From: Callorhinchus milii
Taxonomy: Eukaryota
Assembly: GCF_018977255.1 (NCBI RefSeq)
Contig: NW_024704746.1
Location: forward strand, 46,128,001-46,192,000
Direction: 5' to 3'
DNA: 64,000 nt
A program made the position numbers and the translations under genes. Positions 1-64,000 of this stretch are shown here, piece after piece. The stretch's first letter is position 1. Each line of letters begins with the position of its first letter. The notes under the pieces were generated by a model. The model was not told where the DNA came from, searched no databases, and saw only the letters and a program-made list of their open reading frames with translations.

Positions 1-451
1 TTCAAAGGGCTGGTCCCGTGATCATATTATAATCTACAATAATTATCCTTGCACTTGATATTGCACCTTGTATGTCACTGAAATATCTTAAAACACTTTA
101 CAGGATTTACTAAAGAGTGCAGTTAATTGTGTATTTTGTAGGTGAATGTGGTAGCCACTTTGCATACACCAGTGACCCACAAAACAGCCTTGAGATGAAA
201 ATGACCAATTTTACCTGGGGGATTGTTGGCCAGGATACTGGCAAAACAGTACGTCCTCAACACTGCACTGGAATATCAGCCTAGAGTATAAAGTCTGAAT
301 ATTATTCACTCTTTTCAACTCTCCTATCACCTCCTTTTCAACTCACAATATCTTGTGGAATCACCTACACAGGAAAAGGGTGCAAAAAGGATTTTGTATA
401 CTGAGAATTTAAACAAGGACTCACACATATATCATCGTAACATAGATTTGT

Positions 452-680
452 GGAGAAATTCCATCTAGATCAAGATTTATGCAATTTTATTTGTATTTCG
501 ACATGTGCAGAATTTGGCAAAGTGTTGATATTTGTCTTACGTTTCACACTTGTTTTCCATAGATCTTAAAAGAAAATCGGTTTCAAAATTAACCTTGTAT
601 TTAAGAATGCGCCAAATTCTGAACATTCTGAACTATTAAGGAAATAGAGTAAATCAAGACCCAGGTAGGATTTCTATCCA
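452..680. repeat. Degenerate inverted repeat / MITE-like hairpin
   Basis: atgtgcagaatttggc (503-518) versus gccaaattctgaacat (611-626) are 15/16 complementary; the outer arms gaaattccatctagatc and gacccaggtaggatttc also pair. Confidence 0.6.
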
Positions 681-1371
681 TTTTGTCTCCAATTTTATCT
701 TGACATGGAAGGCCTAAACCGATTAAATGTGTTATTGTTGCGGAATTTACTTCAGAACATTAACTTGTAATTTGTAGCGTGGTTTATAGTAATAATAATG
801 ATAATACTTGCATTTGATATAGTGCCTTATCAGGTCTCTGAGAAGTCTCAACAGGCTTCACAGAATATACTGTAAAATGAATTGACTGTAATTTGGGGCT
901 AAATATTTAACTAAAAAAGCATTACAGTTTTGTTTCAAATCACTGCACTGTTGTCTCACTTGCCTACACTAGAAAACCTAGTTCAAACAGTCACATAATC
1001 CCAAAACACTCACACCAATTTGATTTATGAATTCAAGCATCCAGTGCATTTCTCATTCCAATTATAGTTAGCATGGAATCGAAGGCTGAAGCAAGTTATA
1101 TCTCGTCCAGATTTTCTTTTGAAACAGTCGCCCCTCCCCCCTCTAGAATGCTGGGCTCAGGAGCCATACAGCAACATGTTATAACAAGGGACGTGTTATG
1201 CAGAAGACCTTTTCATGAGATTTACAGTAACGCTTTATGAATCACAAGTGGCACTGCTAGAAAGGTCTTGCAACATGACTGCATGTGCCTAGTGATCCTC
1301 ACACGATCCTTACTCTGGTCTTTAAAACTCTTCATGCCCTGGCAGTTGCCTAAATCTAAGACCCAATGCAT

Positions 1372-1655
1372 TACCCGCTGCCTCTACTCGACTGGCTCTG
1401 GCCTCCTGCTTGTCCCTCGTGCTCTCCTTTCCACCATTACTGGCCGCATGCCCCGAAATTCTGGAGCTCTCCCTCAATCCCTCCACTTTGTCCCATCCTT
1501 CCCCATCTGCATCAAGGATGAAGCCCTCCTTTTTCGACCATGCCTACGATCATCTCTCCCCTCAGCATCACGCTCTGCCACAGTCAAGTGCTCTGGACAC
1601 TGTGTCAGGGGTCCTATATCAACACAAGTTGTTGTAAAAGCAAGTTGCTGTTGCA
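1372..1655 (+). mobile_element. L2 3' tail fragment
   Basis: Homologous to the tails at 18486, 29553 and 47615 (tcgactggctctggcc...tttcgaccatgcctac...gttgttg). Confidence 0.75.
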
Positions 1656-3706
1656 CCTCAACCCTCTCCTACTAAGTCTGCCAGCAGACACTCACTTGTT
1701 TCAAGCTGTTCTATTTTTTACCAAGTTGCTCCTGTCATGACAACATCTTTATTTTGGTTATTTTGGATCCCCGCCTCTTTCCTGAGGACGTCCCCTTTTC
1801 CACCTTGCTGTTCTCTATTTCTAAATCGTTTTATAGTGCACCCGGTCCTTTTTCTGTCTTGAAAAAATAAGGCACCAAGAATACATACCAAACTGCTAAC
1901 CAAGCTAACCTGAAACAAATGTCATCACTAGATTACAAATCATCTGACCACCCAAGGTCTGTCTTGTGGTTTTTTTTTGTTAATCAGAAAGCAATCCATA
2001 AATATTGTGAATTGTGTTGAGCATCGCGGTGCATGAAAATGCCTTTTATTACATTGTCAAAACAAAGTTTTCAATATGATTGGCATCAAGAGTGAAAAAT
2101 GTTTTTATTATTCACTGGCAAATAATAGTTATAGGATAATATTCTACAGGGGTATCAACAATCAATGGCACAGTAATCAGTGGGATCAGGGGGTAACAAA
2201 ACAGTGATCATTGTCCATTGGTGCCTGGAAGTACAGGCAACATTTTTTCCCCCTTTGCCAAATTTCCCTTTCATTGAACCAAGGCATGCCAGCACCAGAA
2301 AAAGGAGCAATTTCAGATTTTAGGAGCCATCGAGCACTGTCAGGTTAAATTTCACTTGGCTGCAGGCTGAGTAAGCTCCCAGCCAACATCCAGGCACATT
2401 TTGGAGTTTTAAAAATAATAATAATAGAAATTGCACTTAGTAAAAAACCTTAAATAATTCAGGTGAATCAGAAATAATTGCTGTTTCCAAGTTGTGACTT
2501 CTTCCTGGCCGCTCTCCGAGGAAAGTGTGAACAGGCCAGCAGTACCACAAGACCACTGCTGTTTTGCCTAGAAGTCAGAGCACATCACAGCTCTGCCTAT
2601 CCCAGCGCAGTAGAATATTGCAGCAGATAGTTTGCAACTAGCTGGGTGGTCTTACTGGTGTAAAAACCCTTCATGTAAATGTTGGCATTCCCTGGTAATA
2701 ATACACTATCAGATCCAAACATCCTTTATTTATTCATGGATATTCAGCCACAATGCTGGATGGTAAATACAGTCTTCGTTCTTTTAATCACTGTTCACTT
2801 ACAAATGCAAGACTGTTTGGTAACAGATATGAAGTCACTACTCATTAGCTTTCAAGATACAGTATTGAACTGGTACCACTCAGTGAAGGTTATCAGCCAC
2901 TAATCTACGGCTACTGGATATAAAACCGTGCATTACTCATCACTTGGTCCAGATTACAGTTTGTAATTTTATTATAGCATCTTGTAAACTGGACCAATTA
3001 GTTTAAATCTCACTCTTGCTAAGAAGAGATTGCCACCAAGGCAATTAACTTTCCTTCAGGACCATCTGTCCTGCAAACCAAAGATACTAAATGCAAACAA
3101 AATGCTCATTATTTGAAATAGCACCAGGCAATGAAGTCTGTACAGAGGCTTTCGATAGGATCAATTTTTAATTGTTTAAACAGAACACTCTTAAGAGGAT
3201 CATACTGTGTTTTTTGGTTATCTGCATTCAAAGGCCACCAAATCCTGTTGGGGAGGGTAGTGATAAAGATAATGGCTTGATACAGTTTTATCCAATTGCA
3301 ACCAGCCAGTCAACAAGATGGATCCATAACTGGGTCATTTTCATGTGTTGGAACTGAGTGATTATCTTCAGGTAATTTTGTTCTAACACTTGTGAAAGTA
3401 CTGTAACTATTGCCAAATATATTTTTTGGGGGAAAAAGGTTCATATTACAAAGCAGATTTCACCAAAGTTGAAAAGATTTATGAATTTATAAATAGCTGG
3501 TAAATAATTGGAACTCTTGCATATTGAATATTGTACTTTCACTGCCTTGACTGCAAATCAATAGCACCGGTTGTATTCAATTGCAAGAGTCTCATTTCTG
3601 CAGCAAATATTAAAATACTATTCTTCCAAAATATCAATGTGTGGCCTCTTTTTACTCACAATACTAAAAACAGCTTTGCCAAAAACTTCTTAGTTAAGTT
3701 TCTCAC

Positions 3707-3876
3707 CTTGTCTTGATTTGTCTTGTTACCATAACAAAGATTTCCTATAAGACGGATCAAATGGGCTTTAAAGCCCATAGCAGGATGAGTGATGGTGTCT
3801 GTGACTGCTGACGACTGGGATGCACTGAAGATGTTCCTATTTTGCTTTCCTGCAAGGTGCGTCCGACGCAAAAGTT
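3707..3876 (-). CDS. ATXN10: ATXN10 exon 9 (ELLRRTHLAGK...GFKAHLIRLIGNLCYGNKTNQDK), start of the Ataxin-10 domain
   Basis: Acceptor ctgtctgttgcag, donor gtgaga; 170 nt; diagnostic GFKxHLIRLIGNLCY motif. Confidence 0.97.
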
Positions 3877-5081
3877 CTGCAACAGACAGAAGCGAAGGAA
3901 GAATGAAAACGATAAAATTGTGACAATTTCCACCTCCCTGCAAGTGGTATAATCCATTTTGAACAAAATGTTTTACAATTATTCCTAAAGTTACACTGAC
4001 CATAAAAAGCATTCATTATGCGTTGGTACAGTATCATGAAAGTTAAGTGGGCTGAGATTAAGGGGCTGGGATAAGGGAGGTGAAGCAGATGCTTCTCACT
4101 TCTGGGATTTGATTTTGAACCCAGTCCTAAATGACGGAATGCAAGTCTTAAATTAATTGGCAGTCTCAATATAGTTGCTTCAGTTCTTTGTCGGGCACAG
4201 TGCTATAGCACAAAAGTATCCATAAATTGATGCCAAGTGGCCCTCACAGTTAAATAAGAGACAGCTGTGTCGGATGCTTTTTTTAAAAAAAGTTTTAAAT
4301 CATTTTGGATTTTGACCTCAGCAGCCCTTTGAATTGTATAACCACAGTGTGCAAATTTTGTGAAGTGTGTGTACAAGTAGCAAATGAAACCCTCATGGAT
4401 AAATAATTTTGGGGGAAAAAAAAGGCTTGGAAGCAGAGCTACGTAAGAAAACTATGAATAACTAGAACAAGCACTGGTGTTCAGTGATATGAATTGATCC
4501 TCACAAGATCAATTGATATCACTGAACTTCACTGTATTGGGAGTGAATTCTTCAAGACCATGGCGCATATAGTCAACTGGTCCCTCTCTTCCAGCACTAT
4601 TCCCCCATCGCATTCAAAACCACTTTACAAAACCACCTCCTTCTCAAGAAACCTTCAATTCCTCCAAATTCTCTAACTACAGGCCCACCCACAAACTGTC
4701 CTCCCTGTCCAAAGTACTGCGATGCATTGTTGCCACTGACATTTACTCCCACCTTTCTCTCCACTTTCTGCCAAGCTCCCCTTGCTCTTCCCATTCTCGG
4801 CATTGGTCACCAGCAGAGTACATCAGAGCTCCATCCTCAGTCTGCATCCTTTCTCCTCCTTCTCCCACCCCACACTTCTGTTCAACCCTCCGCTCAGCTA
4901 GCCTGTTGCACATCCCTGTCCTCTCTGTACCACCTTCGGTGACTGAGCCTTCAATTACTACATCAGCTATTATCTGGATGTCCCTCTCTCCTCCGTTTCT
5001 ACCTGTCTTTAAAAAAACCTAACCCTGCTTAATTAATTTCTCATAAACCCTCTTGTACTTCCAGTTTACTTTGGCACTTAC

Positions 5082-5190
5082 CTACAACAGTCTCCACCAA
5101 TCCAGGAGAGTTCTGCAAATGAATGAACTGATCATGGTTGGAAGTTGTTTCACAGAGAATATCAAGAAGCCGAATTACAATGAGTGCTTC
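5082..5190 (-). CDS. ATXN10: ATXN10 exon 8 (EALIVIRLLDILCETTSNHDQFIHLQNSPGLVETVV)
   Basis: Acceptor atttgcacag, donor gtaagt; 109 nt; IRLLDxLCE motif. Not present in the ORF track. Confidence 0.96.
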
Positions 5191-5890
5191 CTGTGCAAAT
5201 GACAAATAGATGTATTACTTTTTGGAATATTTTAAGGGCAGACAAAATACTCTCCCTTAAAAATAAAATAAAATAATGAGATGCAGTAACCAGCCCATCT
5301 GGACCAAATCACAAACACCAAACGAGAAGATTTTCGCAATTAAATATTATTAAACCGCTTATCAAATATAGTCTCCGAATTATTGATCAGTAACTTCAAA
5401 ATCAAAACAAGCTCACAGCAGCATGACCCACCAAAAGGATTTTTTTTTCTAATTCCAGTTGAAACCAAAAGTACTTGACTATTTTCACACGTAAATTCAG
5501 TGACTGAATTTCTGTCCGTGTCCAGTTAACTATGTTTTGAAGAAAACATTTCCCATATGTCCCAATTAAAAACAAAAGCAATATACTTTAGTATTCTTAA
5601 GCGGCTGAAATGACTACAGAAAACTCCTGTAGCTTAGCTTAACTTGTCACTACCACTGAAGTCATCATGCTGTCAATATCCCAGGTTCACTCCCAGGCAG
5701 CGCGAAACGTTAGGCAAGTTTCCTTACTCCACACACCTCTGTTTGTCCAGCAATAAATAGTTTGCAAGGATTATTATTATTGTTATTAAAAGCCATCATT
5801 ACAGTTTTTCTAAGACACAACGGCCAAGGTTATTGGTAATAATGATGACACAACGACACAGTCTGCAGAGTATCTGGTCAAGTCGGTATC

Positions 5891-6236
5891 ATAATAATCC
5901 TTGCATTTGATATAGAGCCTCATCACGTTGTTGAGATGTCTCAAAGGACTTCTTAGAATATACTGTAAAATGAATTGACTGTATATTGTTTGGGTGAAAC
6001 GCGGCAGGCAATCGTGCACAGCAGTGTCCCACAGTCGTGACCCAATTTTTTTGAGGGATTATTGCCTCCCGGAAAGCGATCCTCCATTGACTAACAAGTA
6101 GGGTTCCTACTTACTACTTGGTAAATAGAGGCGAGTGGAGTAAGAAAACTTGCCTAAGGTTTCGCCCCGCCCGGGTTCGAAGCCGCGTTCTCTTGTTTGC
6201 GAGGTGAGTGCTTTAACCAATGCACTACAGGACTCT
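5891..6236 (-). mobile_element. SINE family A
   Basis: Reverse-complement copy with head and (ATT)n tail. Confidence 0.85.
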
Positions 6237-8399
6237 ATTTCCATTCATGTCTTGAAGCATGTATGGACCTCCTCACTGTTACCCTGATCAGTATGGGGGA
6301 AAACAGACAAGCCATGCCAGTCTGCAGCTGCCAAAGCACAAAGCTTGCCAAATAGAAACTCACAACTTAAAGGATTATTTCCAACTCAAAGAATCAATTA
6401 TTTCCTGTCTTCAAAGAACATTATAAAATTCAAACTATTTTCGCTCTGCATCATTGTTACCTGGCTTCATTTCCTCCCCTCCCCCTGACCCCAATGATCC
6501 TGAATGAAAGTTGTAACAAATCTGGAACCCATTTTTGAAAGAAGCAAAAAAAGCTTTTCAGCACGGTTACACAACACTGCTTGGCTTCCTGCAAAGCACC
6601 TTCAGCATTGTAAGATGTAAAATGAGTATAACTGAAGTGATTAAATCAGATGTATTCAAGAGGAAACTAGACCTTCACATAGGGGTGTAAGGAATGGGTG
6701 AAGATTCGTGTGGAATATTAGCACTGACATGGCCTGGTTCGGCCGAGTGGCATGTTTCTTTACTGTACATTCTTCATAATCTTTGTACTCAAACTGGCAT
6801 TAGTTCAACACCATCATGAGGAGATCATCTCACACTGCTTCATACTCCACCAATAGATCACAACTGCACCCATGCAAAAACCTTTTCAAAGTTTAGAAAC
6901 GATCTTGAGAGGTTGGGAACTGGCTTATCAGATCTTTTTGATCACTGCAAATTCTCCAGTCAGGTATCTGTGGGCGGAGTTCTGTGGGTGCATTTAGGTT
7001 TGCCAGCACAAATACATTCTCTACCCTAACTGGAAGGCAGTAAGAACAGAATAAGAAAAGAAACAAGTTTGCAGAATTGGAGTGTTACTATAGCTTTGTA
7101 ACAGTAAGTTTACAGGAGCTGTCATTTCTGAACTATCAGTTATTAAACAAGCTCTCAATTTCAAGGTGGCCACCACACAAGAACCTTGTACACATCTTTT
7201 TGGCGTGCTTCCCTATGTTTTGCAAATGATGTATCTGCACCAGTTGCAACATGAACTGGAGTCTCCCCATTTCAGAATGCTTGGACAATATCTCCTTCCA
7301 TGTCTTATGACATGAAAGGGGATATTCAAAATAGTGGAAGAGACAAACGAATCCAGGGTGTTAACATCTTTGAGCAATTCAAAAGATAATCGTTGGAGTT
7401 TGTAAGTTTTGGGAGGACGGCTTAATTTCACCCTTCATTGGAGCGGTTTATTGGCATTTAAGGATGCAATTCCTCTCTTTTATTAAAATTATTCTAATTA
7501 AATCATATTTGATGCTCCCCTTGCCCCTTCCTTCCTCATCTTCAGATCGCAACTGAAGACCTTTCTCTTCGATCGTGCCTACGGTCAACTCCCCCTTCAC
7601 CCCGACTCGGCGTCTAACACCACCACTGTCAAGCGGTCTGGGACGCTAGACTGCGTGAGAGACGCTATATAAATGCAAGTTATTGTTTGTTGTTGTTATT
7701 TAAACGTAACAGCTCGTGATAGTGATGGTTAACCTACAAATATTTTACAAACAAGAGCAACAGCAGGTGATGAAGATTGTTTGGCAAATGTGTGTGCCTC
7801 ATATATATATATATATGAGGCGCTTTCTCTCTTCACATTCTAATAATAATAATTATTTTGTATTTTTCACATAAAATTAATCTTTCAAAGCATTTTCCAA
7901 AGTAGAATTGGTTGAAAATGCAGGCAATAAATAAGCATCGCTCAGCTGCATCAGTAAAGTTTCATAAAGAATAATGAGATGAGCAGACAATTTATTCGAA
8001 TTTGGCTTAGGAGAGGAACATAAACCAGGATAACTTGAAAAAATACTCCACCACAAATCTTTGAATTAGCAATGTAAATATTAACATTTGGAATGTATAT
8101 AATGTGAATATGTTCATCAGAGTAAAATGATACAATGAGCCTTCATAGCAAACCTAGCAAAAAAAATCCTGGTAAACTTTTGCATTTTACAAATAGTTGT
8201 TTGTTGCAAACACTGAAGGTAGTCTTTGAAATTGAACCACCAAAAAATAATCCTCTATTTGCAACTCAAAACAATGGTTACAAAAAATAAACACAGAACA
8301 AATGAAATGATGCCACTAAATCTCCCCTGATTTTCAGCATGAGATCTTGATGACAGCAAATGTCGACACTGATGAATGGAATCATTCCCACCGACTTAC

Positions 8400-8574
8400 C
8401 TCATCCTCCTCATCAATAGCAGATGCAAACCCCAGTACCGCCTTGCAGTTCTCCTTAAAGCACTCTGCCAGAAATTGTACTACCCTCATGGGCACACTCG
8501 CATCAGTGCTGGCTGTTACAGAGCTTGGCATCTTCTCATTTAACTTTGCAGTTATCAGATCCAGCAAGGTAATC
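8400..8574 (-). CDS. ATXN10: ATXN10 exon 7 (ITLLDLITAKL...CKAVLGFASAIDEEDE)
   Basis: Acceptor tttttccaaag, donor gtaagt; 175 nt; TLLDL and CK-VL-LAS-like motifs. Confidence 0.95.
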
Positions 8575-9097
8575 CTTTGGAAAAAGATTATGGATATCAG
8601 ACTGACCTTTGACTTGACTTTGCCTCTGGGAAATATCGCAGCAACACAATGCAAAATACTTTAATGTGATATTAAGCTGAAAATTGTACTCATAACAGAT
8701 TCAATTTGTGTAATCATCAGTGGAATAATACACATTGGACCAATATCAGAACTTTCTGGTATGCAGTGCACAGACACACAAAGATTTTTTTGTCACTATC
8801 AGTGGGACATTCAGTTCCACATATGAACCTAATAAAAATATGAATAAATATATTATTAGTGCAGGGTTATATCCCTTTACTTAACTGTTGCAGAGACACT
8901 GCACAATGTCCCAAAAGTTACAAGTTTATTATAATTTTTCACATTCATCACTTTAGATTCTTACTCTATCACCAGTTGGGATGGCCTTGCCTTTGACTGA
9001 CAGGATGAGACAGACTGAGTGACATCGATCTCCTATCTGTCATCAGCTGATGGGCAATGTGCGTGGACCTGACCCAAGCAACTTATTTTCCCCTTAC

Positions 9098-9178
9098 CTT
9101 TCTCGGTTGTTCAATTTAGTGTACACAGCAGCCACTACATCTGGACACTTCAGAAACTGGTCTGTCACAAGCAGACAC
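9098..9178 (-). CDS. ATXN10: ATXN10 exon 6 (CLLVTDQFLKCPDVVAAVYTKLNNRER)
   Basis: Acceptor cttctttcag, donor gtaagg; 81 nt; resembles human FLIITDLFLKSPELVQAMFPKLNNQER. Confidence 0.95.
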
Positions 9179-12118
9179 CTGAAAGAAGGGGTCACAAACA
9201 AATCTCTCGTTAGCTTTATATTGGAAAATATTATTTATCAACTTCAAGCAGCGCTTTTTAAATGACACCCCTCTGAGGTCCAACAGGTCACAAAGAGGCA
9301 ATACTATCATAATTATGGTTGATGACCGAACGGAAAAAAGGATATTTGGTTCACAGCGGAACCTGTGCAGCTTTGTGCAGATATGTGGAAGTGATTGAGA
9401 CTTTTTTTTGAATTAGTCAGATTTGATAATATTCCACAAAGGTTTAAGTTTATGATCTCTCGTCAACACGACAAAAGTAACATACACCCGTGTGAAGATC
9501 ATAATACCAGTTTGTTATAAAATCAGAGGTCACCTCACAGTTCATCAGTACTCCCACTGGCTTCTCAACAAGATTGTGGTGTAGGGCAGCGATCAGTACT
9601 CCTGACATTGGTATATCTCTGAGCACGAGCACAAACTGGGAAAGTCTTTGAAGCGATCTCTGGTCTGCACTGTGCTCAGCGGCCTCTGCCGGGTAATTAG
9701 TCATTACAATTAGCCTCAGCAACTGTGAGCAAAAGGAAAGCTACCAAATGTTACCTGCACATTGGTGAACCCTGTTGCAAGGGTGTTCGCAAGTGCTAAA
9801 ATGACCTTGCACTTTAATCCCAAATAATATAAACATATAAATTCAATTCAATTGAAATCAGAGACAGACATGCCAGCCAAATCATTGGGGGCCATATTAA
9901 ACTGACATACAATAAATCAGATGTCCAGCATGGAGGTCCTCCTAATACTTGACCATAATTAATCCTAATTAATATGTGAGAAGGAAAAAAATTTTTGTTC
10001 TTCTTCTGCTATTAATTTGATGGCAACAGAAGAAGCAAAGTACATTATAGAAGAGTGCAAAGTTCAACATGGTTCTTACCCTTACGTCAATAACAGCTGT
10101 TTATTTAATAAGGTGAATTTTAAAATCACAACTACCATCAGATTAATCAAGTAGCAGCTAGATTTTATGTAAAATAAGTGGAAAAAGTAACATACACCCG
10201 TGTGAAGATAACAATCTGTAATAGATACAACAAATTTTTTGATGCATCAATGTTTAAACAAAAACTCAAAAAAGAATGTTTTGTGCCCGTGTATACCATA
10301 ATTTAGATAAATGCACATCAATTTGAAAAAGATAATAATACCTTAATATGACTGAAACAGTAGCTTATTACATATATTCTACCACTATATTTTCTAGCCA
10401 AGTGGTGCTATAATTTTGCACTGGGCTGTTATCCAGACTTGGCACAATACAGGCTTTGTACCATTTTAAGGAAACTGAGTTGAAAATTGTCCAGGAAAAA
10501 AAAATACTGGTCACATCGGTGCCAAATGGCATCAGAGTCTTCCAGAACACAAAAAGAACTGGCTGTGTGGAGAAGTCATTTTTATCCTCAGCTTTCCTGC
10601 TGTCATTATTCACTTCAATAATGTACCTGAACTTACACAAATGGGTACTTCGACAAGCTTTCACCTTGACAACAATGCGCACTCCTGAACAGACACACTT
10701 TTTATGTTTAGCTTCACAAAAGAAGACGAATTATGAAAAAGGAAGAAAGGTAACTGAACACTTTAATTACCGAATATTAGAAGCCTAAATAGTCATATAA
10801 TATCCTAACCGTCAAATAATTTCTTTTTACTGGATTAGATTTAGCCAAAGAACGCTGTATTTATAAATTATTTTCCTCATTCTTTTAAAGCTTTTGTGTC
10901 ATCTGCATTCTTGCACTCTTAGCATTCTTTGTTCCAAAGGGCTTGTCTTTGTAACAAGAATTTTTTAAATGCAATTTTCATTCATCTTCTTTCTTCCAAA
11001 GATGATCTTCAAATGCATTTTTTGTTTGTTCTTAAATCGATTGAGTTTGGTGATGAGCTGTCTAACCACAGTACCATTGACCTTGGGACAGGCAAAATGA
11101 AGTGCACAATCATGAACCCCACTGCATTTACCATTGCATCATGTTGAGACTAGAAAAACAGATCATGGAAAGGAATGAGAAGCCTCAGTATTGACCATCT
11201 AAGTAGGAACCTGGTTGCTAGTCGGTTGGTGGGTTGCTTTCCTGGGGGTAATAATCCCTTCAAAAAAAAATAATTTGGTCACTCACTCCATGACTGTTTG
11301 TGGGACACTGCTGTGCGCAATTAGCTGCCGCGTTTCGCCCACAAAATACACAGTCACTATACTTTACAGCATATGCTATGAAGCTCTTTGAGATGTCTTG
11401 AAGACATGATAAGGCGCTATATCAAATGCAAGGATTATTATTATATTATTAACTATCCTCAACTCATCCTGTCAAGAGTAACAGGAGTGCTGCTTCATGA
11501 GGCAGTTTCAAAAATATATTTAAATGCACATTTTTGTTTGGCAAATTGTGGGGAGATTGAATGACAGATTCATTCTACCAAGTCGCCCAAATTAAGTCAC
11601 TGTTCTTTAATTGCAATTTTTTTAGATAGCAAGGTATTTTAAAAGAGAAAATGGAAATTTCTTTGCATGTAAATTCTCGCATTATCAGAATATGTAATAT
11701 ATAATAATCATCTTTTCATTTGATACCTCATCTTACCACATCACCAAGTGTCTCAACGCACTTCAAGTGTAGTGACTGTGTATTTGTAGCAGCCAATTTC
11801 GACACATTGTCCCACAAACAGCCACGAAGTGAATGATCAATTTTATAAATGTCTTGTAACAATATCTTAAGAGGCAATAAACACAGCAAATATAAAAAAA
11901 TTATATTTTTAGTTTTCACTTTTAAGTTTCTATTATTGTAGTAGTTATGGAAGTATTTATTCCTGATTATTTATTCAACTTGGGTCAAAATTAATAATAT
12001 AGTATAAGGCGTTTTGGAGACAGCATTGAAAATAATCCATACAGTCTTCAAAATTCTATGCATCTTCTCTTCAACTAAATAGACGAGAGGTTGTTAATGT
12101 CTCTCAGAGAATACATAC

Positions 12119-12286
12119 GCCCAGTCGAGCTCAGGTTCTGTCCTGCAGATGTTGACAACCGTTTTAACCAGTTCAATTCCTCTGTCGTGAGTCAGGAGAT
12201 CGTCTGTTCGCTCAGCACTGAGGCAGCTGAACAGCACCATACAGCAATAGGCAACGGCTTTCTCATCAGAACACTTCAGATAATTT
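12119..12286 (-). CDS. ATXN10: ATXN10 exon 5 (NYLKCSDEKAVAYCCMVLFSCL...ICRTEPELDW)
   Basis: Acceptor ctttctttccacag, donor gtatgt; 168 nt; resembles human HPDKKIVAYSSMILFTSL...HPESEW. Confidence 0.94.
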
Positions 12287-15200
12287 CTGTGGAAAGAAAG
12301 ACTGTGGTTTTAGATACAAATACATCCTGCTTACCAACTGAATATATTGCAATACACCTCCTCTACTCCATGAGCTTAGGTGAAAAAGTACCAGGAAAAG
12401 AAAACCCAAAAACTTCAAAGAAGAAAATTACAAAAGGAACATGTACATTAATCACCAAAAAAGAAAGCCGCAGAAAGAAAAGAATAAAGATGGCATTACG
12501 GCTGGAAGAATGAGGCATGAATCACGCCTAGGTGGGTGCAGGTCAAGAGAATTAACTTTGGCTCTTTCATACCAAGGAAGTAATAGATTGGTTCTGCAAG
12601 AATGATTTTTAAGTTCTCCAAATCCAAAGAATTGTTAGATTTCACAAACCATAATCAAAACAATTCCTTTGTAAGTCACTTGTGCAAACCAATCTTTATG
12701 GTAGATTTGGTATAATTTATTAGAAACTGTACTTTTCTGGATGTTAAATGAATAATGCCAGCCTTGGTTTTTTCCTCCTCATCTCGTTTCTAACATTAGG
12801 AAGCACATGAACTGGCAATCAACCTCAACTGAGAGTTCATGAGAAAGCACCTAAATACTGAATTTAATTTCATTTTATTCAATAATTAAGGTGCCGTTGG
12901 GGGAGGGGGGAGGGGTGACAGACAATAGCAAGATAAAAGTAGGAAAGAGGAGAATGCTCAACATGATCAAGGAAAGGCCTGCAAGAATAAAACACTCTAA
13001 ATTGGAAAAGCCAGAAAGTATACAGAATTAAAAATAAAAAAAATTGCCCTGCTTCGATTTTTATGACTTCCAAATTGAATAGGTAACTCCCATTTTTGCA
13101 GGTGTGGCCTTTGTTGTAAACGAGTTCTCTGAAGCCTGCAGTATATCATGGGCCAAATGACCAACTAACACCTGGATCGCATTCATGAGCTCACAGAAAC
13201 GGCCAGCAGGAACTCAGGAGCGTAGAAGAACAGGTGTGTGCTCGAGCTTCTGCCAAGAGATGTCAAAGTGAATGATGTCAGAAATTATGACATCAAGGAA
13301 CTAGTATGGGAGGGAGGCAGTAACTGGATACAGTAATGCACAAAGCACGACTGCAAGCAGACACTGCAGAATCAATCTGACAGAGCCAAATTACAAAAGG
13401 GATGCCAAGATGGATGTCATTGGGAAACTTGACATGTAGCTTCAGGTCTCAAACCTGTATTGAGGCAGGTCGCAAACCATCTTAGAATTGTGTAAAATTT
13501 ATGGCCAACTTAGAAAATATTTTTTATCATGGCGCCATCAGCTCCAGGCATCTTTCCTCAATTCTGAAAAGCAAAATCAACTGAAAATGTGAAAACATGA
13601 TGCTTAAAGGGGAAGGAAATCAGGAGAAGGGGAGTATTTTCTTGTACAATTAAATACTCAATTCATTATTTAGATGAGCAAGCTGGGGGTATTCAGCAAG
13701 GCACTATGTGAAGTCACACCTCAATGCCCAAGCCTTTCTACAAGCGCAGAATTAACTGTAAAACGACAACTCCAATCTGGAGCTGAATTGATGATGAACT
13801 GAAATGAGAGGATTATTTTTTAGCGCAATATCCTGGAGTTAATGATCGCTGTGAAGTGCATTTACCGACAACGTGATAAGGCACTGTATCAAATACAAGG
13901 ATTATTATCATTATTATTAGCATGACTCAAGGCAACTGAAGAGCTTTATCCCCAAACATTTCTATTTGCAGACCTTTTGCTGAAATTAATATTTTTAGTT
14001 TGTAAACTCTTGACCACAAAGCTCTTGGAGTTAGCTTTTACCACTCACTTCCGCTGTAGTTTAGTGCCAAAAGGATTCAGGCAGAATTCTATTTAAATCC
14101 TGGACTACAAGTCATTACTCAAGATGGTTTGGGTTAATATGACGGGTGGCTATCAATTCCTATTCTAAGGAATTTAATAAGAGTGTGATTCATTCATTTG
14201 CCCAATCTAACAGGACTATTATTTACATTAATGGTAATACTGCACCATACCATATGGACAATGGGGGGTGGGAGGGCAATGACAAGAGAAAGGTGAAAGG
14301 CAAACAACTGCCCATAAAGATAAGGGATATCTGAGTAAAATACAATCATTATCACACCCAGAAACAGCGTCAAATACTTCAGGTCAGGAGGAGCATGGGT
14401 TACACGCAAGCAAAACAGTTCCCTTTGCTCAGCCTCAATACACATTATCTGCAACCTCTGCTGTCGTCTTTCCATTACCCACACAAACTAACTTTGTAAC
14501 CTGACTAAATCCAACAGATTCCAGCTTCAAATAATGCTAATTTGCATGCATAAAACAGCCACTCAGAGACTGCAGTAAATTAATTTCATTATGACCGTCA
14601 GAGACTATGATACCCATTGGCTGGGTTGGATTTTAACAGGGGTTGAATCTGAATTTGAAATCAGATCTGAAAAGGTAAAGGCCAATGCGCCACCCAGTGA
14701 CCCAAAGTAGAATATAAAACATTGGTTGCAAAGTAGAATAAATTATCCAGATCACCTTACGCTACATAAAAGAATCACCTGCAAAGAAAATCTGACAGTG
14801 AAAAGATTACAAATAAGTCTGTGAAAATGAAATGTGCCCCAATAAAGATAAGCCATTAACAGGTAGGTTAACATTCCAACCTGTCAAAGAATTTACCTTG
14901 AATTTATATAAAGATGGAGGTTATGCAACATGAAACATTTAATAATAATCCTTGTATTTGATACGGCGCCCAGAATATTGAAACCTTAAACGTGCTTATA
15001 GTAATTACTATTAAGGTAGTGAATGTATTTCTTGGAAATGAAACTGCCAATTTGCATCCAGCAATTTCCCACAAAGTCAGGAGGTGAAACAACAACAACA
15101 AAATTACATTTATAGAGCGCCTTTCACATCGGGAGGATATCCCAAGGCGCTGAAACACCAATTTAATTTCCCAAGGCGCTGAAACACCGATTTAACTGGA

Positions 15201-15559
15201 AGATTGTTGGTCAGGACATTGAGAGCAACTTATTTTTCTTTTCAAACGATCCTTATTGGGGGAAAGATAAGCAGGAAAGATAAGTCTCCTTGGAACTGAT
15301 TGAGGTGAGGTGCTTGGCCACAGAATGTTGGAAAAAAGCCAAAAAGAGTACCTCCAGGGAGAGAATTCGCATTTCATTTCAGACACAGGGAAATTTCCAT
15401 GTGTAGGTGTCATACATTTGTGGAACTCTCAATCTGGTTTGGATACTCTTGAGTTTAGTGATGGGCGTGTCACAGGCTGACCCAAATTTTTTGGGGGGGT
15501 TCTTTTGACATTCACCTCATCAGGCAGACAGGACCTGAGTTTATTGCTTCACTAAAGGA

Positions 15560-15935
15560 TAATAATAATCCTTGCATTTGATACAGCACCATGTCATGTC
15601 TTCGCGATGTCTCAAAGAACTTCACAGAATATATTGGAAAATGAATTGACTGTGTATTTTGTGGTGGAAACACAGCAGCCAATTGCATACAAACAGTCAT
15701 GGATTGGGTGACCAAATTATTGTTTTTTATTTATTTACCGTTGAAAGGATTATTACTCCAGGAAAAGCAATCCATCAATCAACTAACAACCAGGTTCCTA
15801 CTTACTGCTAGATAAACAGAGGCATGTGGAGTAAGGAAACTTGCCTAACGTTTTGCTCTGCCTGGGATTGAATCTCTCGCTAGGTCCTCTCGCTTGCGAA
15901 GCGAGAGTTCTAACCAACCAAGCTACAGGACTCCA
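15560..15935 (-). mobile_element. SINE family A
   Basis: Reverse-complement full-length copy. Confidence 0.85.
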
Positions 15936-16961
15936 CAAACACACAATGGCATTTCTGACAATGCAGCTCACCGAAAAAACCTCACTGGGTAGTCAGCCTA
16001 TATGGTGAGTTTAAAGGTCCCAATGAGGGGCTCGGCCCATAGGTGAGGGTGCTACCAACTGAACCAAACTGACACTCCTTAAGACAAAACCAAGCATTGT
16101 AAATTGTGCTCATAATGCTCCAAGATAACAGCCCAACCTATGCTGACAATATACAATGCATTATATTAAACACAAGGATTATTTTTAAATGAATTCTTGA
16201 GGGAAATTAATATTTAATTTTTGACTAAATACTAATATTAACTCATTCTAAAATTTTCTGTGCAAAAAAAACTCCCTTATAGCATATGAATCTTTCAATT
16301 CCTGTACTCTCCATAACATCTGTTAAATCTCCTCTAAAATTTAATAAATCCCTTATGTATTATAAGACGTATTTATACACCACAACTATTTTTTTTCTCA
16401 GACATGTTTCTCTATGTAAAAACTTTAAATGTTCTTTTTGGAAATAGACATCCAGTCAAATTCAAACTAAAGGCTAAGTGGTTGAACACTTTCAAAACTA
16501 TATTTAGATCCTGATAATGTTTCTACTTGTGATTATAATTTACATTTTTATACTGTTATTGAGGTGTTGTTAATGTCAAATGCAGGGTTAATTGATTATT
16601 TTATTGTTACATGTACATTAAATGTCACCAGGCAACAAACAAAAAGGAAACTAAAGCACAGAATTTCCCCCCAAAATATTTTCAACTGAACAGCAAATAT
16701 CAGCACAAATTTTAAATTAAGGCAGTTCAGTTTGTAGATCAATTTGCTGCTCGATGCAAAAAGTATAAAATGCCCTCAGTTTGATGAGCAAAAGCAAAAA
16801 TGAAGTGACAAGACTATTTTCCAAGTCAACACTAAAAATGGCTACTGCACCAAAGTTTTACAAAAAGGTCTGTGAAAATATGAAGTACACCCTATGTTTG
16901 TCTTAATAAATAACATCAAATAATTAGCCATTTCAGTAAGATGATTTACGATGAAACTTAC

Positions 16962-17058
16962 AGGAACATATCTGGAAATGCATTTTTCCAAATAACACCC
17001 TGAGATTCTTCATTCCCAGTGGCAAGATTTCCAAGGAACTGAAGACCACATCGAAATG
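16962..17058 (-). CDS. ATXN10: ATXN10 exon 4 (AFRCGLQFLGNLATGNEESQGVIWKNAFPDMFL)
   Basis: Acceptor ttttgtgcag, donor gtaagt; 97 nt; FRCGLQFLGN motif. Not present in the ORF track. Confidence 0.96.
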
Positions 17059-17719
17059 CTGCACAAAACAAAGAAATTAACATTTTCAGAAGCCATGAAA
17101 TGTATCTCTCAATATTACCAATGATTGTAGGAAGACATACAGATCAGAAGGCTGCAGGTTTAATTATCAGTCTATACTGTTAACTGATCAAAATACAATA
17201 CAAAATTACATCTGTATAGCGCCTTTCACGTCGGAAGGACGTCCCAAAATCACAATAGGTGACCTCAGGACTGCTGTTGGAGAGAGGGTGAGGCAAGGAA
17301 TAAAGAGAAATCAGCTAGAGGTTCCTGCTTTTGATTGCTAACAAGTGACTTCTGCAGGGATAAGGGATGGGTCAGATTCGGATTTGTATTTCTGGCGATA
17401 GTTTGAATGTCACCCTTTCCATGAAAAACCTGTGTGTGAGTGATATACATATGTGGATTTTTTNCTTCTGTCAGACATGCATAGAGATGATTTTCTGCCA
17501 GTGTCAGTGAATTTCTTCCAGTGTGCCAATAAACTTCCAGATTATTTGGTCTTTCACCGCCTGGCTGTTTGAGTTTCACTGTTGTGGACAAATTTGCCTA
17601 CAAATGGAGTCATAATACTTAGAAGGAATCCGAGTCATACCACGTTATAATGTTAGATCAAATACAAGGGTTATTATTGTAATAAGTCAGTTTGCAATGA
17701 GCCAGGTTTGTTTTATTGC

Positions 17720-18330
17720 AGAGCAACTATTAACTTCCATATGACTTTTCTCCTTGGCGGAAGAGGTAATCAGGGTCTCCTTGGAGCTGAACTGGTCCAA
17801 GGTGACATGTTTGGCAACGGAATATCGGAATTAAGCCAGCGCTCTGTGGCGGTCTCGGTATTCCGGTTCCTGAGCCAGGAGGGTCCACAGTATTCCAGGG
17901 CACTGTTGATGACAGCACAGCCAACCTGATTCGTCAGCAGGAATTGGAAGGGCAGACTAGGGAGTCCTCCCACTCAGCTTCTGTTAACCTGCAAGCCAAA
18001 GCCCTAACGGGCAGGCTAATCCTATCTGAATAAGCAGTGAGAAAGTTTGCCAGACAGTGCTATCAATAGCAAGCTGTGCAGTTTTAGCTGATTAGCAGTA
18101 CGCCAACAAACACTCTGGGGTCCCCAAACCTAAGCTCTTGCCAAACTGCACTTAATACTTTCCAGAATTAGGTGAGCAGGAAGCGTCCCTCCAGGGAGAG
18201 AGAGCACATTCCATTCCAACAATCTATCTCTGGAATTTCCATGTGTAGGTGGGATGTTTGGAACGCTCAGCTCGGTTTGGACACTCTTAAGCATAGTGAT
18301 GGGTTTCCGCAAGTGTCAGACACCCGGCTG
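17720..18330 (+). repeat. Unclassified interspersed repeat (~600 bp)
   Basis: Similar segments at 24250-24618(+), 15340-15480(+), 50575-50870(-), 33050-33205(-) and 52695-52740(-). Confidence 0.7.
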
Positions 18331-18485
18331 ACAAATAAATAAACAAATCTATAGGTTCTGGCACTCCCGGAACCCTTCAGATTTATTTAAATGTGAGGCT
18401 GACAATCCATGGCTGTGCTGGGACACTGCTGTGCGCAATTGGCTGCCGCGTTTCGCCCACAAAATATAGTCAATTAATTTTACAG

Positions 18486-18752
18486 CTCGACTGGCTCCAG
18501 CCTTCTATACGTCCCTTGTGCCCTCCATTCCACCATTGGTGGCCATACTTTCAGCCACTGTGCCCCAAAACTCAGGAACACCCCTCCTTTATCCCTCTGC
18601 CTTGCCCCTTCCTTCCCCATTTTCAGGTTGCGCCTAAAGAACCTTCCTGTTTGACCGTGCCTACGGTCACCTCCCCCTCCTCCGGCTCGGAGTCGTGCTC
18701 CGCCACTGTCGAGCGCATTGGGACGCTACCCTGTGTGAAGTTGTTGTTGTTG
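18486..18752 (+). mobile_element. L2 3' tail inserted inside a SINE
   Basis: TACAG duplicated at 18481-18485 and 18753-18757; the SINE consensus resumes after the insertion. Confidence 0.8.
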
Positions 18753-19002
18753 TACAGTATATTCTATGAAGTGCTTTGAAACATCTAGAAGACGTGATGA
18801 GGCACTAGTATCAAATGCAAGGATTATTATTAGTGACAGAGAATGCGAGCGTAATAATAAAATAATTTTTACATTTCATATAGCGCCTCTCACTTCAATA
18901 AAATACTCAAAGTGCTTTAAAGGATATGCTGTAAAGTGTAGTGACTTTGTTTTGGTGAGATCGGTAGCCAATTTGTGCACAGTAATGTCCCACAAACAGC
19001 CA

Positions 19003-19351
19003 TAATAATAGTAATCCTTGCATTTGATATCGTGCCTTATCACATCTTCGAGACGTCTCACAGCACTTCACACAAAATACAAAATACTGTAAAGTGAATT
19101 GACAGCAGCCAATTGCGCACAGCAGTGTCCCACAGTGTCGTGGGTTGAAGTGACCAATTTTGTTTTTGAAGGAATTGTTATCCCCGGAAAAGCGATCCAC
19201 TAATCTACTAACAACTGTGTTCCTACTTACTGCTAGGTAAACAGAGGCGTGTGGAGTAAGGAAACTTGCCCAACATTTCGCTCTGCCGGGAATTGAATTC
19301 AGGTCTCTCGCTTGCGAGGCGAGTGCTCTAACCACTGAGCTACAGGACTCC
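19003..19351 (-). mobile_element. SINE family A
   Basis: Reverse-complement full-length copy, tail-to-tail with the copy ending near 18830. Confidence 0.88.
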
Positions 19352-21240
19352 ATGAAGCCATGACTCACAGAACCACCAATTTTATATTTGGCAGAATACT
19401 GAGAGAAACTTTCTTCTCTTTTCAAATAATGCCATGGGATCTTTATCATCCACCAAAACAGGCAGACGGAACCTCGGTTCAACATCTTATGTGAAGGGCG
19501 GCACTCCAACAATGCAACACACCCACAGCACAGCACGGGAGTATCAGCATAGATTATGAGTTCAACGTCCTTGCGTGGTCTTGAACCCTCAACCTTCTGA
19601 CTCTTGAGACGAGAGTGCTAACAAATAAGCCAGGCTGACACACAATCACATATTATTACTAGAGCATTAACTTGATTTAACTTAGCTTTCATCAATATTG
19701 TGACTGCATTTGTTTAATTGGGGTCTGTGAAGCAGGTATGTCAATTCGGACATAAGTGTATTTTGCACCAACTGCACTTATTTAATTAATTAAAATTAAT
19801 CAAAAGCAATAGATATTAATTGGATAATCAATCAATAATTTTCCATTGCCAGTAAATTACATAATTTAAGTGTACAAATAATTCCCTCCATATGCATGTT
19901 TATACAAATCCCAATAATAGACCCCAATAATTTTCAATACAACTTGTATTCAAAAACCTTGACTTCTTCCCCACCATGAATCATATGCTAAATACTACTG
20001 CAAATGTTTTGCTTGGACTGAGATCTGTCTAGACGTACGTACCACTGGAAACCATAGGGAACAGCTGTGGAATAAAAGCTAAACTGTCTCTTGTATTTTA
20101 AAAAAACTACAGTAAATGAAAATAATTATAGTTTTTAGAGTTCAAGTAATTTTAGTGCACTTGTTATTGCTTTAAGATTGCTCCACTTCCAATGACTAAA
20201 CCTAAAACATGTGGTGAATTTCTACTGATCAGCTGAGTACAAATCCTTGTCGTAAAACCACCCCTATAACAAGACCACTTAACCTCAATCCAATAACTAC
20301 TGTATCTCAGAACAAAAAAGATTTGATGTGGACAAGAGAGAGATGCTTATCGTGCATTTGTAGATAGTTTGGCAGATTCTAGCCAATCTTGTTCGGTGAC
20401 CCTATGACACAAATTCCTTATTGAATCCCTCTTTCCAAAATTGTTCTGCTTTTTGTCGAAATCTGTAGAGAATCAAAGTTATTAGGGAAGCTGTGAACAG
20501 TGAAATGGAGACCTTACCTTGGGCAACAGTTTTAGGCAAGTGTCTTGGACTTTTGCCAGGTCAGCTTGGGCTGGTCAGCAAAACCACACAAACCATTTAT
20601 TTGACTTAAATTTTTCATTTAAATGGTGCTATTACACTTGGGATAAAACGCAAGACATTTTATGCATGGGAAAAAAACAAATATCTTCATTTCTTCTGTT
20701 GTTTACACAAATTAATTTATTACCTTCTGTGGTGAAAGCTCAGAAAAGTTTTCTTTATCACAATGATTCTGTGAATTAATATAATATCTCAGAAGCTATT
20801 TTGGTTTGTTCAGAAAGTTACCATTTGGGGATACTACTTCCATGCACCCCCAACTGTCCATGGAGTTCCTCTAGCAGAACAACTGCTCAAGTGGTTGTGC
20901 TCTTTTTTTTTCAAAAACAGATATTGCTTTCTCTCACACCAGGTATTGTTAATTCTCACATCCTTGCAAGATGTTCAGCTGAATGGGAAGTGAAGTTTTG
21001 TCAACACCATGATCGATTGGATCAATTGTGCCATGTACTCAGTTGCCATATACAGGGAGTAAGAGTGAGACCCTCTTCATTTGACACAACCTCATCGATG
21101 GCTTGAAGATTTAGGTCTGTAATAATAAAGCAGCCCACACCACTCACAGTTCAAGGTGAATCTATTTACTTGCAACAGATAACTGTGCATCATTGTAACT
21201 GTAGATGGACAGCTCAACTGACCATTTGTTTATTGTAAAC

Positions 21241-22185
21241 GACCACCGATGTCCTGACAGCCTGCCTGTCTGACATCGAGTCCTGGACGAGAGACAACTT
21301 GCTTCAATGTGCGTAAAACTGAGGCCCTCCTGATTGGCTCGCGTTAGCGCCTCCGCACCTCAGGCGCTGACAGCATCAGCATCCAAGGCTGCACTCTCCA
21401 CCTCTCAAAGCCAGTCAGGAACCTCGGTGTTCTGTTCGACCCTGAGCTGTCCTTTCTTCCTCATATCCGCGCCACAACTGGCACCGCCTTCCATCACCTC
21501 TGGAACATCGCCAGACTACGGCACTACCTCACCCCTCACGCGGCTGAAACTCTGGTCCACGCCTTTATCACCTCAAGGCTGGACTATGGGAACTCTCTCC
21601 TCGCCGGCCTTCCCGGCACCTCCCTCCACAAGCTGCAGGTCATTCAGAACTCTGCAGCTCGTGTACTGTCCCGCACCAGGCTTCGCGACCACATCACTCC
21701 CACCCTCGCTCGCCTCCACTGGCTCCCCATCCCCCAGAGGATCAAATTCAAGATCCTCATCCTCACCTACAAAGGCCATTCACGGCCTTGATCCCTCCTA
21801 CCTCTCTGACCTACTATCCCCCTACCTACCTGCCCGTAACCTCCATTCCTCTGGCTCCAGTCTGCTCCACATCCCCCGCCCCAACCGCCCTACCATCGGT
21901 GGCCGGGCCTTCAGCCTCTCAGCCCCTAGGCTCTGGAACTCCATCCCCCAGTGCCTTCGCCTTGTTTCCTCCCTTTCCTCCTTCAAGGCCGGTCTCAAGA
22001 CCTTTCTCTTTGACCATGCCTTCAGCTCCCCTCTCGACTCTCTACCCCCTCCTCGCTCCCTCCCTTCCCTCCTCTCACCATGACCATTTCCCCCCTGCTC
22101 GGGTCCTGACCCAACTGTACAGCGCCTTGGGACGTCCTCCCGACGTGAAAGGCGCTCTATAAATGGAATCTTGTTGTTGTTGTTT
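21241..22185 (+). mobile_element. 5'-truncated L2 LINE (ORF2 C-terminus plus 3' tail)
   Basis: Encodes VRNLGVLFD..LSF..HI, SRLDYGNSLL, LHWLPI..RIKFK and GGRAFS..APRLWN motifs; tail ends in (TTG)n; flanked by TTGTAAAC at 21233-21240 and 22186-22193. Confidence 0.9.
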
Positions 22186-22539
22186 TTGTAAACAACAGAC
22201 ATTCCAAAAGATTCTATTTCATCAAATTACTGATTTATATTTTGGTCAACCAAGGTTGGTCAACTCTCGACAGAAGGCTCCGGACATCTTACTCCCTGTA
22301 CAGGGTTAGGCTTGCAAAGGACAATATACAAACAGATAACGTGTCCTCGTGTCTCAGTGTTCTGTCCCATAGTCAAACCCCCGGTGAATCAACTCTGTAT
22401 TGTCAGAGATGCCATTCTTTGGATGATACGTTAAACCGAGTTCTCGTCTGCCTGTGCAGGTGGACGTTAAAGCATCTGGATTGTAGAATACATTATCAGC
22501 TTCACTTATATCACCTACACTAGACATGTAGTTAATGTT

Positions 22540-22990
22540 CCGTTTTTCACAGATTGCAAGATTGGTTTGGATGAAGAAGGCCCTTCTGCCCATTTGATCT
22601 CATCCTTCTGGAAATCCCACCCAACCATCCTCCCACCAACTCATCAAGTTTTTTTTGTGAATGTATCCAGTTGGCCTGTTCTCAACCATCCTTCCTAGTA
22701 ATCTGTTCCAGTCATTATTAACCCTCTGGGTTGAGAAATACATCCTGATGTCTGTCCGGATCTTGCCCTTTGCAGGCTTAACCCTGTGTCCTTATGTCTC
22801 ATTGCACCCTAACGTATTGTTCTGAATTTACTTTCTCAATCCATTTAAACTCTTATATACCTCTCTGAGACACCTCTTTTTTAAGACTGAAGAGCCCCAG
22901 CTTATCTAATTGATCCTCACAGCTTATTTCTCAAACACCGAAGATGATCTTTGTTCCTCTCTTCTGTTCTGCCTCTAGGGCCTAGGCACG
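22540..22990 (-). mobile_element. Degenerate CR1 3' fragment
   Basis: Reverse strand resembles CR1 C-terminal sequence (LGLFSL.KR, TRGH..L, RTDIR.YFS.RV). Confidence 0.6.
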
Positions 22991-23493
22991 ACACAATTGG
23001 AGAATAACTTTTGACACTGAACTCAACTGATTTGCCAATACAGCGCAGCATCCTATGTCCTACTCATTGCTGGCTCACACTATTTTGAAATGATGATGTG
23101 TCCAACAATACCCCTCTTTCAGTTTCCTCTTTTTCAAGTGTCCATTCATTGAACACACATCCCTCTTAATCCTACTTCTTCTATGCAGTACCTTGCGTTT
23201 ATCTTTATTTGTATTAGACTTAATTTGACAATCATCAATCCATGATGCATGCCCTGTCAAGCTCTGGTTGTAAGACCTTTGCTGCTTCCTCTGATTCTAC
23301 AGTTCCCACCCAACTTGGTGTCATGCAAATTTAACTCCCTTAAAGAGAAAGGAGTTTCTCCCAGTGTCCTGGCCCACCATTTTCCAGAAAAAAAATTGGT
23401 TACTCACTTCATGGCTGTTTGTGGGACATGAGTGTGTGTAAATTGTATGCCACATATGCCCACAAAACAAACAGTGACTCCGCTTCACAGTAT

Positions 23494-23870
23494 GTGGAGT
23501 CCTGTAGCTTAGTGGTTAGAGCACTCGCCTCGCAAGCGAGAGGATCTGGGTTCGATTCCCGGCAGGGTGAAACGTTGGGCAAGTTTCCTTATTCCCCCGC
23601 CTCTGTTTACCTTGCAGTAAATAGGAACCCGGTTGTTAGTCGATTGGCGGATCATTTTTCCAGGGATAATAATTCCTTCAAAATAAATTTTAAGAATTGG
23701 TCACTCAATCCACAACTGTTTGTGGGATATTGCTATGTGCAATTAGCTGCCGCATTTTGTTCACAAAATATTCAGCCAATTCACTTTAAAGTATATTCTG
23801 CGAAGTGCTTTGAGATGTCTCGAAGACATGATAAGGCACTTTATCAAATGCAAGGATTATTATTATTATA
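23494..23870 (+). mobile_element. Full-length tRNA-derived SINE (family A; Deu-type core, L2-like tail)
   Basis: A box (tagcttagtggttagagc), B box (ggttcgattcc), core tgctatgtgcaattagctgccgc, tail atcaaatgcaaggattattatta. Confidence 0.9.
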
Positions 23871-24977
23871 ACTTGTGAAATGCTTTGGGACATCCTCGCA
23901 ATATGAAAAGTGATATACCAAATGAAAAGGATGAGTAATTTTTATTATTATTACCTTACTGGGTCTGCAAATCTATTTCGTTTTTGCGCATAAAGAACAG
24001 AAGCGGTCACAGTGCAGACCCTGAAGCATTCACTTTCTAATTCCCCACCCTTCATTTTGATGTGCATCCGTTCAATTCAAATTGAGCTAGATTTAATCAG
24101 ATTTTCCATTTTATTGGTTCTCAGTCAATAGCAATGGTTAGTTTGAAAGCAGTCCATGGTTTATTCCTTTTTCTCAGCCCATAGATTTTACTTCAGCAAT
24201 TAATACTCCATATCCCAACTACTTTTCATTGCCGGCAGCAAGGAATCATCCCACTCAGCCCCTATTAATCCTGCAAGCCAAAGCCTAACTGGTGGTGTTG
24301 TCCTAGCTGTACAAGCTGGGGGAAAGCTTGTCAGACAGTGATAACCATGGCAAGCTATGCGGTCTTAACGGATTAAACTCCAGCAGTATCCCAACTCACC
24401 CTCTAGGGTCCTCAAGCCTTGGCTCTTGCCAATCTGCGCCTAAGGATGTCCAGAATTGGGTAAGCAGGATGGGCCCCTCTAGGGAGAGAGAGCACATTCC
24501 ATTACAACAATCTATCTCTGGGGTTTCCATGTGTAGGTGGGATCCATGGAATTCTCAGTTGGGTCACCATACTACTAAGCATAGTGCTGGTTTCTGCATG
24601 TGTCAGACACTCGGCTGATTGAAAAAAATTTGCTTCACAACTGCACTTGCTTATCTCAGCCACAACTGTTGCCGTTGCTGCTCATTTTTCTTTAAAAAAC
24701 CCATCAATTAGAACAGGGTGAATACAGAAAACATTCTGTGCTCTGGTAACTCTGACCGCAGAGCTATCTTTAAAAGCTGGTTATTTCTTAGACCAAACTA
24801 CGCAGATTCATTTGTTTTTCCACTGACCTTTCTGTTCACCCGCAGGATCAAATCCTCCCACCCAGTTACTCCAGCTGAGGACGCCAAATAGTTTAATACT
24901 TAAAAAGCTGAGAAGCTAAACTTAAATTTTGGCTTTTCCCAAACACTAAACCGGGTTTGTTCTCTGCCCTTTCTCAC

Positions 24978-25063
24978 CTGCTGACAAGACATCCTCCTGG
25001 AAACCTTTTAACCGGTGAAGAACCTGGAGAATCTGAGTGGCGAGTTGGACCAGGCCCACATTC
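24978..25063 (-). CDS. ATXN10: ATXN10 exon 3 (NVGLVQLATQILQVLHRLKGFQEDVLSA)
   Basis: Acceptor ttcacggcag, donor gtgaga; 86 nt, phases 2/1 fit both neighbours; aligns by eye with human NLDTIGVAVDLILLFRELRVEQESLLTA. Confidence 0.85.
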
Positions 25064-25329
25064 CTGCCGTGAACAAAATAGAGGAACATGGTTAACATGC
25101 AGAGAAGTGGACAAAGCTTCTCACAGTTCTTTTCTCTGCCAGCACCTTTTCTAGGTTGGTGGCGTGCAACCACATGTGGAAATGGAAGCGAGCCAGACCC
25201 AAGGTAAAATGTTTTCTAATTTCTTGCACCGTCACCTTCACCGCCCAGGGCACAGCTTTGGACCTCCACTCAGTGTCAGGTATGCAGCCTGCACAGCTAG
25301 TGCTGATTTGCTGTTCAGCAGCCTGCATT

Positions 25330-25915
25330 CATAATAATCCTTGCATTTGATATAACGCCTTATCACATCATTGTGACATCTTGAAGTGTTTCACAGAATA
25401 TACTGTAAAGTGAATTGACTGTACAATACAAAATTACACTTCTACAGCGCCTTTCACATCAGGAAGACGTCCCAAGGTGCTGGACAGTCAGGGATTTGGA
25501 CCCGAGCGGGGTGGGGCGCGGGGGGCGGGGTCGGAGGGCAGGGGGGGTGGCTGAAAGAGCGGTCGAAGAAGAGGGTCTTCAAGCGTGTCTTGAAGGAGGC
25601 AAGTGAGGGAGCGAGGTAACATGGGATGGAGTGCCAAACATGGGGGCAGAGAGGCTGAAGGCAATGTGGGTGATATATAGCAGTGAATTGCGCACAGCAG
25701 TGGCCCACAAACAGTCGTGGATTGAGTGACCAAATTTTTTTTGAAGGCTTATTATCCCTGGAAAGCAATCCGCCAATCAGCTTATAGTCAGGTTCCTACT
25801 CACTGTTAGGTAAACAGGCATGAGGAGTAAGAAAACTTGCCTACAGTTTTGCCCTGCCTCGTAACTGAACCCAGGTCCTCTCACGCTAACCACTACGCTG
25901 TGTTACGGGACTCCT
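25330..25915 (-). mobile_element. SINE family A interrupted by an L2 tail (about 25425-25665)
   Basis: SINE tail, then a G-rich antisense L2 tail, then SINE core and head. Confidence 0.8.
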
Positions 25916-26009
25916 GATACCGAGTGGCTGCTCAGCAGCCTGCACAGCTGCTATTTCAGTAGTGAAAAGCTAACTCATTAAACTATTCCCGTCAAAGCCT
26001 TCTGAGGTG

Positions 26010-26370
26010 CCTGGAGAGCAACAGGGATGATCCCTAATGATAGAGAAATGAGACATGAACAATGATTGGACACTCTAGGGCTCTTTCATCTTGAAAGAGC
26101 GAGCGTTGTAGAGGTATACACGATTTCAAACCGGATTAAGAAAGTAAACACAAAACAATATTTTCAGATGTACTGAGACAATAAAACAAGAAGGCATTAT
26201 TACAATAATGTTATTGTTATTATTACATGGGTTTACAGTTGAAGAACAATTTCAGCACAAGTGGAAGTATTTCTTTACTCGGAGGGTAATCAACAGCAGG
26301 TACAAGTTGCTAGGAAAACTGAACTAATTTTTTTAAAAAAGGCTCGATGCTGTGATGGGATAAAATTGCT
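26010..26370 (+). mobile_element. Degenerate CR1 3' fragment
   Basis: ctagggctctttcatcttgaaaga..., tttctttactcggagggtaatcaac and aaaaggctcgatgctgtgatggg resemble a CR1 ORF2 end. Confidence 0.55.
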
Positions 26371-29076
26371 CATTCACTTCACACTTTGTGAGACGTTGCT
26401 GTGCACAAATAGGCAGCTGCATTCACCAAATTAAAAAACAACTAAAGTGTAGTCATTCCACTTTACAGTAAATCCTCAAGTGTTACCCGTCGAATACAGG
26501 TACCATTTACAATTTTTTTAATATCAGAAGCAAAATCCCCTTTTATCCCAAACTCACTCAGATAATATCGTGATATTTCCTTCCAGGACCAATTAGTGTC
26601 ACTCCTAAAATTGGTTGTAAGGCAAGAAGAAACACCTTATATAGAATGATCTTTGATGTTTAAATCAAAAGGGTGTTAAGTTTTTTGGGGACCAATGATT
26701 TGTGGTAACATATCAATTAAAAGTTATTTAGGAAAGAAAGGGAAGTGTGATTTAAGTATTGTTAATGCAGAGCTAAGAAACTAACTTATCTAGACTGGCA
26801 AAAATCCAAGCAAAAATATCTGTAGCAAAAAAACACAGGGCTGTGAAATCCTGTCAAAAATAACTGGTGCCAGGGGTATTGTTTGGTCAGGTTTTTGCAT
26901 GCTATTTAACTACTTTCAGCTGGCGTTCTTGTTTTTCTCTGGTACTTTTTGCAATCCTGTAGGCTACATACTTCCATTTCACATAAGGCCTATGACAATG
27001 TCAGGCAGATGTATCAAAGAACTTCACAGGATTTGTGACTGTAGTGTGGGTTAACCTGGCTCCGTTGGTAGCACTCTGGCATGCCTGGTTTCCATTTCGC
27101 CCACAAAATACACAGTTAAGCCACATTGCAGTATATCGTGTGAAGCGCTTTGAGGCGTCTTGATGACATGATAAGGTGCTATATAAGGCCCCTCCTTCCC
27201 CTCTTTTAGATCACGATTGAAGACCTTCCTTTTCAACTGTGCTTACGGTCACCTCCTCCCTCTTTCCGGCTTGGAGTCAGCCTCCACCACTGTTAAGCGC
27301 TCCGATACGCTGCCCCATGTGAAGGGATCTATATAAATGCAAGTTGTTGTTATATCAAATGCAAGTATTATTACTATTATTTACTCATCTTGTTGTTGCA
27401 TTTTGATGAAAATGTTGATGTTTTAACTTAGATTTCAGGTAATGTTTTGGAATACAGTATAAGGTCAGCAACATTTTATCTAAATAGTTGTGGCCCTCGA
27501 GTACATCCTTCTAAAGGAGAGACCGGGGAGTTCAGCTCTGATCCAAGGTGATGCTAGACTTAGAGCTCACAATTTTCTATCAGTTCTTAGAACTTTTCTG
27601 AGATAGTTATTTTTAAGGATTTATCATGAAGCCAGATGGTTGGCAACATCTCCAGAGGCATTTCTGCTTTTTGGCTAATACTGCAGCACATCTTTCATTA
27701 GAACAGAAAATTATTGGTGGGGGAACTAGAAAAAATGACATTGAAAGACTTGTAAGTATATCATGAGCAGCAAACTCGGTGAGATGTGTGCACTGATTAC
27801 TGTGGGAAACATGCATAAACAAGTAAACATGTTAAAAAAAAGCTATTAATTCTGATTTTAGTGGTGAATGACCAACAGGCATCTGAATTCTTGGGAAGAA
27901 AAATGGAGAAATTAAATACCATATGAAGTCTCGTGAAGACTGTAAGGTCGTGGGAACGAATCACCAAATGTGTATGTTGCAATGATGATATTGGGGTGGG
28001 ACATTGTAAGTAAACAGCAATGGAATCTGAGGTTCATTAAGGCTGTGTTGCGTTGGAAAAGTCTGGCCAACGAACCAATGTAAGATGCATCTGGTTGGAG
28101 GTAGAAAATTATCTTTGTAAATTGAACTAATGCTGTGCATCTCCACAATACGACATTGTCAGCTCGTTCCTACCCCCCCCCCCCCAAAAACAAATAGTGT
28201 TCTCACATAAATTGGTTTTGTATAATAACTTTGCAGAAAAATTAAAAGCAGAAACTTGCAACATCTTGCCAGACCTCAAAGCCGGCACCGCTGATTGGAA
28301 TACTCAATGCACATATGGTAAGTATAGGATTCTATTGTTCACACATGACCTCCGAATTCCCATTCAACCCAAGCTTCTGGCCTGAGAAAAGCTTATGTCA
28401 AAATTTTATCACAGTGCATATTATCAGCATAGAACTGCATGACATGAATGCCACTGAAGCTGCCCTTAACCACACTGGGAAAAGTTTACCCAACGCTTTT
28501 TTTTTTAAAAGAAAGCTTTACAAAATGTTAACTTTTACTTAGACAAACCATAAACACATGAATGAGAACATTTGTCCAAAATGAAGACAATTTGGTACAT
28601 AGATTACTAGTGTTTAAGGCACACAGCTAGTACTGGACCTAATTCATAACCTTTAGAAGTCAAATAAAATGCAGTACTTTGCAACAATACCTCAGCAGTT
28701 TTAACCATGCGACATAGTTGAAACTGCTGAGTTTCAACATCATACACTTACACATTCAACATCTACTGTTAATAGCAAACAGTGAACCTGCTGCTCCGAC
28801 ATGTCTCTGCCTCTTCGATGCAACTCTTCTCACATTATTCTTGCTTCTAATTTTCATTTATCAATTCTAAATGTTATTGTGGGAGCAGGCGATAACCTAC
28901 ATGCAGTGCTCCTGTTATGTGATATTAACACAACGAATGTGGTCAACATGTAGCTGGACGTCAATTTGTTGATCTTCCGGTAATGCATGATTAGCAAAAT
29001 GATATGAAAATATGAAATTTCTGCCATAAAAAAAGTAGTAGTAGTAATGTTGTTACAATTATTGTTTCACTATAAA

Positions 29077-29530
29077 GGTAAGGTCCCTAGCAGATAGATG
29101 AGGTGCTGTTCCTTGAGCGTGCGCTGTGGTTCATTGGAACAGTGTAGGAGACCATGGATGCAGAGGTCAGAGTGCGAGTGGGAGAGAGAGTTGAAGTGGC
29201 AAGAAACCGGAAGCTCAGGGTTGTGCTTGTGGACCGATTTGACAAATCGGTCACCCAATTTGGTTTCGTCTCCCCAATGTAGAGGGGCCCACATTGTGAG
29301 CAGCGAATGCAGTAAACTACATAGGTTCTAGTACACGTAAATCGCTGTCTCACGTGAAAACTGTGTTTGGGGCCCTGGACAGTGGTATGGGAAGTGAAAG
29401 GGCAGGTACTGCATCTCCTGCGCTGGCAAGGAAAAGTCTAGGGACCTTACCGCCCTCTGGCCTCAATACTGATTTCAATAATTTCTGACCATAACAACTC
29501 ACCTTCCCCCTCCCCCTCGTCTGTGACCAT
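29077..29530 (-). mobile_element. Penelope-like element GIY-YIG endonuclease fragment with internal inversion
   Basis: RQRFTCT..VVYCIRCSQCGPLYIGETK and PVSCHFNS..HS...EQHLIYLLGTL on the minus strand; the continuation LGTLPPSGLNTDFNNF* lies on the plus strand from 29438. Confidence 0.85.
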
Positions 29531-29552
29531 TACCACATCATCTGGGTCCCAA

Positions 29553-29835
29553 TCGACTGGCTCCGGCCTTCTACATATCCCTTGTCCCTCCATTCCACCA
29601 CTGGTGACCGCTCTTTCAACCACTACACCCCAAAACTCTGGAACACTCTTTCTCTCTCCCTCCGCCTTGCTCCTTCCTTCCCCATCTGCAGGTCATGCCT
29701 GAAGACCTTCTTTTTCAACCGTGCCTACAGTCACCTTCCCCTCTCCCCCGGCTTGGTGTCGTGCTCCACCAATGGTAAGCGCTCTGGGACGCTACCCTGT
29801 AAGGGGTGCTATACAAATGCAGGTTGTTGTTCTTG
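29553..29835 (+). mobile_element. L2 3' tail fragment
   Basis: STTGDRSFNHYTPKLWNTL..LKTFFF; tail aagcgctctgggac..gctatacaaatgcaggttgttgtt. Confidence 0.8.
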
Positions 29836-32800
29836 TTGTACCATGACCGTCACATTGTAATACGACTACCATGACGCCATGAGAATAATGCTAATAACAG
29901 TAATAATCCTTACATATGAAATGGCATCTTTTATGTTTCAAATGATTTACTGCAAAGTGCAATGACTGTGTATTTTGTTGGCAAACTTAGGAGCCAGTCA
30001 GGAAAGTGAACGATCAATTTTATTGCTGGCATTATTGGCCAAGACACCGGGAGAAATTCCCTAACTGAGAAAAATCTGAGAAAAGCAGATGAACCAAGTG
30101 GTGAAAAAATTGCTATTCTTTTTGAAAGACCATTTATCTTCATGCCTTACTCTGCATAAATCCTTCCACAGACTTGGTTATGACATCAACAATTGGTTTC
30201 CCCCTCCTACACACACCACTCTTTCCAACCCTTTCTTCCAAACTTCATGGTGGCACAGACTAGGTTTTAGTGGATAATGAGTATTGCTCTGAATTTTTCC
30301 TTTATGCTCCAATAGTGAACAAAATTGTCCTATCTTGCCATGAAATACCACTTAACTCAAAGCTGTGCCTGTTGTGGGAACAGTGAAATATTTTCTGGTT
30401 AACCTGGCAACAGCTAAGATATCCTTACGCACGACTGCCACTGCATTAGCTACGCACAATGGACCAAGAACAAATACGTTGCTGTGCTCAATTGGCTGCA
30501 GGGTTTCGCCCACAAACCAGTCGAGCCATTTTACAATATTTTCTGTAAAGCGCTTCGAGACGTCTCAATGATGTGATAAGGCACTATATCAAATGCAAGG
30601 CTTATCATTATTATTGTCAAACAGTTCTCTAGATACTGAGCAACTGGGTTTTCAGAAATCTTGAAACAGAAAAGCCTTGTCAATTTAAAACTGACACAAA
30701 AATAATTAACTTTTTAAATTTTACGTCATGAACAGACTGAAAGCTTTTAGTTTGTAGCCTTTTGTGTAATACAGTATTATTTCTGAAAGCTTGAAAGGGA
30801 ACACACATTTTTGCTCTTTTTAAATAATGTTTTTTCTTCTTTCCTCCACCCACAGATCGAGTGCCAAGTCCTTAGTCTCTAACGCCAAGCACTGATTCTT
30901 CAGCTTTTCTTAGCATGGAAATACCTTGCCTTGCTTCAGTCTCTTTTCTCAATGCCACAGCAGAAACTTCAAACTCACTCATGGGTGTAAATCACAGATC
31001 TGCCATTCTGTGACACAGGAAGATGCAGTTTCACAGTCTGACGTTTGCAAGAGACAAGTAAAAGGGAAATCCTAGAGTCAACATTATTCCACGATAAGCC
31101 ACAACACAGATATGATTGGCACAAAAATTCCAGTTTTTCTCAAATGCAATAAATGCTGCCACAACAATGCACTCAAGCTTAGCCCTGTACTTTTAAACCA
31201 CACAGTACTTTGTATTGCTTCATATTTAATCACACACCTCTCATAAGTTTTCAGTTACATTATTCCGTATATTAAATCTCAAGTGGTTTTGGCATCGTGA
31301 TGGGATTGCTGCAGTTGCGGAGAGCAAAAAGCAAAAGCAATTCTTAATGTCTCAAACCCACAAGCCAGTTTCCAAATTGGTGTTTGTCCTACATATTCAT
31401 CCTTCCCCAAGGACACCACCAAAGGTTCTTCCAGAGGCTGTTGGAATGTCTATGATAACCATTCCGCCATTTTCAGCCGGACCACATTCAAGAAGGCAGC
31501 TCATATCTCGTGGGTTTCCAGTTATATTTCATGAAATGGTACATGATAAGGAGTTACTCAAATTGGCCACTGAAACTGAAATACAAAGATTATTTACAAT
31601 TGATTGCTGCTAGCGAGAATCTGGTGCAACAAAGAGGCTCAGGGTGGTATGCATCCCTTCAGAAGTGAAATCCTGAAACCCACGGTCACAGTGCAGCCGA
31701 TTCCAAGTAAAGTATCAGCGCCAGCGTTTCCCGCTCAGAATGCTTTTCCCAGTGAACCAAAGAACTTTCAGGATTTCATGGTTCACAGGGCAAAAGCTTC
31801 CTGAGGGGGGAATGAATCCTCTTTAAGAAACTTGATGCATCTAAGTGTTATTTCCCAGCAATGCACTGTGAAGTACATACCAAGAATTCTGCATCAATTA
31901 CTACTACACAACATAATGTTCCAGAGTAGATGTCATCGTGCATCTTCAATGTCAGCCACAAAGCCTGAAAGCAAAGCACCTTCTGTGCGCCAGCAGAAGA
32001 GACTGCATTTTTGTGCTGAACTATTATAAAAAATTGTATCTGTCTGTTGCAAGGGGGTCATTATTTTCATCCAAGTACCATGTTGGGGTTTATGTGAATG
32101 CCCTCCTAGGATCAGGAGTTTGCTGTAGTCTCCCAAACTTTTATTGCAAATGAGAATTGGCCTACTCCTCAGGGGCTATCGAGGGATTAAAAAGCCTCAG
32201 TGATGTTGGTCAATTCTCCTTGCTTTTCTTTTAACTATTTGTCAACTACCAATACTCTCTGTACAGGTTTATACAGAAGGAATGGTTATGTGTCACTAAA
32301 AATATAAGCTCTCCGAGACACTGTCCCACATAAATAAAGAGCGCTCTATAAATGCAAGTTGCTTTTGTAAAAATAAAGCTCCAAGTGGTTTACAAATGCA
32401 AAATGATCTGGATTATTGTTTCTATAGCATGACTGTTTACGTTATAAGTAGTATTCTGTTGTGTGCCAGCAGGCTGAGGTCAGCCTCACCACTCCATCAC
32501 CTTTATTTGTACTTGTACCTTCTTTATCCTCCTTTCATCTCTTCGCCCTTCATCTGCACAGCATTACCCAGGCCATAAAGCCAGCCAGACAAACCTCTCA
32601 AAATGCAGCTACCGATACTAGAAGCAATGAGTTATGGTGGTGAAATTTAATCACATATTCTAACTTCCTCCCTATGAAGAAGCCCCCAACACTCATGTTG
32701 TAAAACCTTCCATCTCCCCTCAGCCCGACAGAAATACGCTCAGTGGGAAACCATAGAACCAAATGCCCCACATCATCTCAGAAGTTGATTTGGCTGGTGA

Positions 32801-33221
32801 AATTTGAAAGCTGGGATGAACAGAGAAAGCCCTACTTTTGATTTTGGATTATCTCAAGACCCTCCTCTTCAACCGCGCCTTTGGCCGTCCTTCTACACTC
32901 CCTGGTCCCAACCAAATCCCTGACTGTCCAGCGCCTTGGGACGTCCTCCCAACATGAAAGGCACTAACCATACTGTACGATACATTTCCCGATCTCAACC
33001 CAAAGTTCCATGGATTGTTATCTGAAGAACACTGCTGTTAAGGCAGCATTTGTTAACAGTAGGTAAGGGCAAGAGAGAGCTCAGTTGTAATGCCTTAGTT
33101 AGAATATTCTGTTCCTCCAAATCTTGCCGATGAGCCAGGATGGCTGCTGTCATCAGACTGTGGACTCGCCTGGATCAGGAATCGGACAACTAAAACTGTC
33201 TTGACTTGATCCTGACATTCT

Positions 33222-34480
33222 GTGGTTAAGGGGGTGATAGGGTCACGAAGCCTGGTGCGGGAGGACACGGGCTACAGAGTTCTGGATGATCTGCAGCCTA
33301 TAGAGGGAGGAGTTGGGGAGGCCGACAAGCAAGGAGTTTGTGTAGTCGAGCTGGATGTTATGAATGCGTGTACAAGAGTCTCAGCGGCCTGCGCTGTGAG
33401 ACAGTGGTGGAGCCGGGCGATGTTGCAGAGGTGGGGGAAGGCAGAGCGGATCATGGGCGCATGTGAAGTAGAAAGGATAGTTGAGGATATGGATATTGAA
33501 GAGGAGGGGAGCGAGGACAGAGCCCTGAGGAACGCCGCACAAGACGGTGAGGGGGCTAGAGGAGAAGCCGTTTGTGGAGATGAAGTGGACATGGTGTAAG
33601 AGGTAGAATCTGAATTAGTCAAGGACGGAACCATGAATGATGAGGTCAGAGGAGAGGTGGTGAAGGAGGATAGAGTGGTTAACGGTATCGAAGGCAGCAG
33701 AGAGGTCAAGGAGGATGAGGAGGCAGAGGGAGATCTGGTCACAGATTGACAAAATGTAATTTGTCAGTTTGACCAACGCTGTTTCTGTGCTTTGGGGGGT
33801 ACGGAAACCCGACTGGAGGGGCTTGTGAAGAGAGTGGCAGGAGAGGAAAGAGGAAGCAACGACACGTACCAGGACCTTGGAAAGGAAAGAGAGGTTAGAG
33901 AAGGGGTGGTAATTTGAGAGCAGGGATGGGTGCAGTGAGTTTTTTTTAGGATACGAGTGAAAATGGCAGTTTTTAAAGGGGGGAAACTGTGCCAGTGAAC
34001 AGGGAAAAGTTTATGATGTCTGTGAGCAAGGGGCTAAGGAGGTGGAGCTGGGAGGTAAGGAGAGGGGTAGGGTTGGGGTCGAGGGAGCAGGTGGTCGGTT
34101 TCATGTGAGTTATGGTGGTGGTGGTGAGAGAGGAGTGGGAGGCAGGTTCAATGGTGTGGAGGGAGGGGTGATTAGGGGCCGGGGTGGGAGGGGGAAAATG
34201 GGGAGGGGGTAGTCGTCGGAAGGGCAGAAGCAGCTGAGCGGATCCCCTCGACTTTGGTTTCGAGGAAGTCCAGCATCTCCTCGCAGCTGCCGTTGGCAAA
34301 GAGGATGGGGGAGGTGTGAGAGGGTGGGCAGAAGAGCCTGTTGGTGATGGCGAAGAGGAGCTTGGGGTTGTCCTTGGCCTCCAAAATTCTCTTGGGAGTA
34401 GAAGGACAATTTAGCGGAAGTAAGGGCGGAGAGGTAAGTTTTGATAAGGTCCAGCCAGATCTGGACATCAGCTTATTGGT
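33222..34480 (-). mobile_element. L2 LINE reverse transcriptase fragment, internally deleted
   Basis: TTCSLDPNPTPLL, LTDIINFSL.TG, LDLSAAFDTV-like and LVHAFITS motifs across frames; purine-rich plus strand typical of antisense L2. Confidence 0.85.
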
Positions 34481-34754
34481 GAACAGCATAACTCATGCCA
34501 CCATCTTCCTGCCCACAGCTCCAATACACACACCCTGAGCAATGGCTGCATTAGTTGGAAGTGTACAGCTTGGACAACAGCTGCTAATCTCTGCACACCA
34601 ATCAAGTGGATACCAGGTTCCAGATATATAAGCACAAACACTGCATCCAGGTAATACCTTCCTGCAGCTGTTATCCCTAACCTCAGTTGAGTTTTTTATA
34701 ACATAGCATATATAACATGAGCAGTATAACATACGTATCTCATTGATACTAAAC

Positions 34755-36365
34755 TACAGACCAAGTAAGTTTGATGTCCATTGTAGGTAAAAGTATGGAA
34801 ACTCTTATTGAGGATAAAATCATGGAGCATCTGGACAGAAATAAAATCATAAATGATAGCCAATATGGATTTATGAAGGGGAGGTATTGCCAATTTAATT
34901 TATTGATTTTCTTTGATGGTGTGACAAGGAAGCTTGATAAGGATAAGGCTGTGGATGTTGAATATCTGGATTTCAGTAACGCCTTTGATACAGTTCCTCT
35001 TGAGAGGCTGATACTGAAAGTAAAGAAAGCGGGAATCAGTGGAGGTATATTACAAATGGATATGCTACTGGTTGACAGGGAGAGCCAAGAGGGTGGTGGT
35101 ACAGGGAATGTCATCAGACTGGGAAAATGTTACCAGTGGAGTTCCATAAGGGTCTGTTTGGTGACCTTTTGTTTAATATTTTTATAAATGATCTGGAACC
35201 AAGGGTCGTGAGCACAGTAGCTAAGTTTGCAGATGATATCAAGCTACTGAAGGTGGTAGATTGCGAAGCTGAACAAGATAGGTTACAGGAGGATTTGAAC
35301 ATACCTGGGAATTTGGCAGATCAGTGGCAGATTAAATTCAATGTGGAGAAATATAAAGTATTTCACATGGGGACAAAAAATCCTGGGACTATTATTTGAA
35401 AGGAAGGAAAATAATATGTATGGAAAATGAAAAGGACCTGGGGTCCTGATTGACAACAATAATAAATAATCCTTGCATTTGATATAGCGCTTTTCACGGC
35501 TTCTAGACGTCTCAAAGCGCTTCACAGAATATACAGTAAAGTGAATTGACAGTATATTTTGTGAGCAAAACGTGGCAGCCAATTGCGCACAGCAGTGTCC
35601 CACAAACAATCGTGGAATCAAAACGCGGTCTCTCGCTTGCGAGGCAAGTGCTCTAACCACTGAGCTACAGGACTCCTGCAGGACAATAAATTGAAGCTCT
35701 CCCAACAATGCTCTGTGACAGTGAGTAAAGCAAACCAGATGTTGGAATGTATCAAAAGATCAATAGCAAACTGAAATAGTGGGGTAATCCAGCCACTGTA
35801 TAAATCATTGATGAGGCCATACTTAGAGTACTGTGTACAGTTCTGGTCACCGCAGTACAAAAAGGATATTGGAGAAATCGAGAAGATACAGAGGAGGTTA
35901 ACCAAAATGAATGAGGGAATGGAAGGACTGGACTATGAGGAGTGACTAAATAAATTGGGCATATTCACGCTGGAAGAGAAGATGGAGAGGTGACATGATT
36001 ACTGTCTTTAAGATTCTAAAGGGGAAAAACAATATAGATCATGACAGGCTGTTTCAACTTGTCCAGAATAGTGAAACCAGAGGACATGGCCTGTGATTGA
36101 AGTGGTGTAAATTCAGAACAAATCTACACAAAACACTATTTCAGTGCGTGAATAGTGAATCTGTGGAACAGGCTCCCCAGGGAGACGGTTGAGGGAGGAA
36201 GTGGAATTCTTTCAAATACAGATTAGATAGTTTTCTTTCAGGAAATAACATTATGGGATATAGTACATGGGTAGTTCGGGACATATGTGCAGGCGACCGC
36301 CAGGAAGGTGGAAGGCGAACTGATCTTTTTTTGTCTAGAATTTCTTATATTCATATGTTCTTATG
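34755..36365 (+). mobile_element. CR1 LINE 3' portion (RT domain and tail), interrupted by a SINE
   Basis: SIVGKSMETLI, SQYGFMKGR, YLDFSNAFDTVP, LFNIFINDL, KFADDIKL and RPYLEYCVQFWSP motifs; tail ends ..tatgttcttatg. Confidence 0.9.
35455..35676 (-). mobile_element. SINE family A, internally deleted, inserted in CR1
   Basis: Head joined directly to core and tail; CR1 sequence on both sides. Confidence 0.85.
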
Positions 36366-36436
36366 CTCCAACACAATATGCCACTGCCCTCATTGTGAGA
36401 AACCTTAACAGAAAGGCCAAAGGAAGTTTTGCTTGC

Positions 36437-36634
36437 CTTATGAGATTCTGGTTCTTGCCACATTGCACGCAAGCATTTCGGAGACAGCGGAAGCATTCAG
36501 CACTCAACTGCAAACGAGCTGCAAGTTGCTCATTTCTATTATCATTTGGATCTTCAGTGAACAGCTCCATCTCAGTCAACTGTATCTTCAGAATGTGTTT
36601 AAGACTTTCAAATACACATTGTGTTGCCTCCTCC
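36437..36634 (-). CDS. ATXN10: ATXN10 exon 2 (EEATQCVFESLKHILK...ECFRCLRNACVQCGKNQNLIR)
   Basis: Acceptor ttttactttgaag; conserved ECFRCLRNAC motif; ends AG|gcaagc (GC donor), phase 2. Confidence 0.93.
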
Positions 36635-37057
36635 CTTCAAAGTAAAAGATAAAAAAAATCAGCACAATTATATACAGTACTGTGGAAAACAATCAGTGAC
36701 AGTCTGTATTAGGTTAAAGAGAGCAATTCACACATATCTGGCATTATATTGTTCAGCTCATGTCTTGGGACCCAAGAACATTGTATCACTGTGAACATAC
36801 CCTTTGTCAGCAGCAAATGTATATTACGCACAGCAATGGACTTCTCTTTAGAGGGATTGTCCCCAGATTTCCCACTCCTGCCTCCAAAGTTATTTCTGCT
36901 GAACCAAGGGTATAAGCAGGGCCAATAGAAAATTGCAGAAATGTTTGCCAAAAATTGCAGGGCATTTGACAAATTTCGTGGAAACTTGGGGAGAAACTTG
37001 ATAAAATTGAGGAGGGTTGACGGGTGCAATTGAGACGCATTTTGCTGCTAACCTACA

Positions 37058-37410
37058 GTGGAGTCCTGTAGTTCAGTGGTTAGAGCGCTCTCCTCACAAG
37101 CAAGACTTGGTTCGATTCCCAGCAGGGCAAAATGTTGGGCAAGTTTCCTTACTCCACATGCCTCTGTTCACCTAGCAGTAAGTAGGAACCTGGCTGTTAG
37201 TCGATTGGTGGATCACTTTTCCAGGGTAATAATTCCTTCCAAAAAAATAATAAATTGGTCACTCAATCCACAACTGTTTGTAAGACACTGCTGTGTGCAA
37301 CTGGTTACCGCTTTTCGCCCACAAAATATAGTCAATTCACTTGACAGTATATTGTGTGAAGTGCTGAGATGTCTCGAAGACTGATAAGACGCTTGTCAAA
37401 TGCAAGGAAT
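37058..37410 (+). mobile_element. SINE family A, nested in the hAT element
   Basis: Same head, core and tail as the 23494-23870 copy. Confidence 0.88.
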
Positions 37411-37628
37411 TTTTTTTTCACGTTATTGTTAAAAGCTAAACATGAAGAAATAACACATCATACTAGATTGTTGGGAAAAAAACAATTTATTAATGTTTTC
37501 TTCAACAAAAACCAGAACATAACACCTTTCAAAAGATGCAAAACTACAGTTTGAACAGTTTGCAGAGAAACTAAAATTTTCTAACTCAAATTTTCACAGA
37601 AACAAACTGAAAATTCTCAGCCAAATGT

Positions 37629-39999
37629 TTAGTGCTCGTTAATTTTTAACATGAGAAGAATCTTTACACTGTCTTGTGTTAGGTTTTGTCTATTGTCTTT
37701 CAACACGTCTGCACAAACAGAAAATGAGCTTTCCATGTCAGCAGTGCTCGCTGGTAGCCAAATGTACCTTTTTGCAATTTTAGCAGGTTTCACAAGTGGC
37801 TCAGGTTGAGCTTTCCACCAGACTGCTATTATCTTTTCAGCTGGGATAATTTCTGCAGCTGCTTTGTAGGCATGCCATTCAAAGTTTGATACAGCGGAAG
37901 GGGCAAGAATCACAAGTCTTGTTTTGCATCCAGTGTTACTAGCTGGTGAGGATCAAAAACACGAGCTGTTTTGCAGTTAGCAATTGATGGGTGCTTTTTC
38001 AAAATCAGTCCTAACCTTTCACTTCTGTCTTGCATGATTCTCTGGAAAAGGTTGACACAAGCCTCTCCCTCACTCTCAGAATAGGCTGCCAATGTTTGCA
38101 CTGTCTTTGGTCTGTACTCCTACACTCCAGCAGTGGCACAGAAATCAATAAACGAATGTAAGTACAGATTGTGCCCTGAGGCACAGCTGTTACCTGACAT
38201 TCTTCAGTAAGTTTTGTGAGTTCAAATGAGTGCTCTGTCACAAAAGTTGTTTGGGCTTGCATCTCTGCAGCGTTATTGTTCAAGAGCTTTTTCATTTTTG
38301 TTTCACTGCTAAGGCCTCTGATGCAGTTCATTGAAGAAATTCTGCTAAGACAGACAAGTACTCATCCAAATATTCAACAGCCTTCACCCAGGAGCACCAA
38401 CACATCTGAACAACAAAGACTGGCATCTATGGTTCAATTCCATCCTTCGCCTCCATAAGTTCCAAGTATTGATTGCCAGCACATTGGACTTTGGCAGAAT
38501 ACTTTCTTGACCATAGCAACCACTGTGTTTAAGTCCTCCAGTATAACAGGATAAATTTCCAAAATCAAGTTCAGAAGATGTGCAATAATAATAATCCTTG
38601 CATTTGATCAAGTCTTTGTGACATCTCAAAGTGCATCACAGAATATTCTGTAAAGTGAATTGACTGTATATTTTGGGGGTGAAACGTGGCAGCCAACTGT
38701 GGGACTGCAGTGTCCCACAAACAATCGTGGATTGAGTGACCAATTTATTTTTGAAGGATTATTATCCCCGGAAAAGCGATCCACCAGTCGATTTACAATC
38801 GGATTCCTACTTACTGCTAGGAGAACAGAGGTATGTGGAGTAAGTAAACTTGCCCAACATTTTGCCCTGCCGGGAAACAAACCCTGGACTCTGGCTTGCG
38901 AGGCGAGTGCTCTAACCACTAAGCTTTAGGACTCCACTATGCATGTAATATGGATTGCATTTGGAAACAATTCCGATGGAATGGTGTTAAATGCTTTGAT
39001 CATGTAGCTTGCACTGTCTGTGGCAACTGCAAGCAGTCAAATTTAACCTGTTTTACATTTAAGATTCGTAGAAGAGCTTGTGACAGTGGCGTTGTTCTCT
39101 CGTTGCAAGAATTTTACTCCAATAAGAAAAGGATTCTCCTCAACGTTCTGCAGTGGCTGTGCCAGCACTGACAGAACACTGCACCCGCTGGAATCAGTGG
39201 TCTCATCCAGGAACAAGTACACATCTGTGTCGTCAACATGTCTTTTCAACAATGCTTCATGCTCAGGAATAAACTCTTTCCAAGTATGTATTACAAAGCT
39301 TTGATGGTGTTGGAATAATCCCTCCCTGTTTTGTGTGCTTGCATAGAAACTCTTGGAAGGCAGGAGCTTTTTCAAGTGGTATGTCTGCTCTAGTCAAACA
39401 CCTCACAAAGTCCAATATGAATTCTTTCCACTCCGTAGATGATGCAATGATTCTAGAGATGCAGGTTGTCAAAACAAGGTGGCTTTAAGGTCCAGTTCCA
39501 TCTAGAAAGGAAAAAATAAAAATTGATCTTCATGATGCATTTGTAGTTATGTCTATTTGTTTGTGTTTGCTGTGGTTGCTTTGTGCGCTTTTAAAATAAT
39601 AATCCTTACATTTGATATAGCACCTTATCACATCTTCGAGACATCTCAAAGCATTTCAGAATATACTGTAAAGACTACGTTGTGGGCAAAAAATGTCAAA
39701 AAAATTCAATCCAAAAGGAGGGAGATTAACTTTTGTAATTATAAGAATTAAGATTTTCTTTCAATAGTAAAATGAAAGCAAATAATGATGCATTTTCATT
39801 TAATATTATATCAAATGTATTTTGCTTTATTTTCTTTACTGCCACTGCCTTGTGTTCACAAAGTTTCCGAGATTGCATGTGCTCATCAATGGTTACTTGC
39901 GAACATGATCAATTGTGTGTTAGCAAATGCGACAAAACCAGTGCCCACCGTCTTCATAATGGTCATCTGGATAGAGTATAATTCTATCTGAGGGACAGC
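37629..39999 (-). pseudogene. hAT transposase pseudogene: BED-type zinc finger, CGGBP1-like helical domain, DDE core and hATC dimerization domain
   Basis: Fragments in order: DRIILYPDDHYEDGGHWFCRIC*HTIDHVRK/TIDEHMQS; DFVRCLTRADIPLEKAPAFQEFLCKHTKQGGIIP; LFLDETTD; ATDSASYMIKA; HITCI/AHLLNL; WWK...IWLPASTADMESSFS...DNRQNL. Contains stops, frameshifts and SINE insertions. Confidence 0.88.
38585..38937 (-). mobile_element. SINE family A, nested in the hAT transposase
   Basis: Full reverse-complement copy that splits the HITCI/AH motif. Confidence 0.88.
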
Positions 40000-40933
40000 C
40001 TGAAAATGAGACGTGTTGCCCCTTGGCTTCCTCACGGGAGTTACAAAAACGTTTGGACATATTTGTATTGTACACCCCTGACTACAAACTATAGGTGTAT
40101 ATTTCCTGAAAATGTAGTCATGTTTAAAATACTAAAAATTTTAATTTTGAATAGTACAGCACTTACCAAGAATTCATCTCGGGAGTTCAGTTTAGGCCGG
40201 GCAAATAAGATGGCAGTAGTGTCACACAGCTGGTATTTCTATCATGGTTCATCCACTAGCGGGCGAAGCTGATTTCCCACTCACGCCCCTTCCGTGATCC
40301 CAACTCTCCCTGCACCGGACACGTGCGACAGGAGCCGCTCCGCCCACAGTAGCAGCATTGAGCAAACAACGCGCAGAGGCCTGGGGCACTGTGTTTTTAC
40401 AGGTGTGTAGCGAGGAGGGAATTTGTAGCGAATTCCGCGGAAAAAGTGTGGCTGCACTTTTCAGTTGGCCCAGGGTATAAGTATATGCAACAAGCAGTTA
40501 AGCTGTACAGGCCCTAGGTTTTGATCAACCATTTGTGCTTAGATACCCTATCTCAGTCATGCAAGGGAAAGGGTACTTTAATGGTTATCAGTCACAATAG
40601 ACTGGGGAGAGGCCAAAAAAAAGACAGCATTTTTGATTCACTTTCCTGTCCAATGACTCCTGATGGGACATGAGCTGTTTGGAGGTTAACTGAAAACAGG
40701 ACCAACACTACTCACTGTCTTGTCATGTGAACATCTGGAAACAGCAAGAGAAGGAGGCCATTTCAACACATTTCCGTCGATTGCACCAGTTTATTAACCA
40801 TCCTCAGGTGATTGCACTCTTGTCTCTGAGTCAAAGGGTTGGGGGTTCAAATCCCACCTCAGGACTTTGCACTCGTGTGGCCGAGACTGACACTCAATAC
40901 TACATTGTAGTATTGGGGAGTGTGGATGTTGTA

Positions 40934-41232
40934 GACACATGAGCCCGTCCTGAGGCTGCCCGGGGGTGGGGGGGATCAGACATCTGAGCCTGTGTCTGGG
41001 GGGGACGGACACCTAAGCCCTGTCCCGTAGGGGGGAAATCAGACGTCTGAGCCTCGGGGGCGGAGCAAGACACCTGAGCCCTGTCCCGTGGGGCGGGGGA
41101 GACATTTGAGCCTGTGGGGGGGGGGAGAGAAGACACCTGAGCCCTGTCCCGTGGGGCGGGGGAGACATTTGAGCCTGTGGTGGGGGGGGGGGGAGAAGAC
41201 ACCTGAGCCCTGTCCCGTGGCGGGTGGGGGAG
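40934..41232. repeat. G-rich minisatellite, about 62-66 bp unit built from two ~31-bp subunits
   Basis: gacacctgagccctgtcccgt recurs near 41007, 41069, 41132 and 41198, alternating with gacatttgagcctgtgg(G)n. Confidence 0.9.
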
Positions 41233-41284
41233 AGGGAGTATGGAGTCTCTCGTGTTTCCTGCGCTCCCCGTTGGCCTCTCTCAC

Positions 41285-41427
41285 CTGCCGCGCCGCTCCC
41301 TGAAGGCACCGGTTAAGCTCTGGATGGGTGTCAGGGTGTCCGGTGCCGGGTCTCCTCCCCGGCTGTCCGGGCCCAGCGCGAGTAACCGCGCTCCCAGCGC
41401 ACACACCGCCTCCCTGGGCGCCGCCAT
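41285..41427 (-). CDS. ATXN10: ATXN10 exon 1 coding part (MAAPREAVCALGARLL...LTGAFRERRGR)
   Basis: AAGATGGCGGC start context in a CpG-rich region; ends AG|gtgaga, phase 2; MAAPR start and LTGAFRE resemble the vertebrate ATXN10 N-terminus. Confidence 0.9.
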
Positions 41428-41580
41428 CTTCCTGCCCGCCGACAGTGACGTGAGGACCTGACGTGATGACGTACTGACGTGCGCTCCGCGGAGCCCCCCC
41501 CCCCGGGGGCGCCAAATTTGAATTCTCCGCCGGAGCGAATTTGTAAACGAAGCGCAAAGACCGCGATCAGAGAGTGGGCG
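41420..41580 (-). promoter_or_regulatory. ATXN10 CpG-island promoter / 5'UTR with four TGACGT motifs, an E2F-like site, a CHR-like site and a YY1 motif over the ATG
   Basis: CpG-dense region in an AT-rich window; TGACGT at 41446, 41459, 41467, 41475; GCGCCAAA 41509-41516; TTTGAA 41517-41522; GCCGCCATCTT 41420-41430. Confidence 0.75.
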
Positions 41581-41585
41581 CACAC

Positions 41586-41825
41586 TCCCCCCCCCATCTC
41601 CCTCTGCTCCCCCCCCCATCTCCCTCTGCTCCCCCCCACCATCTCCCTCTGCTCCCCCCCCCCATCTCCCTCTGCTCCCCCCCCCATCTCCCTCTGCTCC
41701 CCCCCCCATCTCCCTCTGCTCCCCCCCCCATCTCCCTCTGCTCCCCCCCCCCATCTCCCTCTGCTCCCCCCCCCCCCCCCCCCCCCCATCTCCCTCTGCT
41801 CCCCCCCCCCCCATCTCCCTCTGCT
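41586..41825. repeat. Minisatellite, 10 copies of (C)n-ATCTCCCTCTGCT (about 22-23 bp unit)
   Basis: Directly visible perfect core with variable C-run length, including one run of about 22 C. Confidence 0.97.
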
Positions 41826-42064
41826 TCACAAGGCCAGCATTGCTGATACAAATTGGAGACTGCTGATTTTTCGAGGCTCTCCGTTGAAGCCGGAGAGGCG
41901 TTATAATAATAATAATAATAATAATAATCCTTGCACTTGATACAGCACCTTATCACATGGTCGAGACGTCTCAAAGCGATTCACAGAATGCATTATAAAG
42001 TGGATTGACTGTGTATTGTGTGGGCAAAACGCGGCAGTCAACTGCACGCAATTAGCATTTCTCA

Positions 42065-42606
42065 GGCGACCTCAACAAGGACGATTCCCAGCCCCCGAAG
42101 AGTGAGGATTTAATTTCCTTGCATTTGTTACACCCCCCCCCTCCTGAAAAAACCCTCCCTAGATCCCTCAACCCCCAGCTACTACCACCCTATTTCTAAC
42201 TTGCCCTTCCTCTCAAAAGTTCTAGAACGCGTTGTTGCCAACCAACTCCTCGCACACCTCTCCTCCCACTCCCTCTTCGAACCCCTCCAGTCCGGTTTCC
42301 GCCCACAGTACAGAGACTGCGCTTGTGAAAGTCACACGCGACATCCTCTCTATCTGTGACCAGGGCTCCCTCCGCCTCGTCTTCCTGGACCTCTCTGCCA
42401 CGTTCGACACAGTCGATCACGCCATCCTCCTCCACCGCTTTTCCTCCGTCATCCACCTCAGTGGGACCGCACTCACCTGGTTCGAGTCCTACCTCACGAA
42501 GTACCAGCAGTACATCTGCACAAATGGCTTCTCCCACTCTCACCCGGTCACCTGCGGAGTACCCCAAGGATTCATCCTTGGCTCCCTCCTCTTTCTGATG
42601 TACATC
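42065..42606 (+). mobile_element. L2 LINE RT fragment
   Basis: HSTETALVKVT.DI, LDLSATFDTVDHAILL, WFESYL, CGVPQGFILGSLLF (ORF 42232-42714). Confidence 0.9.
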
Positions 42607-44749
42607 TTAGATAGATGGGTAGATTGGACCCATTTAAGATCTCATCAAAAGGACTGCACCACCACCAATACAGTACTCACCACACTATACTGGAGTATCA
42701 TTCAAGACAGGTGAGTCTCCATGTGAAGTTTCAGACCACAGATTCAAGAATGATAACACTTGTGATATTCATGACCTGCACCTTAAGCAAAATAAGTGTC
42801 ATCTTTACTGACAAACATGTGGGTGAAGCTGGTTAAACTCCAGTACTATTCCACCACACACTGGGGTCCACAGTGAACTCTTGCCAACCCACATTTAATT
42901 CTTGCCTGCCACAGACCAGGCTCCTTGCTTCAAATTGAACTGTAGAAAGGGCAGAGAGAAGTGGCATCTCCAGACCAGGTGATTTCACTGATACATATCT
43001 ACTTGTTGAGGGATAAATGACAAGAGACACCAAGCCAAGAGAATAAACTTGTAGCATTTGAGGGAAAAAATGTGGGTGGAAGAAAAACGTTTTTTTGGGG
43101 GAAGCAAGATTATAGCCTGACAGGATAAAATAGTGGCTTCATCTTCAAAACCATGATTTAGACTTTTAAAGCATTCTTTGATTTAATATAGAGGACATGT
43201 TGCAGAATTATTCTTTAGCCCGCTGGTACCATGTTGGTCTAAAAATGCTACAATGACAAAGTCTTTCGTGTAACTTTACACCTCATTAATTTTCATGACG
43301 TCTGTGTGTTCAACAGATTAAGTTACATTTTCCTCTTGTTGCATGTTTAATAAACTTGAGGTAAGATTGTAGAAGTACATCAAAAAGGATCAAAAGTGAC
43401 CACTAGAAAACTAGAGGATAAAAATTGGTGTGAAAAAAAGTACACTGGTGTTCAGATTCTTCTCTCCCAGTATTGTACAAGTCAAAATACAGGTTATTTT
43501 GATGATACAATTAAGTGCTAGCATTCAATTCAGTGGCATTTTGATTTGACTTCAGTAGGACATTTACTTACATTGTACAGCTCTGCAGAGATCAGCAATT
43601 GGCTGCCACGCACATTTTCTACAAAGGAAGAAACCATAGCAAGTCATCTGTAACAAGCACTTGTTTCAATCCAATTAATTATCTGGTTCAAATGGATAAC
43701 AGAATCAGGAGCCACACCAATAGCTCCTTGGTGCAATTTGTATTTATTTTATTGATTTCATTCTGTCAATTTCTCTTTCCTTCTAACAAGCATTTATAAA
43801 GCACCTTCGCTCTGAGTAGGGCCAGAGAGCTTAAAATAAAAGACCTGCAATTTGCTCTGCTGCAGAGATATGTAGTCAACATGATGAGTTAACCACCTGC
43901 ATTTAAGCCTCTGTCATCAGTGCCCATTTCCATTTCTTCACCGAGCAACATCTACAAGCCAAGAATACAATTGTGAAAAGCTGCAAGTTTGAACACATGG
44001 CTTCATAGCTCAAAACGTGATTTCAAAACTGTGCACAACTTATGCAGTTGTCATTTAGTGGTGACTTTCCAAACACTGAAAATTCAGTGGGGAACAGACC
44101 ACTTACCTCATTTAATTAAATATAGTTTCTCATTTTCTTCAGTTATCCTGTGCAAACAGCTTAAGTGCTCTGTCACAGTAAATCCATGCAATTGTAGTGA
44201 GTTAATGGAGTATGATGGTCAACAGGAGAACTGTCAGAAAATAACAATTTCCTCAGTGGCTTGGAAGAAGTAACCATTGAGAAACCAGAAACAAACCATT
44301 TGGATAATGAGCCTTCTCAGCCACTGCATTTAAAAGGCTGCTCTGCCAAATTTTACGATGATTTCAGGTCACTGCCCTTCCTTACAGCAATTCCTCTGAT
44401 AGTGACCTGTGGAAGACCAAATTCAATGACTTGTCTGCACCATTTTTCTCCCAAAATCACTAGTTAGCCAAACTTTAAGGCAGGTGGTTGGCTTAAGGAT
44501 TGCTTCACTTCCTCCAGCTTTGTCTACTTTTGTGCTGCAGGAAATCCGGGAACAGCTATGAGCTACTCAAGATTGAATTCAAGCAGAAACCCTCTTTTTC
44601 CACAATTCTTAGCCTGTTTCAGCAAAATTCCTTGAATTTGATGGTAACTTGTACATGGCTGAGAATATTCTGTGTTAGAAGCTCTGTAGGGTACACACTT
44701 GAGATTAGTCAAATACATCTGTGGGAAGTGGAGGAAAGCAAATCAGAAA

Positions 44750-45065
44750 TAATAAATAATCCTAATAATCCTTGCATATGATATAACGCTTTTCATGTCA
44801 GGAGGACACCCAAAGCGCTTCACAGAACACACTGTAAAGTGAATTGACTGTATATTTGTGGGCGAACGCGGCAGCCAATTGCGCACAGCAATGTCCCACA
44901 AACAGTTGTAGATTGAAAATGACCAATTTATTATTGTTTTTGGTTTTGGAGGGATTATTATTAGGCGTGTGGAGTAAGGAAACTTGCCCAAGGTTTTGCC
45001 CTGCCTGGAATTGAACTCAGGTCTCTCACTTGCAAAGCGAGTGCTCTAACCACTGAGCTACAGGA
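44750..45065 (-). mobile_element. SINE family A
   Basis: Reverse-complement copy with a small internal deletion. Confidence 0.85.
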
Positions 45066-47614
45066 AACCTGCCCTGCATTGATCACCTATAATAGTCCTC
45101 ATCTTTCATCTCTGACTGGAGTGCCGCCCGAGGTCAGTTTTTTTAATGTCTTTCTTGTTATGTTCAGTTATACACCACACAACTTACTACCCAACTTAAC
45201 TTTTCCCTATTCCCCTCATCCCTCATACCATTGCAGGCTTGCCAGAGGTCAATTTCCTTAAATGGCAAGAAATATAAATATTTGGATTTAATTTTCTATA
45301 AAAGCAGAGAAGTGGTTTCAGGCACAAGAGCTGCACACCTTTAAAATATGAAAGACCAAGATTTCCCATGAGAAGATGCAACCATTCTGAAAGTGTGAAA
45401 AGCACTTAATACAGCAAGAGTAATGCAGTGAAGACAGTGATATGCCGATTACCCACTCACCTCATCTACTCAAGACTTGGGAGTTATATAAGATGCTGAA
45501 ACCAGCAAATGCCAATAAATTGGAGACAGTGTACACTTCTGGCTTGTGTTCGTCCTTATGTCATCACAAAGCAGTGGGTCATTTTTCATGACCCACCAGA
45601 AGCTAAACTCCTTGCTGGGATAATGAATAAGTACCTAATGGGAACAATATTGCACGCAATGAGGATAGGACAGTGGTTTCTGTGCAGCTGGGGATGGGGA
45701 AGGGCAGTGTGCAAAGCATTGTGATGCCAGAAATCAAGTGGCCATGTGAGCTGGTTGACTACTACTCTGGAGTTAAATTTAATCACTTTGGATTGAAGGC
45801 GTGTCCACATAGAACTTCCTCCAGTACATCAGCGATTGGATAGGGAAGTGTGGTCTGTGGATCGAGTAGGCTCCAATTGTTCCAGGTTTTAGATTGTAGA
45901 AACCACTGAAACAGTACATGCTTGTCCCTCATTTTCTCCCATTACTTTAGACTGGAGCGTACTCAGGAATGTCCCAAATGCCTATACAGTCCAAAGATTT
46001 AATGACTGGTGGTTAGAGAAACTTTGGCAGCAAACTCCCCAGCATTAGACTTCAATTTAACTTATTTTAGTGAGCAGATTGCAGTTGGTAGCAGAGAAGA
46101 CAGAAGACAGGATGGGGAGGGGAACTTTGGTCAACCAGTCCACGTTTCTCCTCTGAGGTTTGGATGCCTGCATTCTTATTGAAATAGCAGCAACTGAGCA
46201 CAAAATAAGAGCAGATAATGTAAGTGGAAATGTGGTTTGAGGGCCACAATAGCAGTTTAAGATGATGATCGAACTTTGGACGAAATACAAGACCAAAACT
46301 AGTTCAAACAGAATCCAATGTGAAAAAAACTTCAACCTCTTGGATGAATCATGAAGCTTTCATTCAAGCTTCTTTATTACAACAGTAATCCAAAATATTG
46401 TAGATTCTACAAGGGTAAATCAATTGAAGCTGAGATTTGTAGTTTGTGGTAAAATGCTTTTGTCAGAGTTTGTAGGTGGCTTTTTTTGAAAAAGAAGACT
46501 CCTCAGGTAGCAATTGTCCCGAAACTCTGGAACACCCATTCTCTATTCCCTCCACATCTCTTCCTTCCTCGTTTTCAGGTCATGCCTGACCTTTTCTTCG
46601 ACTGTGCCTATGGCCACCTCCCCCCAGCTCAGCGACATGCTCCACCGCTATCAAGCACTCTGGCACATTCCCGTGTGTTTGGAGCACTATATAAATGCAA
46701 GCTGTTGTTGGTTGTTCTGACGGCATAACAAGACACAGAGATGCAAATGTTGGTTCACAGCATAAGAACCGTGGCAAATAGGAGTTCTCATTAGTTCACA
46801 CTGCTTTATAATAATAATCCTTACATTTGATATAGAGCCTCATCACAACTTCGAGATGTCTCAAAGCACTTCATAGAATCTGTAAAGTGTGGAACTTCTC
46901 ATGTTCTTTAGACAAGTATGTGATCTTCAAGATTTCAGTCACAATAACTTAAGACATTGAAACAGGTCCCATTGCCTCCTTTCAGCCCTCAAAATGATTT
47001 TCATACGAAACACATAAGATCTTCATAATCAGTGTTTTCCAAAATTAGTTTGACAAAGTTTATAAAATTCATGGCACAAAGGCTAGTTTAAGTGGACAAA
47101 TATGTTGAATATTCTAACTTTTAGTTTTTCCCCCAAAATATACACAGTCAATCTACTTTACAATATATTCTGTGAAGCACTATATCAAATGCAAGGATTA
47201 TTATAGTTATTATACATTTATAGATCTTAAACCAAACCCATAACATACTTAATGACAAGTAAGCAATTGTTCTGCTTCTTCCAGCATCACCTTCAGAAGC
47301 ACAGAAGACACTTACCTCTATTGGTCTCCACTGAGCCAGTTAACGCATAGGCTCTAAAGCCACAATTAAACTCCAAACTAAATCTCCAGACAAAAAATCA
47401 AGCGTCTGACTATTTGGAAAAATTGGAGAGAATTACAGGTTGCACATGTGATAAGTTAAAGGCAATGAGGATTTCAGAATAGGAAACATGGTTAGGATCA
47501 GGATTGATGATAAGCACAAAGCTTCAATGGGATCTTGAAACCCTCCAACAGAAGAAAATGCTACCAATTGATCCAAGTTAACACCAAATATATAATGCTG
47601 GATAAAGGTAACAA

Positions 47615-47870
47615 TGCTTGTTCCGTGTGCCGACCGTTCCACCATTGGAGGTCGTGCTTTCAGCCACTACTCCCTGAAACACTGGAACACTCTCCCTCAA
47701 TCCCTCAGCCTTGCCCCCTTTCTCCCCCTTTTCAAGTCCCGCCTGAAAATCTTTCTTTTTGAACAAACTTACAGTCGCCCCCCAGCTCGGAGTCAAGCTC
47801 CTCTACTGTTAAGCGCTCTGAGACACTACCCTGTATGGAGGGCGCTATATAAGTGTAAGTTGTTGTTGTT
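47615..47870 (+). mobile_element. L2 3' tail fragment
   Basis: STIGGRAFSHYSLKHWNTLPQSL..FKSRLKIFLF followed by a (TTG)n tail. Confidence 0.8.
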
Positions 47871-49344
47871 TATACAGGCACCAGCCCTGCCGCTTGATGC
47901 TGCAGCATCTTCCAATAACAGGAGAATGATTTGCACAGCCAGCACCCTCATATCCTGCCGCTTGTACCAATTGTGACCTGGCTTTTAGCCACCAAACCAG
48001 GCAAGCTAAATGACATGTCCAGTGACCTTCAACCTCAAGAGAAATTACACAGAAAAAGTTGCTTCAAAGCTACATGATTTTGTGGAGGTGACATTGTCTT
48101 TTTTTCCAAATTGAAGATTCATGACTGATTGACCACATATCAATTGTAAACCAAAAAAAATTGAATTGGAGGCTATTAAACAAACCAGGAGAAACACCCA
48201 GACTGGATTATAACTGAAGACCATTTGTGACATTCACATCTGTTTGAAATAACAGTAACCCTTGCATTTGATACAGCAACTGATCTTGTCATCAAAATAT
48301 CTCAAAGCGCTTCACACAAAGTTTGCTGTGAAGTGTAGTGACTGTTGATGATTAAATCTTCAACGTTTAAGCTTTCAAATTGAAATGAAACTTGGCTATG
48401 AGTACTGTATGCTTTAAAACTTGAAACCTCAAAAAAAATCAATACATCATTGGCGCCTGGTACAAGCTGTAATTGATCAAGAATGCAGTTTTCGTTTACT
48501 TACAAATATAATAATAATCAGCAGTTTCTCGATAATTGAGTCAGATTGTTCATCAACTTTAAATAAAAAGAAAGAGATCTGAGTTTTAAGATTGGACTGG
48601 TCTCTGTTGGGCATTTAGGCGAGTTTGTAGACGAATCCTAGAGAGACAGATTTTACCACAAATGTGACAGTTGGTGGTGTGGTTGCAGCAGACTGACTCT
48701 CCTTCCTCTTTCTACGTTACTTACAAATACTAAAATACTAAAAGTACCAAATACTAAAAGTAGCACATTTGTGGCTTTCTAGAATAAATCTGCAAGACAA
48801 GGTTCCCTTTCTTTGAAAACCTTCATCAAGTCTTCAGCAATCCGGGCTAATATTGTACAACTATTAGCACAGTGGGACTAGCACGGTAATGTACTTTCTT
48901 TATGTTTGAGGCGTTACTGTGGGCAAATTACCAGCCACATATACCTACAAAATACACAATCACTGCACTTTACAGTAAAATTCTGTGAAGCACTTTGAGA
49001 CTACCTCACAACGTGAAAGATGCAACATCAAATGCAAGGACAATTACAAAATTTGTGATTGTTCAGCTTCGCATACCTGCTACTTTATAGTTTAAAGAAA
49101 CAGCACTACTATAAATAAAATGTGCAAGTAAAGAGACAAGAATTCATAAGTGGTACAAAGCAACAAATGGATTATCTTTTTGAACAATGAATCTGTCTGA
49201 ATTGGCAGTTGATCCAAGATCTAACCTCTCTCAAGCATACTCTGCAATCATTTGCTGGATGGGCACTCAAGCTGGAAGTGGGAGCTGAAAGAGGTGGGGG
49301 GAACAAAGTTTAACCCAAAACGGGTTCAAAGCGGTACATTTTGA

Positions 49345-49712
49345 GATAATAATAATCAATCCTTTCACTTGATATAGTGCCTTTATCACATCTTCGAGAC
49401 GGCTCAAAGCACTTCACAGAATATACTGTAAAGTGAATTGACTGTATATTTTGTTGGTGAAACGCGGCAGCCAATTGCACCCAGCAGTGTCCCACAAACA
49501 GTCGTAGATTGAATGACCAAATTATTATTATTTATTTATTGAAGGGATGAGCGATGGAAAGCGATCCACCAATTGACTAACACCAGATTCTGACTTAGTG
49601 CTAGGTAAGCAAAGGCGTGTGTGTGGAGTAAGGGAACTTGCTTGTTTCACCCCGCCCGAGAATTGAACCCAGGTAGTCTGGTTTGCGATGCAAGTGTGCT
49701 AGTCACTACACT
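49345..49712 (-). mobile_element. SINE family A
   Basis: Reverse-complement near-full copy. Many further partial tails occur across the window (e.g. near 790, 11200, 30480, 41905, 50895, 52440, 58165, 62320). Confidence 0.85.
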
Positions 49713-52700
49713 TAAAAGAGGGGAGAGAGAATCAGAGAATCAGGGGATGAGAGAGGGGCTCCAGGATGGAATTCCAGAATAAATTCCATTAATTCCATTA
49801 ATTCCACTAGGAATTCCACTCAGTTAACCAGCAGAGGTGATTTGAGCAAATGTACCTTGCTGCATCAGGTACAGTTGGTAAGAATGTTGCTTCTCAGATT
49901 CTCAGAATTATATTGAGTCAAACCAGGATTAATGCCTGTTTGTCGTGTATGCATTTAGGAAAAAAAATCAAGAAATTCAATTGTATAGAAAATAATACTA
50001 ATCCTTGGATTTGATATAGTGCCTTATCACCTCTTTGATGTCTCAAAGCGCTTTCAGAATGTACTGTGAAGTGAATTGACTGTATATTTAAGGAATTTAT
50101 TTCTGGTTGATATTTTAGTCATTACAAAATCTTCATCGGATAAGCTTCATTGGATATAACATACTTATAATGGTTAATCTTGCAGCACATTTAGCAATGG
50201 CATTTGGCTAAGAGTACTGTATATTGTTTAATGCTTTAAAAGTTTAAACCTCAAAAAAAATCACTGCATCATTGGCACCTGGTACAAGCTGTAATTGATC
50301 AGAATTTTTATATCATGTTTCGGACAGAACACTAATCATTCCATGCTTTAAGGTAAACTGTTGATGAAATGTATAAAGCAAGAGATATACTATGATGTGG
50401 GATGATGACACAATTACATATTACTTCTCAATTCTTTTAATTCCTTGGCAATACGTATCACAACTCTGTAGTACATGGATTTTTGCTAAGTTGAAAAACA
50501 CTGGAAAACTGCCTGGCGTGAAACAGAATGACCTCTCGGGTAATTTCATTATTAACCAGCTAAAACCACAAAGCTTGCCATTGAGAGCACTGCTTACCAG
50601 GCTAGGACCATTCTACCTATTAGGGCTTTGGCTTGCAGGCTTAACAGAAGTCGAGTGGGAAAGATCTCTGCTCCTAATCTAGATAGGGTTGATACCTCTA
50701 AGTCCTGCCAATGAGCCAGATTGGCTGGTGGTCTGTCATCAGCAGACATTCCATTGACAGACACATCTTGGAGCCACCTCAGCGGAAAGGAAACCCTGCT
50801 TACCTCTCTCCATGGCAAATAGTTAAGACTTCTTTGTGGCAACCTTATTCCTGTCATTGTTTTGATCCCCTTCGGGATTTGCCGCTTCAAACTTGTCTCA
50901 CAAGCGAGAGGACCCATGTTCGATTCACGGGCAGGGTGAAAGTTTAAACAACTTTCCTTACTCCACACGCTTCTGCTTACCTAGCAGTAAGTTGGAACCT
51001 GGTTGTTAGCCAATTGGCGGATTGCTTTCAGGGCATAATAATCTCTTATGCGCTGCTCTGTGCAATTGACTGCCATGTTTCACCCACAAAATCTCCAATC
51101 AATTCACTTTACAGTATATTCTGTATTTTATTTTAATGGGTTCAGGCGCCAACTGAGGAAACTCAGAATCTGTGGCTGGCAATTTGGAGTTTCATCACCA
51201 GAGGGGAGTTCTCAATTCTAATCAGGCCTCAGAACTGTCTCTTTTAACTTACTAAAACTTAGAAACAGTTACATTCCTGAAATCAAGTTTGCGCTGGAAT
51301 TTTCCTCCACAAGAACCACCTTGTCTAATCTCCTCTCCTGTTTGCTCCCCATATTCATAGTATGTGGAGAACTTATCATTTATGCCAGTCATTTTGTGTT
51401 TCTAAACGGTTTTAAATAATAAACTTGCCCTGGGCATTATTTGCGCCTCCAGCAAAAATGCCTAAGTAGCTCACTTGGATTGATTATAGGAGCTGGGAAC
51501 ATTGCTGTGTAAATTATGTTTCTGGTGAAATCACTGCTATAATTTATCTGTGCTAAACAATATGACAGCTTTCTGATTACAGAAGCTTTAGCCTAGCACT
51601 TTATACCAGAAATTGATGAAAATAACTACTGTCAGAAAGTAGTATTCAAAGTGTGTATATCCTACAATAGAAAGCACAAGGCTTTCTTTTTCGCAGCCTC
51701 TAATTGCCTGTCAATCAAATCATCTCCTCTTTATCCCAATTCTTGTATCTAATCTGACAAAACAACTTTCTGTCCATGTCACAATGTCACCTCTGATTCC
51801 ATGCCTCTGAATCTCAGCTTCATTCAACGGATTTATAATTGTGACATTATTTACACAATTGTATTTAAAAACCCATCACTAAGATGATAACTTTTATCCA
51901 AGTAATGCTGCCATAAACAAATCTGTGCATTATGGTGATTTCAAAAAGGAGACATTATTTTTCAATGGTTTTGGTGCAAAAGATCACAAAGTTTCAGATA
52001 AAGAAAGCCGGCCCTATGGCTCATTTGACCTCATATTGGATTGATATCTGCACAACATTAAATTGTCAGGGGTTCGGCAGAGGAACAATTGAGTGATCTT
52101 ATTATCTATTCGGGTGTGTGGTGTAAACTTAGTTGTCTTGTTGAAGTTCTTCATCTGTCCACCTCTGCAAATGAACCCAGGAACAATGCTGATCATGGAC
52201 TTTTAGCTATGCAATTCCTATCATTTCACTACCTTGGAAGCAGAATCTGAAATCAAAGTGCAAAGAAAATTGAATTCTCAATAATAGACATTGTTAGCTC
52301 ATATACTGTCTACAAAACAACATTCCGAGGTTTGAAAATTAAATATGAACAGTGATTTTGGGGATCAACTGTGAACCTTTGATTGGAATTCCTCAGCTCT
52401 CCAAGTTTGCCTTTCTCCTGAGATCTACAGGTTAATTGTCATTCTGTGAAGCGCTTTGAGACATCTGGAAGACGTGAAAAGCGCTATATCAAATGCAAGG
52501 ATTATTATTATTATTATCTTCAACCTTAACATTGCTGTGTAAATTGGCTGCTGCTTTCGCCTATAAAACACAGTCACTCCACTCCATTACAGTATATCCT
52601 GTAAAGTGCCTTGAGACATTCTCTTAACATGAAAAAAAATTATTAAAAATATCCCATTAAGCTATCATTTGAAATCATTAATCCAGTATATTAGAATCCA

Positions 52701-53589
52701 CCTGGCTCAGGAACTAGACAACCAAAACTGCATCCAAGGCCAAGGAGCTCAGAACAATGAAGGAGAACTATTTGGACACAAGCCTTATATGCCACAAACT
52801 TAACTTGCAATGGATCCTTGCTGTCATTGAAGAGAGATGAGAACGATCAGCGAAATCTTTGCCTGTTTTCAGCTCAATCCCAGAAGAAGTGTCAATCATT
52901 GTCTCAAAGTGAAAGAAAGGTCATTATTTTAGGTATGAAGCTTATTCAAAACACAAATTGATTTGGTTTGCAAGATTCTTCTGCTCAGTGAATGGCAGCA
53001 AGGGAGCAGCAACTGTTTTGAATGGAATTTTCAGAAGTGCAGGTATATGAATAAAAGGAATAAGTTTTCCCTACCGTTAAAACTGCCAGGGGGGTGTTCT
53101 ATTAAAATTCTTCACGGCTGAGCAACGCAGGACAGCAGATAATACAGTCTGTACAGTCAAACACCATGTTCCTTAACAGCAACAAGTTCACTCACCAGCA
53201 GACTCCAGCACCTGCGGCTTTGCTTTGACTCCCAGGAAATGTTTGTGCACTCGCATCCTCCAACGTTGAGCACTCAACTGGGCAATTTAATTGCAATTCA
53301 GCAGATGAATTACATACTTGAAAATATGGATTTCTGTACTGCAAGTATTTCCTCAGGTTTAAAGGATACGAGATTATTTTAAAAAATGTACCCAAAAGCT
53401 ATGATCTGGGAGCGCCAGACTCTCAATGAACTCAGGATAGAATCTCGAGACATACTGACACTGGTTTCTTCAGTCCACTACAGAAGGCAGAGTTGAGTTC
53501 TATAAAGTCTGTAGTGTAATGGTTACAGGACTCACCTCACAAGCAAGAGGACCTGGGTTTGATTCCCGGGAGGAGAAACCTTAGGCAGA

Positions 53590-54045
53590 GAGATAGAGTT
53601 GGGTGTCATCCGCATACATGTGGAAGTTGACCCCATGTCTGGGGATAATGTCACGGAGAGGGAGCATGTCTGGTTGAAGAGGAGAGGACCGAGGACAGAG
53701 CCCTGAGGAACACTACACTAGATGGTGTGGGGGCTGGAGGAGAAGCCTTTTGTGGAGACAAAGTGGAGCTGGTGTAAGAGGTAGGATCTACACCATTCAA
53801 GGGCAGAATCTTAAAGGTTGAGGTGAGAGGAGAGGCGGTGAAGGAGGGTAGAGTGGTCCACAGTGTTAAAGGCAGCAGAGAGGGTGAGGAGGATGAGGAG
53901 ACAGAGGGATCCCTGGTCACAGATGGGCAGAATGTCATTTGTCAACTTGATCAGGGCTGTTTCATAGCGTGGAAACCCGATTGGAAGGATTCGTAAAGCG
54001 AGTGGCAGGAGAGGAATGAGTGAAGCAACAACATTTTCAAGGACC
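53590..54045 (-). mobile_element. L2 LINE RT fragment
   Basis: Reverse strand reads ..SAAFNTVDH.., SVPQGSVLGPLLF and MYADDT motifs. Confidence 0.8.
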
Positions 54046-54516
54046 TATACCATCAATTCACTTTACCATATATTCTGTGAAGTGCTGTGAGACGTCTCAA
54101 CGACATGATAAGGTGCTATATCAAATGCAAGGATTATTATTATAAGGCTTGCTTCTGTCACTTATTAAAATGTTAGTCTACATGGCTCACTGCAGAAGAA
54201 AAATGATATAAGACTTATTTTATAAGATTTTTAAAATTTATATTGCACTCTGTGTGTCTTCCTCCCCCTCAAATCCTCCTTCAACCAGAAAAAAGAAGGG
54301 CAAGGTTTGCTCCCCCCTATGAATGCTGATTTGAGACGCCATCCAGTGTGGAGGGCACTATATAAATCCAAGTTGTTGTTGTTAATTTTGGACAAAGCAA
54401 TTTGCTGTTTGCTTCCACTTCAACAACAGCAACTTGAATGTTTACTACCCTTCATAATTGTACAAATCCATAATGCATTGTGAGAACAGCACAAGGAAAT
54501 ATACTTTGAAAGCATT

Positions 54517-54912
54517 GTGTCAGCTTGCCTCAGTTAGAAGCACTCACGCTTCTAAGTCAGAAGGTTGGTGGTTTAAGCCCCACGTCAGGACTTTAAATTT
54601 TAAACAGTCTAGACTGACACTCCTTTATTGTTGGAGGTACCGTCCTTCAGTTGAGACAAGATTCGGCTGCCTGTTTAGGTAGATATTAAAGATCCCACGT
54701 CCTGGCTAACGATCACCCAAATATAATTGGGCATTCACTTCCTAGCTGCTTGGATAATATTGCTGTGTGCAAATGCTTGCTGCATTTATTCTAACATTTG
54801 CACTACACCAACTAGACACCACAGTCACTACACTTAACATTGAATCTTGTGAAGCGCTTTGAGACATCCACCTGACGGGAAAGGCACTATATGAAATGCA
54901 AAGAGTATTATT
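54517..54912 (+). mobile_element. Older tRNA-derived Deu-type SINE (family B, SacSINE1-like)
   Basis: Head gtgtcagc..ctcagttagaagcactcacgcttctaagtcagaaggtt..gctgacactcc, core tgctgtgtgcaaat, tail shared with family A. Other copies at about 19420-19642(-), 22330-22470(+), 40806-40920(+), 56545-56702(-). Confidence 0.75.
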
Positions 54913-55055
54913 ACTGTCATAACTCCATTGGGAAATAGCTGATCTCAGCTAATGAGAGTCAATGTAGACAAAGTATGCAATCATGGAATCCTCAAAAAGG
55001 ATACAGAGAACAAGTGAAAGAACAATGAAAGATCCTTCAAAACTTCGATTAAAAG

Positions 55056-55061
55056 TTTATT
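55056..55061 (-). terminator. Probable distal poly(A) signal of the FBLN1-D 3'UTR (UTR about 55035-56319)
   Basis: AATAAA on the minus strand followed by a U/GU-rich tract (ctttcattgttctttcacttgttctctgt); the UTR above it is repeat-free and SINEs resume just beyond. Confidence 0.6.
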
Positions 55062-56319
55062 GATTTTTTTATACATAAACAACAGACCCCTCATGTGTAC
55101 TGAATGAGTGTGTCTGTACCACCAGTTACCCAACATCAATGTACACAGTCAATTAAAACAAGATCTCAGCCATCATGATTAATGCAATCTTACTGCAGAA
55201 ATTGCATTCGCTCTAAAATTTTCAATGTTCAACTGAGGCAAACCTAAACGTTGACTGTCCACTGGGGCTGAGTCTGAGAATCATCAAACATAGTTACCTC
55301 GGGGACTCCCACCCATTCCAGCAGTGGTTATTCTCCATTATACAATGGTCTGTACATAAACATTAAACATACTAAAATACTTTTAAAAAAAAGTTTCCCC
55401 CATGACTGGAGCGGAGTACTCTGCAGCATTATATGAAACAGGATTAATAAATGAAAATGTATGTGATTGACGCATAACATATTGTGAGGGCAGCACAGGC
55501 AAATATTACAGAGATTATTTCCCCAGTGAGATTTTGTGTGCAGGCTTATCTAACTGAGCAGGCAAGTCAAACACTGGGAATAGGAGCCCTACAGTCTCAG
55601 ACAGGATAATTGGAAAAAGGCATTGGGAAGCTAAGCAAACAATTCCACATCTTTTGTTCATCATCAAGCTTTAACACGAATGTGAAGATATCTATAATAT
55701 ATCAATTCAATGACAGCAGGACAATCGCTGCTGTTCTTAATGCAGTTACATTTGGGAGCACAGCAGGAAACTTTTGGTTTATTTTTTCATATCTATAAGC
55801 CAAGGCAGATTGTGAATGTTGCTGTACAACACATACTATCACTTGTTTCAGATTTTATTTACTGAATTGGTTCCTCCGGTGAAATGATGCAAACTGTTGT
55901 ACTGAGGCACAATTTATTCAAGGACCACAGACTTTGACAAACTCAGATTAACTCACACTAAATGCCTGAGTCACAAACACACCATTGTGTTACCTGCGGA
56001 TGGTGTCTTTGGGACAAAGATGCTCATGGTCTCTCGGTTACTCCCAACTCCTGCATATTCACCAATCTACTCAAGTTTCTTTTAAAAGATCCTCTCAAGA
56101 TAATTCTAATGAATACATTTCAACAAAGTTTTATTCAAAAATACTAAACAGCAGAGGAAAAGCAGAGCTCAAGTTAAGTAAGAATACAAGACTGCCTGAA
56201 GCATCCTTGCGTCTGGGGAGAAAAGTGACTGATGTTTTGTGTAATATGCAGTGATTAGTAGTGGGCAGCAGTGGTTTCCCTTGTGGTGATGCAGGTTACC
56301 TTTTGCGGGTGAGAAGTCT

Positions 56320-56459
56320 TTAGAACCAGTTTTCTGAGATGTAGATGTGCACATTCACGACATTGCGGTGAGAGAGCTGCCCTGACAAGTAGTAGTCCAT
56401 TTCCAGCTTTAAGATCCCCGAGTATGGTCCGATAATTGGCTTCACCATTCGAACAATAC
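56320..56459 (-). CDS. FBLN1: Fibulin-1 isoform D, terminal coding exon ([46 protein letters not shown])
   Basis: Acceptor tttccctccag; ends in TAA; C-terminus [10 protein letters not shown]..SExWF is characteristic of FBLN1-D. Confidence 0.96.
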
Positions 56460-59400
56460 CTGGAGGGAAAGGAAGGGATAGGCAGATTAATGGTTGCTGA
56501 AGGAAAAACTGCTGACTTACCATTCCAACTTTTAACCCAACAAACATCTCATTGAAAAGACAGGCCCTCTGACAACACAAGTCTCCTCTGGTACTGCATT
56601 GTAGTGCCGACCAATTATGAACTTAAATCCCACTGTGGGGCTCGATCTCACAGCTTTCAGACCCAGAGGCAAGAGTGCCACCGACTGAACACGGCTGACA
56701 CCTTGGCCGACCACACAGACACACACTCAGCGTTGCAGAGAAGCATTGCTTGAGGCCCGAATGTTTTGTGAGACAGTAAGCTCCAAAAGAGTCAAGAATA
56801 AATGGAACCAAAAGCAACCTGAAGAATTGAAACCTCTGAACATAGGTCTTTTTACTGGAGGGACGGTGAAAAATCTTTGATGGGTATAAATTAAAATACG
56901 TTAAGGTTCATTTTGGCCAAGATCCAAATTTACTTCAAAATAGATGCAGAAGGACTCAGGCTCCCATGTGATTGTGTTTTATAGGAGTATGAGACTGTGC
57001 AGCATGCAATGTGCTGGAGTACTTTGGTGGCTTGTCCCAAAGTTAGATATGCAAGTGCATTCCGATGGATATGAGATGCATAGGCTGAGCAGAGGCACAC
57101 CCTGAGATACACAGAGACTGTGGAACAGCCTGCTACAATTTGTGATGTCTGGGGGGACAAATTTATTCTCGTGCAGTCTTTCGTTGTGGTCACGCAGCGA
57201 TGCTCTGAAGGGACATTTTCCAAAAGTTTTTAAAATACACACAAATAATTCATTCCAGTCCACAACGGTACAAACCCCACACTCATAAAACCAAACAGCA
57301 GCTTTTGTTTTTCTAATTAAAATAGCTGAGAAAGTGAATTATAAGCAGCTCCGTCTGCTTACACAAACGCAAGTGGGGTCTCCAGGGAGCCAGAGAGACA
57401 GCACAATGAGCAGAGAGTCCAGAAAGACAATCCGTCAGACTGCAAAACCGCCAAGATTCCTAGCTTTCATTCCCCAGGGAATATAGATTAAAACAAGGGA
57501 ATTAAACAACAAGGAATGAAGCGTGAGAGTCTTTAAAAATTAAAAGCATCAGTTTCTATGATGGCTCAGTTAGCGATGTCATTCCCTGCTGTGAGACAGG
57601 ATGGTGTAAGGCGAACTGGATGGACCTTGCTTTTCTTTTGTCCAGCAATTCATATGTTCTTATGACCAAGAAGTTCCCAGGTTTGATTCTTGATCTGTGC
57701 TGATTTAGTTGTTCTCAGCAGTAAGAGTGAGCAGCAGTAAGGATGTTTCCATTGGCTGCAATGTCATGGAGGTAAAACAAATTCCAGTGAGTTCTGCTGA
57801 AATCGACTCGTAAGTACAATACATAATTACATTTATATAGTGCCTTTGACATCGGAAGGATGTCCCAAGGTGCTGGAATGTGTTCCATCAAATCTAAGGA
57901 GGGGTACAAACTGCACAGGACATTCACCAATGGTGGAGTGGTGCTGGGCCATCAGATGAAGGCCCAATTTCAACTTTATCCAATATCCACGCATTTCAGC
58001 AGTTATCACTGGAATTGAATGTGGGTGTGTTTCACTGTCGCCAGCCCAGAATATCGAGGTAACACATTCAGTAAATATAAACGTTGCGCACCTCAAATGT
58101 TGCACATAACTCCATTGTACCTCAAACCTGAGCCAATATGATGACTTTTTATACTCCTGGAATAATAATAATCCTTGCATTTGATATAACACCTTATCAC
58201 ATCTTTGAGACATCTCAAAGCACTTCACATAATATACTGTAAAGTGAATTGACTGTATATTTTGTGGACGAAATGTGCAACCATACACACAGGCCCACAC
58301 ATTGCTGAGGTAAGAGGACTTCACTGTGGTTTAGATTATAAGAGGCTGTTGCAGACATCAGAGGGTTGAAGATATTTTGTCTGTGTTGCTGGGAATGAAG
58401 ATGGGCTTCATTCTCATTGTGATCGCATGGTGTACAAGTGAGGGGATGATGTTTCCAAGTAGAGTGGCACATCACAGTGCTTGACAAATACCAACAAGAG
58501 GCGTGTAACAGACTATCTCTGTAAGAAAATGCTCCCTTTGAAGTCCATTCCAACAATTGAGAAAAGAAAAATCACTGTAGAAGTGGATTGCATGAGAACC
58601 CTGCCTCTGAGAGGTCAGGGCTTTATCTGGTCTATCGCCTCCAAAATACACAGTCACTACACTTTGCAGTAAATCCTGTGAAGCGCTTCCTCCCAACGTG
58701 AAAGGCACAATATCAAAGGATTATTATTTCCAGAGTGGAGTTCCGTTTAAGCTGGAACTCGGCTTCCATGTTAATTAAAACCAGGAATCTCTGCTAGACA
58801 GAGCCTGATATCTTGTAGAACTGAGTCAACAACAGTTACTGTAAGCACAGTTACGTAAAAAGATATACCTTTAGCCAGAGACACCATACTCCACTGACCA
58901 TGCAGTTAGACTGTAACTCAAAACTATTCCAAAAATTTCATTGCTTGAAAAACATGGAAAGTTCAGGTGAAAGGCTTCAAAACATTGACATATTGCTTTT
59001 TGCTGTGTCACCACCGACTCTTTGGACTGACGTGCAGGCTCTTGAAATAATTTCTGAAATGATCGTGTTTGTTCTCACTCGAGACTAAGGTTATAAAGAT
59101 TATCCCCCATCTCCAGGATGTTATTGAAATATATGGCTGCTCCCTCAATAGCGAAACCAGGTAAAATGACCTATATCAAAATGTGCTCTTTTGCTATTTT
59201 TATGGATCTACAGAGGCCTAAAATTATAAAGTGCACCAGACCATTCCAAATCAGACCTCACAACAATCTGGCTGCTATGTGCCACAGGTTTTAGTTGTCA
59301 GCTGCCATCATCTACAATATCACAAGAGTCCCCATAACAAGGGAGCACCTGATGGGCATCAGACCCGTAACCTGTGAAACTCAGTTTTAAATCAAGAAAC

Positions 59401-59599
59401 AACCTGATTACTTTTGCCTTTTGGAGTTGTTAAATTGCAGAGGAGGAGGGGAAAAGCAGGTTGAGTGAAGAGCTGACCTGGGAACTGAAAGTCCTCCAAC
59501 CCCATCTATGGTCGGACAGTTCCTCTGCTGTCAACAGTTCCTGATACTGTCAGGTGAAAGACCTAGCACACGCTGCAAGGCAATGCTGCAAGGTGCATC

Positions 59600-60025
59600 A
59601 GTCTGCCACATTGGTAGCACTCTCTCTTCCAAGTCAGAAGGTTCTGGGTTCAAGTAAGACATCGGCACTTGGAATCACATGGTCTAAGCTGACACTCCAA
59701 TGCAGTGCCGAGGGGGTGTTGGATTGGCAGAGGTCCCGGCCGTCCTTCGGATGAGACATTAAATCGAGGTCCTGTCTGCCTGTTCAGTTGGTAGTTTAAG
59801 TTCCCATGGCAGTATTCGAAAAGAGAATACTTTTAATGGCCAATAATCCCCAAAATAAAATTGGTCACTCACTCCATAGCTGTTTGTGGGATATTGCTGT
59901 GCACAATTGTCTGCCACATTTTTCCCACAAAATGCACAGTCAATCCACTGAATATCCTGTGAAGTGCTTTGAGATGCCTCAATGACATGATAAGGTCTAT
60001 ATCAAACGCAAGGATTATTATTATT
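59600..60025 (+). mobile_element. SINE family B copy
   Basis: ggtagcactctctcttccaagtcagaaggttctgggttcaag..gctgacactccaatgcagtgccgagggg..gatgagacattaaatcgaggtcctgtctgcc, then core and tail. Confidence 0.8.
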
Positions 60026-61250
60026 ATCCTGCTATTTCCAGTGTGGTTAAAAGTGGAGCAACTCAGAGAATGTTTCATTAGTCTCTCCATGGGCACTGCT
60101 CGGCATTTTTGTACCATATCCAGAATATTATGACAAGGCTGGAGTGTCTTTTCTTTGAGCCACGGTACAAGTTAAAGCTGCAATTTATTAGAGCATGTAA
60201 AAAATATATAATGCTTTAAATTCTCAATTACAATGCCATTTACTTATCACATTGAGGAATGTGGGAATAAATCCAGTAATGGAAATAAACTATTAAAAGG
60301 TTTTCTTTGCTTTGCTTGATGTATTTGTTGATGTTAAACTATTATGTAAAGATTTTTAAAAAAAGACTGTTGGAGAACAGAAAGACCAGTGCATTTTTAT
60401 AAAGCACCACTCAGAACAATGAATCCCGCTCCCCTCCCCACACACCCAACACACCTCCACTCAGATTGTTGTGGTCTGCCTCCTGCCCTCCCTCTCTGCT
60501 GTACACATCCAAATAACCACCAGACCATTCCAAATCAGACCTTCAGCCAGATACAATAAAGGGCGACATTGACCTGAACTAAACTGAAGAATCCAGATTC
60601 GACTGCTCGTAAAAACTGCTTGAAAATGTGCAACTCTCTTCTGCTCTGGGCAGGTTTCCACACTCACAAGCTTTGTTAGTGTGTTATTTCTGAGGTTCTT
60701 TTTCTGGGTACCAGTGAGGGTCCTCAATTGTGAGCACAATCCCGAAACCTTTTGCTGCCATTGAAATCAGTAATTGCAACTGTGTTGAATCAGAAAGTGT
60801 TCAGTAGCTTTATTTCTTTCTTTCTTATACTTCAATTTCCCCGCCACTTTGCAATTAGCTGAGACATGTCCTGAGGAGGTGATTGCAGGCTTGGTGAGGC
60901 ATCATTAGGGTGACCCATTCTCCTATGTTTCCACTCCTCTCTGGGGAAGCTATCCTCTCCAACACATCTGACACTCAAGATATTGTGAGCACAAAGTTGG
61001 TGTCTGAAAAAAACACTGCAATTCACAGTGCAAAATGAAGGAACAGCGCCACCGTCCGACTAAAGAGGGTATTCACTCCCACCAAGACATTCACTTGCCT
61101 TTCTCAATCCATGTATTTTCACAAGTAGATTTTAACTTTTCGACGATTACCAGTGTCTGGCCTATACCAAAGTGTGTGGGACAAGCTTCCAGAAGGTGAT
61201 TCCTCCCCCCATCTCCCTCCCCTAACCCATATAAAAGCAGCACTGCTTAC

Positions 61251-61382
61251 CCACTGTTAGGGAGCCTTCTTTTCGTTTCAGAATATCAAAGGAGTTGTGG
61301 AAATTTCCGTCAGTAATGCGGAACATAATCTCTGCCTGGGCTTTGGGGAAGTTTGAAGATGACGCCCGGAGGAAGATGATCT
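61251..61382 (-). CDS. FBLN1: Fibulin-1 isoform D, penultimate exon (EIIFLRASSSNFPKAQAEIMFRITDGNFHNSFDILKRKEGSLTVG)
   Basis: Acceptor tttgtgttacag, donor gtaagc; 132 nt, phase 1/1; resembles EIIFLRA...FDITEGNLRDSFDIIKR. Confidence 0.95.
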
Positions 61383-63198
61383 CTGTAACACAAAGAATCA
61401 CTGTCAAGTCCTTGTGCTTCTCCAGCACCCATCGGTGTCAAATAGGTTAGATGTACAGGACTCCACCCAAACCACAGAAAAAGAGAAGACAAAAAGAAAA
61501 TATTACAGAGCGCACGAACATAGAGAGAAAACAGCCTCCGTACCACGAGCTAATACCCTGCAGTATTTTGCCCAGACTTCAGGAATAAAGACTATGCTTA
61601 TCGTTCTCCAGGAAATGTCAGAAAGTCTAATCTATGGCAGGGAGTCATTTCACTGGCATTGCCACTCTTCCCATCCACCCCTTCTACCCCCAAGCTTCAC
61701 ATTAGTTGGACTTCCTTCAGAGCTGCCATCATGGTGCCAGTCTCACATCTTTCCTTGCATTTTACCCCTGACCAAGACTGATTTTCCTAATCTCAGCCAC
61801 ATTGCCTGCCTCCAACCTATCTGACACTGATGGCACCAAAACCCTCATTCACACATTTGTTATCTCCTGCCTAATCTGGACTGCCCACAAAACACCCAGT
61901 CACAGCACTCTACAGTAATCCTGTGAAGCGCTTTGAGACATCTTGATGACATAATAAGGCACTATCAAATGCAAGGATTATTATTATTTATAGACAAAGA
62001 CACTCCTCACCGTTCTCCTTAGTTCCTTCATTTATAAGATACTGTACCAAATTCCATATTCCCTTCACCCCAGTCCTCGACAAACTCCACTGGATCTCAA
62101 CTGATTGACTTCAAAGTCTGCACCAATGACTGATAGACCCTTTCATACACAAGCACCTCTCTATCTCTGTGATCTTGTCTATCTCAATCCTCTGCTCACG
62201 CCTTCACTCAACTAACTCAGGTTTGCTGCATTTCTGTTCTTTCCTTCACCCATCAGAAACTACATCTGTAATCTTTGGAATTCCCTCCCTCTACCCCACC
62301 TTCTCACCCGCTCTGTATCTTTCGCCAACAAAATACAGTCAATCCACTTTACAATGTATTCTGTGAAGCGCTTTGAGACGTCCGAACAACGTGATAAGGT
62401 GCTATATCAAGTGCAAGGATTATTATACATGTGTCTTGAAATCCAACCTAAAAACTTATGCTTTCAACCTCATCTGTGGTCACCTTCTCCTCTCCCCATC
62501 CCCTCTACTTAGCTTGGCTTCTGACCCTGCAGTTGCATAGTGCTCTGAGATGATATCCTACATGAAAGGCACTATTTAAACACAAATTGTCATCGCTGTT
62601 TTCAGTGTCTCCTGATACAAGTTGTGCAGCATTTGGGAGTGGGGGGGAGGGGGGAGTCAGACATCAAAGATCATGCAGGAGAGCATCAACTCATTGTATT
62701 GGGAAACATGGGCAAGGACCTCTGCAATCATTACTGAATAGTTTTGCAAATGTGATTCATTTAATTTCAGTTATTCCCCACTATCCCTTATTAAAACCCT
62801 CTGCTGAAATATTCTGAATGCTTCCTCCTCATCATCATCTCGACGTTTGACACTGTATGAACAGCCTGTGAGGAGGCTTGTGCTCCAAAACCAGTTTTCA
62901 CTTGCCCTCTGATTTTCTTTCCCCCACAAGAAACAAGAGACGTGAGCCAGTGTGTTGTAGCTGCACAGTAGATTGTTTTGCCACACCAGTGTCATGGTCA
63001 CTGGGGAATTAACCCGAGGAAGCCAATGTCCTTAAATCTTATCCTTTGCTTCTGAGGAAGCTCCTGCCCTGAATGAATTCATCAGTGTTAAATAAAGAAA
63101 TGAGTGAATACAGTATAAGGTAGATAACACTAAGCTCAGCATAAAGGAAGGGAGTTGCCCTATTTTTCAATTAAATGGGTACCACTCATTGCTCTCAC

Positions 63199-63341
63199 CT
63201 ATTGCTTCTGTAAAATCTCTGTAGGTTGGAAGAGAGATCACAGTGTCGGAAATTGTATTGACTGGATCCAGAATGCAGACGGCATCATTTGGACGACAAA
63301 ACTTTATGCATCGAAAAGTCTCTGTCCCATCAGCAGTTGCT
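63199..63341 (-). CDS. FBLN1: Fibulin-1 isoform D, first D-specific exon ([47 protein letters not shown])
   Basis: Acceptor ttactttgcag, donor gtgaga; 143 nt; resembles human FBLN1-D [34 protein letters not shown]. Confidence 0.95.
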
Positions 63342-64000
63342 CTGCAAAGTAAGCAACAGCAAACAACAGTTAATGAAGAAGGAAGCAACTGACTGGAATT
63401 CACACTAGATTAGCTCTGTGTCATTTGTGGATTGTATTGAAGAGATAAGACATCCAACGTAATTTAGGTTTGAAGAAACCTGGATGATGTAGTTGTAGTG
63501 GATCTGGTTCGCATGTGGGGTCCATGTCAGCTGGCGAGCTGAAAATCTCCTCTCTCTGTTGACTCCAAGGATCTTACATGAAATTAATTTGTGCAAAATT
63601 CTTAATTTAGATTCAAGTGAGCACACAAACAGTAATTGGTACTTCAATGGCGATCTGATACATAACGCCACAATTAGAGCCAGGGCAGGAAACAAGAACA
63701 AAATCACACTGTGTGAGGATGACAAAAATAGATTTGAAGTTTGGCCAGGATTGAGTTTGGCCAGCCTCCACCCCTAGTTCTCAATAGGTAGAGGCTGCTG
63801 CCCAAAGTGAACCATAATTAAATACTGATGGGCAATCTCACTCAGAAAGACAACAATAATGGTTTATGTGGGAAATGTCACACTGTTGCAGCAATGAATG
63901 CTGATCAGATGTTGGGCTTTACTACACAGTTTGGTGATTTGTGAGACCAGCATCTAACCCATTCTGATCCTAAGCTTTAGGTGCTTGACAGTGACCCTGA

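Follow-up and report, generated by a model that had tools for sequence, protein, structure and literature searches.

A decayed full-length copy of a CGGBP-type hAT transposon family in Callorhinchus milii, probably sister to teleost hATs

Introduction

Does a dead transposon in Callorhinchus milii belong to the mobile family that gave rise to CGGBP1, or to another branch of the same group? The question is raised by one locus in a 64-kb stretch of DNA, referred to here as the window. A first-pass annotation, made from the letters alone, had described the locus as a fossil hAT element with both ends preserved and a transposase that starts with a CGGBP1-like module. The element was taken for a mobile relative of the CGGBP1 progenitor, with candidate ancestral binding sites near its ends.

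The transposases of hAT elements share a DDE triad, a CxxH motif, and an RW motif. The superfamily is described as having TIRs of 10–25 bp and a length of 2.5–5 kb in the available text of one source (PMC3942097). CGGBP-like hATs of the hAT-19 subclass and their link to CGGBP1 have already been published (Yellan, Yang and Hughes 2021, PMC8097297); in the available part of that paper, 29 of 824 RepeatMasker hATs, mainly hAT-19, are reported to carry the CGGBP domain, with dozens of domestications. Fossils of hAT19 in amniote ancestors (Frith 2022, PMC9004415) and the derivation of CGGBP1 from a coelacanth-type CGGBP (PMC11575156; bioRxiv 2024.11.14.623544) are reported in excerpts of other work. 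Here, we argue that the locus very probably holds a full-length but dead member of a multi-copy CGGBP-type hAT family. The family likely belongs to the hAT-19 subclass, and its sister group is formed by teleost hATs rather than by CGGBP1.

Results

Boundaries of the element

The element was found to occupy 36917–40473 (3557 bp) and to be flanked by an exact 8-bp duplication, GGTATAAG, with a left copy at 36909–36916, consistent with the target preference of the family, and an exact duplicate at 40474–40481. The TIRs are 22 bp long and minus-strand, with the 3' end of the element at 36917–36938 and the 5' end, which pairs with it, at 40452–40473. The two arms matched at 18 of 22 positions, and the 3' TIR has two mismatches compared to the 20-nt family TIR. 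The 64-kb window was scanned for 8-bp direct repeats that immediately flank an inverted repeat matching at 18/22 or better. Two matches were found, while the same scan gave none in each of 20 Markov shuffles of the window. The second match, at 37199–38793, was rejected as it was formed by two inverted SINEs within the element. The TSD and TIRs of the first-pass annotation were thus verified by coordinates, scan, and shuffles.

Three insertions that are missing from other family copies interrupt the element, two SINEs and one SINE fragment. The first SINE (37058–37410, plus strand) is absent from other copies at its junction and has 131 matches in host loci. Its head looks tRNA-like by eye, and no tRNA gene was found in it by ARAGORN. 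The second (38587–38938, minus strand) is 80% identical to the first and was inserted within the CxxH codons. The third is a 3' fragment at 39598–39702 (minus strand), inside a predicted intron of the transposase gene.

The transposase gene of the window copy

All the motifs named in the first-pass annotation lie on the minus strand in the order given there, among them BED, DETTD, TDSASYM, CxxH, ESSFS, and hATC. The first coding exon (39826–40060, minus strand) encodes a C2H2 BED finger, which reads CxxC ... HxxxxxH in the family, and contains one stop and one frameshift in the window copy. It is followed by a predicted minus-strand intron at 39502–39825, supported by the family majority and single-copy donors, that separates the BED finger from the Hermes-DBD. 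The intron is GT..AG in the family, and its donor is GC in the window copy. The main exon (37629–39501, minus strand) carries the Hermes-DBD region, DETTD (39207–39193), TDSASYM (39021–39001), the CxxH motif, the W of the RW motif, ESSFS (37733–37719), and the hATC domain, and is broken by frameshifts, stops, and the second SINE. The CxxH motif is present as claimed, but the SINE splits it so that it is legible only across that insertion. At least eight frameshifts and five in-frame stops were counted in the gene by eye, in six frames and against relatives. Both D residues, the W, and the E can still be read in this copy.

The Pfam search proposed earlier detected the hAT dimerisation domain but no zf-BED. 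The C-terminal piece at 37632–37943 passed for Dimer_Tnp_hAT (PF05699) with 28.8 bits against a cut-off of 21.4, and neither a zf-BED nor a Hermes-DBD family was found by Pfam in the two N-terminal pieces of the window copy. According to the available text of Yellan 2021 (PMC8097297), Pfam does not find zf-BED or Hermes-DBD in CGGBP1 either.

The family in the genome

A core DNA search of the same genome gave at least 43 matches, which apart from the self match were 73–91% identical (40 of 75 candidates scored). The 20-nt TIR had 283 exact matches in the genome compared to 0 for a control, and its 13-nt core had 1003 compared to 10. These counts imply at least about 500 elements, perhaps 1,500 when decay is allowed for. 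Altogether, 81 loci were examined: the window copy, 20 loci selected for their coding similarity, and 60 drawn from the first 100 entries in the list of 283 TIR matches. Both ends were present in 49 of the 81, and 35 of these 49 were shorter than 1.6 kb and represent deleted non-autonomous copies. The flanks of the two-ended elements were identical at 7–8 of 8 positions in 22/49, compared to 3.2% between elements, and at all 8 positions in 11/49, compared to 0.4%. The remaining 27 matched at 6 or fewer positions, which could reflect decay, deletion, or mispairing by the script. Other TIR-bounded copies and short derivatives, which the first-pass annotation had suggested looking for, are thus present in both the genome-wide TIR search and the locus survey.

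Without the SINEs, the element is about 2.73 kb long. The median distance to the column majority was 0.081 over 41 copies, and that of the window copy was 0.098. Short non-autonomous copies, for which ~200–400 aligned sites at ends that differ between copies gave distances of 0.16–0.19, were excluded from dating. Mismatch rates across copies were 0.068, 0.065, and 0.069 at the three codon positions, and such equal decay is as expected of copies that were dead on arrival. The column-majority coding region is stop-free in each tile. It encodes ~590 aa and is predicted to contain a single GT-AG intron, which follows the BED exon. It retains CxxC, HxxxxxH, D, D, CxxH, RW, and E, of which D177, D242, C267xxH270, W330, and E560 align with relatives that have open frames. 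With 83 of 169 candidates scored, none of the 90 matches was an open full-length copy, and six Callorhinchus milii gene models in the databases resemble decayed family copies. We conclude that the family was once active and is now dead.

Relation to CGGBP1

The CGGBP1-like N-terminal module is real. The family majority is 38% identical to mammalian CGGBP1 over 136 aa (BLASTP E 2e-24), and the window copy is 33% identical. The two N-termini are homologous, with aligned Cys/His ligands and with two prolines and the EDGG..FC and IPLEKA blocks common to both, and a profile of family N-termini retrieved mammalian and snake CGGBP1. The best Atlas match for a family gene model was a CGGBP1-like cluster at 0.94, which may be the cluster of the model itself. 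The N-terminal profile had no significant match in the PDB, and the family profile matched Hermes transposase structures with an E of about 2e-5.

Other proteins are nearer to CGGBP1. The family ranked 79 of 296 among matches to mammalian CGGBP1, and higher identities were seen for coelacanth LOC102354807 (55%), tuatara (52%), reedfish (52%), and sturgeon (50%). We used KxDHP as our own marker for the CGGBP1 lineage; this two-residue stretch is common to CGGBP1 and its nearer kin and is missing, as a gap in the Hermes-DBD region, in the family and the window copy. No close CGGBP1 orthologue was found in the Callorhinchus milii genome, where the best of 21 matches were 33–43% identical (75 of 75 candidates scored).

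A phylogeny with CGGBP proteins, also proposed in the first-pass annotation, placed the family beside teleost hATs and away from CGGBP1. The N-terminal tree had 66 rows and 151 columns; 232 rows covered the region, 163 remained after removal of redundancy, 101 unnamed rows were omitted, and three of the six database gene models were included. The family grouped with teleost hATs with support of 95/85, and CGGBP1 grouped with coelacanth LOC102354807 (99/88) and then with tuatara and reedfish (100/94). The deep split that parts the two clades had support of 92/69 on the family's side. An AU test rejected a clade of the family and CGGBP1 (p = 0.000118), with a log-likelihood 49.6 lower. A quick catalytic-domain tree of 41 rows independently placed the family with the teleost clade (SH-aLRT 99) and grouped the coelacanth, reedfish, and tuatara proteins, in which parts of the catalytic set are missing, elsewhere (97). 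These protein comparisons place the family as a cousin of the CGGBP1 lineage, not its ancestor.

Subterminal repeats and target sites

The usual terminal sequence of hATs is 5'-YAR, which is a tendency rather than a strict criterion. The ends of this family begin with CTGGG and depart from it. CTGGG starts 17 of 26 ends in the loci chosen by coding DNA and CAGGG starts none; the A in second place at the 36917 end is private to this copy.

The alignment of 67 family 3' ends revealed four to five direct repeats of the type AA(A/T/G)TTGCGG in the 3' subterminal region, at 36929–37010 (minus strand) of the window. These repeats are decayed in the window copy, where two read TGCAG. The 5' subterminal region (40250–40451, minus strand) is CpG-rich, and in the family it starts with an inverted TGCGG pair and a CCGCGG palindrome. 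Inner 3' sites across the family read CAG in 25 cases, CGG in 20, and TGG in 17. Since both CpG decay products occur among these sites, the AAAATTGCAG repeat singled out in the first-pass annotation is likely a CpG-decayed form of an ancestral TGCGG. For the first inner motif, the anchor was kept in 31/67 ends, with CAG in 13, CGG in 6, and TGG in 6, and some inner 3' sites may have carried an ancestral CAG.

Flanking sequences were compared to published target consensuses, which are nTnnnnAn for Ac/Hermes (PMC8961557, PMC10368747) and nnnTAnnn for Buster (PMC3517528) in the available text of these sources. A central AT was found in 107 of 134 flanks (background 7.7%) and the palindrome SYnATnRS in 63 (background 0.27%). 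The Ac pattern was seen in 61 (background 8.5%), but the central AT is the stronger signal. Only 3 of the 134 flanks had the central TA of the Buster target.

Host locus and age of the insertion

Minus-strand exons of a host gene were found at 12119–12286, 9539–9722, 9098–9178, and 3707–3876, and we take this gene to be ATXN10-like. The exons matched Pfam Atx10homo_assoc with an E of 3e-4, which is below the cut-off and confined to an exon edge. A candidate first exon is predicted at about 41284–41427, which suggests that the element likely sits in the first intron of the gene in sense orientation. Its CpG-rich 5' end is about 0.8 kb from the promoter-like CpG island of the host gene. None of the matching sequencing runs is annotated as RNA, and no spliced transcript was seen. 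In one presumed-RNA run, exact contigs cover parts of the element and its flank; they fit unspliced intron or DNA and are uninformative on expression.

A DNA contig of a related organism (B) aligned over 36226–36951 and differed at 93 of ~725 bases; this interval covers the left flank and reaches 35 nt into the element. With regard to the empty site that the first-pass annotation had proposed to look for in related species, this sole informative relative carries the insertion at the left junction. Among the contigs listed, none showed an empty site and none crossed the right junction. Because the contig crosses that junction, the insertion is likely old and probably predates the split from organism B, as judged from one contig and one junction. 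Sequencing runs of organism B and two other related organisms (C and D) cover transposase bins.

Discussion

Classification and nearest relatives

The family has the features of a hAT element, namely an 8-bp TSD, a TIR of 20–22 bp, a length of ~2.73 kb, the DDE, CxxH, and RW motifs, and PF05699. It likely belongs to the hAT-19 subclass, a label given because its protein is of the CGGBP type and because the CGGBP domain is stated by Yellan to mark mainly hAT-19. The elements hAT-19_Crp, hAT-13_LCh, hAT-4_LMi, and hAT-1_RPr share with it the BED and Hermes-DBD head, the DDE core, hATC, and a length of ~2.7 kb. Candidate binding motifs are subterminal in both; for four hAT-19 elements, the available text of Yellan 2021 (PMC8097297) reports motif matches there. 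The groups hAT5, hAT6, and hAT7 are named by duplication length in the available part of one source (PMC12730594). A nearer CGGBP1 relative in the same assembly was seen to have 6-bp duplications.

The nearest whole proteins are those of teleost hATs annotated as 'CGG triplet repeat-binding 1' or uncharacterized (P0001–P0023), for example from Labeo, Coregonus, Hypomesus, and Thunnus. They form the sister clade in both trees, are about 45% identical over ~510 aa, and also lack KxDHP. In several of them, the main exon is still open over ~490–530 aa, in contrast to the dead family described here. Ends of sister families were sought in a metagenome scan, which gave five short, distant loci of 24–37% identity that were left unused. 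Amniote CGGBP1 (P0316 from shrew, P0318 from possum, P0188 from rattlesnake) has the same two-part head with aligned C2H2 ligands, but it is a domesticated gene without the catalytic domain and belongs to the other sub-lineage, with coelacanth, reedfish, and tuatara. The 8-bp duplication and short TIRs are common to this family, the Hermes/Ac group, and the Buster group. In Hermes, the ends are asymmetric, with short subterminal repeats that are bound by BED domains, according to the available text of one study (PMC10368747), and the ends of this family are likewise asymmetric. Its target, with a central AT and G/C at both outer positions, appears to differ from that of Ac/Hermes and differs from that of Buster.

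Alternative explanations

Could the ends and the duplication be chance matches around unrelated transposase fragments? The strong target preference of the family does make similar flanks likelier (the between-element mean is 3.9/8), yet full identity is as rare between elements as reported above, the duplication GGTATAAG was equalled by none of 264 other flank readings, the shuffles gave no match, and colinear full-length copies end at the same termini. This explanation, to which we give next to no credence, is refuted. The description of the element as a fossil hAT that is complete to both boundaries and starts with a CGGBP-type module is upheld by the ends, the colinear copies, and the N-terminal protein comparison. 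It is extremely unlikely that amniote CGGBP1 arose directly from this family or has its closest mobile relative in it, with the ends of the family as the ancestral binding sites of CGGBP1. The shared blocks, the identity to CGGBP1, and subterminal repeats that contain CGG speak for such a relation, but the coelacanth, tuatara, reedfish, and sturgeon proteins are much closer and the family lacks KxDHP. Both trees and the AU test largely refute this origin, and with the family's rank among CGGBP1 matches they leave any special closeness to the CGGBP1 progenitor unsupported.

Another possible explanation is that the window copy, or its CpG-rich 5' end, was co-opted by the host, either for gene regulation or as a gene of the CGGBP kind. 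In favour of this, an old insertion is shared with a relative, a promoter-like CpG island is close by, and database gene models exist for decayed copies. Against this stand the stop and frameshift inside the BED exon and the altered donor site, as well as a divergence (0.098) and CpG loss (0.27) of the window copy that are no lower than the family's, the lack of codon-position bias across copies, and the lack of an open full-length copy among the matches scored. Co-option thus appears very unlikely, and the window copy is likely without function today.

A model for the family

The preferred reading, a dead copy of a once mobile CGGBP-type family, would proceed as follows. A spliced transposase of ~590 aa would use its BED and Hermes-DBD head to bind both the TIRs and the TGCGG repeats next to them; we infer this step from Hermes, whose BED domains are described as binding short, asymmetrically placed subterminal repeats (PMC10368747, available text), and from what has been published on DNA binding by hAT-19 proteins. 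Its DDE core would excise the element, which would insert at palindromic SYnATnRS sites and leave 8-bp duplications; both the target preference and the duplications are observed. The same transposase would have mobilised the hundreds of internally deleted copies. The family would then have died, and the window copy, in its host intron, would have decayed neutrally and taken the three SINE insertions. The subterminal repeats proposed earlier as binding sites would be good candidates for the BED and Hermes-DBD head, more so when read as TGCGG, but very probably not as ancestral sites of the CGGBP1 progenitor.

Significance

The origin of CGGBP1 is not opened by this family: its derivation from a hAT is already in print, and coelacanth, reedfish, and tuatara have closer kin. 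No description of the family and no hAT19 target consensus was found in the open literature searched; Repbase, Dfam, and subscription journals lay outside the search and may catalogue the family. Table S1 of Yellan 2021 (PMC8097297, Repbase 2018), in the part available, has no cartilaginous-fish hAT-19 family. Our analysis therefore adds a well-bounded, old, high-copy CGGBP-like hAT family from a host group missing in that table. It also supplies a measured target preference and candidate CGG-containing sites.

The features that merit a specialist's attention, and that were not found in print, are the strict SYnATnRS target, the 5'-CTGGG ends, and the likely TGCGG repeats. Tentatively, and with rather more doubt than confidence, they could mark the CGGBP-type hAT lineage as a third target-site class, with the SYnATnRS palindrome, CTGGG ends, and TGCGG repeats. 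If this is true, recognition of a site with a CpG would be ancient in the entire CGGBP/hAT-19 group, whose members would differ in their choice of target.

A second CGGBP-type hAT in the assembly

A second CGGBP-type hAT was found in the source genome assembly at positions 4113-7495 of scaffold C429 (locus L127), with a matching element on scaffold C400 (loci L128 and L130). This is a young element, with perfect 21-bp TIRs, three exons and long frames without stops, and the two copies are 98.9% identical. Both are flanked by duplications of 6 bp, not 8 bp, as in hAT6. In the tree, it falls nearer CGGBP1, on the side with KxDHP, the two-residue-longer stretch that CGGBP1 and its nearer kin have in common.

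The two scaffolds, examined over C429:1-16000 and C400:52000-67999, look foreign. Their GC content is 50-52%, and CpG observed/expected is 0.84-0.92 compared to a median of 0.37 at host loci. No host SINE was found on either stretch, and no repeats were common to them and the host loci compared. Judged by sequence composition and repeat content, both scaffolds are likely contamination in the assembly.

Six Callorhinchus milii database gene models (P0116, P0118, P0126, P0145, P0178 and P0210) do not look like host genes. They seem to have been predicted on degenerate copies of the main family, although one carries the name CGG triplet repeat-binding protein.

Host gene and other repeats

An ATXN10-like gene probably spans 3707-41427 of the window on the minus strand. 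Exons were located at 3707-3876, 9098-9178, 9539-9722 and 12119-12286, but those between these and a candidate first exon (about 41284-41427), which is inside a CpG island, were not. This promoter island is bracketed by GC-skewed minisatellites at 40930-41230 and 41560-41830, with units of about 30-60 bp and 22-23 bp, respectively. A fragment at 35700-36350, which resembles a CR1-type LINE 3' end, showed high repeat depth in all four sequencing runs.

Proteins grouping with CGGBP1

In the N-terminal tree, amniote CGGBP1 forms a clade with proteins from coelacanth (P0182, LOC102354807), reedfish (P0268) and tuatara (P0287). All three are long proteins derived from hATs, and their catalytic motifs are altered. 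CGGBP1 may have arisen by truncation of a hAT protein that had been domesticated earlier in bony vertebrates.
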